A DNA stretch of 64,000 nucleotides, from positions 240,642 through 304,641 of IMG/VR virus record IMGVR_UViG_3300012943_000028. The stretch is one strand, 5' to 3'. The stretch is from a virus (Duplodnaviria > Heunggongvirae > Uroviricota > Caudoviricetes). This document shows positions 1 to 64,000 of the stretch, piece by piece. The translations under genes and the position numbers were made by a program. Each line of letters opens with the position of its first letter. The stretch's first letter is position 1. Below the pieces are notes generated by a model, which was given only the letters and a program-made list of their open reading frames with translations, was not told the DNA's origin and made no database searches.

Positions 1-286
1 AGGAGTCTGGGTAGCGGTCCTCGACCCAGCCTTCCTTGACCATCAGCATGCGTGGGTCCACCTTGCTGTAGAGCGGGAAGATGGTGCGTGGCGTGCGGGT
101 GCCGTCGGGGTGGCGCCAGTAGTCGAGCGTCACGCCCTTCTGCTCGTCCGACATCTTGTCCAGCACCTCGTTCCACACCTTGCGGCTGTACTCGTGGTGC
201 GAGCCACGGTAGTCGACGACGTAGAAGATGTGCTGGTTGACCAGCGGCAGGGACTCGGCTGGCCACATCTTGATCCACTTGCTCAT
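1..286 (-). CDS. hypothetical protein; the 3' end is truncated by the window edge, N-terminal ~95 aa visible (MSKWIKMWPAESLPLVNQH...)
   Basis: The ATG at 286-284 overlaps the TGA of the upstream gene (ATGA junction). The ORF is open to position 1. Strand and packing match the neighbours. Confidence 0.45.
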   Translation of the reverse strand, partial: MSKWIKMWPAESLPLVNQHIFYVVDYRGSHHEYSRKVWNEVLDKMSDEQKGVTLDYWRHPDGTRTPRTIFPLYSKVDPRMLMVKEGWVEDRYPDS

Positions 287-735
287 GCGAACCTCTCGGT
301 CACGTCAGGAATTCGGATGGACTCGAGGAGCAGCTCGACCTTCCACTTCGTGGTGTAGCGGGTGAGGAAGTTGCCAGGCTCGCCAGTCAGGCCAAGCGAG
401 TCAAGGTCGGCCATCACGAGGTGGTACAGCGACTCATCGTCCATCTGGCTGGGGTCAGCGTCGTCCCATACCAGCGGGTGCTTCTTGGCGATGTCAAGAA
501 GGTCGGCCTTGAGGTTGTCCAGCTGCTCCTTGCCTGGCTCGTACATGTTGCCGAACCGGCCAGGGGCGTTCCAACCCGAGCTGGTGGTGCGGCAGCCCTT
601 CACGAGGTCGACGAGGTACGCTACGTTCTCCTCAGGCAGGCCCTCAAGAACGCGAGTGTGCCTGAGGTCGTCATCGTTCTCGCACGACTCAACGGTCAGG
701 CGGTAGCCGGCGGGGATGGTCGTGTGCTTAGTCAT
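283..735 (-). CDS. hypothetical protein (~150 aa)
   Basis: ORF 283..882 trimmed to the internal Met (MTKHTTIPAGY). Its ATG overlaps the TAA of gene 728..1105. The upstream extension has an abnormal Arg/Pro-rich composition. Confidence 0.5.
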   Translation of the reverse strand: MTKHTTIPAGYRLTVESCENDDDLRHTRVLEGLPEENVAYLVDLVKGCRTTSSGWNAPGRFGNMYEPGKEQLDNLKADLLDIAKKHPLVWDDADPSQMDDESLYHLVMADLDSLGLTGEPGNFLTRYTTKWKVELLLESIRIPDVTERFA

Positions 736-1105
736 CGGCCTTCTCCGCCTCGAGGATGTTACGAACGATGCCGTCTTCCAGCGAGTAGGTCTCCCACCCC
801 GATGCCTCGAGGATGGCCATGATCTTCTCGTACTGGCGGCAGGGCGAGAAGGCTGAGATGTCCGAGTGGGCGGCACCGTCATCGCCGAGGATCAGCCACG
901 TTGATGGCTTCCACCAGCGCCTCGCTGCCCGCAGCTCGAGCGTGCGCTCGACGAACTCCTTGCGCCACTGCTCTTCCTTGCGCTTCTGCTTCTCGTGCAG
1001 ACGCTTGACGCGCGACCACCAGATTTGGCGGTTGTCGTACTTGATCGTGATCATGGCGCCGCCCTGTTCTTCAGGTACTCGGTGGAGAAGTTGCTGATCT
1101 TCCAC
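728..1105 (-). CDS. hypothetical protein
   Basis: 125-aa ORF with protein-like composition, coupled to its neighbours. Confidence 0.5.
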   Translation of the reverse strand: MEDQQLLHRVPEEQGGAMITIKYDNRQIWWSRVKRLHEKQKRKEEQWRKEFVERTLELRAARRWWKPSTWLILGDDGAAHSDISAFSPCRQYEKIMAILEASGWETYSLEDGIVRNILEAEKADD

Positions 1106-1446
1106 TCAATGAGGGCGTGCAGCGCCACCGAGATGGCGAACGCACCGACCAGGTACCAGCGGTGCGTCAGCAGCGTGAGGTAGGCGGTGCCTCCAACGTA
1201 GAGGGTGTAGCACGCGAGCTGGAAGCTGGTGCGAGGACGCCGCATTGCCAGTATCCTTGCCACGCCCGCGCTGATTGGGCTCTTGATGAGGGCGTTGATG
1301 CCGATGAGCATCATCGCCTCAGCGAAGATGATCACGCACAGGCAGGCCGTCAGCAGGCCAGGGATGCCTGGAACCGGCCACTTGAGGTACAGCAGCAGGC
1401 TGATCGGCAGCCAGAAGACCTTCAGGATTGTGGTGATGAGCGGCAT
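1051..1446 (-). CDS. hypothetical membrane protein
   Basis: 131 aa with several hydrophobic transmembrane-like segments. Confidence 0.5.
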   Translation of the reverse strand: MPLITTILKVFWLPISLLLYLKWPVPGIPGLLTACLCVIIFAEAMMLIGINALIKSPISAGVARILAMRRPRTSFQLACYTLYVGGTAYLTLLTHRWYLVGAFAISVALHALIEWKISNFSTEYLKNRAAP

Positions 1447-1447
1447 C

Positions 1448-1732
1448 TCAGTTCACCTTTCCGCCTTCAGGACCACCGATGGTGACGACCTTCGGCTTCT
1501 GCTCGGCGGGCAGCGGGGTGAGAACGTCGGCGAAGGCGTAGTCCACCATCTTCATGATGTCCTGCGGCTTGTAGATGCCGGCGTCGTGGAGCTGACGAAG
1601 GATGTGGCTCGCGCGCGTGAGCAGCATGGCCGACAGGACCTTGGCGTCGTACGTCATCGACAGCGAGTTCAGCTGCGCGTTGATCTCGGTGGCGGCCTGG
1701 TTGAAGCGCTGGTCTGGGGTGAGCATGTCCAT
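1448..1732 (-). CDS. hypothetical protein
   Basis: 94-aa ORF immediately downstream of the previous gene. Confidence 0.5.
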   Translation of the reverse strand: MDMLTPDQRFNQAATEINAQLNSLSMTYDAKVLSAMLLTRASHILRQLHDAGIYKPQDIMKMVDYAFADVLTPLPAEQKPKVVTIGGPEGGKVN

Positions 1733-1733
1733 G

Positions 1734-1925
1734 TCAGGACTCCTTCTTCTTGGGAAGCCAGAGGGCGAGGACGGCGCTGATCATCGTCAAGATGACGAAG
1801 GTGGCGGCCATGTAGTGGGCGGCGGTCTGCAGCGGCTTCGTGCCGACGGTCACGAGACCGAAGAAGCACGACAGCACGACGCAGATCATGAAGGTGAAGG
1901 CCAGCTTGGTGAAGGTGTCGTTCAC
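1734..1925 (-). CDS. small hydrophobic protein
   Basis: 63 aa, mostly hydrophobic (two transmembrane-like segments). Confidence 0.4.
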   Translation of the reverse strand: MNDTFTKLAFTFMICVVLSCFFGLVTVGTKPLQTAAHYMAATFVILTMISAVLALWLPKKKES

Positions 1926-2134
1926 TTGTCGATCTCCTCTTTCAGCTCATAGCAGCGCCACACGCTGAGGTAGGTGGCGCTCTTTGGGCCTTGCTGCTTG
2001 AGGGCGCTGAACGCCTCCTCAGCGTTCTCGTAGCTGGTGAACGAGAGGACCTGCGACGTGATGGCGGCGGCTCGAAGGCCGTTGTCCTCGTTAGTGGTGG
2101 CGGTAACGAGCAGCTTGTAGCATTCATCAACCAT
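1922..2134 (-). CDS. hypothetical protein
   Basis: 70-aa ORF with overlapping start/stop to its neighbours. Confidence 0.4.
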   Translation of the reverse strand: MVDECYKLLVTATTNEDNGLRAAAITSQVLSFTSYENAEEAFSALKQQGPKSATYLSVWRCYELKEEIDK

Positions 2135-2135
2135 C

Positions 2136-2327
2136 TCAACCTCCTACAACGAGCCAGCGGGCGGCGGGGTACAGGCACACGAAGAAGTAGGCAGCGAGGC
2201 CTACGTCGAAGCAGAGCCACGCCTTCCAGTGCCGAGGCCGCTTCTTCCAGCTGTCACGGGCAAAGTAGATCGCCGCCAGCATGAGGGCCAGGGTGAGCAG
2301 CGTCTTGAAAGGATCAGGGGCGACCAT
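2136..2327 (-). CDS. small membrane protein
   Basis: 63 aa with a hydrophobic core. Confidence 0.4.
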   Translation of the reverse strand: MVAPDPFKTLLTLALMLAAIYFARDSWKKRPRHWKAWLCFDVGLAAYFFVCLYPAARWLVVGG

Positions 2328-2586
2328 GTGGTTCGAACCTCTTCTTCAGGGTAAGGTACGTCTGGTAGTCGGCGTTCTGCTCAAGCTGGAACTGCTCGAG
2401 GTCGGCCGCCCAGAAGGCAGGGAACGCCTTGATCAGCCCGCCTCGGAAGGCAGCGATCTCACGCTCGAGCGCCGATGCACCACCGTCGGTGTGGTAGCCG
2501 CCATACGCAGCATCATCACGCTTCTTGGCGGCCACCTTCTCGAGGTAGGCGAGGAACAGCTCAGCGTCGACGCCCTTGACCATCAT
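2314..2586 (-). CDS. hypothetical protein
   Basis: 90-aa ORF. Confidence 0.45.
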   Translation of the reverse strand: MMVKGVDAELFLAYLEKVAAKKRDDAAYGGYHTDGGASALEREIAAFRGGLIKAFPAFWAADLEQFQLEQNADYQTYLTLKKRFEPHGRP

Positions 2587-2993
2587 GACAGCACCTCACC
2601 GTGGTAGGTGCGGCAGTTGACGACCTTGCAGAGGTACTCGGCACCGGCCTCGTTGAACCAGCGGACCTCGAGGCCGGTTGGCCGTGCCATCATGCAGGCG
2701 CTCTCGTACTTCTTGTCGTAGCCGACGAGGTCGAGCAGCGCGTTGTAGTCGGTCTCACCGACCTCTTCAACCATCGCCTTCATGAGCGGGCGCTGTGCAC
2801 ACGTTGTGTTCCAGTCCAGGCCGAAGTAGGCGTTGAGCGCGCGCAGGTACGGCATGATGTCGTCGAGCGAACCATCGAGGCCGTTCGTTTCCTTGAAGTC
2901 AGCATCACCATGCTCGATGTTGATGGACAGCGAGTAGCAGTTGCGCTTCGTCGGGGCTGGAACGGCGAGCTTGTTGAGAATGACCTCGATCAT
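2583..2993 (-). CDS. hypothetical protein
   Basis: 136-aa ORF; ATGA-type coupling at both ends. Confidence 0.5.
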   Translation of the reverse strand: MIEVILNKLAVPAPTKRNCYSLSINIEHGDADFKETNGLDGSLDDIMPYLRALNAYFGLDWNTTCAQRPLMKAMVEEVGETDYNALLDLVGYDKKYESACMMARPTGLEVRWFNEAGAEYLCKVVNCRTYHGEVLS

Positions 2994-3553
2994 GCGGCCT
3001 CCTTCTGCTTGAACTCCATCACGGCGTGGTACTGGTGCTTGAGCACCTTGCTAGTGAACAGCTCGTACTCGCTCGGCATGGAGAGGATGTAGTCAAACGT
3101 GTGGGCGAGGTTGTTCTCCAGCAGCGCAATGTTGGCCTCGCGCTTGATGTTCTCCTCGCTTGGTTCAGCTGGCTCTTCAGGAACTTCGGGCACGTACACG
3201 AGCCAGCTCCACAGCCAGAAGGTGCTGCGCTTCTTGTCGAGGGCCTTGATGCGCTCTTCCTGCTTGGTGATGTACCCTTGGAGGGCGGCGACGTACGCCT
3301 TGTCAAGGGTCGCCCTCTCGGCAGCGAGCACCTCATCACGAAGTAGCTGCAGCCCTTTCGATGCGTCGCTCTTGAGCGAGACGACGAAGGAGTGGAAGGC
3401 GCGCCGCTCGTCACCATCATCGAACATGATGACGGTCTCGCTGCGGTTGTACGCGCGGCGGACCGACTCGTAGACAGGGTCGTCATAGCCGCAGCAACCT
3501 ACGTACTCACGCTCCCAGCGGTGCTCAACCCAGCGGTTGGTGTGCTCGTACAC
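2990..3553 (-). CDS. hypothetical protein
   Basis: 187-aa ORF. Confidence 0.5.
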   Translation of the reverse strand: MYEHTNRWVEHRWEREYVGCCGYDDPVYESVRRAYNRSETVIMFDDGDERRAFHSFVVSLKSDASKGLQLLRDEVLAAERATLDKAYVAALQGYITKQEERIKALDKKRSTFWLWSWLVYVPEVPEEPAEPSEENIKREANIALLENNLAHTFDYILSMPSEYELFTSKVLKHQYHAVMEFKQKEAA

Positions 3554-3555
3554 GT

Positions 3556-4185
3556 TCAGCTCCCGACACCGATGTACGACTCGTACTGCTCATTGAGCAT
3601 TGCGAGGTAGCTGACGATGTAGTTCTGCTGGCGGCGCAGTGCCTCCATCTGCTTCTCGATGATGCCCTGCGGCGGCACCTCGTTGCGGAAGAAGTCGAGG
3701 TGGTAGCGCTCGGCGTGGATGGCCCAGCTCTCGGCGATGTGGAGGATGTAGTCACGCACCGTCTCGTCGCCATCCTCGGCCTCGGCCGGGCAGAAGAGCC
3801 AGCGGTCTTCCTTCGAACCGCTGCCGCTCTTGTCCCAGATGCGGTAGCGAATCCAGCCGGTCGGCGCCTTCGGCAGCGCTTCCTCGGCATGCTTGAAGGA
3901 GCGGATGTGGCTGAGCATGACCAGCTTCGTCGTGCTGGGCACGCTCATGTCCGGGTTCAGGAGGTCCTTGCTCGGCTTGAGCCACACCTCGGCGTTCTCG
4001 CCTGACGCCTCGATGCCGAGCAGCCTGAAGAAGTGCCAGTCACCGGTACGGCCAGGTGCGGCCCACTCGATGTAGATTTCGTGGCCGATCAGCGCCATCA
4101 GGGACTTGCCCTTGTCGCTCGTGCCGGCGAAGATCGGTGACCAGCCTTTCGGACGGGCGCCTGGTTCGAGGGTCGATGTGGACAT
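3556..4185 (-). CDS. hypothetical protein
   Basis: 209-aa ORF. Confidence 0.5.
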   Translation of the reverse strand: MSTSTLEPGARPKGWSPIFAGTSDKGKSLMALIGHEIYIEWAAPGRTGDWHFFRLLGIEASGENAEVWLKPSKDLLNPDMSVPSTTKLVMLSHIRSFKHAEEALPKAPTGWIRYRIWDKSGSGSKEDRWLFCPAEAEDGDETVRDYILHIAESWAIHAERYHLDFFRNEVPPQGIIEKQMEALRRQQNYIVSYLAMLNEQYESYIGVGS

Positions 4186-4532
4186 CAGAAGTACCTCACC
4201 TCGTTGATGGTGACATCACCAGCCGGCGTGATGACAGCTCGTGCCTTCTCGAAGAGCGGCTTCTGCTCGTTCTCGAAGCGGCCGTCCATCTCACGCAGCA
4301 CGTAGACGTCCTCGCCGAGGGTGGCGGCCAGCTCCTTCAGCTTGGCCTCGTCGTTCGTGATGTCGATGTCGCCGTACCACAGCTTGCCGTGGCCCTTCGT
4401 GCAGACGTTGCCGTTGAACACGACCACGTGGGTCGGGAAGCGGCTCGAGTAGCTGGACTTCGACGCGCTGATCATGCGGCCGCAGTGGCCGAGGATGCGG
4501 TCGACGGTCTCGTAGTTGGTGTCAACGCCCAT
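4185..4532 (-). CDS. hypothetical protein
   Basis: 115-aa ORF. Confidence 0.5.
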   Translation of the reverse strand: MGVDTNYETVDRILGHCGRMISASKSSYSSRFPTHVVVFNGNVCTKGHGKLWYGDIDITNDEAKLKELAATLGEDVYVLREMDGRFENEQKPLFEKARAVITPAGDVTINEVRYF

Positions 4533-4800
4533 TGCGCTTGCTCCTTCTTTCGTTCATCAGGTTTGTCCATGCGTCGATGCCGTACATGTGGACCGGCTTC
4601 TCGACGATCTGCAGCTCAACGATGCAGGCTCCCTTCTCGTTGTAGATGCGCCGGTCGGTCGGTGACAGGCACTTCACGTGGTTCGATACCGCAGACGAGG
4701 ACGAGAAGTTCCTCGCGTGCTTGCCAAACTGAGGGCTGCCCCACTTGACGTTCCGCAGCCAAGTTCCGTCGGCGGCCTGAATTCGGTAGATCGTCTTCAT
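4522..4800 (-). CDS. hypothetical protein (~92 aa)
   Basis: ORF 4522..4893 trimmed to the internal Met (MKTIYRIQ). Its ATG at 4800 overlaps the TGA of the upstream gene. Confidence 0.45.
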   Translation of the reverse strand: MKTIYRIQAADGTWLRNVKWGSPQFGKHARNFSSSSAVSNHVKCLSPTDRRIYNEKGACIVELQIVEKPVHMYGIDAWTNLMNERRSKRNGR

Positions 4801-4988
4801 GCTGCGTCGACGACCTTCAACTTGCCGAAGCCACCGGTCCAGAGCTCCTGGCGGCGGTCGAGGTTGGAGCCGAGCGTGATGTTCATGTGCCACGTCGGGT
4901 TGGGGTTCCAGTTGCCCGACTCCAGCAGCTTGATGATCTGCTCCGAGCTCTCTTCGTTCAGCTCGAATACCACCTTCTTACGAGACAT
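4797..4988 (-). CDS. hypothetical protein
   Basis: 63-aa ORF. Confidence 0.4.
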   Translation of the reverse strand: MSRKKVVFELNEESSEQIIKLLESGNWNPNPTWHMNITLGSNLDRRQELWTGGFGKLKVVDAA

Positions 4989-6363
4989 ACTTGAACTCCT
5001 TCAGCTCGCGACGGAACATCTCGTCGGCGGAATCCGCCTCGAGGGAGGCGAGGACCTTCTTCAGGTCGGCGACCTCGTTCTTGAGCTCGTCGATCTTGTC
5101 CTTCGTGAGGTTCCACATCTGCATCTGCAGCAGGCGGTCGTAGTCGACGAACTTGTTCTTGAGCAGCAGCTCGACAAGGTCGTCCTTCTTGCGATTGCGG
5201 AACTTGTCCACGTTGTCGAGGTAGAAGAGGATGAAGCGCAGCTTCTCGCTCATCCACCTGATGGACTCCTTGGTGGTGGCGATCTGCAGCTGCCGACGGT
5301 CTTCGTAGCGGGCGACTCGCCAGGTGGTGAAGCGCTCGATGATGTCCTCGACCGAGTCGAACCGCTTCAGCGTGCCGTCGATGTCCCAGAGCGTGTAGTT
5401 CTCCGTGTCACGCGCAACCAGCTTGAACTTGCGGTACAGCTCCTCGACGTCGAGGGCGGTGGTGCTGCGCGGGACGGTGATGGTGAAGTCGAACTTCGTC
5501 TCGTCAGTCTTGCCGATGTCGTAGTCCTTGACGAAGCCGCTCTCCTCGAGCTTGTGGAGCGTGTCCTTGAAGTCGTCGAGGTAGGTGCCGACTGGAAGTT
5601 CGGTCACCTTGATGGTGGTCGAGTTGACGACCTCCAGCTTGCCAGTGATCACGACCTGGCCCGTTTCTGGGTTGCGCTCGATCGTGCCGCTGAAGCCCTT
5701 GTACCAGGGAGTCAGCGTGCCGGCCTTCAGCTTCTTGCCGTCGAGGACCTTCAGCACGGCATCACGCACGTGCAGTGGGTGGTACGCCATGATCAGTGAG
5801 GCGTGACCAGTGCCGGTGCCGACCGAGCCGTTGATGAGGGCGATCGGCAGCAGTGGCGCGTACGTCTTCGGTTCGATCTTCTCGCCGTCCGTCTCGTTGT
5901 GCTCGAGGATGGCGTCGTCGGCCTTGTTGAAGAGAGAGCGGAAGTAGGGTGAGAGCTTCGTCTCGATGTACCTCGCGGCGGCAGGCTCTGCTGTCAGGCG
6001 ACTGCCGAACTGGCCTTCAGGTACGAAGAGGTTCATGTTGTTCGAGCCAGCGTAGTTCGTAGCGAGGCCGACGATGGTGCTCTGCATCGAACCGATACCG
6101 TGGTGGTAGTCGGTGCTGGCGGCGATGGCGGCGGCGAGACGCTCGACCTGGATCAGGCCAGCGGATTCACCACGAAGGAAGGTGCCATAGAGCGCCTTGC
6201 GCTGCGACGGCTTGAGGCCGTCCGTCAGGCGAGGGATCGAGCGAACGTTGTCGTACAGCGAGAACTCCTTGAAGGCAGAGTTCATGAAGTGCTGCGCGCG
6301 AATCTGGCGGCTGGCACGATATGCAGCGGAATCAGTCATCGTGTTGGTTCCCTTTGTTGCCAT
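4978..6363 (-). CDS. DNA topoisomerase II medium subunit (T4 gp52-like, GyrA-like breakage-reunion domain)
   Basis: Contains DGLKPSQRK (GyrA/ParC active-site region). The length and domain order fit the T4 gp52 family. The start is uncertain: ATG at 6363 (MATKG; leaderless, 6 nt after the -10) or 6339 (MTDSAAY, with an AAAGGGAA ribosome-binding site). The ORF-track start at 6399 lies upstream of the predicted promoter -10. Confidence 0.85.
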   Translation of the reverse strand: MATKGTNTMTDSAAYRASRQIRAQHFMNSAFKEFSLYDNVRSIPRLTDGLKPSQRKALYGTFLRGESAGLIQVERLAAAIAASTDYHHGIGSMQSTIVGLATNYAGSNNMNLFVPEGQFGSRLTAEPAAARYIETKLSPYFRSLFNKADDAILEHNETDGEKIEPKTYAPLLPIALINGSVGTGTGHASLIMAYHPLHVRDAVLKVLDGKKLKAGTLTPWYKGFSGTIERNPETGQVVITGKLEVVNSTTIKVTELPVGTYLDDFKDTLHKLEESGFVKDYDIGKTDETKFDFTITVPRSTTALDVEELYRKFKLVARDTENYTLWDIDGTLKRFDSVEDIIERFTTWRVARYEDRRQLQIATTKESIRWMSEKLRFILFYLDNVDKFRNRKKDDLVELLLKNKFVDYDRLLQMQMWNLTKDKIDELKNEVADLKKVLASLEADSADEMFRRELKEFKYVS

Positions 6364-6420
6364 GTGGCTATTATACCTCGAACCTGTGTGAAAGTACACT
6401 TAACATAATGTGCCTCAGCC
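6361..6420 (-). promoter_or_regulatory. conserved phage promoter motif copy 1 (TTAACATAAT half-site, GTGTAC box, 18 nt, TATAAT)
   Basis: Minus strand reads CATTATGTTAA-GTGTAC-N18-TATAAT-AGCCAC-ATG. Same architecture as five other intergenic sites. Confidence 0.55.
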
Positions 6421-6421
6421 G

Positions 6422-6745
6422 TCAGAGCTTGACCGAGACAGTCGTGTGGAGCTTCACCTCGCCAGGGTGGGCGTAGAAGACCTTGAACTTCTTGCTGTAG
6501 TGGCTCTCGGCCTCCCGCAGAATCCACCAGTTCAGTGCCTCCTCGCTCTCGAACCAGGCCACCGTCAGGTAGTTGTCAGTGCAGCTGCTCGAACCGCCGT
6601 ACGGGTCGGGATACGACCGTGTCTCGTTCTGGAAAACGAAGAACTGGGCGGAACTTGGCAGCTTGTCCACGCTTGATACAACGTGGCACTGCTTGTTGTA
6701 CTTCGTGTAGGCGTCTCGCTCTGCGTCTGACATTCCCATGATCAT
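6422..6745 (-). CDS. hypothetical protein
   Basis: 107-aa ORF between the two topoisomerase subunit genes. Confidence 0.45.
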   Translation of the reverse strand: MIMGMSDAERDAYTKYNKQCHVVSSVDKLPSSAQFFVFQNETRSYPDPYGGSSSCTDNYLTVAWFESEEALNWWILREAESHYSKKFKVFYAHPGEVKLHTTVSVKL

Positions 6746-8694
6746 GCCTCGATGAAGTCTTCGAAGTTGGCGGCCGGCGTTTCGAGCCAGGACTTGCGAT
6801 CGTCGGCCCGCTGGCCGTTGAAGGCGAGGTCGATGGCGGCCTTGTCATCCTTGTCACGGACGCTGATCTTGAAGAGGTAGCGGTCCAGGCTCTCCATGTA
6901 GGGCTTGAAGTCGGGGGTCTTGGTCGTGCCGAGACCCTTGAAGTAGCGGTGCGTCCAGCCTCGCAGCTTCTCGCCGTCCTTCTTGACCCAGTCCTTGAAC
7001 TCCCGCTCGGTGAAGAACTCGTGGACGACCTTGTCCTTCACGTACACCTTCACGATCGGCGTGCGGAGGATGTGGACGAAGCCCATCTCGAAGAGCTCCG
7101 GCCAGAAGTGGTCGAAGAGGTTGATGAGCAGGCCAGAAATGTGGGCACCGTCAACGTCTGCGTCGGTGGCGAAGGCGACCCGCCCGAAGCGAAGCTCGCG
7201 GAGCGTGTTGACCTTGACGCCGATCTGCAGGCCGATGATCGTGAGAATCTTCTGGATTTCGTTCGGCTCCGTCTTGCCTTCCTTCCGCTTGTCGAGGCCG
7301 AGCACGCGGGCAATCTCCTTCTCGCGTACGTTGAGCGGCTTGCCCTTGAGCGGGAAGGTTGCGACATATTGGTGGTCAGCGGTTGCGAAGAGGGACTTGG
7401 ACGCCGAGTCACCTTCTGCCAGGAAGAGCGTGCACTTGCTGCGATCTGCCTTCTCGCTGGCGTCGTTGAACTTGTCGATGCGCTTGGGGTTGGCCTTGTC
7501 GAGGTCCTTGTTGAGCTTGCGCAGCTCGCGCAGCTCGTCCATCTGCTGCTTTGCCATGACCCAGTCGATGATGGCCTGGATGATCGACGACTTGACGATC
7601 TTGTTGATCATCTTGTCGGGCACCGTCCATGTCGTCTTGTAGTCCTTCACCTCGGTGATGAGGTCTTCCTTCGTCTGCGACGAGTAGCGAGGGTTGACGA
7701 TGTTGCAGTCGAGGAAGAGGGTGAGGTGCTGGCGGATGTCGGCGGGCTTGACCTCGACCTTGTGCTTGCGCTTGATGTGGTCTCGCAGGCTGTCGACGAT
7801 CTGGTTGATGACGTACGTGATGTGCGATCCGCCGATCTTCGTGTTCGTGCCGTTCACGAAGGAGACGTGCTGGAAGCCGTCGTCGCTGGAGGCGATGGCG
7901 ACCCGCCAGTTGTCGGTCTCGTCGAAGGCGTACTCGCCTTCCTCGCCGACGTACATCTCGACGTAGTCCTTGAAGGTGCGCGTCATGATGCGCTCACCGT
8001 TCCAGTAGACCTTCAGGTGGGTGTTGATGCCGGCGATGTCGACGACCCGCTTGAGCAGCATCGCCACGTTGCCCTCATCGAGGGTGCAGCCGAGCTTCGT
8101 GAAGTCGGGGCGGTAGGTGATGCGCGTGTAGCCCTTCGAGCCGTCAGCGTCGGTCACCTTGGCAGGCTTGCGGTCCTGCGAGTTCTCTTCGAAGACCATC
8201 TTGAACTTCTGCTTGCCGTCGCAGGTCTCGACGGTGAATCGTTCAGAGAAGATGTTGGTGAGGGCGGCACCTTCACCGTTCTGGCCAGTGAGCATTGCCT
8301 GGTCGTTGTCGTCGAAGTTCGAGCCGGCGCGCAGCTCGAAGATCATCTCAGGCACCCACTGGTTGTACTCCTTGTGCTTGACGACGGGGATACCACCGTT
8401 GTCGTACACGCTGATCTCCCCCTTCTCGGCGTCTACCTCGACTCGAATGATGTCGAGGTGCTTGCCTTCGGGCCGCTTCGAGTGGTCGACCGAGTTGGAG
8501 ATGACCTCGTCGAAAAGCTTGATGAAGCCGGGGTTGAAGGTGATTTCCTTCTTGACCATCCGCTTGGTGGCGGGGTCGTACGTGTAGGCCGTCTCGGTAT
8601 GGGCGGTGATGGAGCCGATGTAGCGGCCCGGGCGGAGCAGAACGTGTTCTACCTCGCTGAGCTTCTTGAACTTCTGTTCGATGGTCTTGACCAC
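6742..8694 (-). CDS. DNA topoisomerase II large subunit (T4 gp39/gp60-like, GyrB-like ATPase plus Toprim)
   Basis: The N-terminal LRPGRYIGS matches the GyrB LKRPGMYIG motif. The 650-aa length fits a fused gp39+gp60 arrangement. GTG start at 8694 with a TGAGG ribosome-binding site. Sits next to the gp52-like gene. Confidence 0.9.
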   Translation of the reverse strand: MVKTIEQKFKKLSEVEHVLLRPGRYIGSITAHTETAYTYDPATKRMVKKEITFNPGFIKLFDEVISNSVDHSKRPEGKHLDIIRVEVDAEKGEISVYDNGGIPVVKHKEYNQWVPEMIFELRAGSNFDDNDQAMLTGQNGEGAALTNIFSERFTVETCDGKQKFKMVFEENSQDRKPAKVTDADGSKGYTRITYRPDFTKLGCTLDEGNVAMLLKRVVDIAGINTHLKVYWNGERIMTRTFKDYVEMYVGEEGEYAFDETDNWRVAIASSDDGFQHVSFVNGTNTKIGGSHITYVINQIVDSLRDHIKRKHKVEVKPADIRQHLTLFLDCNIVNPRYSSQTKEDLITEVKDYKTTWTVPDKMINKIVKSSIIQAIIDWVMAKQQMDELRELRKLNKDLDKANPKRIDKFNDASEKADRSKCTLFLAEGDSASKSLFATADHQYVATFPLKGKPLNVREKEIARVLGLDKRKEGKTEPNEIQKILTIIGLQIGVKVNTLRELRFGRVAFATDADVDGAHISGLLINLFDHFWPELFEMGFVHILRTPIVKVYVKDKVVHEFFTEREFKDWVKKDGEKLRGWTHRYFKGLGTTKTPDFKPYMESLDRYLFKISVRDKDDKAAIDLAFNGQRADDRKSWLETPAANFEDFIEA

Positions 8695-8724
8695 GGTTTG
8701 CCTCAGGCTTCTGTTGAGATAGGA

Positions 8725-8790
8725 CTATCTTATCACGAACCTGTGGAAAGGTACACAGGTCACCCAGTTAACATAATGTCAGGCTACCTG
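8725..8790 (-). promoter_or_regulatory. conserved phage promoter motif copy 2
   Basis: Minus strand reads CATTATGTTAAC-N9-CCTGTGTAC-N18-TAAGAT, upstream of the topoisomerase large-subunit gene. Confidence 0.55.
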
Positions 8791-8946
8791 GCCGAGGGCC
8801 CGGTTGCACTCATATGAGCAGGCTGGTTTGTGACCGCTGATGGCCCGTGAGATGGCGTTCATGTCCCCGTCAGGGAACATCTTGCGGCAGTGCGCGCACT
8901 CGATGTCAGGCGGACGCTGGTATTTCGGCTCTTTCTTTGACTTCAT
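8779..8946 (-). CDS. small Cys-rich protein (possible zinc ribbon), weakly supported
   Basis: ORF 8779..8994 trimmed to the internal Met (MKSKKEPKYQRPPDIECAHCRK...). It overlaps the 3' end of queC and the promoter copy 2 elements. Confidence 0.3.
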   Translation of the reverse strand: MKSKKEPKYQRPPDIECAHCRKMFPDGDMNAISRAISGHKPACSYECNRALGQVA

Positions 8947-9613
8947 CTTTCGGTACCTCAACGTATCCCACCTCGACACCAGGTATCGATGCATCGCAGA
9001 CGACTTGATCGGTTTCTTTCTTCAGTTCATCGAGCAGACCGAGATCGACCATGCGCTTGCACGAGTTGCAGCGACGGCACGACCAACCGTGCTCCATCGT
9101 TTCATGCGACTCGCACCACGTGACATGGTCACGCAGCTTCGAAGGCAGCCAGCTGTGGACGTGCTGCTTCGGAGATTTCGAAAGTGGGAAGGTTACCTCC
9201 CACTTTGGGTTGACGAGGAGCCCCTTGAAGCCGTCGAACATCGCCTTGATCTCATTGAGGTACGAGATGGCGCAGTCGTTCATGACGTAGCCGATGGCGA
9301 TCTCGGTGATCCCGTCTGGAAGAACGTGCATCACGACGGGCCAGAGGATGGCCTGCTGGAGGGCGACGTGGTTGCCTGAGGTCTTGACGTCGACCTTGAC
9401 GACGGTGCCCATGTAGTTGAAGAGGTCGCCGAACTCTGCCTTCAAGAGCGGCACGAGTCTCTCGATGGCTTCCTGCTCACGCTTCGACTGCACCTCGTTG
9501 TTCATGATCTCAACGTAGCCAGCTGAGACCTTGTACCCTTCAGAGAGGCGACAGTAGATGAGGTAGGTCGAGTCGAGACCACCGCTCCACAGCGTGAACG
9601 TATGCGACTTCAC
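8906..9613 (-). CDS. queC: 7-cyano-7-deazaguanine synthase QueC (PP-loop ATPase)
   Basis: N-terminal SGGLDS PP-loop motif and a C-terminal Cys cluster (CRRCNSC) typical of the QueC zinc site; ~235 aa. Confidence 0.8.
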   Translation of the reverse strand: MKSHTFTLWSGGLDSTYLIYCRLSEGYKVSAGYVEIMNNEVQSKREQEAIERLVPLLKAEFGDLFNYMGTVVKVDVKTSGNHVALQQAILWPVVMHVLPDGITEIAIGYVMNDCAISYLNEIKAMFDGFKGLLVNPKWEVTFPLSKSPKQHVHSWLPSKLRDHVTWCESHETMEHGWSCRRCNSCKRMVDLGLLDELKKETDQVVCDASIPGVEVGYVEVPKDEVKERAEIPASA

Positions 9614-9825
9614 CTGAGCTCCACAAAGATTTCGTGCTTGAGTTCCTGGTCCTCGTAGATGTGGTACTCGTGGAGGATGCGGGTCACCTTCAGCATCAGC
9701 GGTCGCTCGCAGTCGTGGATGGTGACCATCTCGCCGATGCGTGGTACGACAGGCTCACGAGTCGTGTAGAGGATCGTGAGCTGCTTCTTGTAGTTTCTGT
9801 CGGTGAAATGAACTTCGACCTTCAT
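9610..9825 (-). CDS. hypothetical protein (~71 aa)
   Basis: ORF 9610..9864 trimmed to the internal Met (MKVEVHF) forming an ATGA overlap with the upstream gene. Confidence 0.4.
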   Translation of the reverse strand: MKVEVHFTDRNYKKQLTILYTTREPVVPRIGEMVTIHDCERPLMLKVTRILHEYHIYEDQELKHEIFVELR

Positions 9826-9974
9826 GCTGGCTCCATGAGAACTTGAACGAGACGCTGCCAACACTTCAGGCAGACGTGGTACTTCTTCACGTCCTGTCCG
9901 TCTGGTGGCGAGAAGACAAGGGCACCAGGAGTGTTTAGCTCCTGCTCACAGCGATCACACTTAACGGCGATCAT
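9822..9974 (-). CDS. small zinc-ribbon protein (~50 aa)
   Basis: Internal start MIAVKCDRCEQ...CLKCW has a CxxC...CxxC pattern. The long N-terminal extension in the ORF track has an abnormal composition and overlaps the next gene. Confidence 0.35.
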   Translation of the reverse strand: MIAVKCDRCEQELNTPGALVFSPPDGQDVKKYHVCLKCWQRLVQVLMEPA

Positions 9975-10177
9975 CGACGGTGAAAGCGGATCGCCCGTGA
10001 GATGGCGATAGGGAAGATGATGAGCGACAGGACGATGGTGATCCACATGCAGATGGCCGACTTGTCCATGAAGTTGAGGGCAAAAATCCAGATCGCCATC
10101 GGTGTGATGAAGTAGTAGAACCGTCGTGGGTTCTGGAGACTGTCGTACCAGTTGTTGAAGCGAGTGAAGATGTTCAT
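9971..10177 (-). CDS. small membrane protein
   Basis: 68 aa with two hydrophobic helices. Confidence 0.4.
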   Translation of the reverse strand: MNIFTRFNNWYDSLQNPRRFYYFITPMAIWIFALNFMDKSAICMWITIVLSLIIFPIAISRAIRFHRR

Positions 10178-10638
10178 TTGAGGATGTTCTCCGTCTGAAG
10201 CACACGCCGCATCTTCATGAGGCGTGAGCAGAACTCATTGCGTGTCAGCACCGTCTCTGACTGCTTTGTGCGGCCGATGGAGTGCTTGAGCACGGCATTG
10301 GCCGTATGGAGCAGCGCATTACGAAAGCCTTCGTTCTGATCGCACATGGCCTGATAGGCTCTGTCGAGGAGCTCCTGGTACTCGAGCCCCTTGCGCGCGT
10401 ACTCGACACCCTTCCAGTGGAGGGTCTGGCGTTCCTGCCAGTTCTTGTGCTTGCCCTTACGCTTGGCCATTACACCGACTAGCTTGCACACCTCCACCTG
10501 CATGTGCTCTTCCTTGAACTTGAAGGCCTGCAGCAGGCCTTCCATGGAGTTACACTGCACACCGTCGAACGTGAACGGGTGTGGGGCAAAGTTGGAGAGG
10601 GCGTTTGCTGGGTAGCCGCTGCCCGACTTGATGTCCAT
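10174..10638 (-). CDS. NADAR-domain protein (YbiA-like N-glycosidase family)
   Basis: LSNFAPHPFTFDGVQCNSMEGLLQAFKF matches the NADAR signature (SNF..PF..G..Y.S.E..fQA.Kf). Confidence 0.7.
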   Translation of the reverse strand: MDIKSGSGYPANALSNFAPHPFTFDGVQCNSMEGLLQAFKFKEEHMQVEVCKLVGVMAKRKGKHKNWQERQTLHWKGVEYARKGLEYQELLDRAYQAMCDQNEGFRNALLHTANAVLKHSIGRTKQSETVLTRNEFCSRLMKMRRVLQTENILK

Positions 10639-10949
10639 CAGCTGAAGTCCCCATGGTCATTGCACATCCAGCAATCGCACGTGACACCTTTGATCTGTCC
10701 AACGATGGAGCCACCCGGCCGGCGGTACCGAACACAGTCCGCCGGCGGGTGCTTTGCGGAGAATGGTGACAGCGGCTGGCGGAACACCTCACGGTTGCCA
10801 GAGTCCCTAACCACAGCGTCATGGCCGTGGCCGTCAGCGCTGTCCTCATAGCTGACGTTAAGCCTGAGGCCGGTGCCGAGACCTACGTCGATTTTATCAC
10901 CATGGGAGAGCTCAATGAGTGGGAGGATGAGCCGCATAGGGTTTCTCAA
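10638..10949 (-). CDS. possible 6-carboxy-tetrahydropterin synthase (QueD-like), weakly supported
   Basis: ~100 aa with H...DGHGH and a C-terminal TCDC, resembling the QueD Cys/His-Gly-His zinc motif; located 3 genes from queC. Confidence 0.4.
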   Translation of the reverse strand: MRNPMRLILPLIELSHGDKIDVGLGTGLRLNVSYEDSADGHGHDAVVRDSGNREVFRQPLSPFSAKHPPADCVRYRRPGGSIVGQIKGVTCDCWMCNDHGDFS

Positions 10950-11015
10950 TGGATTTCAAGGTCAGAGACGATAAATACTACACTGACCGTGCTGTAATGA
11001 AAACTGGAGCCGCAC

Positions 11016-12605
11016 ATGTACATCGTACAATGGACTAGCAAGGACCTAGAGTCAATCCCTGGAAAGGAGGATGTCTCTATCGCTGATGGTGCCCTTGACA
11101 CATCAACAACATCGCTCGTCCTGACCGGAAGCTTCCCACAGGATAACTTCCTGCGCCTCCTTGAGAACTTTGCATCAGCAAATGAACCAGCAAACCCAAC
11201 CATCGGCCAAATCTGGTTCGACTATGACAACAACCAGCTCAAGGTCTATGACGCAACGCAGTCATGGGCTGCCATTGGTGGAGGAGGCGGTGGTAGCGTG
11301 AACTCGGTTGCCGTTGCATCGTCAACGATCTCGGTCTCTGGCTCGCCAATTACGTCAAGCGGCACGATCACAATCAACCTTCCAGCTTCTGGCGTTACCG
11401 CTGGCTCGTACACCCTTTCGAACATCACGGTAGACGCATATGGTCGCATCACCGCTGCAAGCAACGGTTCTGCTGGATCAGGTACGGTCACGTCGGTCGG
11501 CGTCTCTGGCAACAACGGCATCAGCGTATCTGGCTCGCCAGTTACCTCAAGCGGTACGATCACTATCGGCCTTGGTGCCATCACTCCAACTTCTGTCGCA
11601 GCATCAGGTGCCGTTACCGGCAGCAACCTTTCTGGTACGCACAGTGGCTCATCATCAGGCACCAACACTGGTGACCAGACCATCACGCTTACTGGTGACG
11701 TAACCGGTTCAGGCACTGGCTCGTTTGCTACAACACTTGCCACGGTCAACGCTAACGTTGGCTCATTCACGAACGCCAACATCACCGTCGACGCCAAGGG
11801 CCGCATCACCGCAGCCGCCAACGGCTCGTCAGGTACTAGCTTCCCACTGCTTGCCCCAGATGGATCAGCCGCTGCACCATCGTACGCATTCGCTTCACAG
11901 ACCGGCATGGGTTGGTCGCTGCTCACGAGCTCAGCAATGCGCTTCTCGATCGGTGGCGTGTCGAATGGTTACTTCTCTGGTGGTGTCAACGCTGATGGTG
12001 CGCTGAACCTCAACCAGAACGGTTCGGCAACTCGCGCATACGTTAGTTGCGGTGGTGGTGGTGGCCACTCAACGCAGCTTGTCGATGACGCATCGGAAAG
12101 TCGTGGCTCCATCCGCAGCACGCGTTCAGAGCTCGCATTCGCACCAAGCTTCTCAGGCAGCACGAACGGTACGTTCATGCTCAAGGCCAACGAGGTCTAC
12201 CTCCCAACTGGCCTTGGTACGACAGCATCAGCCGCAAACGCATTCATCAACGCAAGCTCATCACCAGCTAACCAGCTGCTTCGTTCAACGTCGTCGATCC
12301 GCTACAAGCAGGACGTTGAGAACGTAACGGCTGAAGAAGCTGACGCCGTTCTTGAGCTTCAGCCTGTAACGTACTCTAGCAAGTGTGAGGCAGATGATCC
12401 AGCAAAGCGCTGGTACGGTCTCATCGCTGAAGACGTTTATGCTGTCGATCAGAAGCTCGTGCACTACATCAACATTGATGATGAGCTGGTACCAGACGGT
12501 GTTCAGTACGACCGTCTGACCGTACTGCTGCTTGACGTGGTCAAGCGCCAGAACGCAAGGATCGAAGCGCTTGAGGCAGCTGTCGCCGCCCTTCAGAATC
12601 CGTAA
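11016..12605 (+). CDS. tail fibre protein with C-terminal intramolecular chaperone (peptidase S74-like) domain
   Basis: Gly/Ser/Thr-rich repeats (VSGSP(I/V)TSSGTITI, ITVDA(Y/K)GRITAA). The C-terminal SSIRYKQDVENV...YGLIAEDV is typical of auto-cleaving chaperone domains of tail fibres and endosialidases. Confidence 0.8.
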   Translation: MYIVQWTSKDLESIPGKEDVSIADGALDTSTTSLVLTGSFPQDNFLRLLENFASANEPANPTIGQIWFDYDNNQLKVYDATQSWAAIGGGGGGSVNSVAVASSTISVSGSPITSSGTITINLPASGVTAGSYTLSNITVDAYGRITAASNGSAGSGTVTSVGVSGNNGISVSGSPVTSSGTITIGLGAITPTSVAASGAVTGSNLSGTHSGSSSGTNTGDQTITLTGDVTGSGTGSFATTLATVNANVGSFTNANITVDAKGRITAAANGSSGTSFPLLAPDGSAAAPSYAFASQTGMGWSLLTSSAMRFSIGGVSNGYFSGGVNADGALNLNQNGSATRAYVSCGGGGGHSTQLVDDASESRGSIRSTRSELAFAPSFSGSTNGTFMLKANEVYLPTGLGTTASAANAFINASSSPANQLLRSTSSIRYKQDVENVTAEEADAVLELQPVTYSSKCEADDPAKRWYGLIAEDVYAVDQKLVHYINIDDELVPDGVQYDRLTVLLLDVVKRQNARIEALEAAVAALQNP

Positions 12606-12845
12606 TTAGAGCTTCTTCGCCAGAACTGGGAAGATTGAGCGCACTGGCCAAAGGCCGATAAGCAGCAGTGCGAGCCCAACAAGGGCGATGACCATGTACC
12701 ATGGATCGCCATTCAGCTTCAACTCGAGGTAGGCTCGATAGCCGACGAGCAGCGCTGCCATCATGAAGAGAGGAATGGCTGTGTAGAAGACACCGTGAGG
12801 GTGCTTCTTCCAGTTGAACATTGTGCTGAGAGCTTCACGGATCAT
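12606..12845 (-). CDS. small membrane protein (~79 aa)
   Basis: ORF 12606..13007 trimmed to the internal Met (MIREAL...). Two hydrophobic helices. The upstream extension has an abnormal His/Arg-rich composition. Confidence 0.4.
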   Translation of the reverse strand: MIREALSTMFNWKKHPHGVFYTAIPLFMMAALLVGYRAYLELKLNGDPWYMVIALVGLALLLIGLWPVRSIFPVLAKKL

Positions 12846-12853
12846 GTCACACC

Positions 12854-13384
12854 TCACATCTGCTTGGACCACTGACGCACCACGATCTCGTACAGCTCGA
12901 GCAGCTTCGGATCGGAAAGCGTAGTGATGATCTCTGGCTTGATCCTCTTCATTGCGGCCTTGCCCTTCTTTGTGGTCGTGCTGCCGCCCATTTCCTTGTG
13001 GAGCCACTCTTTCACGCTGCTCCAGCGGTGCCCATCAGAGAAGCCGTGTACAGTCATGAAGTAGATGGCACGCTGCTCGATGGCAGAGCGGAACGAGAAA
13101 CCTTCGATGCGCCTCGGTGCCTTCGGCTCCACGTTGAGCTGATTGCAGACGAACTCTACAGCATCGCCGACGGTGCGCATGTTTTCACCGTCATCATCGG
13201 AGATGTTGAAGTCAAAGGCCTCCTCCAGCGCCATCACCAGCTCAACGGTGTCGAGCGAGTCGGTGCCAAGGTCGGCAACGAACTGGGTGTCGAGGGAGAG
13301 GAGGTGAACTTCAGTGTTGAACTCCTCAGCGACGATCTTCTTGATCGTGCTCTCGATCTCCTCGTACGAGTAGTACGTCTTCAC
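12854..13384 (-). CDS. acyl-carrier-protein domain protein (ACP fused to a C-terminal domain of unknown function)
   Basis: LGTDSLDTVELVMALEEAFDF is the canonical ACP phosphopantetheine-attachment motif (DSL). The C-terminal ~95 aa have no recognizable family. Confidence 0.75.
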   Translation of the reverse strand: MKTYYSYEEIESTIKKIVAEEFNTEVHLLSLDTQFVADLGTDSLDTVELVMALEEAFDFNISDDDGENMRTVGDAVEFVCNQLNVEPKAPRRIEGFSFRSAIEQRAIYFMTVHGFSDGHRWSSVKEWLHKEMGGSTTTKKGKAAMKRIKPEIITTLSDPKLLELYEIVVRQWSKQM

Positions 13385-13833
13385 TTCTGCTCCTTCGAGA
13401 GAGCGACCAGCTCCATGTAGAAGTGGAAGTAGCGGGCCATGCGGGCGATGTCCTTGTCGGCGACGCCACGCAGGCGTCGGATGTCAGTATTGTGCCGCAG
13501 ATCGCAGAGCTTCACGCGCACTGAGTCGGGGTTGCTCTTGACCTTCAGCTTGTACTCGTCGTACGTTTCGCCAGGCAGCTTCGTCAGGCACTTGATGCCC
13601 TCGATGACACGGTCTGTCATGCCCGCGTTCTTCAGGTCCTGGTACGTGGTGTCAGTGTCCTCGATGAGGTCGTGGCCGAGGGCGATACACAGCAGCTCCT
13701 CGTCTTCCGAGTTCAGGAGGTTCATCACCGCCAGCGGGTGCAGAATGTAAGGGTGTCCACCCTTGTCAAACTGGCCCGCGTGTTTGTTGGTCGCAATGAC
13801 CAACATTGCATTCAGCATTTCGCCCTTGTTCAT
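13381..13833 (-). CDS. HD-domain phosphohydrolase (RelA/SpoT-type (p)ppGpp-hydrolase-like)
   Basis: H...HPLAV...GHDLIEDT pattern of the SpoT/Mesh1 HD domain. ORF trimmed to the internal Met MNKGEML. Confidence 0.7.
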   Translation of the reverse strand: MNKGEMLNAMLVIATNKHAGQFDKGGHPYILHPLAVMNLLNSEDEELLCIALGHDLIEDTDTTYQDLKNAGMTDRVIEGIKCLTKLPGETYDEYKLKVKSNPDSVRVKLCDLRHNTDIRRLRGVADKDIARMARYFHFYMELVALSKEQK

Positions 13834-14369
13834 GATGCCTTCTTCTGTTCGTCCATGTACGCCCAGCTGGACGCGAGGTAGTCGTGGATGCGGGCCATGA
13901 ACTCCTTGTCGAAGGAGAACATGGTATGGTTGTCGATGTCCCACCAGAAGTCCGGCTTCCACAGCTCACGTTCGGCCTTCTGTTTCTCCCACACCTTCTT
14001 CTGCTGTGGGGTCTTGACGTAGTCAGGCATCGTCTCGTAGCGATCTTCCGGAGCAAACTTGCTCCACTCCTTCAGGCGCACCTTGTCGGCACGGAGATCG
14101 ATGAGCAGCGAGTTGTACTCGACAAACTGCTTGTCGTCGAGGAAGGAGAGGACACGCAGTGAGCGGTCCTGGTTGTCCTTGATGTGGTTGAGGGTGCGCA
14201 GCTTGATCAGCGCATCGCACGCCTGTAGGGCACGCAGCGACTTTGGCAGGGCGCCGAACTCGAACTCGGCGGAGCCCATGTAGTCGAGGTTGACAGCGCT
14301 GCCGATGCGCTCATTGGACTCGGCAAGCGGGCGACGAATCTTCGCACGTTGGATCAGCCACATCTTCAT
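13830..14369 (-). CDS. hypothetical protein
   Basis: 179-aa ORF downstream of promoter copy 3. Confidence 0.5.
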   Translation of the reverse strand: MKMWLIQRAKIRRPLAESNERIGSAVNLDYMGSAEFEFGALPKSLRALQACDALIKLRTLNHIKDNQDRSLRVLSFLDDKQFVEYNSLLIDLRADKVRLKEWSKFAPEDRYETMPDYVKTPQQKKVWEKQKAERELWKPDFWWDIDNHTMFSFDKEFMARIHDYLASSWAYMDEQKKAS

Positions 14370-14402
14370 AGGTCAGCTTCCTCGGACAACCTTGGTAGAA
14401 CC

Positions 14403-14452
14403 ATTGTAAGCTCCTGCAATCAACCTGTACACAGTCTCATTATGTAAAATGG
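14403..14452 (-). promoter_or_regulatory. conserved phage promoter motif copy 3 (in a divergent intergenic region)
   Basis: Minus strand reads CCATTTTACATAATG-N5-CTGTGTAC-N18-TACAAT, then a GAGGAAG ribosome-binding site and the ATG at 14369. Confidence 0.5.
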
Positions 14453-14510
14453 AACAGCACTACGTAAATACCTGATTAGAGATTTCACCAGCGAGCTTGA
14501 GTGATACGAT

Positions 14511-15095
14511 ATGAAGGTGCTTGAACTCCTTGAGCAGCACGAACCTGCGGGCCTTTCGTCCGTAGAGTTCTCAGCGCTCTCACCGCCATCGGCCAAGAAC
14601 ATCGACGACCGTTACAAGGTGGGTGATGTTGCCTTTGACAGCAAGGTTGGTATTGGTGCTGTGCCGCACAACCAGGATGTCAAGTACTTTGGTTTTGCGC
14701 TCGAGCTAACCCCGTCAGACTTCCTTCATCTTGCGGCTACAGGTGATCGCACCGAAACTGCAAAGCAGATTGAAAGGCTGATTGTCAAGAAGGTGCCAGT
14801 TGGGCCACCGCTGCTCAAGCTGAACGTGAACCTAGAGGACAAGGCTGGCAAGCCGTTTGCCGCTGTCGCTACTCACGAAGGCAGGGCCAGAATGGAGGCA
14901 CTTCAGCGCCTTGGAATGGGTGACGTAAAGTTCCCAGTCCACGTGGTCATGAATGGTGGAGTACGTGCGCATAGCCTCGACGAAAAGTTCTTTGAGAGAC
15001 TTCGTGATGAGGGCATCGTACCAGAAGACTTTGATTCCCTCGGTCCACACGAAGCTAACGTTGGTAGAATCTTCTGGAGAGGAAGAGAGCTGTAA
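14511..15095 (+). CDS. hypothetical protein
   Basis: 194-aa plus-strand ORF starting after the divergent intergenic region. Confidence 0.5.
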   Translation: MKVLELLEQHEPAGLSSVEFSALSPPSAKNIDDRYKVGDVAFDSKVGIGAVPHNQDVKYFGFALELTPSDFLHLAATGDRTETAKQIERLIVKKVPVGPPLLKLNVNLEDKAGKPFAAVATHEGRARMEALQRLGMGDVKFPVHVVMNGGVRAHSLDEKFFERLRDEGIVPEDFDSLGPHEANVGRIFWRGREL

Positions 15096-15721
15096 TGAAA
15101 CTTCATGAGGTTGCTGGTGCAAGCAAGCGCAGCGGAACGCTGTACGTGTTTGACATCGATGATACGCTGTTCCGCACTACGGCGCAGGTACGTGTCATCA
15201 AAGATGGTGAGCCACCAAAAACTCTAACCAGCCAGGAATTCAATGACTACAAGCTCAAACCTGGTGAACGCTTCGACTACGGTGAGTTCGTTGACGCAGA
15301 GAAGTTCAACACAGAGAGCAAGCCGATCCCAAAGATGATTCAGACGCTAGTGCGAGTGCACGACAAGGTCAAGCTGAACCTTACGCCTGGCTCAAAGGTG
15401 ATCATCAGCACCGCACGTGGCATCCTTGACGATCAAGACACCTTCGACGACACGTTCAGGTATCACGGCATCGACATCGACAACATTGAGGCCAACCACG
15501 CCGAGCATGGTAAGGGGTCGTCGCCGGCAGAACGCAAGAACTCTGTTGCTCGACGCTACCTCAGCGCACATGATTACGATGCGTGCTACATGTACGACGA
15601 CAGCAAGACCAACCTTACGTACTTTCTACAGCTGAAGCACGAATTTCCTGAGGTAGATTTCAGGGCCTTCATCATTAATGATGAAGGCGAGATGCATCAG
15701 TTTACCGCTGAAGCTCGCTGA
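15095..15721 (+). CDS. HAD-superfamily hydrolase (phosphatase)
   Basis: YVFDIDDTLF matches HAD motif I (DxDxT). Confidence 0.65.
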   Translation: MKLHEVAGASKRSGTLYVFDIDDTLFRTTAQVRVIKDGEPPKTLTSQEFNDYKLKPGERFDYGEFVDAEKFNTESKPIPKMIQTLVRVHDKVKLNLTPGSKVIISTARGILDDQDTFDDTFRYHGIDIDNIEANHAEHGKGSSPAERKNSVARRYLSAHDYDACYMYDDSKTNLTYFLQLKHEFPEVDFRAFIINDEGEMHQFTAEAR

Positions 15722-16505
15722 GCAACGGTTCAACCTTCTGCCAAAACGCATCGGCCACCTGAGAGTGGAACTCTGGGCCACGATGGTGGCCATCTCTTGC
15801 GCACGTTTCCTTGTGGTGTTTTGGAAAATCTACCCACTCTATCTGAGGAAATTTTTCCTTCAACACTTCCATGTTGTCAACGGCCGTTGAAAGCGTCTTT
15901 GCTCCCCACAGCTCACACACGGTGCTCATCAACCGCATGCTTCTGATGGATTGGTTGGTGAAGAAGTACCGATCAGTAAAGACTGGCATGAGTGTCTCGT
16001 TGATCACGGCCGGGTAGTTTGATAGATCATTCGGTGAGAAGTGAAATTCTCTGCTTGCCTTGAATGAGAAGTCTCTCCAGAAGAAGGCAGGAAGCCAGCT
16101 CAGCACAAGCTTTGGGCGCATCTTAAGGTGAGTGTGAGCATAGTAGATTTCAGATGCCACTGTGTCCACAGAAGCGCCAGACACAGATAGGTTCCAGTAC
16201 GGAATCTTCTTACCTGTCGCAGCCCTGATCCTTTCAAGCAGCACGTAAGCCCACACCTTCTCAAGTGGGAGGCCTACACCTTCAGTGTGGCTGCAACCAA
16301 CGAAGATGATTGGCAGCTCAGATGGGTCGGTGAACTCATCACAGCGTAGGCCTTCACTGTTAAAGTTGTAAGTGATATCGCCTGGCTTGAATTGATTTGG
16401 ACCGTAGAAGGTCTCTTCCTTGTAGTTTTCAAGCGTGTCAAGGCTGTGCCATTCCGTGGTGCACGCTTTTTGCTTCGTGAACCAGAACAGCGGATGCACG
16501 TTCAT
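15702..16505 (-). CDS. SGNH/GDSL-like hydrolase paralog 1
   Basis: IIFVGCSHTEGVG resembles SGNH block I with Ser retained. Strong similarity to the partial plus-strand ORF at 63654-64000 (RAATGKKIP(Y/F)WN). Confidence 0.55.
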   Translation of the reverse strand: MNVHPLFWFTKQKACTTEWHSLDTLENYKEETFYGPNQFKPGDITYNFNSEGLRCDEFTDPSELPIIFVGCSHTEGVGLPLEKVWAYVLLERIRAATGKKIPYWNLSVSGASVDTVASEIYYAHTHLKMRPKLVLSWLPAFFWRDFSFKASREFHFSPNDLSNYPAVINETLMPVFTDRYFFTNQSIRSMRLMSTVCELWGAKTLSTAVDNMEVLKEKFPQIEWVDFPKHHKETCARDGHHRGPEFHSQVADAFWQKVEPLLSELQR

Positions 16506-17047
16506 TAGTAGTCTCGTGGATCGCCAGGAACGACAGCATCAAGCTTACGCTTGATTTCCTGCCAGAGGATTGGAGCGTAGCCCTGCGCATCAACGCCAAC
16601 GTCTAGGCGCCTACGTGTTGGGTCGAATGGAATCGTGTTGTGGCAGTGACCATGTAGATTGTACGAGCCACGGTGTGCCTTATGCCACGTAAGAAGTGGG
16701 TAATGGCACATCGCAACATAGGTGCCTTCGATCGTCTCATGCCAGAGGTCTGGGTAGATTTTCTCGAAGAGGTCTTGTAGCGGCTTCTGGTTACGGATCA
16801 GCTTGTCGTGGTTGCCAAGGATCAGGCGCTTCTTGCCATTCAGGCGGTGCATGATCTGCTTTGCCTCATTAACTTGGCAGAAGAACACGTCACCCAGAAT
16901 GTAGATGATGTCGTCGTACCGGACTCGTGCGTTCCAGTTCTCGATCAACCCTTCATTCATCTCCTGAGCGGAGGCATACGGTCGATCGCAGTATTTGATG
17001 ATGTTTTCGTGTCCGAAATGAAGGTCGGACGTAAAGTAGATGTTCAT
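16505..17047 (-). CDS. calcineurin-like metallophosphoesterase
   Basis: MNIYFTSDLHFGH...GDVF...GNHD metallophosphatase motifs. ORF trimmed to the internal Met. Confidence 0.7.
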   Translation of the reverse strand: MNIYFTSDLHFGHENIIKYCDRPYASAQEMNEGLIENWNARVRYDDIIYILGDVFFCQVNEAKQIMHRLNGKKRLILGNHDKLIRNQKPLQDLFEKIYPDLWHETIEGTYVAMCHYPLLTWHKAHRGSYNLHGHCHNTIPFDPTRRRLDVGVDAQGYAPILWQEIKRKLDAVVPGDPRDY

Positions 17048-17057
17048 ACGCAGGTAT

Positions 17058-17834
17058 TTACGAGTCTCTACCGTAGTACCTTGGTGATCCACGTTGTTCT
17101 GGTGATGCTGGTGGCGTGTAGATTTTATGTTCAAGCTCAAAGCATTTTTCAAAGTCTGCAATTGGATCAAGGTGCTGCGTTTCAGGTCTGAGAATAGCGT
17201 ACATGCCAACAGTCGCAACACCTATGTTTATTCCACGCTCCATCAAGAATTTGCCAAGCCCGAGATTTGGATTCTTGAGATGGTCCTTCAGCGACCAAAA
17301 GTATTGAGTTGCGGTGTCCATGATCTGCGCAGGCGCAGCCCAAAATACATCGTCCATGACCATCGCCTCTGGCGGCCGCCACTCACCATTTTCCATGATG
17401 AAAGCGTTTTCGTTCATCGCCTGCTCGACAATGGTGGATAGGAGCTTATATCTTGGGAAGATGATATCAGGCCGCATCTTGACAACAGCATCATACTTCA
17501 CGTTGTTCGATGTCTCGTACTGACGCCTAAACTCTACGCTCTTCATCCAAGAGTAGTAGAGCGCAATCGGTGCGTTCATGCTGCCATGCATGTTTAGAGC
17601 CCTAGCGTTTTCGGCAATGAACACCTTTGGCTTAAGTAGTTCAACGTACCGTGAAATAATTGCAGTAGGCACGACCTCCTCATCTACATCCGACAACGCA
17701 TATCGCCTGTTCGTGTTTGTTGTCCACGTATGAACGAAAAAGTCGATGTCCATATCACCGAAGAACAGCTGCTGGTTTTCTAGCGCCTTCAGGCAGGTAC
17801 GAAGCTGGCCGCTAAAGCAAACTGCGACCTTCAT
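17058..17834 (-). CDS. CxSGQxRT-family protein paralog 1 (unassigned family; possible glycosyltransferase)
   Basis: N-terminal MKVAVCFSGQLRT...FFVHTW; the same architecture as 24848..25642 and 25629..26393. Confidence 0.5.
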   Translation of the reverse strand: MKVAVCFSGQLRTCLKALENQQLFFGDMDIDFFVHTWTTNTNRRYALSDVDEEVVPTAIISRYVELLKPKVFIAENARALNMHGSMNAPIALYYSWMKSVEFRRQYETSNNVKYDAVVKMRPDIIFPRYKLLSTIVEQAMNENAFIMENGEWRPPEAMVMDDVFWAAPAQIMDTATQYFWSLKDHLKNPNLGLGKFLMERGINIGVATVGMYAILRPETQHLDPIADFEKCFELEHKIYTPPASPEQRGSPRYYGRDS

Positions 17835-18841
17835 ACCGTATAGCGATCAAGAAGCTGGAACACGCGCCTCTCTACGTGTTCCTGAAAGTCCTCATGGTCG
17901 TTGATCTTCTCAACGAGGCTTAGGTATTCAGGGTCAGTGAAGTGATAGTGCCCAGCGCAGATCAGCTTGTCGTATGTAGAGAAGGCAGGACCATATTCCC
18001 ACTTCTTCCATTTGCCTGAAGCGGCAACGTGGTCCGTGAAAGCATTCAACCCATCAACAAATCCACAGCGCATTGCTAGATCAACAAGCACCTGAGTCTG
18101 GGCGGCACCGAACTCTGGAGCTACATTGATAGCGTGAACACCAATCGTCTTTCTGTGCTGTACCTCCGCATCACTAATGTAATCAGCGTTGTGCTCCTTT
18201 AGCTTCACCCCATATTTCTCAGCGATGCTGACGAGCTGCTTGACAACCTCTGGGCTAAATGAACCGACCTGCTGGTGGCTCTTTACGAGTGATCCAGTCT
18301 GACCAACAACGTAGCGTGGCATTAGAACGCCTGGATACAGAGATGTGATGAAGCGTACGTCGCTTTCAAACTTTTCAACGCTGACAGCCGTTCCAATGTT
18401 CTCTTCGGTGCCAAACTCATACTCAAGCCACTTTGAACTGAGCATTGAAAGGGAGAACAGCTCTTCGGCGGCTGCATATGGGTCGGGTGCAGCAGATGTA
18501 TCAATGTGAATCAGGTCCATCGCATACATGTCGGTGCTGAGGCTTTGTTTAGTGCGCTCCATCGCCTCCTTGTATGACATGCCCTTTTCTATGTCGTTAA
18601 GGAATGGGCCACAGTGATCACGACACAGCATCACGTGTCCGTCTGGGTCTCTCTCACGAACGTATTGGGCGAAAGTTCTGGTATTGAAGGCACCAACATA
18701 ACCACCACCAAGCTCTGCGCACTCTATCTGGTTGCGTGATGCGATCAGCATGAGCTGGATATTTTTGTGGCGCGCATATTTGATCACAGCGTCGATGATC
18801 TCAACGCTCATTGGTCCTACGCCAACTTCTAGCTTTTTCAT
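17831..18841 (-). CDS. GatZ/KbaZ-family protein (tagatose-bisphosphate aldolase accessory / tagatose-6-phosphate kinase family)
   Basis: ASRNQIECAELGGGYVGAFNTRTFAQYV and CRDHCGPF parallel the GatZ [24 protein letters not shown] and GGDHLGPN regions. Confidence 0.7.
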   Translation of the reverse strand: MKKLEVGVGPMSVEIIDAVIKYARHKNIQLMLIASRNQIECAELGGGYVGAFNTRTFAQYVRERDPDGHVMLCRDHCGPFLNDIEKGMSYKEAMERTKQSLSTDMYAMDLIHIDTSAAPDPYAAAEELFSLSMLSSKWLEYEFGTEENIGTAVSVEKFESDVRFITSLYPGVLMPRYVVGQTGSLVKSHQQVGSFSPEVVKQLVSIAEKYGVKLKEHNADYISDAEVQHRKTIGVHAINVAPEFGAAQTQVLVDLAMRCGFVDGLNAFTDHVAASGKWKKWEYGPAFSTYDKLICAGHYHFTDPEYLSLVEKINDHEDFQEHVERRVFQLLDRYTV

Positions 18842-19299
18842 TCGAGAATCCCCTTGAGGTAGAGGCATGCATCAAGCACTGCACCTTGTCCAGCCTTCGA
18901 CGTAGTAACGAAGTCACTTGCCCAACGTGCCTCCTGTCTTGCAGAGACCGGGCAGATACCAAGAGCAACTGCCTCAAGAACAGGTGCATCGTAGTAGCCA
19001 TCGCCCATGTAGGCAACGCTGTCGAGGCCCAGTCCAGCAACAAAGCCGAGCCTGTCCTGTTCAGATACAAGCGACAGCTTGAAACCGAGGTCGTCCTCAA
19101 TGCGGCGCTTCGTGATCTCAAAACCACGGTGGTCGGCTGTGATGAACTGGATGTTGATCATGTCCTTGATCATCTTTAGACCGTCAGCATCGTGCGGGCC
19201 AAATACCTTGGCCACCTTACCTTCAGCCGTGTAGACGAACGTGCCATCAGTCATGACACCGTCGACGTCAAGGACGAAGTGCTTGAGCTTGTCTTTCAT
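18838..19299 (-). CDS. HAD phosphatase of the KdsC/NeuAc-9-P phosphatase subfamily
   Basis: FVLDVDGVMTDG motif and ~150 aa size match KdsC-type sugar-acid phosphate phosphatases. Confidence 0.7.
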   Translation of the reverse strand: MKDKLKHFVLDVDGVMTDGTFVYTAEGKVAKVFGPHDADGLKMIKDMINIQFITADHRGFEITKRRIEDDLGFKLSLVSEQDRLGFVAGLGLDSVAYMGDGYYDAPVLEAVALGICPVSARQEARWASDFVTTSKAGQGAVLDACLYLKGILE

Positions 19300-20092
19300 T
19301 GAAGGCCTCTGTCATTGCATTTACCGGTGCTGGTGTGCCGGTGTAAAGTCCAAATTGTTCCATGGCACCGTACAGCGCCATGATTGAGCCGTTGAAAGCA
19401 GGTATCCCAAGCTTTCTTGCAGTAATCACCGTAGGGGAATCATTCACTCCGAGATCGAGAAGCTTGTGCGTTCTCAGCAGCTCGATACCAAGCAGCTCAC
19501 CATTCATACCAACTGGGGTGCAGTTGATCATGGTGCCGTAGATGTCTTCTGCCCAAAGTTCATCGTGAGTTTCCCTGTTCCACTTTTCCTCAATGAAGGA
19601 ATCTTTGGATGGGTCTTTGATTCTACCTCGCACCCACACAGAAACATCGCTGTAAGCGCTAAGGCACTCGAGCACCGCCCTAGCCGCACCACCAGAACCG
19701 AAGACGTGTATCTTGTCGCCAAGCTTGACGTCAGCTACATCGAGCAGTTTTGAAAATCCAATCAGGTCAGTGTTGTAGCCGTAGAGCTTGCCATTTCGAT
19801 TGACGACTGTATTTACCGCCCCAATTTTGACAGCTGAATCATCAATCCAATCGAGGTAGTCTAGGACCTCAACCTTGAATGGCATTGAGATGCTGGCACC
19901 ACGAATGTCGAAGGTCTTCATCTGCAGCATGGCGCGCTTGATGTTGTCTTCTGAGCAGGCAAGGTACTTGAAGTCTAGACCACGTGCCTTGTAGCCGGCA
20001 CTATGGACCGTCATTCCTAGATTTCCAGGGTTCGAGCTCAGTGAAATACAGAGCTCAGATTTCCCAGCCATTTTAACTGCTTCAAGCAAGTT
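19268..20092 (-). CDS. shikimate/quinate dehydrogenase-like oxidoreductase (AroE fold)
   Basis: ISMPFKVEV...GAVNTVV...GYNTDLIGF parallels the AroE motifs (NVTvPfK, avNT, GyNTDg.G); Rossmann GSGGAARA. Confidence 0.6.
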   Translation of the reverse strand, partial: NLLEAVKMAGKSELCISLSSNPGNLGMTVHSAGYKARGLDFKYLACSEDNIKRAMLQMKTFDIRGASISMPFKVEVLDYLDWIDDSAVKIGAVNTVVNRNGKLYGYNTDLIGFSKLLDVADVKLGDKIHVFGSGGAARAVLECLSAYSDVSVWVRGRIKDPSKDSFIEEKWNRETHDELWAEDIYGTMINCTPVGMNGELLGIELLRTHKLLDLGVNDSPTVITARKLGIPAFNGSIMALYGAMEQFGLYTGTPAPVNAMTEAFNERQAQALRP

Positions 20093-21596
20093 CATTGAGT
20101 CTCTCCAGTGCCAAGCTGAAAAGCAGCTTGTCAAATGGGGCAGCGTGCAGTGGCGCCATGTTTAGGAAGATGATGGTAGTAATCTGATCAATGAGTGGGC
20201 TAGGGAAACGCTGTCTAAGGCTCGCGGCCAGCTCATCATGATGGCGGCTGTGGTAAAAGTTGAACCATACGCTGTCACCGTTCTCATCGAACATGAAGCG
20301 GTTCTGCTTGACTGTTGAGTAGTCAAGTATGATTCCACCTAGAAGCTTTGCGGCGTCATAGTACAGGTCTCCAACGAGTAGCTCACCAGCAAAGTCCTGT
20401 CGCCAGTCGAGCAGCGTAAATGAAGGGCCCTGCGTATCCGGGAATGAGCACACAATGTTGTCGAACTGTAGATCACCATGGATGAAGGTCGAGCGCTGTT
20501 CGAGGTCGCTGTTGCAGATGCTCTTCCAATCTATCAGCTGAAGCGCGTTGTCAATGTCAACCTTCATTCGGTTTCCATTGATGAACTTTGGGTTGAAGTT
20601 TGGGTATTTCTCCCTGAACATCGCTAGGCGCTTCATCGTCTTCGTGTGATAGAAGTCGGTGCAGTGGGAGGCAGCTAACTGCCGTCCGAGGTTGTGCCAT
20701 ACGCGAAAGTCTAGGAACGCTAGCAGCTCATCAAAGATGTGAGCGTCAATAATTGGGTAGAGCGTCTGACCAGAAACGAACTTGTAAGTGTAGAAGCGTT
20801 CCTTATGCTTCACGATCTTTGGGAAGATGCCTGGAGAGTATGCGGCTCTACGCACACGATCTTCTGCGATCTCGTGGTTCTTGAACCACTTAATGACGTT
20901 GTCACCAACTATCCACAAGAACTCATCTGTCTTTGAGAAGTCGTATGGAGAGTTCTGAAGGTAAAAGCGCTGGTACTTTTCAAACGTGCCGAGGTCTACC
21001 CACTTGAGCGGGAACCCATGAACGTCAAGCCCTGACCATCCAGATGAGAGCTCTACATCACCAAGGTTGGCCCAAAACTGGTCCGTGTCTTTGATGTAGA
21101 AGGCACCATTGACGGCGAGACCTGAATCACAGTAGCGCTTGTCAACGATCTTCGTAATCCGGCCGTCGTACATCTCAACGTTGCAGTATGCTGGTGAGTC
21201 TGCTACGTCGACGTTGGATACACCAACGTAGTTCTTATCCGTTGGGATATCGTTAAGCCCTTCGTAGTAGGCATCGCAGGCGATCAGATAGAATGGTCCG
21301 CTGATCACACGATGACAGCGACGAAGGGAATGAGCTGGTCCAGAGTTTGGACCATCGTAGTTGTTGACCAACACGAATGAGAACTTCGTGTTCGGATGTG
21401 CGAGCTCTAGATACGTTCTAACGTCTTGACTGAGGAACCCAAGCGCAACCACGAACTGCGTTGAGCTGTCAAACTGCTCAATGATGTGAGAGATGATTGC
21501 CTTGTCGTTGACAGGAAGCAGTGTCTTGTTGATGACGCCAGCATACTTGCCCATGCGGCTGCCAATACCAGCGGTAAGAAGAACGACGGTCTTCAT
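20082..21596 (-). CDS. bifunctional sugar-phosphate nucleotidyltransferase / APH-family kinase
   Basis: N-terminal VLLTAGIGSRMG nucleotidyltransferase signature. C-terminal IHGDLQFDNIV is the HGDxxxxN motif of aminoglycoside/choline/sugar kinases. The layout resembles LicC-LicA or HddC-HddA type sugar-activation pairs. Confidence 0.75.
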   Translation of the reverse strand: MKTVVLLTAGIGSRMGKYAGVINKTLLPVNDKAIISHIIEQFDSSTQFVVALGFLSQDVRTYLELAHPNTKFSFVLVNNYDGPNSGPAHSLRRCHRVISGPFYLIACDAYYEGLNDIPTDKNYVGVSNVDVADSPAYCNVEMYDGRITKIVDKRYCDSGLAVNGAFYIKDTDQFWANLGDVELSSGWSGLDVHGFPLKWVDLGTFEKYQRFYLQNSPYDFSKTDEFLWIVGDNVIKWFKNHEIAEDRVRRAAYSPGIFPKIVKHKERFYTYKFVSGQTLYPIIDAHIFDELLAFLDFRVWHNLGRQLAASHCTDFYHTKTMKRLAMFREKYPNFNPKFINGNRMKVDIDNALQLIDWKSICNSDLEQRSTFIHGDLQFDNIVCSFPDTQGPSFTLLDWRQDFAGELLVGDLYYDAAKLLGGIILDYSTVKQNRFMFDENGDSVWFNFYHSRHHDELAASLRQRFPSPLIDQITTIIFLNMAPLHAAPFDKLLFSLALERLNELA

Positions 21597-22288
21597 TTGT
21601 GCTCGCTTTCAATCCTACCATTTCCACGGTTAGCATCGTCCTGAACACGAATGACATCATCAAGGTGCGGTGTCGACACCTCAAAGAGGTGGAGGTCAGT
21701 GTTAGCACGAAGACGGTGAATCGTGTTTGGCGTAACGTGCAGACAGACAGGACCATTGAAGCTGCTTTCACCGAGGTCTGCCTTGGTTACAGCATCGTTC
21801 TGTGCTTCACGGTTTGCCTTGAACACGAGCGTAACGTTGCCGCTCTCAATAAGGTTTGTCTCTTCCTTGAAGTTGTGGTACTGAAGGCTCGTCTGATTTC
21901 CAGCCTTGATGAAGATCTTCTTTGCACAGTACCTGTCATTGTCTTTAGTCAACCACAGCTCATAGCCCCAAGGCTTCACAACTTTGTAGTGAACACCAGC
22001 TCTGGTTATGGTGAGGTAGTTGAGCGGCGCATCGTGTGATGCTACCTGAGCAACGTATATTTGGCCGTTACCAATGAGAAGCACCTCACGGTTCTTGACG
22101 TCGATCGTATCACCAGCCTCTACCTTCAATTTGTCAGAGGCTATTGTAAATGAGCCGCTGATGACGTAGATCGTGCGCTCTACTTCACCAGCAAAATACA
22201 CCTCATCCTTCACGTTTGACGAGTAGAAGAGATACGCGCCGTTCGCATACACGTGATCGGCCGTTGTTGGTTGGAGTATCTTGATCAT
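21593..22288 (-). CDS. cupin-domain protein (phosphosugar isomerase-like)
   Basis: VVKPWGYELWL and a second cupin-like beta-barrel core (bicupin). Confidence 0.6.
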   Translation of the reverse strand: MIKILQPTTADHVYANGAYLFYSSNVKDEVYFAGEVERTIYVISGSFTIASDKLKVEAGDTIDVKNREVLLIGNGQIYVAQVASHDAPLNYLTITRAGVHYKVVKPWGYELWLTKDNDRYCAKKIFIKAGNQTSLQYHNFKEETNLIESGNVTLVFKANREAQNDAVTKADLGESSFNGPVCLHVTPNTIHRLRANTDLHLFEVSTPHLDDVIRVQDDANRGNGRIESEHK

Positions 22289-22369
22289 TTGTAGATGTAC
22301 GGGTCTCGTTTACGAATCTCTTTCATCTTCTTCCAGTATCGAATCTTCGAGCGGATTCGATAGATGATG

Positions 22370-23164
22370 TCACGGAAGAACTGCATGATCGTCTCCTAAA
22401 ATACCACGTGCCTTGAGTTCCTGCACCATGTGATCCGCCCATGCAACATGTGTGCTTGGTGTAGGGTGAATGCACTTGGTCAGTTCCAGCTTGTTGTCAT
22501 ACACCCACTTCATGCATGACTCGTTGAGGTTCATGATGCTAGTGTCGATGAGCTCTGGCAGCATGTGAGCGAGAGCCGGCTTGTATTCACCTTTCTTGTA
22601 CACAGCAAGCGATTCCAAGTTTGGAAGCGCCGAGAAGAACAGGAACTTTACACCCTGCGTTCTCAGGAAGGACTTGAGCATCACAACCTGCTTGAGAAAG
22701 GTGTCCATCGCCGAATAGAACTCGTACACTTCAGCCACAAACATCTGGTGATATTTATCGAGCTGGCGGGCCTTCTCTTCAGTCATTGAATAGCCAGAGC
22801 CGCTGTAGAAGCCGCTGTACATAGAAAATGGCTGTGCTGCGTTGAATCTGAACCAACGATCTGATGGGTCGGCGGCCTTGCGCTCGAAACCCTCGACGTA
22901 AATTTCACCACGCTCAATCGTTGACCAGCCAATGATGACCAGGAGGTTCTTCCTTTCCTCTGGCGGAAGGTTGAGCACGTAGTCGATCGTCATTCTGTAC
23001 ATGCGCGCATTGCTGCCGCCGCCCGCTGCCTGGTTGACATGTGTGATGTTTAGCTTACGAGCTAGAACGGTTGGCCAGCAATGGTCGCGAACCTTACCAC
23101 CCCATGCGGCTGTGCCATCACCGTTCGCCCAGCTGCATCCGTTTGTGTAGAGCTTGTTGATCAT
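22370..23164 (-). CDS. SGNH/GDSL-like hydrolase paralog 2
   Basis: LYTNGCSWANGDG N-terminal block I-like motif; similar to 23949..24848. Confidence 0.5.
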   Translation of the reverse strand: MINKLYTNGCSWANGDGTAAWGGKVRDHCWPTVLARKLNITHVNQAAGGGSNARMYRMTIDYVLNLPPEERKNLLVIIGWSTIERGEIYVEGFERKAADPSDRWFRFNAAQPFSMYSGFYSGSGYSMTEEKARQLDKYHQMFVAEVYEFYSAMDTFLKQVVMLKSFLRTQGVKFLFFSALPNLESLAVYKKGEYKPALAHMLPELIDTSIMNLNESCMKWVYDNKLELTKCIHPTPSTHVAWADHMVQELKARGILGDDHAVLP

Positions 23165-23952
23165 TTGACTAGCTTCCTGTAGAGCTCTTCAGCAACAATC
23201 GCGTGCGCTTCTTCAGATGCGTGCATGCTGCCGATCTTGTCTGGATATTTCTGTGAGAGGCCGAACCAGTTCATTGAGTGAATCTCATCAGCCGGCACGA
23301 GGTCAAGCAGCAGTGGATCATTAGAAAGAATGACGCACTTGATGCCACGCTTCTTTGCGTAGAGGTATGACTTGAGTAGCACACCAACGTCGTAGTTGCG
23401 CTTGATGTCACCGTTTAGAATTTCGACGTAGTACTGACACATGCGCTTGAGCTTCTCAATCGGCTCAGTGTGTAGGCGCTTATAGTAGTGAATGGCGCCC
23501 TGCACATTGGAGCTCTTTTCTCTCTCACGCACCTTGATGTAGTCATCGATACCACCTACCTGTTCCGTGAGGAGACAAGGATCATACTCGCTCTTGTTCA
23601 GGAAGTGATGGTCGAATGGGTTCTTGTTTGCCTCTGGATTGTGGTGTGGTGGGTAGAGATGGTAGTTGATGTGCCGTGCCTCAAGTGGGAATCGCTGTGT
23701 CTTACCCTCCTCGATCCACTCAATACGGTCATAGCTCGTGGTGCCGATGACGATGAGGTCGGGTTTTGGGTCCATCCTTGCAGCGTACTCTACTTGAAGG
23801 TGGACGGCAAAGTTGCTTGCGCTTCCTCTTGCGAGCGTTACGAGCTCTGCTCCGAGCTTCTGCGCAAGCAGCACACCGTACGGCTGTGTCTGAAGGTCCA
23901 GCACGCCGATGCCACAGTTGAAGCTGTCACCGCATACGACTATCTTCTTCAC
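23161..23952 (-). CDS. SGNH/GDSL-like hydrolase paralog 3
   Basis: IVVCGDSFNCGIGV contains the GDS(F) block I motif. Confidence 0.55.
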   Translation of the reverse strand: MKKIVVCGDSFNCGIGVLDLQTQPYGVLLAQKLGAELVTLARGSASNFAVHLQVEYAARMDPKPDLIVIGTTSYDRIEWIEEGKTQRFPLEARHINYHLYPPHHNPEANKNPFDHHFLNKSEYDPCLLTEQVGGIDDYIKVREREKSSNVQGAIHYYKRLHTEPIEKLKRMCQYYVEILNGDIKRNYDVGVLLKSYLYAKKRGIKCVILSNDPLLLDLVPADEIHSMNWFGLSQKYPDKIGSMHASEEAHAIVAEELYRKLVK

Positions 23953-24848
23953 TTGAACTTCCTCTCATAGAGATGGTTTGCCCAAGCCTCGTGGCTCTCA
24001 GGGCTTGGGTGCATGTTGATCATTCGAATTGGCTTAGGCACGTTCTCATCGATGAACGACTTGAAGGACCTGAAGTCCAGCTTGTCCAAGAACACATCAT
24101 CTGGAATGCTCTTCCACTGTGCACGAATCCTGTTGATGTCTTGACGGTTGTTCCATGCGCCATCAAGCCAACCATCGAATGGTTCTGCGTGCCAATTGTT
24201 GATCACCAACGAGAGATCACATGGTCTCCAATCATTGAGCGGTGACAGCTTGCCTTTCGGCATGTTTGGAACATAGAAGGAGTTGAAGAAGACGTGCTGG
24301 ATGGCGTTGCTCTTGAGGTAGGTGTGCAGCTGGAAATTCTGCTCAACGAAGCGAGTGATGGCCTCACGCTCATTCCACAGGTGCTGGATGTAGAACTTTG
24401 AGAAGCGCTTCATGACGTCAAGCTTGTAGTACTCATCTTGGATCATGGCTGGCCAGATGGTGTACTGATGAAGCTTGTCGTCAAACCCTTCTATTAGAAT
24501 GTTCTTTCGCTCAAGGCTCGACCAACCAACCACAACAACAAGCTCTGCCGGATCACCACCCTCTGACAGGTACTTCATCACCCAACCCATCGTGCTGTTG
24601 AAGATGGTGTCATTGCTCCTTGCGGGCCAGCTAATGTTGACTGACTTGTAACCGAGCTTGTTCGCAAGGTGCGTGGACCAAATCCTTGGCACTCGGTAGT
24701 AATCATTGTGCGGCTGACAGTCAAGCATGCCCGCCTTGAAGTTCTGAGTCATGCCTTCGCCCTTCTCTCCAGCAGGCACGAGCATGTGCGGGCCAGCTAT
24801 CTCGCTGCCAAATGCCCAGCTATCTCCATTTGTCAAGAGCGTCTTCAT
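23949..24848 (-). CDS. SGNH/GDSL-like hydrolase paralog 4
   Basis: LLTNGDSWAFGSE GDS motif; TAATG coupling to the upstream gene. Confidence 0.6.
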   Translation of the reverse strand: MKTLLTNGDSWAFGSEIAGPHMLVPAGEKGEGMTQNFKAGMLDCQPHNDYYRVPRIWSTHLANKLGYKSVNISWPARSNDTIFNSTMGWVMKYLSEGGDPAELVVVVGWSSLERKNILIEGFDDKLHQYTIWPAMIQDEYYKLDVMKRFSKFYIQHLWNEREAITRFVEQNFQLHTYLKSNAIQHVFFNSFYVPNMPKGKLSPLNDWRPCDLSLVINNWHAEPFDGWLDGAWNNRQDINRIRAQWKSIPDDVFLDKLDFRSFKSFIDENVPKPIRMINMHPSPESHEAWANHLYERKFK

Positions 24849-25642
24849 TAGAAATTCCTATATGCGTCTCTAAGGGCTTCATGGTCTAACGGCCAGTTGA
24901 GGTGCTCTGTACCCAGTCGAACTACAAAAGGTCCGATGTTGCGTGGTATGTCAACCATCTTGATGCACTTGTCGTTGACCCACTTGTACAGCATTACACC
25001 TACACCATAACGATCTAGCGTTGGGTTTCTTGTGCTGTTGTAGTTGTGTAAAGCATGGAAACGACGGTTGCTGTAGTAGTGCCAAAACCCATCAATCATC
25101 GTCATCACACGACTGCTACCATAGTAGAAGATGTCATCGATGCATGGCTGTCGATATTCAAACGCAAACGAATTGCGTGAACAGTAAACGGTGTCTGGCT
25201 CGATGACGTCAGGTATCGTGAGATCAACGTATGCGTGAGGTGAACACGCAAAGTCAAAGCGCACATGGTAGACCATGTCGAATGACCTACCAGTTTCGAT
25301 CTCGTACTGTGTCTTGAGGTGCATTGACTTGGCGCTGCTTTTGAGCATCGCTGACCACGGAAGAACCTTTCCACCATTGATGAACTGGTGTATCTGCTCA
25401 TCTATTATGAGGCGCTCAAAATTGAATGCAGCCTGCAGCTCTTCACGAAGTGTTTCTACACAGAGCTTTTCAGTAGTTCCAGGATGATCACTGCTAGCCC
25501 GCCAGGTATTTTCGTCCCACGTATGGCCAAAGAACTTCACATCAGCCTTAAGACTGTTGAAGAAGCGCTTGATAGCCGGTAGAGCCGTCTTCCACGTACG
25601 GCTCTGTCCGCTCATGCACACTGCGATGCTATACTGTTTCAT
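24848..25642 (-). CDS. CxSGQxRT-family protein paralog 2
   Basis: Internal start MKQYSIAVCMSGQSRT...FFGHTW aligns with the other two paralogs. The ORF-track N-terminal extension overlaps the upstream paralog. Confidence 0.5.
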   Translation of the reverse strand: MKQYSIAVCMSGQSRTWKTALPAIKRFFNSLKADVKFFGHTWDENTWRASSDHPGTTEKLCVETLREELQAAFNFERLIIDEQIHQFINGGKVLPWSAMLKSSAKSMHLKTQYEIETGRSFDMVYHVRFDFACSPHAYVDLTIPDVIEPDTVYCSRNSFAFEYRQPCIDDIFYYGSSRVMTMIDGFWHYYSNRRFHALHNYNSTRNPTLDRYGVGVMLYKWVNDKCIKMVDIPRNIGPFVVRLGTEHLNWPLDHEALRDAYRNF

Positions 25643-26393
25643 ACTGCTCCAGCTTTCCAGCTCGTGCAAGATGCTCAGCATCACGCATGATCTTGAAGTC
25701 AATGTGTGGTAGCGGAACATTGTCTACGCCGATTGAAGCGCAGTAGTAGAAGAGCGCAAGCTCTGGTGGAAAGATTGGCTCACTAGGCATCACAGACAGC
25801 GCGTCGATATACCTAAAGCTGTCATAGAACATGGCGATGTGGTCATACGTCAGGCTGTCCGACATGAAGAAGATGTCACCAATGCGCATCACGCCATTCG
25901 TTGCATCGATGGAATTGTGAACAGAATGGATAGTCGATGGCAGCATAGTGTCTGCACGCACTGGTGATGTGAACCCACCAGAAAAGAAAAGGTCGGACCG
26001 CAGTCTGACAACAACATCATACTCGAAGTCGTTTTCCATCTCGTGCTCGCGCTTCAGCGTGGCTGCACGCCACAGGCTGTAGAACTGCTCATGAGCAAAC
26101 CATGAGACGACGTTTGTTGGGCCAGTCTGCGAGACGTCCTTCTTGCTCTCGAACAAGAACTTCTTCGGCTTCAAGGTGCTGACGATGCGAGCCTTCTCAT
26201 CTTCAGACAGCGGAATTTCCTTAGGCCTACCGTCTATGAACTCAGCCCTTAGCTGAGGATGACTGTTGTAATCCCACAGGTGGAAGAACAGGTCAACCTC
26301 GCCCATGTTTCCTAGGGCTTGATACCATGAGGCATAGCACTTTTCCCAAGTGCGGGCTTGACCACTGAGGCAGAAGGCGATTCTTGAAGTCAT
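25629..26393 (-). CDS. CxSGQxRT-family protein paralog 3
   Basis: MTSRIAFCLSGQART...LFFHLWD; shared YD.VV..R.D..F central block. Confidence 0.5.
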   Translation of the reverse strand: MTSRIAFCLSGQARTWEKCYASWYQALGNMGEVDLFFHLWDYNSHPQLRAEFIDGRPKEIPLSEDEKARIVSTLKPKKFLFESKKDVSQTGPTNVVSWFAHEQFYSLWRAATLKREHEMENDFEYDVVVRLRSDLFFSGGFTSPVRADTMLPSTIHSVHNSIDATNGVMRIGDIFFMSDSLTYDHIAMFYDSFRYIDALSVMPSEPIFPPELALFYYCASIGVDNVPLPHIDFKIMRDAEHLARAGKLEQYETV

Positions 26394-26436
26394 GATGGCA
26401 GCTGTGATGTGATGCCATATTTATTGCCTTGCCCGA

Positions 26437-26470
26437 GGCAAAAAGAAGGGCCCTACATCGAGGGCCCTTC
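26437..26470 (-). terminator. intrinsic terminator (minus strand)
   Basis: GC hairpin AAGGGCCC/GGGCCCTT with a 9-nt loop, followed on the minus strand by TTCTTTTTGCC. Lies after gene 26496..26894. Confidence 0.5.
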
Positions 26471-26495
26471 CTATCGACCAGGCGGACGCTGAAAG

Positions 26496-26894
26496 TTACA
26501 GCGCCTTTGCGATCGCCGCGGCGATCTCCACCTGCGTGCCGGCGGCCGGCACCTTCACGTTGAACTTCTCGGCGGTCTTCAGCAGCTTCGGCATGTTCGA
26601 CGGGTGGACGGCGATGCCGCTGCCCGACTTCACCGACGCCAGCCACTTGGGACCGAACTGGAAGCCACGCTTGCCCTCGTTGTGCACGACCTTGCTGCGG
26701 TACTTGGCGACGCGCAGCTGGCCGCCGTTCTTGGCGATCTTGGCCAGGTACTTCGCCACGACTTCACCCAGGCGCTTGAACGAGCGGACTTCGTTCTTCT
26801 TGATCAGTTCACGGGCGGCGGCTTCGTCGCTCACGCCCAGGGAAGCGGCCTTCAGGACCAGATCACCAACTTTCGGCTGATTGCTCATTGTCAT
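26496..26894 (-). CDS. hypothetical protein (FGPKW-family paralog A)
   Basis: 132 aa; shares FGPKW..SVK.G.GIA.H with 26926..27372. Confidence 0.5.
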   Translation of the reverse strand: MTMSNQPKVGDLVLKAASLGVSDEAAARELIKKNEVRSFKRLGEVVAKYLAKIAKNGGQLRVAKYRSKVVHNEGKRGFQFGPKWLASVKSGSGIAVHPSNMPKLLKTAEKFNVKVPAAGTQVEIAAAIAKAL

Positions 26895-26925
26895 CGTCTC
26901 CTTCTTCAGTGGTTGTTCAACATCA

Positions 26926-27372
26926 TCACAGCTTCGGGCTCAGCATCTCGCAGAGCTCGAGGTCAGTGTACTTCTCGGGATTCTTCAAGCCGAGCACCAC
27001 GCGAGCGTGGTGGTCCAGCTTTTCCTTGTCGTGCAGGGCGATGCCCTTGCCACGCTTCACGCTGTCGTTCCACTTGGGACCGAAGGCGTAGCGGCGGCCG
27101 TTTGGAGCCGGCACTTCACAGCGCTTGCCCTTGATCGACGACTTGATCTTGAGGACGCGCGGGCCCTGCGGCTTCTGCTCTTCCTCGACGATCGGCCCTT
27201 CGGCCTCGACGACCGCTGCGGCAGCCATCACCTGCTTGCGGAAGGTGCGGTCGAGAAGATCGACGTTCACCTCGACCGGCAGCTTGCGTTCGATTCGACG
27301 AAGCAGCGCCAGTGCAGCGGGATTTCCGGCATCGTACGGCAGCTTCGTGATCTTTGAGATTTCCTGCAGCAT
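26926..27372 (-). CDS. hypothetical protein (FGPKW-family paralog B)
   Basis: 148 aa; the AFGPKWNDSVKRGKGIALH block is shared with the adjacent gene. Confidence 0.5.
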   Translation of the reverse strand: MLQEISKITKLPYDAGNPAALALLRRIERKLPVEVNVDLLDRTFRKQVMAAAAVVEAEGPIVEEEQKPQGPRVLKIKSSIKGKRCEVPAPNGRRYAFGPKWNDSVKRGKGIALHDKEKLDHHARVVLGLKNPEKYTDLELCEMLSPKL

Positions 27373-27396
27373 GTGTTCTCCTACTCGACAGGTGGA

Positions 27397-27448
27397 ATTG
27401 TACTACGAACTTCTTGACTTGTACACAACTTCGTGATTTTACATAATG
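27397..27448 (-). promoter_or_regulatory. conserved phage promoter motif copy 4
   Basis: Minus strand reads CATTATGTAAAA-N9-TGTGTAC-N18-TACAAT, then an AGGAGAA ribosome-binding site and the ATG at 27372. Confidence 0.5.
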
Positions 27449-27450
27449 TC

Positions 27451-27708
27451 CTAGGCGACAGGGAAGAGGTGGAACGAATAGATGTTGGCCGTGGGTGCGT
27501 CCTTCTTCCACGGTTCTGTCTGCTTGCCGTAGAGGAAGACGCGCCGTGACTCGATCTTGATCGTCACCATCTTCTTACCGATGCCCTTCACCACACCAAC
27601 AACGACCGTGCCGAAGCCATTGGCGGTGCTGGAATATCCGTACTTCTTTCCGATCTCAACCGGATTTCCGAGGGCGTCTACCTGTTCCATGTCAGCTCCT
27701 GTTTCCAA
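27451..27708 (-). CDS. hypothetical protein
   Basis: 85-aa ORF; the start is possibly the internal MEQVDAL. Confidence 0.4.
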   Translation of the reverse strand: METGADMEQVDALGNPVEIGKKYGYSSTANGFGTVVVGVVKGIGKKMVTIKIESRRVFLYGKQTEPWKKDAPTANIYSFHLFPVA

Positions 27709-28327
27709 GGTTGGCGTATTCGGCCTGAGCTGCCTGAATCAGCTTGCTCAAGTGCGGCAGCTTGATCTGAGAGTTGGAATACCAGATCGCTGCTGGATTC
27801 GGGTGTGTTGCGACGTCGAGCCTGTCCTGAAGCGACATGCGATTTCCCTTCTTCTCGTTACAGCGCCGGCACATGCACTGTGCGTTCTCGATGGTGTTGG
27901 CACCTTCACGGGAACGTGGAAGCACGTGGTCCCACGTCATCATGACGTGGTGACCGTCCTTGTCGATGGCGTAGAGGTTCACGCTGAACGGCATGACGCT
28001 GTCGTTCTTGTGACGCTCGATGCGGAAGTAGGAGCCTTGCAGCCCGCACTTGACGCACTTCGTTTGACCGCTGGCGAACATGTGCACGCGCACGTTGGCC
28101 TTCTTCTGTGTGTTCTCGACGATGAAGCCGTTCAGCTTCCGCCATGGCTGCTTCCTGATGTAGTCGATGCCCTCTTCGAAGGTCATCTGCTTCAGGAGCA
28201 CCATGCTGTCGAGCATCCGCTTCCAGCGGCTGTCGTTGCGCTTGTTGGCCCTGTCCAGGCTCATGAACTTCTTGGCCGAGATCAGGCCAGGAATTGAGTG
28301 CTGGTACGGCTCGCGTTCGACATCCAT
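27692..28327 (-). CDS. HNH endonuclease
   Basis: DHVLPRSREGANTIENAQCMCRRCNEKKGN is a canonical HNH motif with a zinc-binding Cys pair. Confidence 0.8.
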   Translation of the reverse strand: MDVEREPYQHSIPGLISAKKFMSLDRANKRNDSRWKRMLDSMVLLKQMTFEEGIDYIRKQPWRKLNGFIVENTQKKANVRVHMFASGQTKCVKCGLQGSYFRIERHKNDSVMPFSVNLYAIDKDGHHVMMTWDHVLPRSREGANTIENAQCMCRRCNEKKGNRMSLQDRLDVATHPNPAAIWYSNSQIKLPHLSKLIQAAQAEYANLGNRS

Positions 28328-28515
28328 TAGGCGGCCTCGACCTCATGACGGTTCGGGCGGTGCGGCCGGTGACCCTGCTTCTTCTTTGCGACACGGCCAC
28401 GGTTGTCGTCGTCGAAGCGCTGCTTCTTCGGCATGCGCTCGAAGCTGCCGACTTCGTCAGTGTCTTCATCGAGGAGCAGGTTGCGGAGGTTGGCGTTCAT
28501 CGTAATGTCCTTCAT
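28327..28515 (-). CDS. small basic protein (~62 aa)
   Basis: ORF trimmed to the internal Met MKDITMNANL; Lys/Arg-rich C-terminus. Confidence 0.35.
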   Translation of the reverse strand: MKDITMNANLRNLLLDEDTDEVGSFERMPKKQRFDDDNRGRVAKKKQGHRPHRPNRHEVEAA

Positions 28516-28835
28516 CAGATGGTGTTGAGAGTGTAGAGGCCCGTCTTCTTCAAACGCGTTTCGATGGCATGGGCCTCGGATTTGCCACGAACGAACTGCA
28601 AGATGCGGGTGGTGAAAGACTTGGCACCGTGCATGCGAATTGACTCGCACAGCCTCCAGTCCTTGTCGTGAAGCATGGCACGGCCAATGTGGCGTGTCCA
28701 GCGTGAAGCGAGTGATTTCTTTCCGGACCGATCGGTCCGAACGGTCAGGCCGACGTACTCCTCGCCAGTCACGAGGTTCGTCAGCACGTAGATCAGGTGT
28801 ACCCTGTCCGACCGGCGCTTTCGAGAAGTCTTCAT
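28515..28835 (-). CDS. GIY-YIG nuclease-domain protein
   Basis: HLIYVLTNLVTGEEYVGLT matches the GIY-x10-YIG motif. ATG at 28835 lies 7 nt downstream of the predicted -10 (possibly leaderless). Confidence 0.65.
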   Translation of the reverse strand: MKTSRKRRSDRVHLIYVLTNLVTGEEYVGLTVRTDRSGKKSLASRWTRHIGRAMLHDKDWRLCESIRMHGAKSFTTRILQFVRGKSEAHAIETRLKKTGLYTLNTI

Positions 28836-28842
28836 GGAGGCC

Positions 28843-28918
28843 ATTCTATCACAGCCCCGGGGAATGTACACAGGTCAGCCCGTTATGTTAACTTGACTGA
28901 CCGGACCGTTATGTAAAA
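28843..28918 (-). promoter_or_regulatory. conserved phage promoter motif copy 5 (two TTATGT half-sites)
   Basis: Minus strand reads CCATTTTACATAAC...GTTAACATAAC-N9-CCTGTGTAC-N17-TAGAAT. Confidence 0.5.
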
Positions 28919-28922
28919 TGGA

Positions 28923-29195
28923 TCAGGCCTTGGCCTTGATTAGTTCCTTGACAGGCGTGCCATTGAACTTGACGTCGATGAGCTTGTCGGCACCGTCTCC
29001 ATCGAAGAAGACCTTAGGGCCCTCGCCCTTGTCACCATCAACGATACCCCATTGGCGGCTGGCGCCAATGGCGCAGGTGTATGCAACTCCATTCAGCAGC
29101 TCAGCGAGGCGCTGCTTTGCATCACCACGCACCTTCATGGTGATGGTAAGCTCTTCAGCGTCTTTGCTAGCTTCTAGGAGCTGCTCTACCTTCAT
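28923..29195 (-). CDS. hypothetical protein
   Basis: 90-aa ORF. Confidence 0.45.
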   Translation of the reverse strand: MKVEQLLEASKDAEELTITMKVRGDAKQRLAELLNGVAYTCAIGASRQWGIVDGDKGEGPKVFFDGDGADKLIDVKFNGTPVKELIKAKA

Positions 29196-29710
29196 TCCTC
29201 GTCGTCCTCGTCTTCATCCTCATCATCGTAGTCACTCTCATCATAGTCATCGTCGTCGTGATCAACGAACCTAAATGGACCTTCTTCATCGTATGGATCA
29301 CCGACCTTTGGTTCCTTCCTGAGCTTCTCAACGAAGGCTTCGTCCTTAGCGAGGCCGTTCGAGATCGACTCGATCTGCTTCATGAGCTTATCGTAGTCAT
29401 GCTCAGTGTGCACACTCTTGAGAACTGCACCGTACTCTGGCTTCATGTACGAGTAGAGCCAGTTGGCGCTACCGCTGATGTCGTTTGCCCAGCCCTTGTG
29501 GTGGCCAGTGTTGTCGTAGACATCACCGTCATTCCACCACTTGTAGGAGAGCTTGTTGACCGCAACAAGCCACTGTGTCAGTCGGCTGTCACCATCGCCT
29601 GAACCAGGCATCTCCTTGTCGGCGAGGTTGAGGAAGTCACGCATGTGGGCGTGTTCATCTACCTTGTTTGACTCAGCCTCTGAAATTGCGAGTAGTTCTT
29701 GAATGAGCAT
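29192..29710 (-). CDS. hypothetical protein with acidic C-terminal tail
   Basis: 172 aa ending in a run of Asp/Glu (DHDDDDYDESDYDDEDEDEDDEE). Confidence 0.5.
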   Translation of the reverse strand: MLIQELLAISEAESNKVDEHAHMRDFLNLADKEMPGSGDGDSRLTQWLVAVNKLSYKWWNDGDVYDNTGHHKGWANDISGSANWLYSYMKPEYGAVLKSVHTEHDYDKLMKQIESISNGLAKDEAFVEKLRKEPKVGDPYDEEGPFRFVDHDDDDYDESDYDDEDEDEDDEE

Positions 29711-29712
29711 AG

Positions 29713-31221
29713 TTATGCGTAAAGCTCTACGAGCTTCTCCCAGTTTGGTGCGCCAGAGGCGGCAAGGTTGAGGGCACGGACGAGCTTACGAAGGGATACG
29801 TCACCCTTACGCTTCGAACCCTTGACCACATTGAGAACGTGCTGGCGCTCTTCCTTCGAGAGCGACATGCCGTCTTCAAGGCGGATGTCCATGAGAATCT
29901 TTTCCATGTGCTTGAACAGCTCATCGTCAGTTGGGTCAACGTTCACGATGAAGGCGCGAGTACGTAGCGCTCCATCTGGATCGAGCTTATCAAGTGGGAG
30001 GTTTGAGATGAAGATGATGCGGCCCTTGAAGTCGAAGTGACTTGGGGACATCGAGAGATCGTCTTCATACTTGTCGGCGTCAGGACCATCTGGATCGAAG
30101 ATGAATGAGGACTTCTTGTTCCACACCATCTTGCGTACCTTCTTGGTGTCGGTTGCGGCCTTGATAAGGTTGCGCGCGTCGACATCTCCCATTGCACCGT
30201 CAGAGTCATCGAACACGATGATGTCGTTGCGGTGGTGGTAGAGAAGGTTGTAGATGCCGGCTGCCGATGCGGAACCGGTGTTCTTGAAGTAACCGCTGCC
30301 GTCGGTAAGGCCATTCTGGTGCAGAACGCGCTCAACAGTCTGAGTCTTACCCGTACCGCCCTTGCCTGCGACAAACAGCGAATTGAAAGAGCCCTTGACG
30401 AGGGCTGAGACAAGTCCCTCAAGGTGCTCAAGAGTGTCGGCATATGGCACGTGTTCAGGCTTGTCCTTTTCAAGGGCCTCTTCACCACCAGACTTGCCGT
30501 ACGTTTCCTTCGTACCACCCTTTGTCACCTCAACGACGCCAGCCTTTGAGAGGATGGAGTCCTTGAGCTTGTCAAGACCCTTGTTGCTGGCCAGCGATAG
30601 ACGCTTGCCGTCAACGATGAAGCGGTCCTTGAAGTTGTTGACCACGGTGTCGAAGATACCAACGTTGTTGATGTGGTAGTTACCAGCAAACTCAGAACGG
30701 GTAAATGACTTGCCGTTGCCGAGCTTGTGAAGGAAGTCGTTGAGCGCCTCTTCGGCGGTGAATGCGTCTGCCTTCACCTCAAACATCTTAGCTTCTTTCA
30801 CTTCTTCTCCTGCAGACATCGCCTGCTTTGGGTCAACTGGAAATGCAGTGTGCTTACCGAGAGATGGGCGCTGTAGGAGTTCAATGACTACAGGCAGCGC
30901 CTGAAGAATGCTGATACCATCCGTCTTGATGGTGAAGCTTGGATCACGTGACTTGCCGTTGAAGACGTCGATTGAGCTGATGCGAGTCAGCTTACCTGCG
31001 TCCGATGCTGATGGCCAGTTGAAGCGAATGCAGCGAAGGCTGCCGTCTTCAACATAACGGGCACCAACACCCTTGTGGGAAGAGTTGCTGAACGACTCGA
31101 GGCCAGGAATTCTAGTCAAGCTGGAACCAATCTGGTTTCCGATGTATGAGGCAATCTTTGGCAGGGCCACCGGTGCGGTCTCGGCCTTCGTATCACGCTC
31201 AAACAGGTTGAGAAGTTTCAT
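29713..31221 (-). CDS. P-loop AAA+ family ATPase (unknown role)
   Basis: Walker A FVAGKGGTGKTQT and Walker B IIVFDDSD about 50 aa apart in the C-terminal half; the N-terminal 280 aa are unassigned. Confidence 0.6.
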   Translation of the reverse strand: MKLLNLFERDTKAETAPVALPKIASYIGNQIGSSLTRIPGLESFSNSSHKGVGARYVEDGSLRCIRFNWPSASDAGKLTRISSIDVFNGKSRDPSFTIKTDGISILQALPVVIELLQRPSLGKHTAFPVDPKQAMSAGEEVKEAKMFEVKADAFTAEEALNDFLHKLGNGKSFTRSEFAGNYHINNVGIFDTVVNNFKDRFIVDGKRLSLASNKGLDKLKDSILSKAGVVEVTKGGTKETYGKSGGEEALEKDKPEHVPYADTLEHLEGLVSALVKGSFNSLFVAGKGGTGKTQTVERVLHQNGLTDGSGYFKNTGSASAAGIYNLLYHHRNDIIVFDDSDGAMGDVDARNLIKAATDTKKVRKMVWNKKSSFIFDPDGPDADKYEDDLSMSPSHFDFKGRIIFISNLPLDKLDPDGALRTRAFIVNVDPTDDELFKHMEKILMDIRLEDGMSLSKEERQHVLNVVKGSKRKGDVSLRKLVRALNLAASGAPNWEKLVELYA

Positions 31222-31280
31222 TTTCTGGCTGTCCTCTAGCAGTCGGGTCTTAACGACCTATTTATCGCCATGGTGCCGGA

Positions 31281-31313
31281 TACAAGAAAGGGGACCTCCG
31301 AAGAGGTCCCCTT
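31281..31313 (-). terminator. intrinsic terminator (minus strand)
   Basis: Hairpin AAGGGGACCTC-cgaa-GAGGTCCCCTT followed on the minus strand by TCTTGT; lies after the SPFH gene. Confidence 0.45.
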
Positions 31314-31336
31314 GACCCGTAGGGTCCCGAAGGTCC

Positions 31337-32563
31337 TTACTTCTTGATCTGCATGTCGGCGCCAAGCTCCTTGGCAGCCTTCGAGGTCAGCAGGTCAACC
31401 AGTGCAGTGGCGTTGCCACTGCCACCCTTGCCGTCGCCGTTCATGACGACCGAAGGCGTCCAGGCGCCTGGCTGGGCGGACTTGATGGCATCGGCATATG
31501 CGGCGTTCACCTTCACGTACGCTTCCAGCTTCTGCGTCAGAGCGCCGTCGGCGTTGATGATCAGCTCACGCTTGCGGGCTTCACCTTCACCTTCGAGGAT
31601 CAAGCGGCGCTTGTACTCGACGGCCTGCTCGGCCTGCAGCACAGCGATCTGCTTGTTCTTCTCGGCCTCGGCGACCTGCTTGGCATTGACCGTTTCCTGC
31701 TCCCACTTGGCCTTGGCGGCCGCTGCACGACCTTCCTGCTCAGTGGTGATAGCGGCCTGTTCGGCCTTGCGGGCGTTGGCGATGCTGATCTGCACCTGCG
31801 TCGTCGCTTCCTGGCGCTGCTTGATCTGGTTCTCCACGACTTCATCGTACTTGATGTTCTCGATGGAGACCGGCTGCAGCTGGATGCCGTAGGTCGTCAG
31901 CGGAGAGATGGCCTCACGAACCGGCTTGCCAGTGGCGTCAGTGGCAATTTCGACGACGTTCTGCATCTTGTCCTGGCCCGTGATCTGGTCCTTCACCAAC
32001 CGCTGCACGGTCTTCGTAAGGTACGGACCATTCTCGAGCTGGTCATCAATGTACGTCGGAATCTGCGGCCGACGTTCGGCCGAGGATTCGGTCGAGGACA
32101 TCGTCGGGCCCACGTTGAACACGACCTTCTGCACGGCCCGGCGCAAGAGCTGCTGCTCGATCGCCTCGAAGCCACGGAAGTCCTTGTGCAGTGCGATCAC
32201 CTTGTCCGGCGACAACGGCATGGCCCAGTTGATGGAGCCGGAGATGTTGCCGTGACCACCGTCGTTGAAGCGAGTCGAGATGCTGTCGTCATGATCACGC
32301 TGTGCCTCGCCTTCCTTCTTGGTCAAGAAGGCAAACTGCGCGCGGCGCGGGTAGCGGGTGATCGTACCGAAACCCTGGTATTTCCAACCCGGTTCCGTGT
32401 ACACCGAAAGCTTGCCGCTCATGGGTGCCTGCACGACCACGATTTCACTCGCATCGACATCGACCCACATCTGCGTAAGCGTGTAGATGCCCACCAGAAT
32501 CGCAGCTACGACGCCGACGATTACCAGCATGCCTCTACGTGCCAGACCATTCACATCACTCAT
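31337..32563 (-). CDS. SPFH/band-7 domain membrane protein (stomatin/prohibitin/HflK-like)
   Basis: N-terminal transmembrane helix, SPFH core, then a long Ala/Glu/Lys/Gln coiled coil (EAEKNKQIAVLQAEQAVEYKRRLILEGEGEARKRE), typical of HflK/C and flotillin-like proteins. Confidence 0.75.
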   Translation of the reverse strand: MSDVNGLARRGMLVIVGVVAAILVGIYTLTQMWVDVDASEIVVVQAPMSGKLSVYTEPGWKYQGFGTITRYPRRAQFAFLTKKEGEAQRDHDDSISTRFNDGGHGNISGSINWAMPLSPDKVIALHKDFRGFEAIEQQLLRRAVQKVVFNVGPTMSSTESSAERRPQIPTYIDDQLENGPYLTKTVQRLVKDQITGQDKMQNVVEIATDATGKPVREAISPLTTYGIQLQPVSIENIKYDEVVENQIKQRQEATTQVQISIANARKAEQAAITTEQEGRAAAAKAKWEQETVNAKQVAEAEKNKQIAVLQAEQAVEYKRRLILEGEGEARKRELIINADGALTQKLEAYVKVNAAYADAIKSAQPGAWTPSVVMNGDGKGGSGNATALVDLLTSKAAKELGADMQIKK

Positions 32564-32592
32564 GCGTATCTCCTCGTGTTGAAGGGGTTGGA

Positions 32593-32955
32593 TTACTCGG
32601 ACTTCGATTCCGCCGTCGGCTCGGTGGCCGGCGTTGCGGTTTCTTCGGCGGCGACCGGCTGTTCAACAGCGGCAGCAGGAGGTGAAGCTGCCTCTTCGAG
32701 GCGGCGCTTCTGCTCTTGCAGGCGGTTCAGTTCGGCACGGTTTGCATTGTGCTCACGCAGTGTTTCGACTTCATCGCGCGTCTGCTCGACGGCACGTGCG
32801 AGTTCGTTGCTGCGGAATGCGGGGAAAAGCTTGCGACCTTGCGCAGCGGGAATCAGCACCTGCAGGATGAGCAGGGCGATCAGACCAAAGATCAGCAGGA
32901 ATGCCAACAGACGAAGAAGAATCATACGAACCTCCGGTTCAAACAGTGAGGACAT
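32593..32955 (-). CDS. small membrane protein with coiled-coil tail
   Basis: Hydrophobic N-terminus (ILLRLLAFLLIFGLIALLIL), then a charged coiled coil and a Pro/Ala/Thr/Glu-rich tail. Confidence 0.45.
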   Translation of the reverse strand: MSSLFEPEVRMILLRLLAFLLIFGLIALLILQVLIPAAQGRKLFPAFRSNELARAVEQTRDEVETLREHNANRAELNRLQEQKRRLEEAASPPAAAVEQPVAAEETATPATEPTAESKSE

Positions 32956-32976
32956 TCTATCATGCCCAAACCTGAG

Positions 32977-33012
32977 GCAAAACTAAGGGCACCTAACCTG
33001 CGCTAGGTGCCC
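32977..33012 (-). terminator. intrinsic terminator (minus strand)
   Basis: Hairpin GGGCACCTA/TAGGTGCCC followed on the minus strand by TTAGTTTTGCC; lies after gene 33053..33361. Confidence 0.45.
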
Positions 33013-33052
33013 TGTTCAACCTGAAAAATACAGGTTAAATCGACTTCTTGAC

Positions 33053-33361
33053 TTAGGCGGCGAGGCGCTTGTTCAGAAGCTCAGCAACGGCCTGGAAGCC
33101 TTCGCTGTACGTGTCGACGGTGCGAGCAACGAACTCGTTGCTGATGACGGCGCCGTTGGCGGTCACAACGAACGATGGGCGGATCGTCTTGCGGCCGGCC
33201 TTGAACTTGCCCGTGAAGGCGAGTGAGCCGTTGGCAGCCTGGCGGTCGGTCGTGACGTCGTTGAGGCCAGCTGCGAGAAGGGCCTTGTAAGCCTTCGAGC
33301 GCTGTGCAGTTGCGATTGACTTGGACATGAGAGTACTCCTATCTGATTTCTTATTCATCAA
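33053..33361 (-). CDS. hypothetical protein (weak HU/IHF-like resemblance)
   Basis: ~100 aa; the FTGKFKAGRKTIRP segment loosely resembles the HU beta-arm GFGTFKVNHRAER. Not conclusive. Confidence 0.4.
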   Translation of the reverse strand: MMNKKSDRSTLMSKSIATAQRSKAYKALLAAGLNDVTTDRQAANGSLAFTGKFKAGRKTIRPSFVVTANGAVISNEFVARTVDTYSEGFQAVAELLNKRLAA

Positions 33362-33406
33362 ACGATCGAGTCAGCTTAGGACCAACTCGTTTTGAAGCAA
33401 CATGCT

Positions 33407-33583
33407 TCAAATATGGTTACGGTCTGGGCCGGTGAGGGTGATATCCATACCACCGGCTTTTGCGGCGGCGATCAAGTCCTGAAGGGCTTCCATCGTGAAG
33501 GTCATAGTGCACATGAACGTTGGAACATCTACCTTCACTGGCATGATGTACTCGCCGTCATTGTGCTTGATCCTGATTTCCAT
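33407..33583 (-). CDS. small protein (~58 aa)
   Basis: MEIRIKHNDGEY...; its ATG overlaps the TAA of mazG (TAATG). The longer ORF in the track has an abnormal N-terminal extension. Confidence 0.35.
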   Translation of the reverse strand: MEIRIKHNDGEYIMPVKVDVPTFMCTMTFTMEALQDLIAAAKAGGMDITLTGPDRNHI

Positions 33584-33987
33584 TAGAAGAGCCTTGCGAT
33601 GGTGCCAACGTTGTCGGCATGCTGTGGACCAACCCAGCCTTCCGGCTTGATGAGGTCTGGCAGACCGAGCGGGTTTGGACGTTCCTTCTTGATTCCACGC
33701 TCCTTGGCCATGTTTGCCCTGTGAACACGGTTCCAAGCTTCCTGCGAGTCTACGTCGAAGGCGTCGAGAGTGCCAATCGCAACGACGCAAAGGTCGATCA
33801 TGGCATCAACGATGTCTTCAGCAGACTCAGCCGTCTTAGCTTCATCAAGCTCTTCCTGAAGGAACTTCAGGCGGAACTCAAGGAAGGCAGCGAGCTTCTC
33901 TTTCGGCAGCTCACGAATTACCTCACGAACACCAAACTTGGTGTGGAGGTCATGAATGTCGTCGATCCAAAATGTCTTATTTGACAT
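33583..33987 (-). CDS. mazG: MazG-like nucleoside triphosphate pyrophosphohydrolase
   Basis: E..E..D...DIVDAMIDLCVVAIGT matches the MazG/dUTPase-like all-alpha NTP-PPase core. Confidence 0.7.
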   Translation of the reverse strand: MSNKTFWIDDIHDLHTKFGVREVIRELPKEKLAAFLEFRLKFLQEELDEAKTAESAEDIVDAMIDLCVVAIGTLDAFDVDSQEAWNRVHRANMAKERGIKKERPNPLGLPDLIKPEGWVGPQHADNVGTIARLF

Positions 33988-34069
33988 GCGGTGTTCTTCT
34001 TCTTGTTGTGCATGTATTTAGCGCGGCTCGGACCCGAGCCGGATCACGGTCAAATCAACGTAGAAACAA

Positions 34070-34756
34070 TCACCAATCTTCAACTCCAAACAGGTATCCC
34101 TTCTCACGAACGACCTCAACGTCAGCCAAGATCTGAACGAGGTTCTGCGCAGGGTCAACATCACCCTTCAGCGTGCGGTCCCACACACACTTGTAGTGCC
34201 ACTGAGTTTCAGGACCGAGCATGCTCACGAAGCGGTTGTTGTAGTTGCGAACTACGCTGAGCACTGTGTCAGTGTGCTCACCTTGGAGAGTGGTGCTGTT
34301 GAGAAGCTCCATCTGCTTGATGGCCTTCAAAACGTCCGCCTCATAGCGCTTCTTGAAGCGTTCAATGCGAACTTCCTGTGGAACATCGACGAAGTACTTC
34401 AGCCACAGCGCACCAACGTCCAGCGCTGGCTTTGCGTAGTGCTCGATTCCTTCTGGCTCGACAACCAAGAACGCAAGACCCATGTCTAGCTTCTTCTTGA
34501 ACTCTTCCTTGGTAACGCCGTAGCGGAATCCACGGAAGGTCATGAGCTCGGCGAAGCCATCTGCTGCCTCAATCGCTCTCGACTCCTCATCGCTGATGAA
34601 GAAGTAGTCTACGCCGTCTACCTCACCATCACGCTTTGGGCGGGTGGTGGTTGAGACGAAACATGGAAGCTTTGCCACATCTCGAATGTAGCTGAGGAGA
34701 TAGCTCTTACCTGAGCAGGTAGGAGATGTGAAGGTGATCAGGACGGGCTTTGACAT
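34070..34756 (-). CDS. guanylate-kinase-like nucleoside monophosphate kinase
   Basis: [11 protein letters not shown] P-loop and [21 protein letters not shown] mirror the Gmk GPSGAGKST and [21 protein letters not shown] motifs. Confidence 0.7.
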   Translation of the reverse strand: [228 protein letters not shown]

Positions 34757-35238
34757 AGCTTTGGCGTCTTCTTGATGAGCAGCGCTACGACCTGGTCGTG
34801 CAAGCGCTGCGTGGACATGACTCTCTTCTCGAACTCTTCTGGGGTCAGCGATACAACCGTCGTCGGCCCCATGTTGATCCAGTCGAACTTGCCATCCTTA
34901 CCCTCAACGACGGTCGTGTAGTGTGCGTCATGCTCGTTGATAGAGTGGTAGAGGATGAAAGCACCACCTGAGCTGACATGCTTCTTGAGCTGGTCGAGGT
35001 GGACTACTGGGATGGCCTTCGTCTTCAGCCGACCTCGGCTCATCCTGTTGAGGGCACGCCGAAGGTCCCACTGGTGGGTACCAGAGAAGTCCTCGTCATG
35101 CTTGTAGCGAGCCATATTCTTTATGTACTCGATGGACGAATCGTACGTCGCCCTGAGCCCAGCCCACTTGAGGATGTTCAGGATGGCAACAGGCCCACAG
35201 TCACTCTGCGTTCTTTGTCTTGTGTAGCGGGGCTTCAT
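34738..35238 (-). CDS. papain-like cysteine peptidase (C39-like) candidate
   Basis: QSDCGPVAILNILKWAG resembles the C39 QxxxxDCGxAxL catalytic Cys region; downstream HYTTVV fits the His motif. Confidence 0.5.
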   Translation of the reverse strand: MKPRYTRQRTQSDCGPVAILNILKWAGLRATYDSSIEYIKNMARYKHDEDFSGTHQWDLRRALNRMSRGRLKTKAIPVVHLDQLKKHVSSGGAFILYHSINEHDAHYTTVVEGKDGKFDWINMGPTTVVSLTPEEFEKRVMSTQRLHDQVVALLIKKTPKLCQSPS

Positions 35239-35534
35239 GCTTGATCGGTTGAAAGAGCGGAATTTAGAAATTCATCAAGGTCTGCCTGTGCAGGCAGCCA
35301 CGACTTGTCTGTTTTTATTGAGCGTGCCCATTGAACACGCATGAACATATTGTAACACACTCTGAAAATCTGTTCGTCCTTGATGCTGCGTGGCATCAAG
35401 GCTAGCACCTCTTCAGGGTGAATTGGCAGCCAGCTGTTGTCCTTTCGAAACTTGCGCAGGACCTTCAAATTTTCAAGGGTCTCTGCGCAGGCATCGATCT
35501 CAGCTTGCGACAGCCTGCTGTTCCTCTTCTCCAT
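35235..35534 (-). CDS. hypothetical protein (~99 aa)
   Basis: ORF trimmed to the internal Met MEKRNSRLSQ; the upstream extension has an abnormal composition. Confidence 0.4.
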   Translation of the reverse strand: MEKRNSRLSQAEIDACAETLENLKVLRKFRKDNSWLPIHPEEVLALMPRSIKDEQIFRVCYNMFMRVQWARSIKTDKSWLPAQADLDEFLNSALSTDQA

Positions 35535-36534
35535 TGCGCAAGAACCTCTTGGCTGCGGCGAGAGAGCTGCCGACGGCCTGGTGCATGTCGATGTAGACGT
35601 ACTGCCCACAGCGACCGATGAATGTCATCTTCGGCGTATCGATGGCGGCGTACTTCTTGTACGTCTCACGATTCTTTCCGTCGACGTCCTTGACTGGGTA
35701 GTACCGCTCCATGTTGTTGTAGCGGTAGTCGCATGGCTCTTCGAGCGTCAGCGTTGTGATGCTGTCGTTCTGACCGTGTACTGGGTAGTTCTTCCACTCG
35801 GTGATGCGGGTGTGTGGGCCATCATGAGTGAAGTTGACGACTGGGACAGGCAGAATCTTCGACATTGGGAGGTCGAAGGTCGTGAACTTGATTGAGCGGT
35901 ACGGCAGCTCACCGAAGCAGAAGTCGTGGTACTCGTCGATCGGCATCGAGTTGAAGATGTGATCAAACATGCCCTCGAAAATCTTGCTGAACGTGCAGCC
36001 GGTCTTGACGAAGATGTTCTCGTGCTTCAGCATCGCCTCAACCATGGCAGTGTAGCCATTGGTTGGCATTCCCTGGTATGGGTCGTTCGGGAAGTAGAAC
36101 TCGTTGTCGTCATCACGGATCGGCACGCGCTTCATGATTGATGGGTCGAGCCGCTCGAGCGGCATGCCCCACATCTTGAGGGTGTACGGCTTGAAGAAGA
36201 TGTCGAGGACGTTCTCCTCACCTACCATCGCCTTCGTTTCACGGTTGACCGGCAGCGTAGCGTAGCGGCCATCGGCCAGCAGCGCCTTCACCTTGTGCTT
36301 GTATGGAGTCCACTCGGTGAAACGAGACAGGAAGTTCCAGACCTCTTCATTGGCCGTGTGGAAGATGTGCGAGCCATACTTGTGAACACGGATGCCGTGC
36401 TCGTTGGTGTAGTCATAGGCGTTGCCTGCGATATGACCACGCTTGTCGATGACGGTGATGTCGTGTCCAGCTTCTGCCAGCACGCGAGCGACGGTTGCGC
36501 CGGCAAGGCCGGCACCCACTACAAGTATCTTCAT
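35500..36534 (-). CDS. glf: UDP-galactopyranose mutase
   Basis: MKILVVGAGLAGATVARVLAEAGHDITVIDKRGHIAGNAYDY...GIRVHKYGSHIFHT is near-canonical for Glf (FAD-binding GxGxxG then HIGGN then HKYGPHIFHT). Confidence 0.85.
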   Translation of the reverse strand: MKILVVGAGLAGATVARVLAEAGHDITVIDKRGHIAGNAYDYTNEHGIRVHKYGSHIFHTANEEVWNFLSRFTEWTPYKHKVKALLADGRYATLPVNRETKAMVGEENVLDIFFKPYTLKMWGMPLERLDPSIMKRVPIRDDDNEFYFPNDPYQGMPTNGYTAMVEAMLKHENIFVKTGCTFSKIFEGMFDHIFNSMPIDEYHDFCFGELPYRSIKFTTFDLPMSKILPVPVVNFTHDGPHTRITEWKNYPVHGQNDSITTLTLEEPCDYRYNNMERYYPVKDVDGKNRETYKKYAAIDTPKMTFIGRCGQYVYIDMHQAVGSSLAAAKRFLRNGEEEQQAVAS

Positions 36535-36719
36535 TTGAGCACCATGATCATGTCGTAGATGATAGCGACGTCAGTAAAATTGTATGAACCCTTCTGCAGC
36601 ACCGCCTCTTTGGCCCGCGCAAAGATCGCCTCATCGATAGTCCCATGCTGTGACATGATAATTTCTCTGGCAGTTTCAGTTGTCAGCGCAACTGCAAGCT
36701 CGTGTTCAACGTCGATCAT
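36531..36719 (-). CDS. hypothetical small protein
   Basis: 62-aa ORF. Confidence 0.35.
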   Translation of the reverse strand: MIDVEHELAVALTTETAREIIMSQHGTIDEAIFARAKEAVLQKGSYNFTDVAIIYDMIMVLK

Positions 36720-37885
36720 TTGACTGCCTTTAGCACGGCCTCGATCTCGCCGATCTGAATGAGCTTGTCGAGTGGGTGGATGCGATACAGTGCCTGCCTC
36801 TGCAGGGTGGCGATGTACTCAAGCTCAGTGGTGGCAGCTGTTGTGATGTCGGCTGCCGTTAGGTCGAGGAACGGGAAGTCGCTTCCGTAGTAAACAGCGA
36901 GCTCCTTCTTGTCACCAATGAGGATGCTGCCAGCGTCTGCGCACTGCAGCGGGCGTGCTCGCCACCAGCCGGAACCAGCGTGCTCATAACCAGGCATCAA
37001 GCACGCCCAATCACGGTTGATGACCTTGACCATCTCATCTTCGGTGAGGCGCTTCTGCGTCTCCGCCTTTGACCCGTAGAGGTCGACAGGCCAGTCAAGG
37101 ATTGTTCCTTCTTCATCATTCTTCGGGTTGCCAGTGTAGCCCTGCTTCTTGAGCCACTTCTGTGTCTTCGACTGCACGAGGCTGGCAAAGTTGAAGCGCT
37201 TCTCTTTACTCGGTAGGTCTCCAGCCTTCTCAAAGAGGTTGTCAAGAGATGGGTTCCACGTCGGGTCCTCTGCGCCCTCATGACGAATGTCATACCACGT
37301 GCGGTTGCGGTGGTATGGGTTCGGGTTGTAAACGAACAGCCGATCCCGCGGGTAGTCGATCTTGTCGAACAGCAGGTGAGGTCCGAAGTTCTCCGGATCA
37401 TTGAGGTGCTCAGTGCGGAAGGCGCTGATGAGCATGCGGTTCTTCTTCGCAGTGATCACCTTGATGGCGCTGATGAACTGCGTCATGTATGGGTTGAGGT
37501 CTTCCTCGGTCTTCTTGTTGACCCCGAGAATAAAGTCGGCTGACAGCTCGCTCCAATCCTCGCACTTGGCGACGCCCTTGAAAAGGTCTGGCACCTGCCA
37601 ATCGTCGAAGGCGAGGATGCAGTCTGGGCGCTGTGAGATGGCCCACAGTCCCTCGAACACTGTGGTGGCAACTAACTGGCGCGGGCCGGCGATGAAGACG
37701 ATGACCTCATCATATCCGCTGAGGTCCTCGCCAAGTGATACTTGACGCTGATCAACCTCGTAGCCCATTGCCGTAAGGCAGTTGAAGAGCGAGTAGTGAG
37801 ATGGTACCACCTTCAGCTGCTGACGAAGGTAGAACTTGCGGGTACACTGGTTCTTGTTGAAGCCAGTGATCAGAATTCTTTTCAT
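36716..37885 (-). CDS. T4 beta-glucosyltransferase-like DNA glycosyltransferase (GT-B fold), tentative
   Basis: N-terminus MKRILITGFNKNQ...VPSHYSLFNCLTAMGYEVD parallels T4 BGT MKIAIINMGNNV...VPSSETIYLFKVISEMGLNVD. C-terminal ILIGDKK aligns with BGT LIIGDKN. Confidence 0.55.
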   Translation of the reverse strand: MKRILITGFNKNQCTRKFYLRQQLKVVPSHYSLFNCLTAMGYEVDQRQVSLGEDLSGYDEVIVFIAGPRQLVATTVFEGLWAISQRPDCILAFDDWQVPDLFKGVAKCEDWSELSADFILGVNKKTEEDLNPYMTQFISAIKVITAKKNRMLISAFRTEHLNDPENFGPHLLFDKIDYPRDRLFVYNPNPYHRNRTWYDIRHEGAEDPTWNPSLDNLFEKAGDLPSKEKRFNFASLVQSKTQKWLKKQGYTGNPKNDEEGTILDWPVDLYGSKAETQKRLTEDEMVKVINRDWACLMPGYEHAGSGWWRARPLQCADAGSILIGDKKELAVYYGSDFPFLDLTAADITTAATTELEYIATLQRQALYRIHPLDKLIQIGEIEAVLKAVK

Positions 37886-37937
37886 GTGTTCTCCAAAATC
37901 CGGGGTCGGGCGTATTTACCGTGCCTTCGACCGCACT

Positions 37938-38240
37938 TCAACCGCCTGCGTTGTTGCTGCCCTTTCCAGAGCTCAGCGATCTTGCTGTTTCACGCGCCTT
38001 TTCTTCGGCATCAGAGATGGCGCTTTGAAGCTGACGGTAGAACATGGTGAGCTCGAAGGAGCCTGGAACTCTGCCCTTCCCTGCTGCCTCAAGACCACCG
38101 CAGAACTGAATCATTGCCTGCAGGCCGTCGAGGTTCGACTGCGTGATCCACACTGGAACCCTAACGCTGTCGTCATGGTTTGGGTGCCTGTCGCAGATCG
38201 ACAGACGAGCAAGGTGGATAGGACGATCGTTGAAGCTCAT
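37938..38240 (-). CDS. hypothetical protein
   Basis: 100-aa ORF. Confidence 0.4.
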   Translation of the reverse strand: MSFNDRPIHLARLSICDRHPNHDDSVRVPVWITQSNLDGLQAMIQFCGGLEAAGKGRVPGSFELTMFYRQLQSAISDAEEKARETARSLSSGKGSNNAGG

Positions 38241-38449
38241 GGTGAATCTCCAAGCTTTGCTCGCTCTTCACGGAGTTCGGCGAGCTTTGCATCGTTGTTA
38301 GCTGTCAGCGCTGCGATCTCACGATCGAGCTTATGGCGTCGAGCTTCTTTGTACACGAGTGATTGTGCTTCGTGGTAGAGCGCATGCTCTGCATCAGTCA
38401 TCCAGCCAGAGTTGATGATGCAAAGTGCCTGTGTAAGGGTCAAGCTCAT
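38237..38449 (-). CDS. hypothetical protein
   Basis: 70-aa ORF. Confidence 0.4.
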   Translation of the reverse strand: MSLTLTQALCIINSGWMTDAEHALYHEAQSLVYKEARRHKLDREIAALTANNDAKLAELREERAKLGDSP

Positions 38450-39054
38450 GATAGCGCTGCCTCGAGGATGGCTTCCTTCGGCAGGAAACCGCCAGTGGTT
38501 GGGTCAGTGACAACGATCTCGCGCTTGTCCTTGATGTTCGAGCGGTCAAATGCTGCGATGAACCGCGCCTGTTCTTCTTGACGCTTCTCGATGGGACCAA
38601 GCGACTGCCCATCGTCAACGAAGTGCTTTGCTGACGCAAAGTCCTCGAGCAGAAGTATGAGGCGCAGGCTCGGGTGCTCGTTCAACCCTGTGAGAAGCTC
38701 CTGCTTGTAGACGTAGTCGCCGCTGTAACCACGGTACATTGGAGAGTAGACGACCTCGCCGATGTGCCAGCGGTCAAAGATGATTCGTGAGTTGGACTTT
38801 GCCATCAGCATGGAGTTGCGGAAACTTTCCTGCTGGTAGAAGAACGCTGAGCGGTGCTGCTCTGGAACGAGCTCGATACCGCCGTCGCCCTGGTATGCAG
38901 GCTTCTTGGCCGCTTCTTCGTACAGCTTGAGCTTCTGCGGCTTTGCAAAGTGGACCACCTGATAGAAGCCGAAGGTGTCCATGATTCCCTGGATGAGCGT
39001 GCTCTTGCCGAGACGGTCAAGCCCCTCAATGCCGTAGACTGTGCATGGCTTCAT
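38446..39054 (-). CDS. deoxynucleoside monophosphate kinase (thymidylate-kinase family)
   Basis: VYGIEGLDRLGKSTLIQ matches the Tmk P-loop (ieGiDGaGKsT); ~200 aa. Confidence 0.7.
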   Translation of the reverse strand: MKPCTVYGIEGLDRLGKSTLIQGIMDTFGFYQVVHFAKPQKLKLYEEAAKKPAYQGDGGIELVPEQHRSAFFYQQESFRNSMLMAKSNSRIIFDRWHIGEVVYSPMYRGYSGDYVYKQELLTGLNEHPSLRLILLLEDFASAKHFVDDGQSLGPIEKRQEEQARFIAAFDRSNIKDKREIVVTDPTTGGFLPKEAILEAALS

Positions 39055-39189
39055 TTCATTTCCTCAGGTGTGACCAAATAAGAACAGTCGCTGCGATGAT
39101 CGCCGCTACAGTTCTGATGATGCTCATGATGAACTCCGCTTTCTTGCGGCGTTCCTTGAATTCTGGTTGCTCCATCGTATCACCAACCT

Positions 39190-39519
39190 CTAATCAGATA
39201 CAACCTTCCCGTTCGACCTGACAATATCAGGAATTGAGAAGAACACCGGTATGCCAAGCTCCTTGGCACGTGCGACCTCTGCATCGGCGCCCGACGATTC
39301 ACCAGGAAGGCGCAGGACGCAGTCACAGTCCTCGATCCACGCCATGCACCACTTCAGCCAGTCCGAGTATTCACGCTTGTGAACTTGGTCATGGAAGTGA
39401 ACGAGCAGCGGCATGAACGGAATATAACCGAGGTTCATGAGAACATTGGCCGCATCCATCTGGCGCCTGACGTTACCGTCAACGTCTCCGCTGTAGCCGC
39501 TTGAGATGAAGACCTTCAC
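39190..39519 (-). CDS. nucleoside 2-deoxyribosyltransferase-like protein (DUF4406-like), tentative
   Basis: MKVFISSGYSGD...YIPFMPLL layout resembles the small Rossmann-like deoxyribosyltransferase-like family. Weak. Confidence 0.45.
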   Translation of the reverse strand: MKVFISSGYSGDVDGNVRRQMDAANVLMNLGYIPFMPLLVHFHDQVHKREYSDWLKWCMAWIEDCDCVLRLPGESSGADAEVARAKELGIPVFFSIPDIVRSNGKVVSD

Positions 39520-39857
39520 TCTTCATCCTTCTTCTGAGAGTCAAGAAGGCGCTGGTATTCATCGGCCGTGAGGAGCAGACGTTCACGATAGCACTCAACG
39601 AGGGTGCTGATGTCATGCCCCCACATGTTGTGGTCCATCGAGCTCTTGCCAACTTCAACGAGAGTTGGCTCATCCATGATCATGCGAATCTCGTAGACGG
39701 TGTCAGGCTTGAGAAAGCTTTCACCCTTCTTCGGAGCTGTGCCGATGATCATGTCGACTCGACCTTTGCCTTTAGGGCCGGTACCACGCGTGACGAACCT
39801 CGTCACCAGCGGAAAGGCCTGGCTCATTGGTATCTTCTTCGGTGTCTGTGCTTTCAT
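39516..39857 (-). CDS. hypothetical protein
   Basis: 113 aa from ATG 39857 (MKAQTPKK); the track start at 39860 is TTG. Confidence 0.45.
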   Translation of the reverse strand: MKAQTPKKIPMSQAFPLVTRFVTRGTGPKGKGRVDMIIGTAPKKGESFLKPDTVYEIRMIMDEPTLVEVGKSSMDHNMWGHDISTLVECYRERLLLTADEYQRLLDSQKKDEE

Positions 39858-40024
39858 CAAACTCTCTCCTTTTCAACGATGTAGCCAGCTCCCATGCAAG
39901 AACCGCAGTGCATGTATGGATCAACGCATGGGATCATGCGCGTACCGCTTCCGTTGCAGGAGTTGCACTGTCTCCTGCTTTCACGGTACTGAACTCGCTT
40001 CTTGGCCTTCTTACGCTTTGCCAT
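39857..40024 (-). CDS. small zinc-ribbon protein (55 aa; not in ORF track because <60 aa)
   Basis: MAKRKKAKKRVQYRESRRQCNSCNGSGTRMIPCVDPYMHCGSCMGAGYIVEKERV has four CxxC-type pairs. TGATG coupling to the downstream gene. Fills an otherwise empty gap. Confidence 0.4.
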   Translation of the reverse strand: MAKRKKAKKRVQYRESRRQCNSCNGSGTRMIPCVDPYMHCGSCMGAGYIVEKERV

Positions 40025-40514
40025 GAAGCGCCTTAGCGCGAGCCTGTCTCACGCTCACTTCATTTGCCACGGGCCAAGGCACAAACGGGCCGACATTGCT
40101 GCCGAGACGGATCATCTCACGGATCATCGTCGATGAGATGAACGTGTGATCAGACTTTGCCGTAAGAAACACCGTCTCTATTGTGGGGTCAAGGTGGCGG
40201 TTGAAGTGGGCGATCTGTAGCTCGTACTCGAAGTCTGACATTGCACGCAGGCCACGAACCAGCACGGTAGCCTTGTGTGCCTTAGCGTAATGAACCGTGA
40301 AGCCATCGTAGTGACTGACCTCAATGTTCGGAACATCCTTGAACGTCTCAACGATGAACTTGGCTCGTTCTGCTGGAGTAAACATTGTGCTCTTTGCGGA
40401 TGTAATCGGCAAAGCAACGATCACCTTTTCAAACATTGATGCTGCACGCAGTGCAATGTCAGCGTGACCGATGGTGATCGGGTCGAAGGTACCAGCGTAG
40501 ACTGCGATTGTCAT
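40011..40514 (-). CDS. coaD: phosphopantetheine adenylyltransferase (PPAT/CoaD)
   Basis: MTIAVYAGTFDPITIGHADIA matches the CoaD N-terminus (AVYPGSFDPITNGHLDI, T/HxGH nucleotidyltransferase motif). ORF trimmed to the internal Met. Confidence 0.8.
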   Translation of the reverse strand: MTIAVYAGTFDPITIGHADIALRAASMFEKVIVALPITSAKSTMFTPAERAKFIVETFKDVPNIEVSHYDGFTVHYAKAHKATVLVRGLRAMSDFEYELQIAHFNRHLDPTIETVFLTAKSDHTFISSTMIREMIRLGSNVGPFVPWPVANEVSVRQARAKALHGKA

Positions 40515-42259
40515 AGGAACTTTGTGAACCTCGTGTTGAACTCGTCCTTCCATACGTTGAAGCTGCCAGTCCACAGGCGTTGAAGGTTGGCGTCCATGCA
40601 GTACGTGACAGCATGATCGTCGGCGCTGCGGACTGATCGGCCTGCACCCTGCACGGCCTTCATCACGGTGATGATGTTGTACAGGGACGGGTGCTTGTCG
40701 AGAATGAACTTCATGCGCTTGTCGGCGAGTGATGGGAACGGAGCCTTCACTAGAATCTGCCAACGTGACAGATCGCCGGGAAGGTCGATGCCCTCGAACA
40801 TTGACGGCGAGATGAGAACGGCTGGCCCGCCCTGGTAAGCCTTGAAGGCGACGAGGATGTTCTCAAGCTTCTCACCCTGGCGGTGCTCGAAGAGCTTGTA
40901 GCCCTTGATGCCGACGAGCTCTGCGACGAGCTCGTTCTGCAGCTTGAAGCTTGGTGTCAACACAATGCCACGCTCGCCCTTCTCAACGTGGTGCTTCACC
41001 ACCTTTGCCACGTTCTTGCGCAGTTGCGTGACCACCTTCGGGTCCTGCAGCGACTTGTAGCCGAGCGAGAGAGGGTCGAAGAACACAACCTCCTTGTTCT
41101 CCTTCGGAAAGGTAGGTGGCAGCTTGATGAACTTCGTCTGCATTGGGTCGAGGTTCAGGGTCTTCACCATGAACTCTTCAGATACCGTTGCCGACATGAA
41201 GAGATTGTAGTCGGCTGACTGCAGTGCGTCGATCATCGTGCCAACGAAGATTGGCTTCACAGAGATGGCACGCTCTTCTTCCTTGTACTCAAAGACGTGA
41301 TCGTAACCATAGTTGAAGAAGTCGTCGATCTTGCAGCAGAGCCCTTCGTACTTCTTTGCAAAGCGGTTCAGCTTCGTGTACTTGCCCATGTTGCCTGAGC
41401 GCAAGGCGATGTCAGCTTCTGCCTGTCCAGCCTGCTTGGCATAGGTGTACACCTCCATGAGAGCACGAAGGTAGGCCTGGTAGTTGCCAAGATCGCTTGT
41501 TCCGTTGCCATCGTGGATTTTTCCTGGGGTACCAACATCCTTTGCCAGCGACTGAAGCAGCTTGGCGATCTTGACGTCTGTCAGGCCGACAGAGGTGTTG
41601 ATCTCTTCGGCGTACTGCTGCGCCCGCTTTTGTGAGAAGTAGATGGCGTTGTGCTCGCTGAAGAGGTCATTGACGAGGTGGGCTTCGTCCCACACAACAA
41701 GGTCACGGTTCTCAAACTTGCCCGTGTACATGCGGTCAATGAAGTAGTACGAGTAGTTCGTCGTGATGTGACGTACCAGGTTCTTCTTCTGCTTGATCTT
41801 CAGGTAGTCGCAGCCATTGCAGTGCTGCTGGAGAACGGCCTCAAACGAGGAGTCCTTCACCATCGTGTACCAGGCACATGACTCGGCGGTAGCTGGTTCG
41901 GCCGGCGTGCTGAGGGCATCGCAGTCGTAGTTGCCTGCGCCCTTGATCATCACGTACTTACCGTCCTTCTCAAGCTCACGGAATGTGGCGCCGTACTGCT
42001 TTGCAAGAACGTTGGTTGCGGTCAGTGAGATGGAGGACTTGATCGTGCTGGCACTTCCGCCACGGGCGGCCGTCAGCGCCTCGGCTGCGGCGGCGCCGAT
42101 GATGGACTTACCTGTACCAGTAGAAGCATTGAGGATGACGTTCTTGGCCTTGTCGTCGATGAAAGCGGTGATGATTCGATCGACGGCTTCCTTCTGGCCT
42201 GGGCGTGGCGCAAAACCTAGGCGAGCAAACGCTGCGTCAATTTGTTCTTCGTACTTCAT
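40511..42259 (-). CDS. dinG: DinG/Rad3-family ATP-dependent helicase (iron-sulfur type)
   Basis: RPGQKEAV...ASTGTGKS Walker A, a four-Cys cluster (CAWY..CNGCDY), VVWDEAHLVND DEAH box, and the C-terminal LISPSMFEGIDLPGD...VKAPFP typical of DinG. Confidence 0.85.
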   Translation of the reverse strand: MKYEEQIDAAFARLGFAPRPGQKEAVDRIITAFIDDKAKNVILNASTGTGKSIIGAAAAEALTAARGGSASTIKSSISLTATNVLAKQYGATFRELEKDGKYVMIKGAGNYDCDALSTPAEPATAESCAWYTMVKDSSFEAVLQQHCNGCDYLKIKQKKNLVRHITTNYSYYFIDRMYTGKFENRDLVVWDEAHLVNDLFSEHNAIYFSQKRAQQYAEEINTSVGLTDVKIAKLLQSLAKDVGTPGKIHDGNGTSDLGNYQAYLRALMEVYTYAKQAGQAEADIALRSGNMGKYTKLNRFAKKYEGLCCKIDDFFNYGYDHVFEYKEEERAISVKPIFVGTMIDALQSADYNLFMSATVSEEFMVKTLNLDPMQTKFIKLPPTFPKENKEVVFFDPLSLGYKSLQDPKVVTQLRKNVAKVVKHHVEKGERGIVLTPSFKLQNELVAELVGIKGYKLFEHRQGEKLENILVAFKAYQGGPAVLISPSMFEGIDLPGDLSRWQILVKAPFPSLADKRMKFILDKHPSLYNIITVMKAVQGAGRSVRSADDHAVTYCMDANLQRLWTGSFNVWKDEFNTRFTKFL

Positions 42260-42443
42260 TCTCGTAGTGTGCCTTGTTGAACTTCACGCCGTCGTTGCAC
42301 TCTTCGCAAATCCAGGCGTCCCAGAAGCCCTTGTTCTCGTTGTAGTCGCTTTCGTGTATGTCCCAACATAGTGAGATGCCGCAGCTATTGCAGATCGGCG
42401 TCACACCTTCATCCATCGTACCATGATGGATGTGAACACCCAT
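42237..42443 (-). CDS. small Cys-rich protein
   Basis: 68 aa with CNSCG...C...CEEC. Confidence 0.4.
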   Translation of the reverse strand: MGVHIHHGTMDEGVTPICNSCGISLCWDIHESDYNENKGFWDAWICEECNDGVKFNKAHYENEVRRTN

Positions 42444-42754
42444 CAGTCGGTTGACCAGCTGATCAGCAGATCGTACTCGTCTTGTGTCAGCGTGATGGAG
42501 TTCGTGTTCGGGTTCGTCACGGCGTGCAGCAGCACCCTGGCGATCTCGAGCGTACGATCAGCATGAAGACCGGCGACCACGCGCTCGTCGATAGAGTGGT
42601 CGCTGTACTTGTACAGCCAGCGGCTGATGGCGCCCATCTTTGCAATGTCGGCATCGATCTCGTCGATGCGCTTCTTGCGCTCAGCCTTGATCGTCTCGAT
42701 GACCTTGTTGCAGATCAGCTGCCATTGGTGACGGTTGTCGAGCTCGATTTTCAT
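42443..42754 (-). CDS. hypothetical protein
   Basis: 103-aa ORF. Confidence 0.45.
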   Translation of the reverse strand: MKIELDNRHQWQLICNKVIETIKAERKKRIDEIDADIAKMGAISRWLYKYSDHSIDERVVAGLHADRTLEIARVLLHAVTNPNTNSITLTQDEYDLLISWSTD

Positions 42755-43149
42755 ACTGAGTCCTCGTCTCTTGCGTCTTTGGGGTGCATTGGGCCAGGCT
42801 TGCGATCGGTGTAGTACACATCGTCTTCAACAGCAAAGATGTTGGCACCGCTCATGCATGGAACGTGCGCCTCAACTGCGGTCAAGGCAGCTCGGCGCGT
42901 GCAGGGATAGGTGCTGTGCTCAGTGTCGTTCTTGACAAGCGTGCACGCAGTCGCTTCACCAGCCTTCGCTCTGTCAAGCTTCGACAGTAGCGTCGTGATG
43001 TTGCGACGAGAGATGTAGATCGTGTCTGCCTGTTGGTCTGGGTAATGATCACCCATGGCTGACTTCACGATGCGTGGGGCTGGGGCCTTGGCATTCAGGG
43101 CCGCAAGCAGCAGGCTGAGATCATTGCGAGTCAAGAAGAGTTGAATCAT
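42751..43149 (-). CDS. hypothetical protein
   Basis: ORF trimmed to the internal Met MIQLFLTRNDLSL. Confidence 0.4.
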   Translation of the reverse strand: MIQLFLTRNDLSLLLAALNAKAPAPRIVKSAMGDHYPDQQADTIYISRRNITTLLSKLDRAKAGEATACTLVKNDTEHSTYPCTRRAALTAVEAHVPCMSGANIFAVEDDVYYTDRKPGPMHPKDARDEDSV

Positions 43150-43218
43150 GGCTCTACCTAGGGGAACTGGTGGTCCATTGTAACACGGTGACAATCAGCA
43201 GTAAACCAACAACCTCGA

Positions 43219-43249
43219 GGCAAAAGAAGGGGGACCGAAGTCCCCCTTC
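43219..43249 (-). terminator. intrinsic terminator (minus strand)
   Basis: Perfect hairpin GAAGGGGGAC-cgaa-GTCCCCCTTC followed on the minus strand by TTTTGCC, 20 nt after the stop of the outer-membrane beta-barrel gene. Confidence 0.6.
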
Positions 43250-43271
43250 AACCTGCGAGCTTGCGTGAAGC

Positions 43272-43859
43272 TTAGAACTTGTACGCGAGCGATGCCACAA
43301 CACCATTGTACGTGGTGTTCGTCCAGGCCTTCTGACCACCAACCTTGCCAACGAGCTTTTCGTTGATGTTGATGTAGGCGCCCAGTGAAGCGTACTTGTC
43401 GCCTTCCTTCTCGAGGGAAGCGCTGTAGCCGCCGAAGAGCGTTACGTTCTTGATGAACGTTGGAACGCTGATTTCGCCGAAGGCTACGGTGTCGTCGGTG
43501 TGGTTTGCACCACGATCAACACCAGTCCAGTTCACACCACCAACGAGGGCGATCGAACCGAGCTTCAGACCATTGGCATAGCCTACCGAGTACGTGAGCT
43601 GATCTGCGCGGGCGCCACCGGCATACGTTGAAACGTTGCCAACAGAACCGAATGCCGAACCGAGCACGCCTGCATTCAGCTGCAGGCCGGCGAGACCGAC
43701 GTGGCTCGAGACCCATGGGGTTGAGCTGTCAGCACGACGCAGGTACGAATAGTCAACGGTGGCTTCGACTCCCTTCGAACCAACTGACGAGAGGTCAGCA
43801 GCCGCAGCAGCGCCTGCAAAGCCCAGCGTCAGAGCGAGGGCGAGTAGAATCTTCTTCAT
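43272..43859 (-). CDS. outer-membrane beta-barrel protein (OmpW/OmpX/Ail-like) with signal peptide
   Basis: MKKILLALALTLGFAGAAAA signal peptide, alternating amphipathic beta-strand pattern rich in Gly/Tyr/Ala, and the C-terminal ...LAYKF with terminal Phe typical of Gram-negative outer-membrane proteins. Confidence 0.65.
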   Translation of the reverse strand: MKKILLALALTLGFAGAAAAADLSSVGSKGVEATVDYSYLRRADSSTPWVSSHVGLAGLQLNAGVLGSAFGSVGNVSTYAGGARADQLTYSVGYANGLKLGSIALVGGVNWTGVDRGANHTDDTVAFGEISVPTFIKNVTLFGGYSASLEKEGDKYASLGAYININEKLVGKVGGQKAWTNTTYNGVVASLAYKF

Positions 43860-43911
43860 GCAATACTCCTTATGATTGAACAATTTCGATCATTGCTGAT
43901 CGACGGGGTAT

Positions 43912-44151
43912 TTACTGTGCGCAGGTTGCGTTCTTTTCAGACTCACGAGCGATTGAAAGTGATCGCTCTAGAATCTCTACAGAACCTGGCCAACGTCCAG
44001 CAAAAACTTCTTGTGCAACGACAGCATCCGTTTCTGCCGCTTCGAGGCGCATTAGCATCTCTTCAAACGCTTCTTTCGCCTCTGGTGTTTCGGGTTTGAG
44101 TGCCTTCGCCCAGCGATCTATCGCCGTACATGTCTCACACGTGCAGCTCAT
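43912..44151 (-). CDS. hypothetical small protein
   Basis: ORF trimmed to the internal Met MSCTCETC. Confidence 0.35.
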   Translation of the reverse strand: MSCTCETCTAIDRWAKALKPETPEAKEAFEEMLMRLEAAETDAVVAQEVFAGRWPGSVEILERSLSIARESEKNATCAQ

Positions 44152-44489
44152 GATTTTCTCCTGAGGTATGCCATCTTGTGTGGGCCTGCAGGCATGGCCT
44201 CGATTTCCCACGTAGCTTCCATCTCATCTAGCTGAGAGCGCCAGCACTTCAGCACCTCAACATCATTTGGTTTGCGATGGAAGAAGTAGAGCTCCATGTC
44301 ACCAACAGATGACTTGTAGTCTTCAATCCGTTTGGCGGCTGTCGCCTTAGCCTTCTCAACATCGCCATGATGTACGATGGTGTAGAACTCGACTGCCTGC
44401 TCAAAGGTCATCTCATGGTCAGCAAGATAGTCGCCGGTGCTCGGCGTGAGATTGCCAATCCAGGACTCGAAGGCGGTGATCAGCTTCAT
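44148..44489 (-). CDS. hypothetical protein
   Basis: ORF trimmed to the internal Met MKLITAFESW. Confidence 0.4.
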   Translation of the reverse strand: MKLITAFESWIGNLTPSTGDYLADHEMTFEQAVEFYTIVHHGDVEKAKATAAKRIEDYKSSVGDMELYFFHRKPNDVEVLKCWRSQLDEMEATWEIEAMPAGPHKMAYLRRKS

Positions 44490-45229
44490 GGCGTGTAGTT
44501 TGGGTCGACAAGCGTGTAATGACGAGCGTAGACGTGAAGCGATCCGGCGTTCCAGAAGATGTTGCCAACTGGAACGTCGAGGTCGGCTGCGAGCTTGGTT
44601 AGCACGTGGTGCTGCCATGCCCAATCATTCTTGTAACCGAACACCGCATCATTGCTGCGCATCTGAACGATGGCATGCAGCTCGCCGTTACGGATGAGGT
44701 ACTGCACGGCGTTCGTGCACATGAAGTCCGAACGACCATTCTTGTTGTAGTCCAGCCACATGGATGGGCGGGTGTAGATCATCATGGCTCGCCGAGACTC
44801 TGGGTTCTTGCGGAGCTCGATGGCACAGCGCGTGTACTGGCTGTCGTTGTCAATCAGCTGGCTGACGATGTCGTCGTAGTGCGTGAAACCGTTGGCGCTA
44901 GAGTAGATGCACCAGCCGTAGTTCGAGTTGATAAAGCCGTCCTTGTCGGCGACGGTCTTCCAAATCTGTGGTGGTCCGCCGGGGATGTCGTTGACGTTCA
45001 GCGACATTGAGTTGTACCATTCCTCTTCACGCTGCACGTAGTCTTGGTTGACTTCGCCGAAGATTGACGGCTCATCAGCGATGAAGGATGCATTGACGAT
45101 CTCAATCGTTGTAGCGCCGGTAAATCCTAGAAGGTTTGCCTCTCTGTTGACTGAGGTGAACTGCTTGTTGGCGAGTAACGCTTTGAAGAGGTTGCGCACG
45201 TCATTTGTCTTGAGGCTGAGTCCTAGCAT
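44486..45229 (-). CDS. thymidylate-synthase-family pyrimidine hydroxymethylase (dCMP hydroxymethylase-like)
   Basis: RRAMMIYTRP...FMCTNAVQY...QMRSNDAVFGYKND aligns with ThyA RRIIMSAWNP...PCHALFQFY...QRSCDVFLGLPFN. An Asp sits at the position of ThyA Asn177, the cytosine-versus-uracil discriminator. The N-terminal half is divergent. Confidence 0.75.
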   Translation of the reverse strand: MLGLSLKTNDVRNLFKALLANKQFTSVNREANLLGFTGATTIEIVNASFIADEPSIFGEVNQDYVQREEEWYNSMSLNVNDIPGGPPQIWKTVADKDGFINSNYGWCIYSSANGFTHYDDIVSQLIDNDSQYTRCAIELRKNPESRRAMMIYTRPSMWLDYNKNGRSDFMCTNAVQYLIRNGELHAIVQMRSNDAVFGYKNDWAWQHHVLTKLAADLDVPVGNIFWNAGSLHVYARHYTLVDPNYTP

Positions 45230-45877
45230 TTACTTTCTCACTTTCTGGTTGTATTTTTCGAAGAGAGTAACGAACTTGTTGATCGTGTCACGGTAGTCGT
45301 CAGCGTCGATGTAGAAGTTCTTCTTCAGGTATTCGTCAGGGCTCGTTGCGAGGTATGCGTGTGTTTCATCTGCAAACACGTTCTCACCGTAGCCCATCAT
45401 GTCAGAGAAGCGCTGGTTGAAGATCATCTGCAGCGCTGGGTCTATCTGATTTATCGCTTCCAGAACCTCATTTCGGTAGTCTTCATAGAGGAAGAACATC
45501 GCGTGAGCGATCTCATGATCAACGGCGTGGCTACCGCCTGACAGAGTGCCGATCACGTAGAATGGTCGGCTGTCAGTGTTGGCCTTGATCATTCTCAACA
45601 GGTCACGTTCAGGTTTTGTGATCGCTGTGTGGAGGTTGCGCCAGTTGTGGAAGACGTAGGACGGAAAGTTGAAGCCACTCCACGAATGGAAATAGTCAAA
45701 GTGCCCCTCATCGTTCGTGTACGCCTGCACGAACTCGAAGAAGTCGAACTTCTTACCACGAATGTTCTCGAACGGCGATTCGTAGAATTCCTGAATTCTA
45801 CAAAACGTGAGCACGAGTTCTTTCTGGGTATCTGCCTCGAAGTGCAGAATTTGGTCGGTGATCTTAGTGAGGTTCAT
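45230..45877 (-). CDS. hypothetical protein with HExxH motif
   Basis: 215 aa containing AVDHEIAHAMF (zincin-like HExxH). Confidence 0.45.
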   Translation of the reverse strand: MNLTKITDQILHFEADTQKELVLTFCRIQEFYESPFENIRGKKFDFFEFVQAYTNDEGHFDYFHSWSGFNFPSYVFHNWRNLHTAITKPERDLLRMIKANTDSRPFYVIGTLSGGSHAVDHEIAHAMFFLYEDYRNEVLEAINQIDPALQMIFNQRFSDMMGYGENVFADETHAYLATSPDEYLKKNFYIDADDYRDTINKFVTLFEKYNQKVRK

Positions 45878-45948
45878 TTGTGGTCGCCGTGAAGCGGCGA
45901 GGCTTATTCTAAGCCCTAATCATACCACAGTTGAGTGCGTAGAAAAAC

Positions 45949-46812
45949 TTACAGCTCTTCTGGGATTGGGAGCTTTGCTTTCTTCAACTCTGACCTGCTT
46001 GCACGCAGGATTTGATCTGCGTTCTTCAGGCCCTTGACGTGCTTGATGACGTCCTCAGCCGTGAGAAGGTCGCTAGGCTTAACGTCTGATCCGAAGATGT
46101 GGGCGGCAACCTTAGCTGGATCGCTAGTTGCATCTTCCTTGTCTGAAAACTCTGCGCTCTTGCCGATTGACTTGAGATGAGAGCGCAGCTCATCTGGTGT
46201 TGCTTTGATCAGCGTCTTGTTACCAGGCTTGGCATACTTGAACATGCGCTTCATGCCGTCAGCAAGCGTGATGGACTTAGATGCCCTTGCGATGGCCTTA
46301 CCGTCCTCATCACGGATAACAAAGTCTTCGCCAGGCTTTTGTGAGTGCGCAAGAGCCGTAAACAGAATGATGTTGCGCACCGCTCCAGGATATTTTGAGC
46401 CAGCACCGTGAGCTGAGTGGTAGATAAAGTTTGCCCAGTTCTTGTCCTTAACGTACATAAGGTCCACTTGAACCTTCTTACCGCCAACTGGAACGGCATA
46501 CGAACCGACCTTGGTGCCCGTGTTGTATGTGCCCTGATCACCGGTGGCTGCCATCATCTTCTTGTGCACGTCATCGGCATTTACCTCTTTGTATGGAAGT
46601 GCAATGTCGACATCGCCGCTGTCCTTCTTTTTGCCGGCAAGGGTAAGCCGTGTTGAACCTAGCAGTCCATTCTTGAGCTCTATGGATGGGATACCAATGG
46701 TCTTTGACACGAACTTGATTGCAGTGTCGACATCCTTCTGAGATGCACGTACAGTGTTGTACTTTGCCGTGGCGTGACCACCTTCTGTAAGGAATTGCTT
46801 GAACGAGACCAT
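45949..46812 (-). CDS. Pol-beta-superfamily nucleotidyltransferase-fold protein
   Basis: LLGSTRLTLAGKKKDSGDVDIALP fits hG[GS]-x9-13-DhD. ORF trimmed to the internal Met MVSFKQFL. Confidence 0.5.
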   Translation of the reverse strand: MVSFKQFLTEGGHATAKYNTVRASQKDVDTAIKFVSKTIGIPSIELKNGLLGSTRLTLAGKKKDSGDVDIALPYKEVNADDVHKKMMAATGDQGTYNTGTKVGSYAVPVGGKKVQVDLMYVKDKNWANFIYHSAHGAGSKYPGAVRNIILFTALAHSQKPGEDFVIRDEDGKAIARASKSITLADGMKRMFKYAKPGNKTLIKATPDELRSHLKSIGKSAEFSDKEDATSDPAKVAAHIFGSDVKPSDLLTAEDVIKHVKGLKNADQILRASRSELKKAKLPIPEEL

Positions 46813-46918
46813 TAGACACCTCAGGACGATACGGATATTTATGCCCACCGGCGTCGATCTGATAAATATCGTAGGGAGAAAGTCACCTGGCTGGTGACGC
46901 CTATTAGGAGTATCGGAA

Positions 46919-49120
46919 ATGCTATTCGACGGTATCAAGCTTGTAGAAGGCTCTGAGGTTCAGAACCTGGTTGTTGACACTGGATCAGTGTTTCCCGCCT
47001 CACCAAACGACGGTGAGCTGTTCTACATCAACAACACTGGCGATGGTAATGACATCGGCCTGTACGTCTACTCTGAAACGGACACCGCATGGTTCCGCCA
47101 AGTAGCTGAAGGTGATGACATCGGCGACATTCTCCCAGACGTCGTCTCACCTGGTACCTACAAGTCCGTCACGGTTAGCGCCAAGGGTATCGTAACGGCC
47201 GGCACCAACCCAACCACTCTCTCAGGCTACGGCATCACCGATGCCCAGCCGCTCGATGCCGACCTCACCGCAATTGGTGCGATCTCGGCTACCTCAGGTC
47301 TGCTCCGTAAGACGGCAGCAAACACCTGGTCGCTCGACACCTCAACTTACCTCACCACGAACGAAACAATCACGCTTTCTGGTGACATCTCCGGTTCAGG
47401 CACGTCCTCAATTTCCACGACGCTGGCTAACACTGCCGTTGGTCCAGGTTCGTACGGCACTGCAACCAACGTTGCCACCTTCACCGTCGATTCCAAGGGT
47501 CGCCTCACGAACGCTTCGAACACGCCGATCGCAATTGACGCTTCAGCAGTAACATCTGGCAGCTTCGCAAACGGTCGCATCTCACAGGCAAGCGTAACGC
47601 AGCATGAGTCTGCTCTGACGATCCTCGAGTCACAGATCACCGACGGCGCAACGCTCGCTCGCGTTGGTGCAAGCGAGACCATCTCTGGAGCATGGACGTT
47701 CAACAACGCTATCACCCAGAACACCGCCCCAACGGTCAGCACGCACGTAGCAACCAAGGGCTATGTGGACAACGTCGCCTCTGGCATGAACGTCCACCTC
47801 GCCTGCCGTGCTGCAACCACTGCCAACCTTTCGTCTACGTATGACAACGGCGCATCTGGTGTCGGCGCAACGCTCACCGGTTCAGGTGCCCTCGGTACAA
47901 TTGATGGTGTCACGATGGTCGTCGCAGACCGCGTGCTCGTCAAAAACCAGACCGACCCAAAGCAGAACGGCGTCTACGTCGTAACGCAGACCACAGCAAA
48001 CTGGGTACTTACCCGTGCTGATGACTTCGACAACTCACCAACTGGTGAAGTCGTTGCAGGTGACAGCACCTTCATCCAGGAAGGTACACAGGCCACCACG
48101 CAGTGGGTGCAGACCACAACCGGCTCTATCACGATCGGTACCAGCAACCTAGTCTTCACGCAGTTCGGCGGTCCAGGTACCTACCTCGCCGGCGCCGGCA
48201 TCAACATCACTGGCACGACCATCGCCAACACCGGCGTTACGTCGGCTGCTGGTGGCACCGGCATCTCAGTCAACGCCGCAACTGGCGCAGTAACGTTCAC
48301 CAACACTGGCGTAACGAGCCTCACTGGTGGTACGAACATCAACGTGTCAGCCGCAACTGGTGCGGTAACCATCAGCATTACCGGCACGGTCGCTTCAGCT
48401 ACCTCTGCAACCACTTCAACGAACGTCGCTGGCGGTGCTGCAAACAGCCTTGTCTACCAGACTGGTTCAGGTACGACTGGATTCATTGCAACTGGTACCG
48501 GCGTTCTCGCCGCATCTGGTGGCGCTCCAGCTTACACGACTGCACCATCAATCGCTGGTACAAACTTCAGCGCAATTCCAAACTCGGCCCTTACCAACAG
48601 CAGCGTCACGGTTACCGCAGGTACCGGCATGTCTGGCGGTGGTGCAGTATCTCTCGGTGGTTCAGTCACGCTCAACAACACAGGCGTTACCTCACTGGCC
48701 GGTACTTCAAACCAGGTGTCGGTGTCTGGCGCAACTGGTTCAGTCACGATCTCAATTCCATCAACATTCGTCGCACCTGGTTCGGTTCAGGCCACCACAT
48801 TCGTCAAGAAGTCAGTCACGACTGGCGTCACCGCAGCTGGTTCAAACTCAGCTGGTGCAACGCTGCTTACAACTGAAATCAACGACGTTGGTGCAGGCAG
48901 CGGTGGTGTTCGCCTTCCAAACTCGCTTGGTACTACGTTCATCGTTCGCAACTCACTCGGTTCGGCGCTCAATGTTTACCCAACGTCTGGCGGTACCATC
49001 TACAGCAGCAACGTCAGCTATGGCACGGACGGCGCATACGCGCTGCCAGTTGGTGCAACGATCATGTTCATTCAGGTGACCTCATCTGTATACGTGGTAC
49101 TGAACTCAGCATACGTTTAA
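46919..49120 (+). CDS. tail fibre protein
   Basis: 733 aa, Gly/Thr/Ser-rich, with the LSGYGITDA phage tail-fibre repeat, FTVDSKGRLTNAS shared with the 11016 fibre, and three NTGVTS...AATGAVT repeats. Confidence 0.8.
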   Translation: MLFDGIKLVEGSEVQNLVVDTGSVFPASPNDGELFYINNTGDGNDIGLYVYSETDTAWFRQVAEGDDIGDILPDVVSPGTYKSVTVSAKGIVTAGTNPTTLSGYGITDAQPLDADLTAIGAISATSGLLRKTAANTWSLDTSTYLTTNETITLSGDISGSGTSSISTTLANTAVGPGSYGTATNVATFTVDSKGRLTNASNTPIAIDASAVTSGSFANGRISQASVTQHESALTILESQITDGATLARVGASETISGAWTFNNAITQNTAPTVSTHVATKGYVDNVASGMNVHLACRAATTANLSSTYDNGASGVGATLTGSGALGTIDGVTMVVADRVLVKNQTDPKQNGVYVVTQTTANWVLTRADDFDNSPTGEVVAGDSTFIQEGTQATTQWVQTTTGSITIGTSNLVFTQFGGPGTYLAGAGINITGTTIANTGVTSAAGGTGISVNAATGAVTFTNTGVTSLTGGTNINVSAATGAVTISITGTVASATSATTSTNVAGGAANSLVYQTGSGTTGFIATGTGVLAASGGAPAYTTAPSIAGTNFSAIPNSALTNSSVTVTAGTGMSGGGAVSLGGSVTLNNTGVTSLAGTSNQVSVSGATGSVTISIPSTFVAPGSVQATTFVKKSVTTGVTAAGSNSAGATLLTTEINDVGAGSGGVRLPNSLGTTFIVRNSLGSALNVYPTSGGTIYSSNVSYGTDGAYALPVGATIMFIQVTSSVYVVLNSAYV

Positions 49121-49141
49121 TCAAAGAAGAGAGCGCATAGA

Positions 49142-51148
49142 ATGAGTTACTCTCATGGACAAGTGATCACACGTGCAGACTACAATGCACTTGCTGGTCA
49201 AACGGGAACAGCAGGCTCTCTTAGCACCGGTCTGCTCTTCACCAACATCGTCACATCTCCTGGTTCTGACTACACGGTTGTAGGTGTAACCAGCCCAGAG
49301 AATGCCGTTATCGTTCGCAAGACGAGCGGCGTCGGTTCATGGAGCAGCGGCTTCAATTCGAACCTCACTGAAGTCAGCGTTTGCGCTATTGAGTTCCAGT
49401 TTGAAGGTCAGTACGGCGCCGGCAATGGTGACGCAATGTGCGGTCTGTCTAACGGCGCAGCTTCACGTGACGGTGGCTATCCATCAATTGAGTTCGCCTT
49501 CCACAACTCTGAAGGCCGTACTCCATACATCTTTGAGAGCAACTCTGCCGTTTGGTCAGGTGGCGTAGGTTCAGTCGGTCCAGACACCAAGTATGCCATC
49601 AAGTACGATGGCAAGCACGTTCGCTACTACATCGACGGCGTTCTCATCCGCACCGTCGCGCGCACTGGTACCCTTGGTCTTGACGGTTCCATCTACTACC
49701 CAGGCGCAAACCTCGGCATCAAGAACCTTCGCTACACGCGTGATTCTGGTGGAACCACGCTCATGACAGCTGGCTCCATTTGGGGCGTCGGCTATGGTGA
49801 TCGTGGTTACGGCCAGTCAAGCCCAGCCCTCGTTAATGTTTCCGCTGGCAACCCAGTGGGTCAGGGATATCCAAACCTTCGCAGCGTAATTGCAAACCTC
49901 TGCTCATGGCAGAACACCTCAACGTCGCTTCTCCCATCTTCTGGTGCTGTGTCTGCGGGTGCGGTCATCTCAGCATACCCAGTGAACGAAACCCCATCGT
50001 TCCCTGACATCATTCCTCTGGTAGACACAAACCGCTTTAACTACCAGGTCGGCAACATGACGCTCACGTCATCGGCTGCATCTACAACGCGTTCAACGAA
50101 GTGGGGCTTTACGCCGAACTTGACTGAGCGCGTGCTTGGTGGTGGTGGTGGCGTAACTGGCACCAACGGCTCATACACCATTCACAAGGGAACCGGCGCT
50201 GGTTCAGGCTGGCACCTGATCGCCTACACACCTGAGGTGTTCGGAACGTTCCGCGTTGACTGGCGCTGCGACACCAGCAACCACACGATGATCGGTCTGA
50301 TCCCACAGCCAAACGCTTATGAGACGCCGTGGGAACAGCCAAGTTCGTTCTTCATCTACAATGACTGGTTCAACGGTCCAGCCGTTCGCTGCTACGAAAG
50401 CAACACGAACCCAGCCACGTTCATGGGTGCATGGACGACGTCTGACATCTTCACTATCACGTATGACGGTTCAAATGTTCGTTACTACGTGAACGGCGCC
50501 CTGCAGCGCACTACGGCGTACTCAGCAGGCCCGCTTGGCCTTGCCATCAGCCAGTACTACGATTATGGTCAGTACCCAGCAAACGTGTTCGGTCTCGGCT
50601 ACACACCTGACGTCTCTGGTAACCTTGCTCCAGCCTTCATTCAGGGTGGATTCCAGGTGGACTTCGCAAGCGAAGACGCGGCACGTTACTTCTTTAACAC
50701 TGGTGGTGAGATTCGTGTTGCATTCGCTCACCCAAATACTAGCACATCTCAGGACAGCAACTGGAACTCGACACTAAGCAACCTGAACATCGCGTTCAGG
50801 GCCAACAGCTCAGCGAAGCTTTCAGGAAATGGAACTACAACGACGAACGTTGGTTACTACCAGCTCACCACTGACTGGCAGGTAATCCACACTGTAGATG
50901 GTAGCGGTGCATACTCGTCTAATATCATGCAGGTTTACGCTAAGGCACTGTCGATTAGTGGCTCAAATGGCGCAAAGGGTTATCAGATACAATTCTTCGC
51001 CAACTTCTACGACAACCATGACTCGAACTACTACGACGTCGTGAACTCTGGAACGGTCATGACGCTGTCGCACCTGCGTGCAACGGCATCGCCTCTCACT
51101 ACCGCTATCGCTGCACCAACATGCAGCGTTGCTCAGGCCCTCGGATAA
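49142..51148 (+). CDS. tail fibre / receptor-binding protein with internally duplicated domain
   Basis: 668 aa immediately after the fibre gene. Two copies of the block YDG..VRYY(I/V)(D/N)G.L.RT.A..G.LGL suggest a tandem lectin-like domain. Confidence 0.6.
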   Translation: MSYSHGQVITRADYNALAGQTGTAGSLSTGLLFTNIVTSPGSDYTVVGVTSPENAVIVRKTSGVGSWSSGFNSNLTEVSVCAIEFQFEGQYGAGNGDAMCGLSNGAASRDGGYPSIEFAFHNSEGRTPYIFESNSAVWSGGVGSVGPDTKYAIKYDGKHVRYYIDGVLIRTVARTGTLGLDGSIYYPGANLGIKNLRYTRDSGGTTLMTAGSIWGVGYGDRGYGQSSPALVNVSAGNPVGQGYPNLRSVIANLCSWQNTSTSLLPSSGAVSAGAVISAYPVNETPSFPDIIPLVDTNRFNYQVGNMTLTSSAASTTRSTKWGFTPNLTERVLGGGGGVTGTNGSYTIHKGTGAGSGWHLIAYTPEVFGTFRVDWRCDTSNHTMIGLIPQPNAYETPWEQPSSFFIYNDWFNGPAVRCYESNTNPATFMGAWTTSDIFTITYDGSNVRYYVNGALQRTTAYSAGPLGLAISQYYDYGQYPANVFGLGYTPDVSGNLAPAFIQGGFQVDFASEDAARYFFNTGGEIRVAFAHPNTSTSQDSNWNSTLSNLNIAFRANSSAKLSGNGTTTTNVGYYQLTTDWQVIHTVDGSGAYSSNIMQVYAKALSISGSNGAKGYQIQFFANFYDNHDSNYYDVVNSGTVMTLSHLRATASPLTTAIAAPTCSVAQALG

Positions 51149-51190
51149 AACAAAGGGCGCTTGGAGAAATCCAGCGCCCTTTGTTTGGCC
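51147..51190. terminator. intrinsic terminator, probably bidirectional
   Basis: Hairpin AAAGGGCGCT-loop-AGCGCCCTTT flanked by an A-run upstream and TTGTTTGG downstream, 1 nt after the fibre-gene stop. Confidence 0.5.
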
Positions 51191-51326
51191 TCGAACTTGT
51201 GATCAGCTGTAGATGAACTGCTTGAAGCTGTTCAGTGCCAGTGCGATTCGGAATTCCACCTGCGTCATGAACATCTGGAAGCGGAGCTTGCGGATGTCAC
51301 GGTTGATCTGACGAACTGCGTCCATG

Positions 51327-51860
51327 TTACTCTCCAGCGTAGAAGGTTGAGGTGATGATGATCATGACGTCTTCACCGACGTTCGGCTGTCGGACCATGA
51401 CGCCTTGCATCTGAAGACCCGCGTAGGTGGCCGTGTAGTTCCAGCCGACCGTTCGCATCTCGAAGACCGTGACGCAGCCGTTCGAATCGGCCGCAGAGGT
51501 GCGCTTCTCGTAGGAGCGCTTGTCGATGTTGTTGCCGATGGCGCCGCCAGCTGCAGCGCCTGCCACCGTCGCAACCCCATTCTTGTCGCTGATGACGTAG
51601 CCTGCTGCAGCACCTGTGATGGCACCGATGATCGTGCCTTTGTTCACGACGCTGTGCGGCTTGGGCTTGGTGGGATCGGGGCAGTCGTAGCCGACGTTGA
51701 TCGGCTTGGTGATGGGCGACCCGACCGAAATGATCGTGCCAACCACTCGCTGGGTGAATTGAACGCCGGGACCAGATGCGCCGTCAGGGCGGTTGGCAGG
51801 AATGTCCTGCGCATTTGCCGTTGCGGCGGCGATCAGAAGAGCAGCGGTCAGGGCTTTCAT
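51327..51860 (-). CDS. secreted glycine-zipper protein (Gly-zipper_2TM / 17-kDa surface-antigen-like)
   Basis: Signal peptide MKALTAALLIAAATANA and GTIIGAITGAAAGYVISDKNGVATVAGAAAGGAIG glycine zipper. Confidence 0.65.
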   Translation of the reverse strand: MKALTAALLIAAATANAQDIPANRPDGASGPGVQFTQRVVGTIISVGSPITKPINVGYDCPDPTKPKPHSVVNKGTIIGAITGAAAGYVISDKNGVATVAGAAAGGAIGNNIDKRSYEKRTSAADSNGCVTVFEMRTVGWNYTATYAGLQMQGVMVRQPNVGEDVMIIITSTFYAGE

Positions 51861-51891
51861 CGTGATGCTCCAGTGTGTCGAAGTAGGAGCA

Positions 51892-51960
51892 TCATATCAA
51901 GAACTGGGGAATTGTACACAGGTTGACAGTTATGTTAACTGGAACGGTCAGTTAACATAA
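51892..51960 (-). promoter_or_regulatory. conserved phage promoter motif copy 6 (two inverted TTATGTTAAC sites)
   Basis: Minus strand reads TTATGTTAAC-N12-GTTAACATAAC-N9-CCTGTGTAC-N16-TATGAT. Confidence 0.5.
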
Positions 51961-51984
51961 TATCCCAGTCTTGGAGTTGACCGG

Positions 51985-52293
51985 CTAGAATATAGAAAGG
52001 ATGAGGAACGACGCGATGATCGTTCCACCGGCCACAAGGATCACGCTGACGGTGTTCTTGTGCCCAAGCTTCTTTGCCTGAGCGATGGCTGGCTGGATGG
52101 CGGGTGCAAGAAGGCACATGCCGATGAGCATGAGGATTCGGCTCTTCAGCTCTACACCGATGCAGAAGCCTAGAAGACCGAGAGTCAGGAAGAGCATGAA
52201 CAGAAATACGCGCTTCGGCTCTGGCTGTCTTTCAAACCACTCGTCAAACCGATTGATGATGCGCGGGATTTTCATGCGCGTATTTACGCGCAT
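51985..52293 (-). CDS. membrane protein
   Basis: 102 aa with three hydrophobic helices; the start is possibly the internal MKIPRIINRF. Confidence 0.45.
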   Translation of the reverse strand: MRVNTRMKIPRIINRFDEWFERQPEPKRVFLFMLFLTLGLLGFCIGVELKSRILMLIGMCLLAPAIQPAIAQAKKLGHKNTVSVILVAGGTIIASFLILSIF

Positions 52294-52302
52294 GCGGCAT
52301 CG

Positions 52303-52527
52303 CTATTTCTTTTTCGGCGCTTCTTCGTCTGGAACGAGGATTGGACGCTCAGCACGCCAGTAGATGTCTGGCACGTAGTTCAAGTTGTTCTGCTTGTTGT
52401 GCTCAACAACGAACGCCTCGGCCTCCTTCAAGGAATTTGGGCCAGTGAAGTACTTGCGGTCGTCCACCTTTTGACCCCAGCCACGCTCACTCTCAATGAT
52501 GTCAACTCTGTAGGTTGTCATGTTCAA
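52303..52527 (-). CDS. hypothetical protein
   Basis: 74-aa ORF. Confidence 0.4.
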   Translation of the reverse strand: MNMTTYRVDIIESERGWGQKVDDRKYFTGPNSLKEAEAFVVEHNKQNNLNYVPDIYWRAERPILVPDEEAPKKK

Positions 52528-53111
52528 ATACCATAGTCAATGGACAGCTTGGTGTACGCCTTCAAGTTGCCGATGGCATCATGAAGTGCGTTGTGACGGA
52601 CCACCTTTGGGTCCGAAAAGTATTCTTCAAGGGCCTTCTGGAAGGTCTCAACTCCACGGTTGTAGACAGCGGTCGCTTCATCAAGCGCCATGCCTTCTGC
52701 AAGGGCCTGTCTAGCAAAGCGAGCCATGTTGTCAAACACGAACTCCACGTGGCTGAACTTTGGGTGTTCGGCAAGGCCGTGCGCCTTGAAGAGAAGCCAG
52801 TCGGTTGGGTAGTCTACGATAACCGAGAACTTGTCCGCCGGCAGCTCGTCAAGCCATTCCCAGAGACGAGCGACAAGCGTTGAGCGCTTCATGCCGTACT
52901 TGACTGGATCAAGAAGCGGATAGATGTTCTGGACCACCCACGTCGATGACAACGACTGATCAAAGTCCAGGTTCTCTGCGTAAAACGTAAGATCAGTCGA
53001 TGCGGCGATGCCGATCGAGATCATGTCCGCCTTAGCAAAGTCGGTGAACTCTGTGTCAATATGAAGGCGGAGGGTCTTTTGAGAACTCTGTGAAGCAGTA
53101 GTCGTAGCCAT
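52524..53111 (-). CDS. DEDDh 3'-5' exonuclease (DnaQ/RNase T-like)
   Basis: LHIDTEFTDF (Exo I) and HNALHDAIG (Exo III) motifs. The start is uncertain because the ORF overlaps the DHFR 3' end. Confidence 0.65.
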   Translation of the reverse strand: MATTTASQSSQKTLRLHIDTEFTDFAKADMISIGIAASTDLTFYAENLDFDQSLSSTWVVQNIYPLLDPVKYGMKRSTLVARLWEWLDELPADKFSVIVDYPTDWLLFKAHGLAEHPKFSHVEFVFDNMARFARQALAEGMALDEATAVYNRGVETFQKALEEYFSDPKVVRHNALHDAIGNLKAYTKLSIDYGI

Positions 53112-53595
53112 TTTCGTGCAGCTTTGCTGATGTGTAGCGGTTGTAGTACAGCGTTGAGCAGCCTGATGGCATGAAGATGCCACCCTTGAACTGCCACCCC
53201 TCGTATGGGAACTTCACGTCACCTTCTGGATCAGCATCAACGACGGTGATGTAGAACGTTGCGGGACGAAGTGAGCATGCCTCTTCGTAGATTCTCTGGC
53301 CACCGATGGCAAAGACATCACCATCTTCCTGCGAGAGGGCCTCAGCAAGAGTTGGGTAGGTGATGACCTTATGGCGCCAGCGGAACTGAGGGTCTGACGT
53401 GATGACGATGTTCTTGCGCTTCGGCAACGGTCGGCCGATCGACTCAAAGGTCTTGCGACCCATGACGACGGTCTTCTCAGCCGTCACGCGCTTGAAGTTG
53501 AACAGGTCCGCTGGCAGGTGCCATGGGATCGTGTTGGTGCGTGAATCGCCGATGACGCCGTTGAGCGCCACCGCAGCAATGACGTTGAGGTTCAT
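53056..53595 (-). CDS. folA: dihydrofolate reductase
   Basis: NVIAAVALNGVIGDSRTNTIPWHLPADLFNFKRVT...VVMGRKTFESIGRPLPKRKNIVIT is near-canonical for FolA. Confidence 0.85.
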   Translation of the reverse strand: MNLNVIAAVALNGVIGDSRTNTIPWHLPADLFNFKRVTAEKTVVMGRKTFESIGRPLPKRKNIVITSDPQFRWRHKVITYPTLAEALSQEDGDVFAIGGQRIYEEACSLRPATFYITVVDADPEGDVKFPYEGWQFKGGIFMPSGCSTLYYNRYTSAKLHENGYDYCFTEFSKDPPPSY

Positions 53596-53801
53596 CGAAC
53601 CTTCTTGACCGTTGCGGTACCAGCTTCGAGGTCGACCTCGACGTCAACGTACTCGGTTGAGCCGAGAATTTCGATGAGGCGCTCCATGTAGGCCTCACGC
53701 TTTTCACGAAGCTCGACGATGCTGCCAGTCTCATTGGCCATCAGATCGTCGACGGCAAAGTAGAGGGCGTCAGGGGATTTGTATGTCACTCGGATTTTCA
53801 T
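53592..53801 (-). CDS. hypothetical small protein
   Basis: ORF trimmed to the internal Met MKIRVTYK. Confidence 0.4.
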   Translation of the reverse strand: MKIRVTYKSPDALYFAVDDLMANETGSIVELREKREAYMERLIEILGSTEYVDVEVDLEAGTATVKKVR

Positions 53802-54060
53802 CGATGTCCTTAATCGGTTCCCAGGTATCTGGATCAAATGGGTCGCCAGTGAAAAAGCCTTTCTTTTCGCCATCGTCACCAGAAAAGTAGCAGTCGTGAC
53901 CGAGCTTTTTGACTATCCGTGCGTGAAGATCAGGCGCAAGCATCTCGTAGATGGTGCGGCTGACGACGGAGACCGGTTCACCCTCTTCTATCTTCCACCC
54001 AGTCAGATCGACTTGACGGTGGCGGGCATGAACCTCGATCTTCTCAACTTCTATCTTCAT
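53770..54060 (-). CDS. hypothetical protein
   Basis: 96-aa ORF. Confidence 0.4.
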   Translation of the reverse strand: MKIEVEKIEVHARHRQVDLTGWKIEEGEPVSVVSRTIYEMLAPDLHARIVKKLGHDCYFSGDDGEKKGFFTGDPFDPDTWEPIKDIDENPSDIQIP

Positions 54061-54066
54061 GTTCCA

Positions 54067-54111
54067 GGCAAAACAAAGGGCGAGAGGTTCATTCTAAACC
54101 TGTCGCCCTTT
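54067..54111 (-). terminator. intrinsic terminator (minus strand)
   Basis: Hairpin AAAGGGCGA-loop-TCGCCCTTT followed on the minus strand by GTTTTGCC. Confidence 0.45.
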
Positions 54112-54118
54112 GGGTAAA

Positions 54119-54313
54119 CTATGACCTGCGCTTCGGTGGTACTCTACGAATTGGAACTAGCGGAGTTCGAAAAGCATTCCATAGACCACGTAGTTCGTCT
54201 TCTGTGAAGTCCTTCGGTGTACCGAAGAGCTCGATCACATCAGCAGTGGATTTCACTTCAACCACCTTCTCAGGTGGCGTAGTTACTCCGGTTCGACCGC
54301 TTTTTCTACGCAT
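54119..54313 (-). CDS. hypothetical small protein
   Basis: 64-aa ORF downstream of rsr. Confidence 0.35.
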   Translation of the reverse strand: MRRKSGRTGVTTPPEKVVEVKSTADVIELFGTPKDFTEDELRGLWNAFRTPLVPIRRVPPKRRS

Positions 54314-54468
54314 TCGCCCGCCGTCTTGAGCATCTTCTCGGTTGAACCGAAAGCTGGCTCGTTGTTGTACGCAGTTGATGGAAGCTTGGCAATGTCAACG
54401 GCCACGGCAACAGGGGTCAGAGCGGTCGCTACTGCGGCCTTACTCAGATTTGTCAGCATCTTGAACAT
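54283..54468 (-). CDS. hypothetical small protein
   Basis: 61-aa ORF. Confidence 0.35.
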   Translation of the reverse strand: MFKMLTNLSKAAVATALTPVAVAVDIAKLPSTAYNNEPAFGSTEKMLKTAGECVEKAVEPE

Positions 54469-54625
54469 TGACCTTCTCCTTCGGCTTCCTGAACCTATTT
54501 AACTCGAGCTCAATCTCAAGATCAGTGTAGCCTTCCATCTCCATGTTGGACGCGATGGCCGCCTCCCCCATTGCTTCCCAAGATTCCTTGAAGAACTTGG
54601 AAATGCGATGGAGGAGGCGCTTCAT
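54440..54625 (-). CDS. hypothetical small protein
   Basis: 61-aa ORF. Confidence 0.35.
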   Translation of the reverse strand: MKRLLHRISKFFKESWEAMGEAAIASNMEMEGYTDLEIELELNRFRKPKEKVNVQDADKSE

Positions 54626-54626
54626 C

Positions 54627-56243
54627 TTAGAAGGACTGAATCAGCTGCGGAGCGGCTGAGTCGAATCCAACGATGTCGAGCATGCCTGGGTCCTTCGGGT
54701 CAGCGATGGTGAAGTTCGTCGTAGACGTACCACACACGATCAGCTTCGCGTTCTTGACGTACTGCTTGCGGTAGCGAGCGAGGGCCTCGACCGGCTGCAT
54801 GCGACCAGCGTAGGTCTCGTTGTCAGTGATGACAACGAACTTCTCAACACCGTCCATCTTGTGCTCGAGGGCGTGCGTCATCGGCAGAGAGCAGTCGGTG
54901 CTGCCCCACGAGAATGCCTGGATGACCTTCAGCACCTTGTCGAGGCGCATTGCTGGCGTGATCTTGAGCTCACCCATCTTGTGGTTGAAACCACCGATCC
55001 AGTAGTTCGGCTCGCGCTTCGCTACGGCCAGGGCCATAACACCAGCCACCTCGGCGGCGGTGAGGTTGTTTGCGCCAGTCACGCGCGCGCCGAACATCGA
55101 GCCAGAGCAGTCCACGCCGATGAGGTGACCCTTACCGGTTGACTCAATGAACTCGAACGACTCGTAGAACGCATCGTTCAGGGCGTCAAGCACCTGCTGA
55201 ACTGGAGTCCAGGTCAGCGAGCCCTTGTCACCATGACCCTGCTTGTACTGGTTGAAGGCGTTGAGGATCGTGATCGGGTGAACACGGCCTGCCTTGATCG
55301 CCTCCTTGTCAGTCAGCTTCTCGATGACGACCTTCATGTCGGCCGACAGCGGCTTGAGCACACCCACATTCGTGAGCTGGCCCAGCTTGCGGATGAGTGC
55401 CGTCATACCCATGCCTGGGAGCAGGGCTGACATCACCTTCACATCACGCTGCAGCTCAGTTGGGATCATCTCCCAAGTGATTGCGTCGTTCGACTCGATC
55501 AGCTTGATGGCCTTCTTCGCATCGGCACCCTTGAGCGCCTCGAAGTCGTTGAGCAGCTGCGGAACAACTGCACCAGCCTCCAGGCCTTCAGCACCCTTCA
55601 CGACGTAGCGGAAGAGGTTCGACTGAACGTCAGAGAGCGGCTTCACGTGCGCCAGGCGGAGCACGTCACGGTGAGCCCAGCCATCACGTGACTGGTACTT
55701 GAGCAGCTGGAGGGCCAGCTTGTCCTCACCACGCTTGGTGTACCACGCAGCGACACCACGCTTTGCAGCAGCGTTCCACTTGCCGAGCTCATCGAGCGCA
55801 GCAACGAACTGGAACAGGTGCGTGCCGATACGGCAGACCTTTGGCAGCGCCTCGTAGGCGGCCTTCACGGTCTCCTCGTTACCATGCACAGCGCACATGG
55901 CAAGAGCAAAGACCGATGGATCGTTCTTCGGAGCACGGCCGGCGAGCGACAGCTCGGTGATGCGGTTGACAGTGCGGACACCGTCAGCCTTGATGCACTC
56001 GAGAAGGTTCTTCGACGCGCCGAGGGTCAGCTTCTTGGCAGAAGCGTAGTACGAAGGCGTGTCTGAGCCGAGGATCAGGAAGCGGTCGAGGTAGCCCCAC
56101 TGATCAAGCTGGAAGGTCATTCCGCCTGCAGAGTTGCGCACCATTTCTGCCTCGCGACCTGGGAGCGCCTGCGTCTGTGGGGTCACAGTCGAAGCTGGCT
56201 TGCGAGTGTTGGTTGAAACGTAGATTGCCGATGAACGTGCCAT
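54627..56243 (-). CDS. rsr: Ro60-related protein (TROVE domain plus C-terminal vWA-like domain), Rsr homolog
   Basis: AGGMTFQLDQWGYLDRFLILGSDTPSYYA is the TROVE signature; a vWA-type DxSGS motif (VDCSGSM) lies in the C-terminal part. Start set at ATG 56243, preceded by an AAGGAG ribosome-binding site. The ORF-track extension to 56390 lacks a ribosome-binding site. Confidence 0.8.
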   Translation of the reverse strand: MARSSAIYVSTNTRKPASTVTPQTQALPGREAEMVRNSAGGMTFQLDQWGYLDRFLILGSDTPSYYASAKKLTLGASKNLLECIKADGVRTVNRITELSLAGRAPKNDPSVFALAMCAVHGNEETVKAAYEALPKVCRIGTHLFQFVAALDELGKWNAAAKRGVAAWYTKRGEDKLALQLLKYQSRDGWAHRDVLRLAHVKPLSDVQSNLFRYVVKGAEGLEAGAVVPQLLNDFEALKGADAKKAIKLIESNDAITWEMIPTELQRDVKVMSALLPGMGMTALIRKLGQLTNVGVLKPLSADMKVVIEKLTDKEAIKAGRVHPITILNAFNQYKQGHGDKGSLTWTPVQQVLDALNDAFYESFEFIESTGKGHLIGVDCSGSMFGARVTGANNLTAAEVAGVMALAVAKREPNYWIGGFNHKMGELKITPAMRLDKVLKVIQAFSWGSTDCSLPMTHALEHKMDGVEKFVVITDNETYAGRMQPVEALARYRKQYVKNAKLIVCGTSTTNFTIADPKDPGMLDIVGFDSAAPQLIQSF

Positions 56244-56790
56244 GTGATATCTCCTTGATGACGGCTGCCACTGCGGCAGCAAAGAACTTAACTTAGAGAG
56301 GCTGACTCCGACAAAGGTTAGTGTCGGGCCTTCGGATACTTCAGCTGCGGCCAGGTTTGCAACCCTAACCGCGTGTTGCCGCTGGGACAACGCTTGGTTC
56401 CTACACCAGTTGATTTGGCAACTGGTAACCTATCGACTTAATTCGTGTCGCAACTATTGGGTGTTTCAGTCCCACAAATATCGAGTGTTCTACCTCGCAC
56501 TATCTCTTGTTGGGTTGTTGCGGCATACGCCTGGGCCGGTCAAGAGAACCCGCATGCGATTCGGCACATGCGCCTATCCGATCACAAACTGCTGGTCTGC
56601 TTTCGGAACCTACCGTTAAGTATTGGGTAACCAACACCATCGGTGAAGTCAGCTTTTCTAAGTCAAGTTTTCGAAGATGAAGAGTTCAGAGAAGGGAACA
56701 AAAGAGTACAAGTCGTTCATAACCAAGATAACCAACTTGTTCCGGTTCCAAAGAACTCTTTAAGATGAGAATTCTACCACAGAGGTGCGT
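56244..56790 (-). ncRNA. candidate Y-RNA-like noncoding RNA locus (ORF-free region adjacent to rsr)
   Basis: About 550 nt without a credible minus-strand ORF in an otherwise gene-dense genome. It contains several stem-loops (GGTTAG...CTAACC, CCAGTTG...CAACTGG) and UCCGAAGG / CUUGACC-like segments on the minus strand. Bacterial and phage Rsr genes are usually accompanied by Y RNAs. Confidence 0.35.
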
Positions 56791-56814
56791 GGCAGTAAAC
56801 TCTCGTGCGGCTAT

Positions 56815-57402
56815 TTATACGGTTTCGTCAACCTGACGAATGACAATCGGGAGTTCATCGTCCATCTTGTAGATGATGCCAGGCGGAACGATGATGCAAC
56901 CTTCGGGAAGGTTTATGCGCTGTGCTGGTGTCTGTGCAACAGAATGGTAGGTGAAGCGGCGCACGACACCGTCACCGCCGACGAAGTGCAGCCATTCGTA
57001 GATGTTAGCGTCCATGAACTTGCCAAGTGGTTTTTCCGGGCCGGCCACAACGAAGAATGGCTGGATGGCGGCGAGGTTCAACTTACCTGGGTCTGTCGGC
57101 GCCTTTTCGGTCTGAGGGGCTCCAGTCAACAGGCCTTGAAAATGGTTGATGGCGCCGTCTGTGTCGATGATGAACTCTCGAAGATCACCTTTGTAGATGC
57201 GGCGCTGGAGATAGAAGAAGTGAAGGGCTGAGCCGACCTTCATGATGCTGAAGGCGGCGAGGGCGGCCAGAACGAATGACGGCCACCCGAGAAAGAAGGT
57301 CTTCCATAGAAGGAGGATTCCAACTATGGAAGACAGAAGACCGATGATGAGCGACCCACGACGTTGAGCTTCAAGAAATTGCTGCATGCGTGGGTCGATC
57401 AT
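56815..57402 (-). CDS. membrane-anchored hypothetical protein
   Basis: 195 aa with N-terminal transmembrane helices. Confidence 0.5.
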   Translation of the reverse strand: MIDPRMQQFLEAQRRGSLIIGLLSSIVGILLLWKTFFLGWPSFVLAALAAFSIMKVGSALHFFYLQRRIYKGDLREFIIDTDGAINHFQGLLTGAPQTEKAPTDPGKLNLAAIQPFFVVAGPEKPLGKFMDANIYEWLHFVGGDGVVRRFTYHSVAQTPAQRINLPEGCIIVPPGIIYKMDDELPIVIRQVDETV

Positions 57403-57411
57403 CTCTACTCC

Positions 57412-57984
57412 TTACCGTGCCTTGGCTGCGTGCTGTCGAACGCGCGACTTCTCATCGACGAACGACAGCAAGAACTCCATCTGATCCGCAAGGATGTTGC
57501 GGTTGGCCAAGATGAGGTGCTCAGCCCGGTTCGGCACATACGGCGCATAGAGCAGCGGCATGTTTGCCTGCTCAGGCGTGCGGTCGTCCTTCTTCTGGTT
57601 GCACTTCGTGCAGGCCGAAACGCAGTTCATCCATGAGTCAGCACCCTTCTGTGCCTTTGGGATGATGTGGTCACGCGTGAGGTTCGACTCACCGAAGATG
57701 TCGCCGCAGTATGCGCACACGTGATGGTCACGGCGGAACAGCTCCTTGTTGTTGAGAGCTGGAACGCGCGTCTTGCGCTTCGTCTTGCCCTTGACGGCCA
57801 TGATCGAGGAGGTGACAACGACAGTCTGGGTTCCCGTCTTGGACGAGGTACCACCCTTCACGACCGTTTCTACCTCACCAATTTCCCAGGCGACCAGGTT
57901 CTTGGCGTGATAGGTCACTGCGGCCTTCCACGAAATCCACTTGCTCGGTTGACCCGAAGCGTCAAGCTGAAGAATCAATGCCAT
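57412..57984 (-). CDS. HNH endonuclease
   Basis: HHVCAYCGD...LTRDHIIPKAQKGADSWMNCVSACTKCNQKK is a canonical HNH motif. Confidence 0.8.
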   Translation of the reverse strand: MALILQLDASGQPSKWISWKAAVTYHAKNLVAWEIGEVETVVKGGTSSKTGTQTVVVTSSIMAVKGKTKRKTRVPALNNKELFRRDHHVCAYCGDIFGESNLTRDHIIPKAQKGADSWMNCVSACTKCNQKKDDRTPEQANMPLLYAPYVPNRAEHLILANRNILADQMEFLLSFVDEKSRVRQHAAKAR

Positions 57985-58303
57985 TACACGTCAGCTCAAT
58001 TTCTCAAGCTGCTCCTTCTTATTGTGGCCACATAAACAGCAGCCGTATGATGAAGATGTCTACCATCAGCACGTGTTCACATTCGTCATCAATCGGTGTC
58101 ACGTACTCTACACCACACGAAACACCAGTGATCACGTCTAGTCCAATGTTCATAGAAGTCCTTTGAACCAGGCTTGATCTGGTTCGATTGTATCACATCG
58201 ACCTGAGCAGATAAACTGCAGGTCGATAGGGTTGATTGGCTCATCTGGACAACCTGAGCGCTCGTAAATACCCTAGCGCAATCGTATTCAACCGGAGATC
58301 ATC

Positions 58304-59062
58304 GTGAACAAGAAAGCCTTAGTGCTGGCCTTCGTACTATTTACATCGGCATTTGCAGCAGTTCCAGCACATGGGCTGGATCAAGCAGAATGTCTGAAGA
58401 TGGTCTACGCAGAAACCTTCCCAAAGATGAAGGATCAGACGATCATTTGCCACAAGAGCTACGTTGTTGGTTATTCGGCAACCGTGAAGGGACCACTATG
58501 GTCGGCGCAGCTGCTCACCGCCGATGATCTCAAGATCGAGGCTGTAGATCGAGATGGCAGCTTCAAACCAGACCCTGATTTTCCAAAGGACAAGCAGTCG
58601 TCAGCAGCAGCATACACGAACACCGGTTTTGACCGTGGGCATTTGACGAGCTTTGCTGACATCGCAGATGATCCAGTGTCGGCAGAAGAATCGTTCTTCA
58701 TGACCAACATTGTGCCGCAAAAAGCTGGCAACAACCGTGGAATTTGGAATGCGCTAGAGGGTCGTGTTAGGAAAATCGCAGCTAGAGAAGGTGCTGTCTA
58801 CATCGTAAGCGGTGTGCTCTATGATGGTAAGGTCTCAACGCTTGTCGACGGCACTGCAATTCCAACCCGTCTATTCAAGCTCGTCTATGCGCCTGCATCT
58901 GGAAAGGTGTATGCGCTCATTATTCCGAATCTCGAAGGGCTACCTTCATCAACGCTTCCTGCATACCTTATCACGTTGAAAAATCTCAAGCTGATTCTTG
59001 GTGATCTGAATGTTCTACCAAAGATGCCGGCGAAATACACTGACATGACGGTCATCGAATAA
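58304..59062 (+). CDS. secreted DNA/RNA non-specific endonuclease (Serratia NucA / EndA family)
   Basis: Signal peptide MNKKALVLAFVLFTSAFAA and the GFDRGHL beta-beta-alpha-Me DRGH active-site motif. GTG start with a GGAGA ribosome-binding site. Confidence 0.8.
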   Translation: MNKKALVLAFVLFTSAFAAVPAHGLDQAECLKMVYAETFPKMKDQTIICHKSYVVGYSATVKGPLWSAQLLTADDLKIEAVDRDGSFKPDPDFPKDKQSSAAAYTNTGFDRGHLTSFADIADDPVSAEESFFMTNIVPQKAGNNRGIWNALEGRVRKIAAREGAVYIVSGVLYDGKVSTLVDGTAIPTRLFKLVYAPASGKVYALIIPNLEGLPSSTLPAYLITLKNLKLILGDLNVLPKMPAKYTDMTVIE

Positions 59063-59087
59063 GAAAAGGGGCTCGTAAGAGCCCCTT
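59060..59087. terminator. intrinsic terminator (serves minus gene 59116..59379; possibly bidirectional)
   Basis: Hairpin AAGGGGCTC-gtaa-GAGCCCCTT followed on the minus strand by TTTTCTTATT. Confidence 0.45.
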
Positions 59088-59115
59088 CTGCTATGATGGT
59101 CAGCAAACGAAGAAC

Positions 59116-59379
59116 TTACTTCTTCGTCTTCTTCTCGAGCTTCTTCTCAAGCTTGTCGGCGACTGGGTCGGCGACATCCTGCAGCTGGTCTACGGTGCTC
59201 TCAACCTTCGTGAAGAAGATTGCCAGGAATGGAACCTTGGCAAGAATCTTGTACTTTGCGAAGTTGTAGGCAGCGATCCAGAGTGGTGAGAAGAGAGCGC
59301 CAAGAACGATACCGACGTAGGTGTATGGGCTGATGACGCTCTTTGCGAGCAGGCCCAGAATGTAGGTCATGAAGTCCAT
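59116..59379 (-). CDS. small membrane protein (holin-like size)
   Basis: 87 aa with two hydrophobic helices and a Lys-rich C-terminus. Confidence 0.45.
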   Translation of the reverse strand: MDFMTYILGLLAKSVISPYTYVGIVLGALFSPLWIAAYNFAKYKILAKVPFLAIFFTKVESTVDQLQDVADPVADKLEKKLEKKTKK

Positions 59380-59459
59380 GGTTTTTCTCCTAAAGAATAA
59401 ACAGACGCAACCGCTATTGCGGCTTGATATTCCTTATGAGATGAGCTAGTTGGTCGAAC

Positions 59460-59960
59460 TTACTTGTTCGACGGATTGTTCTTCGACTTCTTCCATTTGC
59501 GAGTGAGCTCGCTGATGGCAGAGTCATAGGTCTTCACGAGTGACTTGACTGGATCGCCTGAGACCATGCGTGGCTTCGGAGATGCAAGGCGTGTACGAGC
59601 TTCACCGCCCCAGTTGTTATCGCTTGAGCTACGAATCTGGCCGTTAGCATGAACGATGTAGGTGTTCTGCTCACGACCAAGGCGGCCAGGCTGGTTGTCA
59701 TAGCCCTTACGTGCTACCTTGAAGTAGAAGGTGCCGTTCTTTTCGGCCTTGGAATTTGGCGAGTAGATCAGACCTGCTTCCTTGGCCTTTGCGAAGGCAT
59801 CACCGCCACGAACGTGGTCCATTGCCTGCTTGATGTGCTCAGGCTTTACACCGCCGGCATCGAGCCAATCCTTTACAGAGCCAAGAAGGTTTTTGTCCTT
59901 GTAGGCAGGATTGTAGTAGGCGCCAGACTGACGCTCTAGAAGCAGTTCAGATACCTTCAT
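59460..59960 (-). CDS. hypothetical protein
   Basis: 166-aa ORF. Confidence 0.45.
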   Translation of the reverse strand: MKVSELLLERQSGAYYNPAYKDKNLLGSVKDWLDAGGVKPEHIKQAMDHVRGGDAFAKAKEAGLIYSPNSKAEKNGTFYFKVARKGYDNQPGRLGREQNTYIVHANGQIRSSSDNNWGGEARTRLASPKPRMVSGDPVKSLVKTYDSAISELTRKWKKSKNNPSNK

Positions 59961-59991
59961 GGTGTTCTCCAGAAACCGATGCAGGTATTTA

Positions 59992-60519
59992 TCAGAACCG
60001 AGTTGTAAGGCTCTTTAGAGCAGAGATGCTCTTGGTGTGATCCGTGTACTCGTGGAGGATGCCGAAGCCCATTCCGTGGTTGATCCATTCCTGGATGTTG
60101 CTGTGGCGGTCGTCAACCAGGACGTCACCAGGCTTTGCATGCTTCCACTTGTCAGCCGAGAACGGACCGAAGTTCACCTTGATGTCTGGGCCGAGGTGCT
60201 TGAGGGCCCAGTCAATCTTGTCCTGGTTTGCCGAAGGCATCTCGACACGACGTGGGATTGCAGTCAGAATCTCTACCTTGGCACCGGTAGCTAGAGCGGC
60301 TTCAACCAGCTCATGGCAGTATGGGGTTGGTTCGAGGTGCAGGTACATGTTCGGCACCGACTTGAGGAAGTCCCACATTTCTAGGTCGGCGCCTGGGCCG
60401 TCGGCGTGGATGAAGGTGCGGCCAAGGTTCTGAAGAACGAAGAGGTCGAAGTCGGCAAGCACTCCGTCCATGTCAAGGTAGACGATGTTGACCTTGTTGC
60501 TGAACGTTCTGCGTACCAT
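59992..60519 (-). CDS. HAD-family 5'(3')-deoxyribonucleotidase-like
   Basis: YLDMDGVLADF motif I and the ~175-aa size of NT5C-type nucleotidases. Confidence 0.65.
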   Translation of the reverse strand: MVRRTFSNKVNIVYLDMDGVLADFDLFVLQNLGRTFIHADGPGADLEMWDFLKSVPNMYLHLEPTPYCHELVEAALATGAKVEILTAIPRRVEMPSANQDKIDWALKHLGPDIKVNFGPFSADKWKHAKPGDVLVDDRHSNIQEWINHGMGFGILHEYTDHTKSISALKSLTTRF

Positions 60520-60665
60520 TAGCTTGCCTTCTTGATCTGTGAAAATGAAACGTGGCTGATCATCTTTTTCTTCTTGCTCGCCTTTGAAACGTGCGAGGCG
60601 GTACTGAGCACAGACGTCACCTGCTGGGAAACTACCCTCTTCAGCTTTTTCTGCTTCTCATCCAT
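60519..60665 (-). CDS. small Lys-rich protein (48 aa; below ORF-track cutoff)
   Basis: MDEKQKKLKRVV...; its ATG overlaps the TGA of the upstream small ORF (ATGGATGA); TAATG coupling to the nucleotidase gene. Confidence 0.25.
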   Translation of the reverse strand: MDEKQKKLKRVVSQQVTSVLSTASHVSKASKKKKMISHVSFSQIKKAS

Positions 60666-60804
60666 CTGTCGTCTTCACCTTGCCATCTTTCTTCTGCTTC
60701 CAAATTTGGAACAGACGCTCAGCCTCTTCCTGAACCTTCTTGTCACGAGCGATGGCGGCGGCCTTACGCTCTTCGAAGGTTCCCCTTCGTTTTGCTTCTC
60801 CCAT
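60658..60804 (-). CDS. small basic protein (48 aa; below ORF-track cutoff)
   Basis: MGEAKRRGTFEERKAAAIARDKK...; an AAGAGG ribosome-binding site lies 8 nt upstream. Confidence 0.3.
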   Translation of the reverse strand: MGEAKRRGTFEERKAAAIARDKKVQEEAERLFQIWKQKKDGKVKTTDG

Positions 60805-60847
60805 GTGGGATACCTCTTATTGTACTTTGATTTGGGTTGCCGGTAAA

Positions 60848-61288
60848 CTATACCAGCGCAGCGGCCTTCCTGACAATGTGCTGCTGTGGCTGACGACCCT
60901 TCTTGACGAAGTCCTTGGCTGTCAGCCAGGCGGTCTCAGCTGTTTCGTGCGTTGGCTCTTTGAAGTTGTCTTTCTTCTTGATCTCGCCCATGTACACTGA
61001 CATGGTGTAGACCTCTTCAGCCCCGCGCATCTTACCACGCCATACGAGTTGAACAGTATCGTCCTTGACGTTTGAGCGGCGCAGGCCAAGTTCCTCTTTG
61101 GCCTCACGGAGGGCGGCGTCAAGCGATGTCTCACCACTTTCCAATCCACCCTTGGCGATCTGGAACTGGGCGCCACCAAACTTGGCCTTCGATGGCTTCA
61201 TGAAGTAAAACACTGGCTCGTCATCTTCAATGACGTATGGCAGAAAGCCTGCACGTTCGGTGATCTTTGCCACTTCAAGAAGCTTCAT
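60848..61288 (-). CDS. Nudix hydrolase
   Basis: GGLESGETSLDAALREAKEELGL matches the Nudix box GX5EX7REUXEEXGU. ORF trimmed to the internal Met MKLLEVAK. Confidence 0.75.
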   Translation of the reverse strand: MKLLEVAKITERAGFLPYVIEDDEPVFYFMKPSKAKFGGAQFQIAKGGLESGETSLDAALREAKEELGLRRSNVKDDTVQLVWRGKMRGAEEVYTMSVYMGEIKKKDNFKEPTHETAETAWLTAKDFVKKGRQPQQHIVRKAAALV

Positions 61289-61638
61289 ACGGCAAACGAT
61301 GAGCCGCAACCGCATGAGCCTGTTGCGTTCGGGTTGACGATCTTGAACGTTGAGCCCATGATGTCCTCAACATAATCGATGGATGCGCCATCAAGATAGT
61401 TTCCAGAGATAGCGTCGACGATGAACAGCACCCCATGCTGTGAAACGAGGTTATCACCGTCTTCAAACTCACTTTCGAAGGCAAAACCGTACTTCATACC
61501 TGAACACCCACCGCCCTCAACATAGACGCGCAGACCTTTATTGTTCGGTCCATTGCTTCCGGGATTTGGGTTGATAGGGTTCTGCTCGAGCAGTGAGGCA
61601 ACCTTCTTTGCTGCGGCTTCGGTGATGGTCAAATTCAT
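61285..61638 (-). CDS. erpA: A-type iron-sulfur cluster carrier (ErpA/IscA/HesB family)
   Basis: GGGCSGMKYGFAF...VDAISGNYLDGASIDYVED...FKIVNPNATGSCGCGSSF carries the three conserved Cys of HesB-family proteins. Confidence 0.8.
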   Translation of the reverse strand: MNLTITEAAAKKVASLLEQNPINPNPGSNGPNNKGLRVYVEGGGCSGMKYGFAFESEFEDGDNLVSQHGVLFIVDAISGNYLDGASIDYVEDIMGSTFKIVNPNATGSCGCGSSFAV

Positions 61639-61964
61639 GCTACGGCCTTCGTGAGCTTCTTCCAGATGAGTTCGAGGACGTCGTTAGACACTGCATCTGG
61701 ATGGTCAGCTGAATAGTCGACACCACCACGGATGTCGTGCGTCTCTGGTTTGGTGCGCCAGCTTTCAGTCAGAGCATTCGTATGCCACAGACCGTAGGTG
61801 TTGCGAATCCACTGGCCAACGGAGTGGTGCATGGCACACACGTTGTCGAGAGAGTGTTTCGTAACCCATACCTTGTCTTCATCGCTCATCTTGCTGATGA
61901 CGTCATCCGCAATGCCTTCGATGGTGTTGATGTTGGAGAGTTCCATGTCTGTATTTATCTCCAC
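61635..61964 (-). CDS. hypothetical protein
   Basis: 109-aa ORF. Confidence 0.45.
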   Translation of the reverse strand: MEINTDMELSNINTIEGIADDVISKMSDEDKVWVTKHSLDNVCAMHHSVGQWIRNTYGLWHTNALTESWRTKPETHDIRGGVDYSADHPDAVSNDVLELIWKKLTKAVA

Positions 61965-62629
61965 AAAAGTTGGAAGTTACCTGCTAGAACTGCGTCAGTC
62001 GGTGCCTGCCGTTCAGTGCGGTGGTCTTTGACGATGTTGTCTTGGAAGCGATAGGTACGAATCTTGTCGCCCCTCTCACCACTTCCAACCTGCTGTTTTC
62101 TATCAACTGCCATTGTATCACGAACCTGTTGGTGTTGGAACTGGTTCAACCTGCGCAGAATTTCTTCCTTCGCCTGTTGAAGCGAGCTCTGTCTGCTCCT
62201 AGTTTGTGACGTGACAATGACTCCACTTTTGATGTGGGTGATGCGGCAAGAGTTTTGGTGCTTGTTGCGGTGTTGACCACCGGCGCCTGAGCCCGAGTAC
62301 CACTCTACCTTGAAGTCACGGTCATTGAATTCAACTCGCTTTGTCTCAAGCGGGTTGATGACGGCGACGGTCACGGTAGACGAGTGGACTCGCCCATTGC
62401 GTTCAGTTGGTGGTATGCGCTGGATGCGGTGGCCTCCGGCTTCTCCATCTAGAACATGGAGGTTGTCGCCTTCGACCTCGATCGTTGCTTCCCCAAGACG
62501 CGGGAAAGCGAGCCGATACTTTCAGCCGACCTTGAGAAGGTACTTCGTGTATGCGTTGGCCAAGTCTCTTACGAAGAGCTTGGAGTCTGCTCCGCCTTCT
62601 GCGGAACGAATTTCGATGATGCGCTTCAT
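61955..62629 (-). CDS. class I peptide-chain release-factor homolog (domains 2-4 only) interrupted by an in-frame TGA at 62522-62524
   Basis: Reading from ATG 62629 gives MKRIIEIRSAEGGADSKLFVRDLANAYTKYLLKVG-TGA-KYRLAFPRLGEATIEVEGDNLHVLDGEAGGHRIQRIPPTERNGRVHSSTVTVAVINPLE...SGSGAGGQHRNKHQNSCRITHIKSGVIVTSQ...IRTYRFQDNIVKDHRT. It has the GGQ motif and a PxT-type (PPT) codon-recognition tripeptide. The TGA aligns with the conserved Trp of GWK in RF1/RF2, and the frame is identical before and after it. Confidence 0.6.
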
Positions 62630-62877
62630 GTTCGCTCCTTTAGTCGTGGACATTCTTTGAGAATCACAATCCACATTTCTCGCGTTTGAGTAAATGCTTC
62701 TTGCTTTTGGTTGAGGGACTTCATCTGTTCGAGAAGCCCTGGGGATGGGGAAAGTTTCAAGCGCTTGAGCTCTAGGAGCTCGGCGTTGACTTGCGCTATG
62801 CGCTCACCTATCTCGGCGAGGCGATCGTCAATGCGTTGGAGTTGATCTATATCAACAGCTTGATGTTCATGTGGCAA
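62626..62877 (-). CDS. hypothetical coiled-coil protein
   Basis: 83-aa ORF directly downstream of the tRNA. Confidence 0.45.
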   Translation of the reverse strand: MPHEHQAVDIDQLQRIDDRLAEIGERIAQVNAELLELKRLKLSPSPGLLEQMKSLNQKQEAFTQTREMWIVILKECPRLKERT

Positions 62878-62889
62878 GATTCCGGTAGG

Positions 62890-62964
62890 TGGTGCTCGCT
62901 GTAGGGATCGAACCTACGACCTCTTCTATGTCAAAGAAGTGCTCTACCACTGAGCTAAGCGAGC
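62890..62964 (-). tRNA. tRNA-Val (anticodon GAC)
   Basis: Minus strand GCTCGCT-TA-GCTC-AGTGGTA-GAGC-A-CTTCT-TTGACAT-AGAAG-AGGTC-GTAGG-TTCGATC-CCTAC-AGCGAGC-A-CCA gives a full cloverleaf with canonical U8, GG in the D-loop, U33/A37, TTCGATC T-loop and an encoded CCA. Confidence 0.8.
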
Positions 62965-63455
62965 CCGAGTTTCTTCATCTTCTTCTTGATCCAGTCCTTC
63001 TTGACTGGGCTCAAGTGATCGTAAAACGTAATTCCATTCAGGTGATCAAGCTCATGCTGAAAGCAGACTGCGTCAATGCCATCAAGCGTAAGCTCAAACT
63101 CTTCAAACTTGTCGTCACGAGCCTTCACCTTTACCCAGCTTGGGCGCTTCACGATGGCAAACAGGCCAGGGAAGCTCAAGCAGCCTTCGTTGAAGGGCAC
63201 GATCTCTGTCGATGCTTCAACGATCTCTGGGTTGAAGAACACACGGCGCTCCATCTTTCCACCCATGGAACTTGTGTCCATGATGAAGATGCGGAACGGG
63301 TATCCAATCTGAATGGCCGAAAGCCCAATGCCATTCTGGCGCTTCATCACCTCAAACATCTCAACGATCGTCGCCTCATCAACGTTAGTGATGCGGGAAA
63401 CCGGGTTGCTGATCATCTTCAGCGTCTTGTCTGGGTAGTGAAGAACTTTCATCAA
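62955..63455 (-). CDS. def: peptide deformylase
   Basis: GIGLSAIQIG (motif 1), EGCLSFPG (motif 2) and QHELDHLNG (HExxH motif 3). Confidence 0.85.
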   Translation of the reverse strand: MMKVLHYPDKTLKMISNPVSRITNVDEATIVEMFEVMKRQNGIGLSAIQIGYPFRIFIMDTSSMGGKMERRVFFNPEIVEASTEIVPFNEGCLSFPGLFAIVKRPSWVKVKARDDKFEEFELTLDGIDAVCFQHELDHLNGITFYDHLSPVKKDWIKKKMKKLGLA

Positions 63456-63556
63456 GGTGGTGCCCTCACACAGAATCGAACTGTGGTTTCAGCCTTACCA
63501 AAGCCGCGTAATAGCCACTATACTATGAGGGCATAATCTCGTACATCTCTATTTAT

Positions 63557-63632
63557 TGGAGCGCCCAGTGGGAATCGGACCCACGACCTTCGCCTTCGGA
63601 TGACGACGCTCTATCCACTGAGCTACAGGCGC
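63557..63632 (-). tRNA. tRNA-Arg (anticodon CCG)
   Basis: Minus strand GCGCCTG-TA-GCTC-AGTGGATA-GAGC-G-TCGTC-ATCCGAA-GGCGA-AGGTC-GTGGG-TCCGATT-CCCAC-TGGGCGC-T-CCA gives a cloverleaf with two G-U pairs in the acceptor stem. The T-loop has C at position 55 (unusual). Confidence 0.7.
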
Positions 63633-63653
63633 ATTGGAACCACGGTAAATACA

Positions 63654-64000
63654 CCATGGAAACCGTCATTGAACATTACATGAACCGTCTGGATTCTCGC
63701 CGTGGTGCACTGCACCAGTGGTGCGGAACAGACAATGCAGAATCGTACCGTGAGCAACATGGCAATGGTCCAAATCCGTTCAAGCCGGAGGACTTCGATT
63801 ACCGCTTCAACTCAAATGGGTTCAGGTGCGACGAGTTCACAGAAGAAAGCGAGCTGCCGGTTCTATTCAACGGCTGCAGCATCACTGAAGGGATAGGAGT
63901 TCCTGTCACTGGAACTTGGGCCTATCAGCTCGTTGAGAAGCTGCGCGCTGCAACTGGCAAGAAGATTCCATTCTGGAACATTGCCATTGGCGGTGGTGGA
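63654..64000 (+). CDS. SGNH/GDSL-like hydrolase paralog 5, 3' end truncated by window edge
   Basis: METVIEHYMN...GPNPFKPEDFDYRFNSNGFRCDEFTEESELPVLFNGCSITEGIGVP...RAATGKKIPFWNIAIGGGG is strongly similar to the gene 15702..16505 product. Open to the window end, so absent from the ORF track. Confidence 0.5.

What the first reader, a model, noticed from the sequence alone, without database searches (positions are those of the whole stretch)
54627..56790. Ro60/TROVE (Rsr) homolog followed by a ~550-nt ORF-free region: candidate phage Y-RNA locus
Gene 54627..56243 has the TROVE signature (MTFQLDQWGYLDRFLILGSDTPSYYA) and a C-terminal vWA/MIDAS-like region, as in Ro60/Rsr. In bacteria and some phages rsr is accompanied by Y RNAs that tether Rsr to exoribonucleases and often carry a tRNA-like domain. 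Immediately upstream (56244-56790) lies the largest stretch in the window without a plausible minus-strand ORF, in a genome where most gaps are under 80 nt. It contains multiple stem-loops and no copy of the recurrent promoter motif. The only ORFs there are short plus-strand ones with poor context. A structured ncRNA or two, most likely Y-RNA-like, is the best explanation. Their exact boundaries and strand cannot be fixed by eye.
Basis: partly seen in the sequence, partly recalled or inferred. Interest (0 to 1): 0.7.

Follow-up and report, generated by a model that had tools for sequence, protein, structure and literature searches.

The report
Phage Ro60 gene with Y RNAs
The gap in front of this phage's Ro60 gene encodes two RNAs that carry the Ro60-binding helix of Y RNAs: an ordinary 81-nt one, and a 385-nt one in which an array of small hairpins replaces the usual tRNA-like part.

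Summary
Window 54627-56243 (-) is a full-length Ro60/Rsr gene (TROVE + Ro60 vWA; E about 1e-100 to solved Ro60/Rsr). The 571 nt upstream hold no conserved ORF.

The Y-RNA reading is essentially right, and strand and boundaries can now be proposed, all on the minus strand:
- Module 1 (56760-56680) is a small Y RNA. A covariance model built without the window or its two closest relatives hits only this site in 64 kb (33 bits, E 7e-6). The same model finds same-strand sites beside Ro60 genes in other phage and bacterial loci.
- Module 2 (56669-56285, 385 nt) has the same core. It is conserved in 30 phage loci with strong covariation (87.5% paired against 28-45% in slid controls).
- The interior of module 2 has no canonical T arm. 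It is an array of hairpins with GAA in the loop, each followed by UAG-like spacers.
- A conserved hairpin (56283-56262), flanked by UUUG and CCG, sits six bases before the Ro60 ribosome-binding site. It looks like a circularly permuted Ro site.

Phage Ro60 with upstream Y RNAs is already known, so this is a new variant of a known kind. No binding, expression or processing was tested.

The parts
54627..56243 (-). Ro60/Rsr gene (538 aa, ATG at 56243)
   Evidence: Pfam TROVE 7e-34 and vWA_Ro60 8e-53. PHROG 850 RNA-binding protein, 8e-68. Full-length phmmer matches to solved RO60, Rsr and Xenopus Ro60, E 5e-104 to 1e-99.
56251..56256 (-). Shine-Dalgarno sequence AAGGAG of the Ro60 gene, 7 nt before the ATG
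   Evidence: Read directly from the sequence. AGGAG-like sequences occupy the same place in related loci.
56262..56283 (-). Leader hairpin UUUG-CUGCCG-cag-UGGCAG-CCG, which looks like a circularly permuted Ro-site (stem flanked by UUUG on the 5' side and C-CG on the 3' side)
   Evidence: Found by the search in 27 of the 32 loci searched (30 module-2 loci plus L003 and L004), just upstream of the Ro60 SD. It was also seen by eye in L040 and L047. 99.3% of cells are paired and 3 of 5 pairs show changes on both sides. It stays next to the Ro60 start in L039, L040 and L047, where an ORF is inserted after the Y RNAs. Its function is inferred, not shown.
56285..56669 (-). Module 2: a 385-nt Y-RNA-like RNA closed by a two-part terminal stem (56669-56657 with 56297-56285; 56653-56643 with 56312-56301)
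   Evidence: The MFE fold closes on these stems, z = -6.08. The same core occurs in 30 phage loci: 87.5% paired against 28-45% when slid, and 10 of 11 lower-stem pairs show changes on both sides.
56626..56653 (-). Module 2, 5' half of the Ro-site core: lower-stem strand GCUGACUUCAC (56653-56643), bulged C 56642, G 56641, upper-stem strand GGUGUUGG (56638-56631), loop start UUACC (56630-56626)
   Evidence: Anchored alignment of 30 loci. TTGGTTAYC occurs only twice in the 64 kb window, both times in this gap.
56301..56344 (-). Module 2, 3' half of the core: CUGAAGUAUCCGA (56344-56332), upper-stem strand CCGACACU (56327-56320), spacer AACCUUU, G 56312 and lower-stem strand to 56301 with one bulged C (56310)
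   Evidence: The conserved 3' motif GAAAUnU-CCGA-N-UUUG occurs in 30 loci.
56347..56625 (-). Module 2 interior: an array of hairpins, several with GAA in the loop (CCGAAU, GUAGAACA, ACUGAAACA, ACGAAUUAA). The helices from 56607 to 56404 are each followed by a UAG-like spacer (UAGG, UAGUG, AUAUUUG, AUAGUUG, AUAGGU, UAGG). No canonical T arm.
   Evidence: Helices listed. Hairpins are kept, with changed sequences, in L001 and L030. Across 30 loci there are 60 GAA-loop hairpins against 13.7 +/- 4.1 in shuffles, and 22 against 0.8 that have both a GAA loop and a UA[GU][GU] flank. The T-arm scan is negative.
56400..56427 (-). Conserved hairpin UACCAGUUG-ccaaau-CAACUGGUG followed by UAGG. It sits where the acceptor-stem-like hairpin + UAG sits in the YrlA-like RNA of L022.
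   Evidence: 'UACC NNN loop NNN GGUG UAGG' occurs in about 20 of 30 loci, with the inner pairs varying. Compared with the YrlA-like RNA of L022.
56680..56760 (-). Module 1: an 81-nt small Y RNA (YrlB/Yrn2-like long hairpin). CCG at 56745-56743, UUGGUUAUC at 56735-56727, G of UUUUG at 56699, outer stem 56760-56753 with 56687-56680.
   Evidence: Model R1, built without the window, L001 and L030, gives its single window hit at 56691-56753 (-), 33.1 bits, E 7.2e-6. Family covariation: 88.7% paired, 16 of 17 pairs with changes on both sides. Fold z = -2.83.
56771..56799 (-). Promoter-like site TTTACT-17-TAGAAT with TG upstream of the -10 hexamer. The predicted start is near 56764.
   Evidence: 4 copies in the window, all on the minus strand, 0.03 expected. 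A TANAAT element lies within 110 nt upstream of the first module in 26 of 30 related loci, against 9% of background windows.

Best explanation
The 571-nt gap is a transcription unit on the minus strand that makes non-coding partners for the phage Ro60 protein.

**Proposed course of events**
1. A sigma-70-type promoter at 56799-56771 drives a transcript that contains, in order, module 1, module 2, a short leader hairpin and the Ro60 ORF.
2. Module 1 is an 81-nt small Y RNA. Module 2 is a 385-nt Y RNA.
3. No terminator-like site separates these elements, so the RNAs are probably cut out of a common precursor. This is what was reported for M. smegmatis YrlA and YrlB.

**The shared core**
Both modules carry the same core:
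- a terminal helix whose last C-G pair is followed on the 5' strand by a bulged C and a G ('C-CG'), and preceded on the 3' strand by UUU ('UUUG');
- then an upper helix ending in UUGG/CCGA;
- then a loop that begins UUAYC.

This is the architecture of the Ro60-binding helix of Y RNAs. The inferred mechanism is that phage Ro60 binds this helix, and that the rest of the RNA acts as gate and tether for a host factor. The documented case is the exoribonuclease PNPase, so the RNP would reshape RNA decay or repair during infection.

**What is unusual**
- Module 2 appears to derive from a YrlA-type RNA. It keeps YUAY, an acceptor-stem-like hairpin followed by UAG, and the 3' junction. Its T and D arms are replaced by an expandable array of GAA-loop hairpins.
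- The leader hairpin flanked by UUUG and CCG may let Ro60 bind its own mRNA next to the ribosome-binding site.

**Shown and inferred**
- Shown here: sequence conservation, covariation, position, strand, and promoter-like signals.
- Inferred: transcription, processing, Ro60 binding, the effector, and autoregulation.
For: - **Ro60 identity:**
- **Module 1:** the leave-out covariance model gives a single hit in the 64 kb window, at 56691-56753 (-), E 7e-6.
- **Distribution of the small family:** the same model finds 36 sites in 49 sources (the window and 48 loci), and 21 sites in 30 bacterial Rsr loci. All are on the Ro60 strand, upstream or downstream of the gene.
- **Covariation in the small family:** 88.7% paired, with 16 of 17 pairs changed on both sides.
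- **Link to known Y RNAs:** other family members align to Rfam Y_RNA and to RF01656, a nematode small-RNA family (from my own knowledge a stem-bulge, Y-like family), across CCG...GGGUUAUC...CUUG. Scores are 24-30 bits against a threshold of 38.
- **Module 2 core:** found in 30 loci, 87.5% paired against 28-45% in slid controls, with 10 of 11 lower-stem pairs changed on both sides.
- **Motif specificity:** TTGGTTAYC occurs only at the two module cores in the whole window.
- **Strand:** the minus strand folds much better than chance and better than the plus strand.
- **Promoter:** present and conserved in position.
- **Coding:** no conserved ORF.
- **Precedent from the literature:** YrlA motifs (GNCGAAN0-1G, YUAY), two Y RNAs processed from one precursor upstream of rsr, and Y RNAs found in 22 phages (PMC4201824). 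Thermus phage phiLo has Yrl1 and Yrl2 upstream of its Ro60, and they bind host PNPase (PMC12135203).
Against: - No Rfam family reaches even E = 10 on the window itself.
- Module 2 is about three times the 80-130 nt given as typical for Y RNAs, and it lacks a canonical T arm.
- RNAalifold on the window plus its two closest relatives prefers local hairpins for the two upper-stem strands over the UUGG/CCGA pairing.
- The 3' partners in some of my anchored alignments were chosen partly by their ability to pair. The spacers were also left out of the pseudo-alignments. The pair counts for A5 and A6 are therefore optimistic. In A4 one bulged C of the window was removed.
- The related loci are phylogenetically related, so cell counts overstate the number of independent events.
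- There are no expression, end-mapping or binding data.
Confidence: 0.8

Rival explanations
1. The whole region is only a long structured 5' untranslated leader of the Ro60 mRNA, acting in cis on translation or stability. It is not a source of separate, trans-acting Y RNAs.
For: - The region is on the same strand as the ORF and immediately upstream of it.
- No convincing terminator lies between the modules and the ORF. The only terminator-like site, 56572-56551, lies inside module 2 and has a poor T run.
- A conserved hairpin sits six bases from the SD.
Against: - Homologous small modules also lie downstream of Ro60 (L008, L009 and L012), and occur in tandem arrays of up to five (L015).
- In L039, L040 and L047 an ORF separates the modules from Ro60, while the leader hairpin stays with Ro60.
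- The core matches the trans-acting Y-RNA architecture.
- In M. smegmatis such upstream RNAs are processed into stable Rsr-bound species (PMC4201824).
Confidence: 0.1
2. Module 2 is a canonical YrlA-type tRNA mimic, with T, D and acceptor-like arms recognised by tRNA enzymes, and merely carries insertions.
For: - It keeps the YUAY after the Ro-site (UUAC).
- It keeps a 7-9 bp hairpin followed by UAG, in the position of the acceptor-stem-like hairpin.
- Its 3' junction, CUGAAGUAU-CCGA, resembles the GCUAAAACA-CCGA of the YrlA-like RNA in L022.
- Some relatives have a T-like hairpin with a GUCGAAA loop.
Against: - There is no 5-bp stem with a UUCRANN loop anywhere in the gap, nor at the expected place in any of the 30 clade members. 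The same scan finds perfect T arms next to the 5' motif in L016, L019 and L022.
- No D arm with the GG loop was recognisable by eye.
- The hairpin preceding the acceptor-like stem is separated from it by a 6-nt spacer, whereas tRNA and YrlA have none.
- ARAGORN and the Rfam tRNA model find nothing here.
Confidence: 0.07
3. The gap encodes one or more small proteins, or is a degenerate remnant with no function.
For: Short ORFs exist on both strands, for example 56410-56619 (+) of 69 aa and 56500-56640 (-) of 46 aa.
Against: - No ORF is conserved across the 30 loci. Translated similarity appears only between the closest relatives, simultaneously in several frames and on both strands.
- Strong base-pair covariation and conserved single-stranded motifs argue for selection on RNA.
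Confidence: 0.03

Closest known systems
Bacterial and phage Y RNAs of the YrlA/YrlB type (Chen et al. 2014, PMC4201824). M. smegmatis YrlA and YrlB are the closest arrangement.
   Same: - Encoded next to Ro60/Rsr on the same strand.
- Two RNAs lie upstream of the gene and are probably made from one precursor.
- The Ro-site motif sits near the 5' end, followed about 10 nt later by YUAY.
- One RNA is a simple long hairpin (YrlB/Yrn2-like, here module 1).
   Different: - The larger RNA is 385 nt, against about 110-150 nt.
- It has no canonical T or D arm and carries an array of GAA-loop hairpins instead.
- The order is small RNA then large RNA, whereas M. smegmatis has YrlA then YrlB.
- Both strands of the Ro-binding helix are recognisable. 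In Salmonella and M. smegmatis only the 5' strand is.
Metazoan Y RNAs (Rfam RF00019) and the nematode small-RNA family RF01656 (stem-bulge RNAs, from my own knowledge)
   Same: - A helix with a bulged C followed by G on the 5' strand and UUG on the 3' strand.
- An upper helix, then a loop starting GUUAUC.
- Relatives of module 1 align to these models across exactly these elements.
   Different: - The window's own modules do not score against these models.
- The lower stem is not conserved in sequence.
- Transcription is from a bacterial-type promoter, with no pol III features.
- Module 2 is far larger.
Thermus phage phiLo Ro60 with Yrl1 and Yrl2 (PMC12135203)
   Same: - A phage Ro60 with two Y-RNA-like sequences directly upstream.
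- The proposed use is to engage host PNPase.
   Different: - The phiLo protein is only distantly related to this one (E 5e-7 over part of the protein).
- As described in that paper, Yrl1 and Yrl2 have the usual stem-bulge-stem Y-RNA form with a CGAA motif. The passages read report no large hairpin-array RNA and no leader hairpin.
Autoregulatory operators that mimic an RNA-binding protein's main RNA ligand, such as ribosomal-protein and thrS operators (from general knowledge)
   Same: A short hairpin next to the ribosome-binding site carries the sequence features (UUUG, C-CG) of the protein's presumed primary binding site.
   Different: No such regulation is known to me for Ro60. The passages I read from the Ro60 papers do not mention one either. 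The resemblance here is a circular permutation of the site, and binding is untested.

Membership tests
Ro60/Rsr protein | TROVE (HEAT-repeat ring) domain followed by a Ro60-type vWA domain, full length | tested here: met
   Pfam TROVE 7e-34 and vWA_Ro60 8e-53. Matches to solved RO60, Rsr and Xenopus Ro60 cover residues of about 21-538, E 5e-104 to 1e-99.
Y RNA (general) | Encoded close to Ro60, on the same strand (bacterial and phage Y RNAs: within about 4 kb) | tested here: met
   Both modules lie within 520 nt upstream of the ATG on the minus strand.
Y RNA (general) | Long stem formed by the 5' and 3' ends that contains the Ro60 site: a helix, a bulged C, G on the 5' strand and UU(U)G on the 3' strand | tested here: met
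   Module 2: A4, 87.5% paired, 10 of 11 lower-stem pairs with changes on both sides. Module 1 family. CCG is invariant in 30 of 30 large modules.
Y RNA (general) | Size of about 80-130 nt with one large internal loop | tested here: not met
   Module 1 is 81 nt and meets this. Module 2 is 385 nt, and 250-390 nt in relatives, so it does not.
Y RNA (general) | Physically bound by Ro60 and dependent on it for stability | not testable with these tools
   Needs immunoprecipitation or EMSA.
Rfam Y_RNA (RF00019) | Score at or above the gathering threshold (38 bits) | tested here: not met
   No hit at E <= 10 on the window. Relatives in L015 reach 23-24 bits, and 29-30 bits for RF01656.
YrlA (tRNA-like Y RNA) | GNCGAAN0-1G motif near the 5' end | tested here: inconclusive
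   Module 2 reads ACCGAUGG and module 1 reads ACCGGAAC. The CCG is kept but the motif is not matched exactly. More distant loci read GCCGAAG.
YrlA (tRNA-like Y RNA) | Conserved YUAY that begins the loop after the Ro-site helix | tested here: met
   UUAC (module 2) and UUAU (module 1), as part of UUGGUUAYC.
YrlA (tRNA-like Y RNA) | Nearly invariant T arm (5-bp stem, UUCRANN loop) | tested here: not met
   The scan finds none in the gap or at the expected place in the clade. The positive controls L016, L019, L020 and L022 have perfect T arms.
YrlA (tRNA-like Y RNA) | D arm with a GG-containing loop after the acceptor-like stem | tested here: inconclusive
   By eye, UAGG is followed by variable hairpins rather than a UAGCUCAGUUGGUAGAGC-like arm. 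No formal model was run.
YrlA (tRNA-like Y RNA) | Acceptor-stem-like hairpin between the T and D arms, followed by UAG | tested here: met
   56427-56404 plus UAGG at 56403-56400. 'UACC...GGUG UAGG' occurs in about 20 of 30 loci, with the inner pairs varying.
YrlB/Yrn2-like small Y RNA | Long hairpin with the Ro site in the stem and a small loop | tested here: met
   Module 1 fold and the R1 hit.

The most novel reading that the evidence does not exclude
Two readings are not excluded by the evidence.

1. Module 2 defines a new class of Y RNA. In it the tRNA-like effector domain has been replaced by an expandable array of hairpins with GAA in the loop, each followed by UAG-like spacers. Such an array could be a multivalent platform or sponge for a host RNA-binding protein or ribonuclease, brought together with phage Ro60.

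2. Translation of Ro60 is autoregulated through a circularly permuted Y-RNA binding site in its own leader (56283-56262).
Probability: 0.3. Interest if true: 0.75.

Novelty: new variant of a known kind. Interest (0 to 1): 0.55.

Why it matters
- **Small, testable system.** Y RNAs are thought to decide what Ro60 is tethered to. Here a phage clade known only from metagenomes pairs a Ro60 protein (about as similar to human RO60 as to bacterial Rsr in E-value) with a Y RNA whose effector part is not tRNA-like. That offers a compact system for asking how the effector module of a Y RNA sets the partner and function of Ro60 during infection.
- **Possible autoregulation.** If the leader hairpin binds Ro60, it would be a case of Ro60 controlling its own synthesis by mimicry of its RNA partner. 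I know of no described example.
- **Practical outputs.** The core consensus, low5-C-CG-N(2-4)-N4UUGG-UUAYC ... CCGA-N4-N(3-5)UUU-G-low3, and model R1 find Y RNAs beside Ro60 genes in bacterial loci from several phyla and in phage loci where Rfam finds none.

Tried and rejected
- **Rfam.** Gathering and E <= 10 searches on the window gave nothing relevant. I rejected this as evidence against the idea, because Rfam also missed YrlA-looking controls.
- **Isolated phages.** DNA and protein searches of isolated phages found no relative above about 40% Ro60 identity, so there was no annotated homologue to lean on.
- **nhmmer with the gap sequence.** Only L001 and L030 were alignable by sequence.
- **RNAduplex of gap halves.** It returned uninformative full-length duplexes.
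- **MAFFT on natural or spliced sequences.** It misplaced the variable spacers. I replaced these with motif-anchored, equal-length pseudo-alignments.
- **T-arm scan.** Negative in the clade.
- **Conserved small ORFs.** None.
- **Leader hairpin as something else.** I considered a terminator, a sigma-54 promoter and an RNase III site. I rejected them because there is no U run, the order of the promoter elements is wrong, the loop length varies from 2 to 12 nt, and the stem is only 4-6 bp.
- **Bacterial genome scan.** No relative above 50% identity, so there is no host clue.
- **Full-length model of module 2.** I did not build one, because the calibration limits make a model of about 300 positions impractical.
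Full report
**1. The observation**

The minus-strand ORF 54627-56243 encodes a 538-aa protein.
- It matches Pfam TROVE (7e-34) and the Ro60-specific vWA domain (8e-53).
- It matches PHROG 850, 'RNA-binding protein'.
- It gives full-length matches to solved human RO60 (E 5e-104), D. radiodurans Rsr (3.5e-102) and Xenopus Ro60 (1.2e-99).
- The ATG at 56243 is preceded by AAGGAG at 56256-56251. The longer TTG-started ORF that reaches 56390 is an artefact.

Upstream, 56244-56814 holds only short ORFs.
- None is conserved as a protein in 30 related loci. Translated similarity is seen only between the closest relatives, in several frames and on both strands at once. That is the signature of nucleotide conservation, not protein conservation.
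- An ORF-free gap of about 450-600 nt before Ro60 recurs in most relatives.
- The minus strand folds far better than shuffles, and better than the plus strand: z = -5.1 against -2.1 for the gap, and z = -6.1 against -3.7 for the large module.

**2. Rfam is silent, but uninformative**

- No Rfam family except three tRNAs at 62.9-63.6 kb reaches threshold in the window.
- Nothing relevant appears at E <= 10 on the gap or on module 1 alone.
- Rfam also reports nothing for RNAs in other Ro60 loci that carry the YrlA 5' motif followed by a perfect T arm, an acceptor-like hairpin and a D arm, for example L022 2244-2380.
- The negative result therefore cannot count against a Y RNA.

**3. Relatives**

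- Searches with the Ro60 protein brought in about 30 distinct IMG/VR phage loci with 54-83% identical Ro60. They also brought in more distant phage, metagenome and bacterial loci.
- No isolated phage in the collection has a Ro60 more than about 41% identical.
- No bacterial genome has one more than about 49% identical.
- The clade is therefore known only from uncultured phages.

**4. A shared core**

Two motif-defined elements recur upstream of Ro60 on its strand. Each has the following form:
- a lower helix whose last pair is C-G;
- then a bulged C and a G on the 5' strand ('C-CG');
- 2-4 nt of spacer;
- an upper-helix strand ending UUGG;
- a loop that starts UUAYC;
- on the way back, CCGA plus about 4 nt (the upper helix), 3-5 nt ending UUU, and then G and the lower-helix strand.

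In the window the nonamer TTGGTTAYC occurs exactly twice in 64 kb, at 56735-56727 and 56634-56626. Both copies are on the minus strand in the gap.

**5. Module 1 (56760-56680)**

- I built covariance model R1 from 13 small modules of other loci, deliberately leaving out the window and its two alignable relatives L001 and L030.
- Its only hit in the whole window, on either strand, is 56691-56753 (-): 33.1 bits, E 7.2e-6.
- Over the window and 48 loci it finds 36 sites, all on the Ro60 strand. They lie upstream or downstream of the gene, with up to five in tandem in L015.
- In 30 bacterial Rsr loci from several phyla it finds 21 more, again all on the Rsr strand.
- On the model-derived alignment, 88.7% of cells pair (36-45% when slid) and 16 of 17 pairs show changes on both sides.
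- An independent anchored alignment gives similar numbers.
- Members of this family in L015 align to two Rfam models across CCG...UGGGUUAUC...CUUG: Y_RNA (24 bits) and RF01656, a nematode small-RNA family that from my own knowledge belongs with the stem-bulge (Y-like) RNAs (29.5 bits, E 8e-4). Both scores are below the 38-bit thresholds.
- Module 1 is therefore a small Y RNA of the long-hairpin kind. YrlB and Yrn2 in PMC4201824 are comparable.

**6. Module 2 (56669-56285)**

The MFE fold closes the 385 nt with a two-part terminal stem: 56669-56657 with 56297-56285, and 56653-56647 with 56307-56301.

The family alignment extends the inner part up to the C-G pair at 56643/56312, with one bulged C at 56310.

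On a motif-anchored alignment of 30 loci (with the caveats in section 10):
- 87.5% of cells pair, against 28-45% in slid controls;
- 10 of 11 lower-stem pairs show changes on both sides, as do 4 of 8 upper-stem pairs;
- the UUGG/CCGA pairs co-vary: UUGA/UCAA in L061, UCGA/UCGA in L050, and UUGG/CCAA in several.

RNAalifold on the window, L001 and L030 prefers local hairpins for the two upper-stem strands. So an alternative conformation in this sub-clade cannot be excluded.

**7. What is inside module 2**

- A scan for a T arm (5-bp stem, UUCRANN loop) is negative in the gap and at the expected place in all clade members. It finds perfect T arms beside the 5' motif in L016, L019 and L022.
- The interior is instead a series of hairpins. 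In the window several of them carry GAA in the loop (loops CCGAAU, GUAGAACA, ACUGAAACA and ACGAAUUAA). The helices between 56607 and 56404 are each followed by a UAG-like spacer: UAGG, UAGUG, AUAUUUG, AUAGUUG, AUAGGU and UAGG.
- Across the 30 interiors there are 60 GAA-loop hairpins against 13.7 +/- 4.1 in dinucleotide shuffles. There are 44 UA[GU][GU] flanks against 7.6 +/- 2.5, and 22 units with both features against 0.8. The sequences are related, so these counts are not independent.
- The number of units differs between relatives.
- The last unit, 'UACC-NNN-loop-NNN-GGUG UAGG' (56427-56400), occurs in about 20 of 30 loci with varying inner pairs.
- That unit sits where the YrlA-like RNA of L022 has its acceptor-like hairpin followed by UAG and the D arm. 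The 3' junction CUGAAGUAU-CCGA likewise resembles GCUAAAACA-CCGA there.
- I therefore read module 2 as derived from a YrlA-type RNA whose tRNA-like arms have degenerated and multiplied. That is an inference.

**8. Transcription signals**

- TTTACT-17-TAGAAT, with a TG before the -10 hexamer, lies at 56799-56771.
- The pattern TTTAC-N16-19-TANAAT occurs four times in the window, all on the minus strand, against 0.03 expected.
- A TANAAT element lies within 110 nt upstream of the first module in 26 of 30 loci, against 9% of background windows.
- Loci that lack module 1 have a TANAAT element directly before module 2, as in L002, L037, L044, L051 and L061.
- No convincing terminator separates the modules from Ro60. 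A common precursor is therefore likely, as reported for M. smegmatis.

**9. The leader hairpin**

- One base after module 2 lies UUUG-CUGCCG-cag-UGGCAG-CCG (56283-56262), six bases before the SD.
- The search found the same element (YUUG, a 3-6 bp stem, a loop of 2-12 nt, CCG) in 27 of the 32 loci searched. I also saw it by eye in L040 and L047.
- 99.3% of cells are paired, and 3 of 5 pairs show changes on both sides. Examples are CUGC/GCAG changing to UUGU/ACAA, UUGGC/GCCAA, CUAC/GUAG and UUCAC/GUGAA.
- It stays with the Ro60 start when an ORF is inserted after the Y RNAs.
- Its G pairs with the first C of CCG, exactly as in the module cores. The hairpin therefore reproduces the lower helix, the bulged C-G and the UUU of the Ro site, in a circularly permuted topology.
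- In more distant loci an ordinary Y module abuts or overlaps the SD instead, as in L008, L009, L013 and L014.
- Binding of Ro60 here, with an effect on translation or processing, is a hypothesis only.

**10. Caveats**

- In the anchored alignments the variable spacers were omitted, and constant linkers were inserted so that MAFFT would keep the register.
- For A5 and A6 the 3' partners were chosen partly by pairing.
- In A4 one bulged C of the window was removed.
- The slid and shuffled controls therefore flatter these structures somewhat. The leave-out covariance model is free of this bias.
- All functional statements (expression, processing, Ro60 binding, the PNPase or other effector) rest on the literature for other systems, not on tests here.

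**11. Comparison with what is known, and verdict**

- Phage Ro60 genes with adjacent Y RNAs have been known since 2014, in 22 phages. A 2025 study showed two upstream Yrl RNAs that bind a Thermus phage Ro60 and host PNPase.
- Three things are not described in what I could read:
  - a Y RNA of 250-390 nt whose effector domain is a hairpin array rather than a tRNA mimic;
  - a core that retains both strands of the Ro60 helix and the GGUUAYC loop start, as metazoan Y RNAs do;
  - the permuted Ro-site hairpin in the Ro60 leader.
- I rate the finding a new variant of a known kind, of moderate interest.

Noticed in passing
window 43177-43205, 54091-54118, 56771-56799, 60819-60847 (all on the minus strand): Four copies of a promoter-like pattern, TTTAC-N16-19-TANAAT, against 0.03 expected. 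They probably mark the phage's host-RNA-polymerase promoters for this leftward gene block.
   Followed up: partly
window 57412-57984 (-): A 190-aa HNH-domain protein (Pfam HNH_5, 2.5e-14). It is 39-85% identical and in the same position, two genes upstream of Ro60, in at least 23 related loci. That is unusually stable for an HNH endonuclease. It may only reflect collinear genomes, or it may be linked to the Ro60 locus.
   Followed up: partly
window 56815-57402 (-): A 195-aa ORF directly upstream of the Y-RNA promoter. Its N terminus looks hydrophobic by eye, and it has no Pfam or PHROG match. It is only weakly conserved (24-55% identity) in about 10 related loci.
   Followed up: partly
L015 1450-2230: Five small Y-RNA modules in tandem upstream of a Ro60 gene. 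Each reads GCCGAAG...GGUUAUC...CUUG.
   Followed up: partly
L008 2018-2164; L009 4089-4264; L012 4353-4420: In some loci, small Y modules lie immediately downstream of Ro60 as well as upstream of it.
   Followed up: no
L019 844-907: A Pistol ribozyme hit (39.5 bits, gathering threshold 34.5) about 1.6 kb upstream of a Ro60 gene in a metagenome contig.
   Followed up: no
L025 1580-1921: A tmRNA gene (101 bits) ends about 170 nt upstream of a Ro60 gene.
   Followed up: no
L016 491-1809: Six tRNA genes are clustered upstream of Ro60, interleaved with YrlA-looking elements that have a perfect T arm.
   Followed up: no
window 56312-56344 and L001: The window and L001 carry an 8-nt duplication in the 3' motif (UCCGAAGGC-CCGACACU). 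The conserved CUGAAGUAUCCGA and the strand that actually pairs with UUGG are therefore separate copies of CCGA.
   Followed up: partly
window 56612-56644 and 56308-56327: In the window and its closest relatives, each upper-stem strand can also form a local hairpin (GGUGUUGG/CCAAUACU and CCGACA/UGUCGG). RNAalifold prefers these. This may be an alternative conformation.
   Followed up: partly
window 62890-63632 (-): Three tRNA genes: Val-GAC, Thr-GGT and Arg-CCG.
   Followed up: no
window 4978-8694 (-) and 53056-53595 (-): Type II topoisomerase subunits (gyrase A-like and B-like, by Pfam). The ORF at 53056-53595 looks like a dihydrofolate reductase by eye only. The gene content fits a large virulent phage.
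   Followed up: no

What the first reader, a model, noticed from the sequence alone, without database searches (positions are those of the whole stretch)
61955..62629. Phage-encoded release-factor homolog with an in-frame UGA exactly at the conserved GWK tryptophan
The gene encodes domains 2-4 of a class I release factor. It has the GGQ peptidyl-tRNA hydrolysis loop (SGSGAGGQHRNK), the downstream IRTYRF segment and a PxT-like (PPT) codon-reading tripeptide, so it is RF1-like and would read UAA/UAG but not UGA. Codon 36 is TGA (62522-62524). The reading frame is the same before and after it, and the flanking residues (LLKVG-stop-KYRL) align with the invariant G-W-K of release factors. That fits UGA decoded as Trp by readthrough better than random decay, because 188 downstream codons remain intact with all catalytic motifs. 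It recalls prfB autoregulation, which uses an in-frame UGA plus a +1 frameshift, but here no frameshift is needed. The gene could sense or exploit host RF2 activity, or be expressed only when UGA termination is impaired. Elsewhere in the window TGA clearly serves as a stop at many ATGA junctions, so this is gene-specific recoding or a recent nonsense mutation.
Basis: partly seen in the sequence, partly recalled or inferred. Interest (0 to 1): 0.8.

Follow-up and report, generated by a model that had tools for sequence, protein, structure and literature searches.

The report
Phage release factor gated by UGA
A large phage carries a shortened copy of the bacterial "stop-translation" protein RF1 whose own gene contains a deliberately kept UGA stop codon at a tryptophan position, kept in every close relative examined and replaced or joined by other early stop signals in most distant ones, so the full protein is probably made only when stop-codon recognition in the infected cell is inefficient.

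Summary
Window 61955-62629 (- strand) encodes a 224-codon RF1-like protein (domains 2-4, PPT and GGQ motifs) with one in-frame TGA at codon 36 (62522-62524), aligned to the conserved Trp of RF1. It is not a nonsense mutation. All 79 distinct relatives of this clade (57-85% amino-acid identity), an independent ~99% identical contig, and copies in cultured Alphaproteobacteria keep TGA at this codon. The other Trp codons are TGG, omega is about 0.1 on both sides, and U never follows the TGA. The window otherwise uses TGA as its main stop codon (54 of 88 genes), including the gene overlapping this gene's ATG. No UGA-suppressor tRNA was found near the gene in the 94 loci scanned.

More distant short phage RF genes carry one or two early TGA, occasionally TAG, or a prfB-like +1 frameshift cassette (CUU UGA/UAG/UAA C) at the same alignment column. 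Only 3 of about 137 lack any such signal.

Best reading: programmed UGA readthrough (Trp) acting as a termination-efficiency sensor, analogous to prfB autoregulation but in the RF1 lineage and in phages. Which factor is sensed (host RF2 or the phage factor itself) is unresolved. I found no description of this in the searchable literature.

The parts
61955..62629 (-). Short RF1-like gene: 224 sense positions including the recoded codon, RF domains 2-4, no domain 1, own stop TAA at 61955-61957.
   Evidence: Translation. Pfam PCRF C-terminal part plus RF-1. NCBIfam prfA > prfB > prfH. PDB profile search. AF2 model of a 68% identical homolog, pLDDT 86.6, matches ribosome-bound RF1 with TM 0.91.
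62522..62524 (-). In-frame TGA at codon 36 (context GGC UGA A), at the conserved Trp of RF1. This is the recoded codon.
   Evidence: TGA at the homologous codon in 80 of 80 viral loci and 79 of 79 distinct sequences. Also present in an independent JGI contig and in bacterial genome contigs.
62492..62533 (-). Codons 33-46, the stretch of lowest synonymous-site diversity in the gene, with the minimum just 3' of the TGA. Candidate readthrough context.
   Evidence: Normalised synonymous diversity is 0.37-0.46 here against a gene mean of 0.78. RNAalifold finds no conserved secondary structure. The base after the TGA is A 55, G 18, C 6, T 0.
62627..62640 (-). Shine-Dalgarno AAGGAG (62635-62640) and ATG start (62627-62629). 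Translation therefore starts 35 codons before the TGA.
   Evidence: ATG start in 84 of 84 family genes, with AGGAG-like sequences upstream in most of the eight printed examples.
62626..62877 (-). Upstream 83-aa ORF whose TGA stop (62626-62628) overlaps the RF start as ATGA. It is a genuine TGA terminator 105 nt upstream of the recoded TGA.
   Evidence: The same ATGA arrangement occurs in 22 related loci. The ORF itself is not conserved and is not RF domain 1.
62405..62413 (-). PPT tripeptide (residues 73-75) in HRIQRIPPTE, the RF1-type (PxT, with Gln70) codon-reading loop.
   Evidence: P73, P74, T75 and Q70 are invariant in alignment A1.
62273..62281 (-). GGQ (residues 117-119), the peptidyl-tRNA hydrolysis motif.
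   Evidence: Invariant in A1.
62585..62587 (-). Asp15 in AEGG-x-D, at the position where the RF sequences compared here have Glu (GGEE in T. maritima RF1, GGTE in a Bryobacter RF2). It is invariant in all short phage RFs.
   Evidence: HMM alignment to T. maritima RF1. Invariant D15 in A1 and D16 in A3. Bryobacter RF2 sequence.
62890..63632 (-). Translation-related neighbourhood: tRNA-Val(GAC) 62890-62964, peptide deformylase 62955-63455, tRNA-Thr(GGT) 63458-63532, tRNA-Arg(CCG) 63557-63632. This is the edge of a tRNA array that runs off the window.
   Evidence: The closest relative L001 has 17 tRNAs upstream of its RF gene, including tRNA-Trp(CCA) and no UCA anticodon.

Best explanation
The gene encodes a domain-1-less, RF1-type peptide release factor. 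A full-length product requires the ribosome to read through an in-frame UGA at codon 36.

Shown:
- The UGA is a conserved, selected feature of the gene.
- It lies in a genome that otherwise terminates at UGA.
- No UGA-decoding tRNA is encoded near the gene in the 94 loci scanned, and none is in this window.

Inferred:
- Readthrough is by near-cognate tRNA-Trp (anticodon CCA). That restores the ancestral Trp and gives a normal RF fold.
- Termination at this codon competes with readthrough, so the amount of full-length factor rises when UGA termination is inefficient and falls when it is efficient. The UGA is canonically read by host RF2.
- The UGA therefore acts as a termination-capacity sensor or attenuator, the same logic as the UGA in the prfB +1 frameshift site.
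- The factor itself (PxT with Gln, GGQ) would release peptides at UAA and UAG. A plausible benefit is taking UAA and UAG termination off the host factors during infection by a phage that ends 61% of its genes in UGA.

Confidence is about 0.9 that this is programmed recoding rather than decay. It is about 0.6 for the whole statement, including the sensor logic and RF2 as the factor sensed.
For: Conservation:
- TGA at the homologous codon in 80 of 80 loci and 79 of 79 distinct sequences, while 160 other Trp codons in those genes are TGG.
- Database proteins that look full-length were called with code 4; their DNA has TGA.
- The same TGA is in an independent contig and in isolate genomes.

Selection:
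- Median omega is 0.10 for codons 1-35 and 0.13 for codons 37 to the end over 191 pairs.
- Residue 36 aligns to the RF1 Trp.

Gene-specific, not a changed code:
- 54 of 88 window genes end in TGA.
- The overlapping upstream gene stops at TGA.
- No other convincing in-frame TGA gene in the window.
- Replication genes (topoisomerase II subunits, helicase) and ORFs with weak virion-protein matches are uninterrupted.
- No tRNA(UCA) in the loci scanned; tRNA-Trp(CCA) is present near the gene in 14 loci.

Context suited to leakiness:
- The base after the TGA is never U (0 of 79), against 17 of 54 at genuine TGA stops in the window (Fisher p 4e-8, sequences not independent).
- +4U strengthens termination and UGA-C is weak (PMC5289835).
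- A trough of synonymous diversity lies just 3' of the UGA.

Sensor logic:
- Distant short RFs have one or two early TGA at non-homologous positions, or a prfB-type cassette at the same column: GGAGGGGU-CUU-UGA-C, GGAGGGGG-CUU-UGA-C, CUU-UAG-C, CUU-UAA-C.

Fold:
- The AF2 model matches ribosome-bound RF1 with TM 0.91.
Against: - No expression data exist: neither a full-length product nor the inserted residue has been observed.
- The window covers only 64 kb of a probably much larger genome, so a UGA-suppressor tRNA or a late code switch elsewhere is not excluded.
- An RF1-type factor cannot relieve a shortage of UGA termination directly, so the benefit of coupling its synthesis to RF2 insufficiency is conjecture.
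- Some relatives use UAG or UAA as the sensor codon with the same PPT motif. Some genes combine UGA and UAG. That fits autoregulation by a broad-specificity factor at least as well as it fits cross-regulation by RF2.
- The synonymous-site trough is dominated by one large subclade, and no conserved RNA structure was found.
Confidence: 0.6

Rival explanations
1. Autoregulation by the phage factor itself. The short RF has broadened (omnipotent or UGA-reading) specificity, terminates at its own codon-36 UGA, and so limits its own synthesis exactly as RF2 does in prfB.
For: Within the short-RF superfamily the early sensor codon can be UGA, UAG or UAA with the same PPT loop. Some genes carry both UGA and UAG: L119/L120 have TGA at 44 plus TAG at 52, and L146 has TGA at 39 plus CUU-UAG. 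One self-sensing factor that reads all three stops would explain all of these. Every short RF has Asp where the RF1 and RF2 sequences compared here have Glu, at the tip of the codon-reading helix. A phage with 61% TGA stops would gain more from a factor that reads UGA. Overexpressed RFs are toxic, which is a rationale for self-limitation (PMC12421855).
Against: All sequence determinants that distinguish RF1 from RF2 are RF1-like (PxT, Gln70, HTST; prfA 190.8 against prfB 124 bits). In the window's clade the sensor is UGA in 79 of 79 sequences and never UAG or UAA, the opposite of what RF1-type autoregulation predicts. UGA at a Trp codon is also the simplest way to make a leaky stop that restores the native residue.
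Confidence: 0.2
2. Fixed attenuator. The UGA only keeps the level of a potentially harmful domain-1-less RF very low, at a constant few percent readthrough, with no regulatory sensing.
For: RF overexpression reduces fitness (PMC12421855). Some clades have two UGA in series, which would multiply the attenuation. No stimulatory RNA structure is conserved.
Against: Low expression is easily obtained with a weak ribosome-binding site, yet the genes keep strong AGGAG sites and ATG starts. Repeated replacement of the UGA by prfB-type frameshift cassettes, a known regulatory device, at the same column argues for sensing. Any leaky stop inevitably responds to RF activity, so a pure attenuator is hard to separate from a sensor.
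Confidence: 0.12
3. Part of a phage-driven code switch. A UGA-suppressor tRNA encoded outside the window turns UGA into Trp late in infection, and the RF1-like factor is made then to maintain UAA and UAG termination, as proposed for TGA-recoded Jade phages.
For: RF1 genes occur in TGA-recoded phages next to suppressor tRNAs (Borges et al. preprint 10.1101/2021.08.26.457843). The gene sits beside a large tRNA array that runs off the window. Suppressor tRNAs can escape detection.
Against: No UCA-anticodon tRNA among the tRNAs of the 94 loci scanned; 83 of them, from the window's clade, hold more than 600 tRNAs. TGA is the main stop in the window, and the ORFs with weak virion-protein matches are uninterrupted. 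In Jade phages the RF1 gene itself is in standard code. A 49-kb region of LR756504, which also carries a recoded short RF, uses TGG 149 times against 24 in-frame TGA, about half of them in short or multiply interrupted ORFs that look spurious; this was not checked further.
Confidence: 0.06
4. Pseudogene, sequencing error or selenocysteine codon.
For: A single internal stop is the usual mark of a pseudogene. UGA can encode selenocysteine.
Against: The TGA is invariant across 79 distinct sequences with omega about 0.1 on both sides and no other disruptions. An independent contig has the same TGA. No conserved hairpin follows the UGA as a bacterial SECIS would require, the local fold z-score is -1.3, and the position is a conserved Trp of RF1.
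Confidence: 0.01

Closest known systems
prfB (RF2) autoregulatory +1 programmed frameshift at CUU UGA C
   Same: Both are class I release-factor genes whose synthesis is gated by an early in-frame UGA that competes between termination and a recoding event. Sister lineages of this phage gene use the very same cassette, an SD-like GGAGGGG followed by CUU UGA C.
   Different: In the window no frameshift is needed: the UGA is read through in frame. The gene is of the RF1 lineage, for which no programmed recoding is known in more than 12,000 bacterial genomes (PMC12421855). The site is at codon 36 in domain 2, not at the codon-26 site in domain 1 of E. coli prfB (position recalled from general knowledge). 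By canonical specificity the product should not read the sensor codon, so the loop may be cross-regulation rather than autoregulation.
UGA readthrough by tRNA-Trp in phage Q-beta (coat protein extended to A1)
   Same: A phage gene product depends on low-level decoding of UGA as Trp by the normal tRNA-Trp (established knowledge, not tested here).
   Different: Q-beta makes a C-terminally extended minor protein in addition to the major one. Here the pre-stop product is a 35-residue fragment with no plausible function, and only the readthrough product is a complete protein. The UGA replaces a conserved Trp.
RF1 genes of TGA-recoded (code 4) Jade phages (Borges et al.)
   Same: Phage-encoded RF1-type factor located in a translation or tRNA module.
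   Different: Those phages reassign TGA genome-wide in late genes, encode a suppressor tRNA and TrpRS, and their RF1 gene is written in standard code. The window uses TGA as its main stop, no suppressor tRNA was found, and the RF gene is the one carrying the TGA.
PrfH (RF-H), a domain-1-less release-factor homolog
   Same: Lacks domain 1 and keeps the GGQ domain.
   Different: Sequence similarity is weak: NCBIfam prfH scores 56 bits against a cutoff of 167, and the PDB PrfH chain scores 51 bits against 197 for RF1. The phage protein keeps an intact RF1 codon-reading loop.
Plant eRF1 autoregulation by stop-codon readthrough (PMC5397192)
   Same: Synthesis of a release factor is coupled to readthrough at a stop codon, so it senses termination efficiency (abstract seen).
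   Different: Eukaryotic and unrelated in sequence, and it involves NMD and a 3' extension. Here the stop codon lies inside the coding region near the N-terminus.

Membership tests
Bacterial RF1 (prfA) | PCRF and RF-1 domains with the GGQ motif | tested here: met
   Pfam PCRF (profile positions 103-194) and RF-1. GGQ invariant. AF2 model matches ribosome-bound RF1 with TM 0.91.
Bacterial RF1 (prfA) | PxT codon-reading tripeptide with the RF1-type Gln (HR-x-QR-x-P-x-T) | tested here: met
   HRIQRIPPTE is in the translation. Q70, P73, P74 and T75 are invariant. The actual codon specificity was not tested.
Bacterial RF1 (prfA) | Full-length architecture with N-terminal domain 1, scoring above the equivalog cutoff | tested here: not met
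   The match covers profile positions 107-332 of 347 only, and 190.8 bits is below the cutoff of 400. The upstream ORF is not domain 1. The protein is therefore an RF1-derived paralog, not a prfA equivalog.
PrfH | Score above the TIGR03072 cutoff | tested here: not met
   56.4 bits against a cutoff of 166.65, covering the GGQ domain only.
prfB-type programmed +1 frameshift | Shift site CUU UGA C with an upstream SD-like element and a change of frame | tested here: not met
   The window has GGC UGA A and the same frame continues. The feature is met in relatives L084, L152, L172 and L130, and in part in L090 and L121, which have the CUU-stop-C site but no clear SD-like element.
Programmed stop-codon readthrough | In-frame stop conserved across diverged homologs, with purifying selection on both sides | tested here: met
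   79 of 79 distinct sequences; omega 0.10 and 0.13.
Programmed stop-codon readthrough | Demonstrated readthrough product and identity of the inserted residue | not testable with these tools
   Needs a reporter assay, mass spectrometry or ribosome profiling.
Stop-codon-reassigned (code 4) phage | In-frame TGA spread over many genes, TGA not used as a terminator, suppressor tRNA(UCA) | tested here: not met
   54 of 88 genes end in TGA. No other credible in-frame TGA. No tRNA(UCA) in the window or in the 94 loci scanned. The rest of the genome was not seen.
Bacterial selenoprotein gene | SECIS hairpin immediately 3' of the UGA | tested here: not met
   RNAalifold finds no conserved structure. 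The window fold z-score is -1.3, and its local hairpin (62487-62509) is not conserved.

The most novel reading that the evidence does not exclude
The short RFs of huge phages, and of some islands in bacterial chromosomes, form a previously unrecognised class of self-limiting release factors with broadened (possibly omnipotent) stop-codon specificity. On this reading the early UGA, UAG or UAA sensors are all autoregulatory, whether used by readthrough or by a prfB-like +1 frameshift. The phage would then install its own homeostatically controlled termination factor that can replace both host RFs.
Probability: 0.2. Interest if true: 0.9.

Novelty: new variant of a known kind. Interest (0 to 1): 0.82.

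Why it matters
Programmed recoding of a release-factor gene has so far meant prfB. A recent survey of more than 12,000 bacterial genomes found no convincing case for prfA (PMC12421855).

Here an RF1-lineage gene carries a strictly conserved regulatory stop codon across more than 100 diverged phage and island copies. Readthrough, double readthrough and +1 frameshift versions sit at or near the same site. This is a natural evolutionary series linking readthrough and frameshift sensors.

It also suggests that large phages monitor and adjust the termination capacity of the infected cell. It explains why these genes are routinely mis-called, as truncated ORFs, as pseudogenes or under 'code 4'. It offers compact natural UGA-readthrough and frameshift contexts for synthetic biology.

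Copies in cultured strains make it directly testable: Gemmobacter caeni DSM 21823, Thalassospira xianhensis MCCC 1A02616 and Jiella sp. LLJ827.

Tried and rejected
1. Nonsense mutation, pseudogene or sequencing error. Rejected by conservation, omega values and an independent contig.
2. Whole-genome TGA reassignment. Rejected for the window and for a 49-kb region of LR756504.
3. Nearby UGA-suppressor tRNA. None in the window or in the 94 loci scanned.
4. Conserved RNA structure or SECIS 3' of the UGA. RNAalifold found none over four spans, and the window fold is not significant (z = -1.3).
5. The upstream 83-aa helical ORF as a split-off RF domain 1. There is no PCRF match and the ORF is not conserved among relatives.
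6. Re-initiation downstream of the TGA. There is no conserved start codon: gene callers pick different, non-homologous starts (P0002, P0093, P0120), and the first candidate in the window (GTG at 62374) lies after the PPT loop.
7. DNA-level search of known phage genomes. Only the tRNA-Val matched. The phage protein search gave at most 41% identity, so no cultured phage of this clade is in that collection.
8. Hirsh-like features in phage tRNA-Trp. Sequences were extracted. Some appear to have a U11-A24 pair, but this is not diagnostic and was not pursued.
9. Literature searches for a prior description. RF1 and RF2 genes in huge phages and in recoded phages are reported, but nothing on conserved in-frame stops or frameshifts in them. 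The library is incomplete, so earlier mention elsewhere cannot be excluded.
Full report
**What is at the coordinates**

On the minus strand, window 61955-62629 is a 224-codon reading frame. It starts at an ATG (62627-62629) six bases after an AAGGAG Shine-Dalgarno sequence and ends in TAA (61955-61957). It is interrupted once, by TGA at codon 36 (62522-62524, context GGC UGA A).

With the TGA read as Trp, the protein matches the C-terminal half of Pfam PCRF and the whole RF-1 domain. It scores highest against NCBIfam prfA: 190.8 bits over profile positions 107-332 of 347. That is above prfB (124 bits) and prfH (56 bits) but below the prfA cutoff of 400, because domain 1 is absent.

A profile of the family searched against PDB sequences gives RF1 197 bits, RF2 116 bits and PrfH 51 bits. 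It aligns residue 36 with the Trp of the 'KGW' stretch of Thermotoga RF1. An AlphaFold model of a 68% identical homolog (pLDDT 86.6) superposes on ribosome-bound RF1 with TM 0.91 and rmsd about 2.3 Å. The RF1-type reading loop (HRIQRIPPTE) and GGQ are present and invariant in the family.

**The TGA is not an accident**

A scan of viral contigs returned 80 loci encoding relatives that are 57-85% identical in protein, many on contigs of 100-520 kb. All 80 have TGA at the homologous codon.

After removing duplicates there are 79 distinct nucleotide sequences.
- Each has exactly one in-frame TGA at that position.
- The other two Trp codons are TGG (160 in total).
- Every gene starts with ATG.
- The gene's own stop is TAA in 80 of 84.

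Proteins in the large protein database that look full length (222-225 aa with W36) are gene calls made with genetic code 4. Their DNA has TGA. The 167-184-aa hits look like calls that start after the TGA (confirmed for P0002, P0093 and P0120).

Nei-Gojobori estimates give a median omega of 0.10 for codons 1-35 and 0.13 for codons 37 to the end over 191 pairs. Even the closest relative (L001) differs by dS 1.23 downstream of the TGA. An independent JGI contig from another sample, nearly identical but with a few substitutions, has the same GGC TGA AAG. A recent nonsense mutation, a decaying pseudogene and a sequencing error are therefore excluded.

**The genome does not read TGA as a sense codon in general**

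A simple self-trained gene model of the window gives 88 genes, of which 54 end in TGA, 26 in TAA and 8 in TAG, with many ATGA overlaps. The gene immediately upstream of the RF gene ends with a TGA that overlaps the RF start codon (62626-62628). Genuine termination at TGA therefore occurs 105 nt before the recoded TGA, presumably on the same mRNA. The same arrangement is seen in 22 related loci.

A scan for other TGA codons flanked by coding-like sequence in the same frame found nothing convincing. The topoisomerase II subunits, the helicase and ORFs with weak virion-protein matches are uninterrupted.

The window has three tRNAs (Val, Thr, Arg) next to the gene. In relatives the gene lies beside arrays of up to 23 tRNAs. 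Among more than 600 tRNAs in 83 loci there is none with anticodon UCA, while tRNA-Trp(CCA) is present in 14 loci. Eleven further loci also lack one.

**Signals around the codon**

- The base after the TGA is A in 55, G in 18, C in 6 and never T. At genuine TGA stops in the window it is T in 17 of 54 (Fisher p 4e-8, with the caveat that the sequences are related). +4U is the strongest termination context, and UGA followed by C is weak (PMC5289835).
- The preceding codon is Gly (GGN) in 78 of 79.
- Synonymous-site diversity has its deepest trough of the whole gene at codons 33-46: 0.37-0.46 against a mean of 0.78. This suggests a nucleotide-level requirement just 3' of the stop. The signal is carried largely by one big subclade.
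- RNAalifold finds no conserved structure. The window's own local hairpin (62487-62509) is neither significant nor conserved.

**The wider family shows the stop is the selected feature**

Three 'uncultured phage' genomes of 485-642 kb, apparently from the huge-phage survey of Al-Shayeb et al., were found by protein search and read directly. They encode distant short RFs of the same architecture.
- LR756504 has TGA at codon 44.
- LR756502 has TGA at codon 52.
- LR745208 needs a +1 frameshift at GGAGGGGU-CUU-UGA-C.

The last is the prfB cassette. In a multiple alignment its CUU codon falls in the column of Trp36. A 49-kb stretch of LR756504 uses TGG 149 times against 24 in-frame TGA, about half of them in short or multiply interrupted ORFs that look spurious (not checked further). 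That phage too uses the standard code.

A profile-based scan brought in 80 more loci. Reading them gave the following.
- AT-rich clades usually have two in-frame TGA. One is at the Trp column (codon 39). The other, at codon 52, is a position that is not Trp in other clades. The conserved 'HRW' Trp stays TGG.
- A few have TAG instead: L101, L132, and the second site of L119/L120.
- Further frameshift versions exist: L152 GGAGGGGG-CUU-UGA-C, L172 GGGAGCGU-CUU-UGA-C, L130 GGAGGCGU-CUU-UAG-C, L090 CUU-UAA-C, and L121 CUU-UAG-C at codon 52.
- L146 combines TGA at codon 39 with a frameshift at a TAG at codon 54; its shift-site sequence was not read.

My tally of distinct genes combines with manual correction of closely spaced double stops. 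It is about 109 with a single TGA, about 14 with two TGA, 1 with TGA plus TAG, 2 with a single TAG, 7 with a +1 frameshift, 1 with both, and 3 with no recoding signal (L133, L134, L141).

The common denominator is an early stop codon that must be bypassed, not a Trp codon as such. That is the signature of a regulatory device that measures termination efficiency.

**Occurrence outside viral contigs**

A scan of one genome per prokaryotic species found the same gene with TGA at codon 36 in three cultured Alphaproteobacteria: Jiella sp. LLJ827, Thalassospira xianhensis MCCC 1A02616 and Gemmobacter caeni DSM 21823. It also found the gene with the homologous in-frame TGA (codon 36, or 33 in the Sphingobium MAG) in Sphingomonas, Sphingobium and Pseudobdellovibrionaceae MAGs.
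- In Gemmobacter it lies in a tRNA array of 8 tRNAs, next to ORFs that by eye resemble Thg1, Pth2 and YqeY proteins (not tested).
- In Thalassospira it lies in what looks like a genomic island.

These strains make experiments possible.

**Mechanism**

Shown: a conserved, gene-specific in-frame UGA in a standard-code genome, in a gene under purifying selection on both sides, with a context depleted of the strongest termination signal.

Inferred:
- The UGA is read by near-cognate tRNA-Trp. This is the classical route of UGA leakiness, it is used by phage Q-beta, and it restores the ancestral residue.
- Termination competes with readthrough, so the yield of full-length factor varies inversely with UGA-termination activity.

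By canonical specificity that activity is host RF2, and the PxT-type product would act on UAA and UAG. One coherent purpose is load balancing. The phage ends 61% of its genes in UGA and about 30% in UAA. If RF2 becomes limiting, more of the phage factor is made and takes over UAA. This last step is conjecture.

The main rival is true autoregulation by a factor with broadened specificity. Three observations favour it: UGA, UAG and UAA all occur as sensor codons with the same PPT loop, some genes carry both UGA and UAG, and every short RF has Asp in place of the Glu found in the RF1 and RF2 sequences compared here, at the tip of the codon-reading helix. Against it, every recognised RF1/RF2 discriminator is RF1-like, and UGA is used exclusively in the window's clade.

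A fixed attenuator and a genome-wide late code switch with a suppressor tRNA outside the window remain possible but are less supported.

**Comparison with the known, and novelty**

Huge phages are known to encode RF1 and RF2 (PMC7162821). TGA-recoded Jade phages encode an RF1 written in standard code beside a suppressor tRNA. prfB autoregulation by CUU-UGA-C is classical, and a 2025 survey of more than 12,000 genomes found no evidence of programmed recoding in prfA (PMC12421855).

Seven full-text searches found no description of conserved in-frame stops or frameshift cassettes in phage RF genes. The library is incomplete, so this is absence of evidence only.

I therefore rate the finding as a new variant of a known kind: regulatory recoding of a release-factor gene, here by in-frame UGA readthrough, in the RF1 lineage, in phages. 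It is not a prfA equivalog (domain 1 missing, below cutoff), not PrfH, not a code-4 phage and not a selenoprotein gene.

Noticed in passing
L084/L089 (LR745208, about 1590-1615 of L089), L152, L172, L130, L090, L121: Short phage RF genes of sister lineages need a +1 frameshift at a prfB-like cassette (SD-like GGAGGGG, then CUU UGA C; variants CUU UAG C and CUU UAA C). In the multiple alignment the CUU falls in the same column as Trp36/UGA of the window gene (L121 is the exception, at codon 52).
   Followed up: partly
L103, L109, L111, L114-L118, L122-L129 (codons 39 and 52); L105/L106 (46 and 54); L119/L120 (TGA 44 plus TAG 52): AT-rich clades of the short RF carry two in-frame stops in series. 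The second is at a position that is not Trp in other clades. The conserved HRW Trp stays TGG.
   Followed up: partly
window 62585-62587 (Asp15); alignments A1 and A3: All short phage RFs have an invariant Asp where the RF1 and RF2 sequences compared here have Glu (GG-x-E at the tip of the codon-reading helix). This may alter stop-codon specificity.
   Followed up: no
L175, L176, L177 (Jiella sp. LLJ827, Thalassospira xianhensis MCCC 1A02616, Gemmobacter caeni DSM 21823): The recoded short RF (TGA at codon 36) also occurs in genomes of cultured Alphaproteobacteria. In Gemmobacter it lies inside an 8-tRNA array next to ORFs that by eye resemble Thg1, Pth2 and YqeY proteins (likely a prophage or island). 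In Thalassospira it lies in an island with a methyltransferase-like ORF.
   Followed up: partly
L021 5660-6123: A tmRNA gene (tag ANNEMFALVA) lies immediately downstream of the short RF gene in one related phage contig.
   Followed up: no
L067 9139-9215: A tRNA with anticodon CUA (amber-suppressor type, labelled 'Pyl' by ARAGORN) lies about 3.5 kb from the short RF gene in a 363-kb phage contig.
   Followed up: no
window 60658-60660 (- strand): A TGA ends a 48-aa ORF (60658-60804) and is in frame with the NT5C-like 5'-nucleotidase gene (59992-60519) 46 codons downstream. This is probably chance, because another ORF overlaps the gap in a different frame.
   Followed up: no
window 62955-62964: The 3' end of the peptide deformylase ORF (62955-63455) overlaps the predicted tRNA-Val (62890-62964) by 10 nt on the same strand.
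   Followed up: no
L112/L113, about codon 65 onward: In these two contigs the short RF reading frame breaks down after NE(W), although the two early TGA are intact. It could be an insertion, an intron or real decay.
   Followed up: no
tRNA-Trp genes of L007, L009, L011, L032, L040 and others: Several phage tRNA-Trp(CCA) genes near the RF appear to have a U11-A24 D-stem pair, as in the Hirsh UGA-suppressor form of E. coli tRNA-Trp, rather than U11-G24. This was read by eye and is not diagnostic on its own.
   Followed up: no
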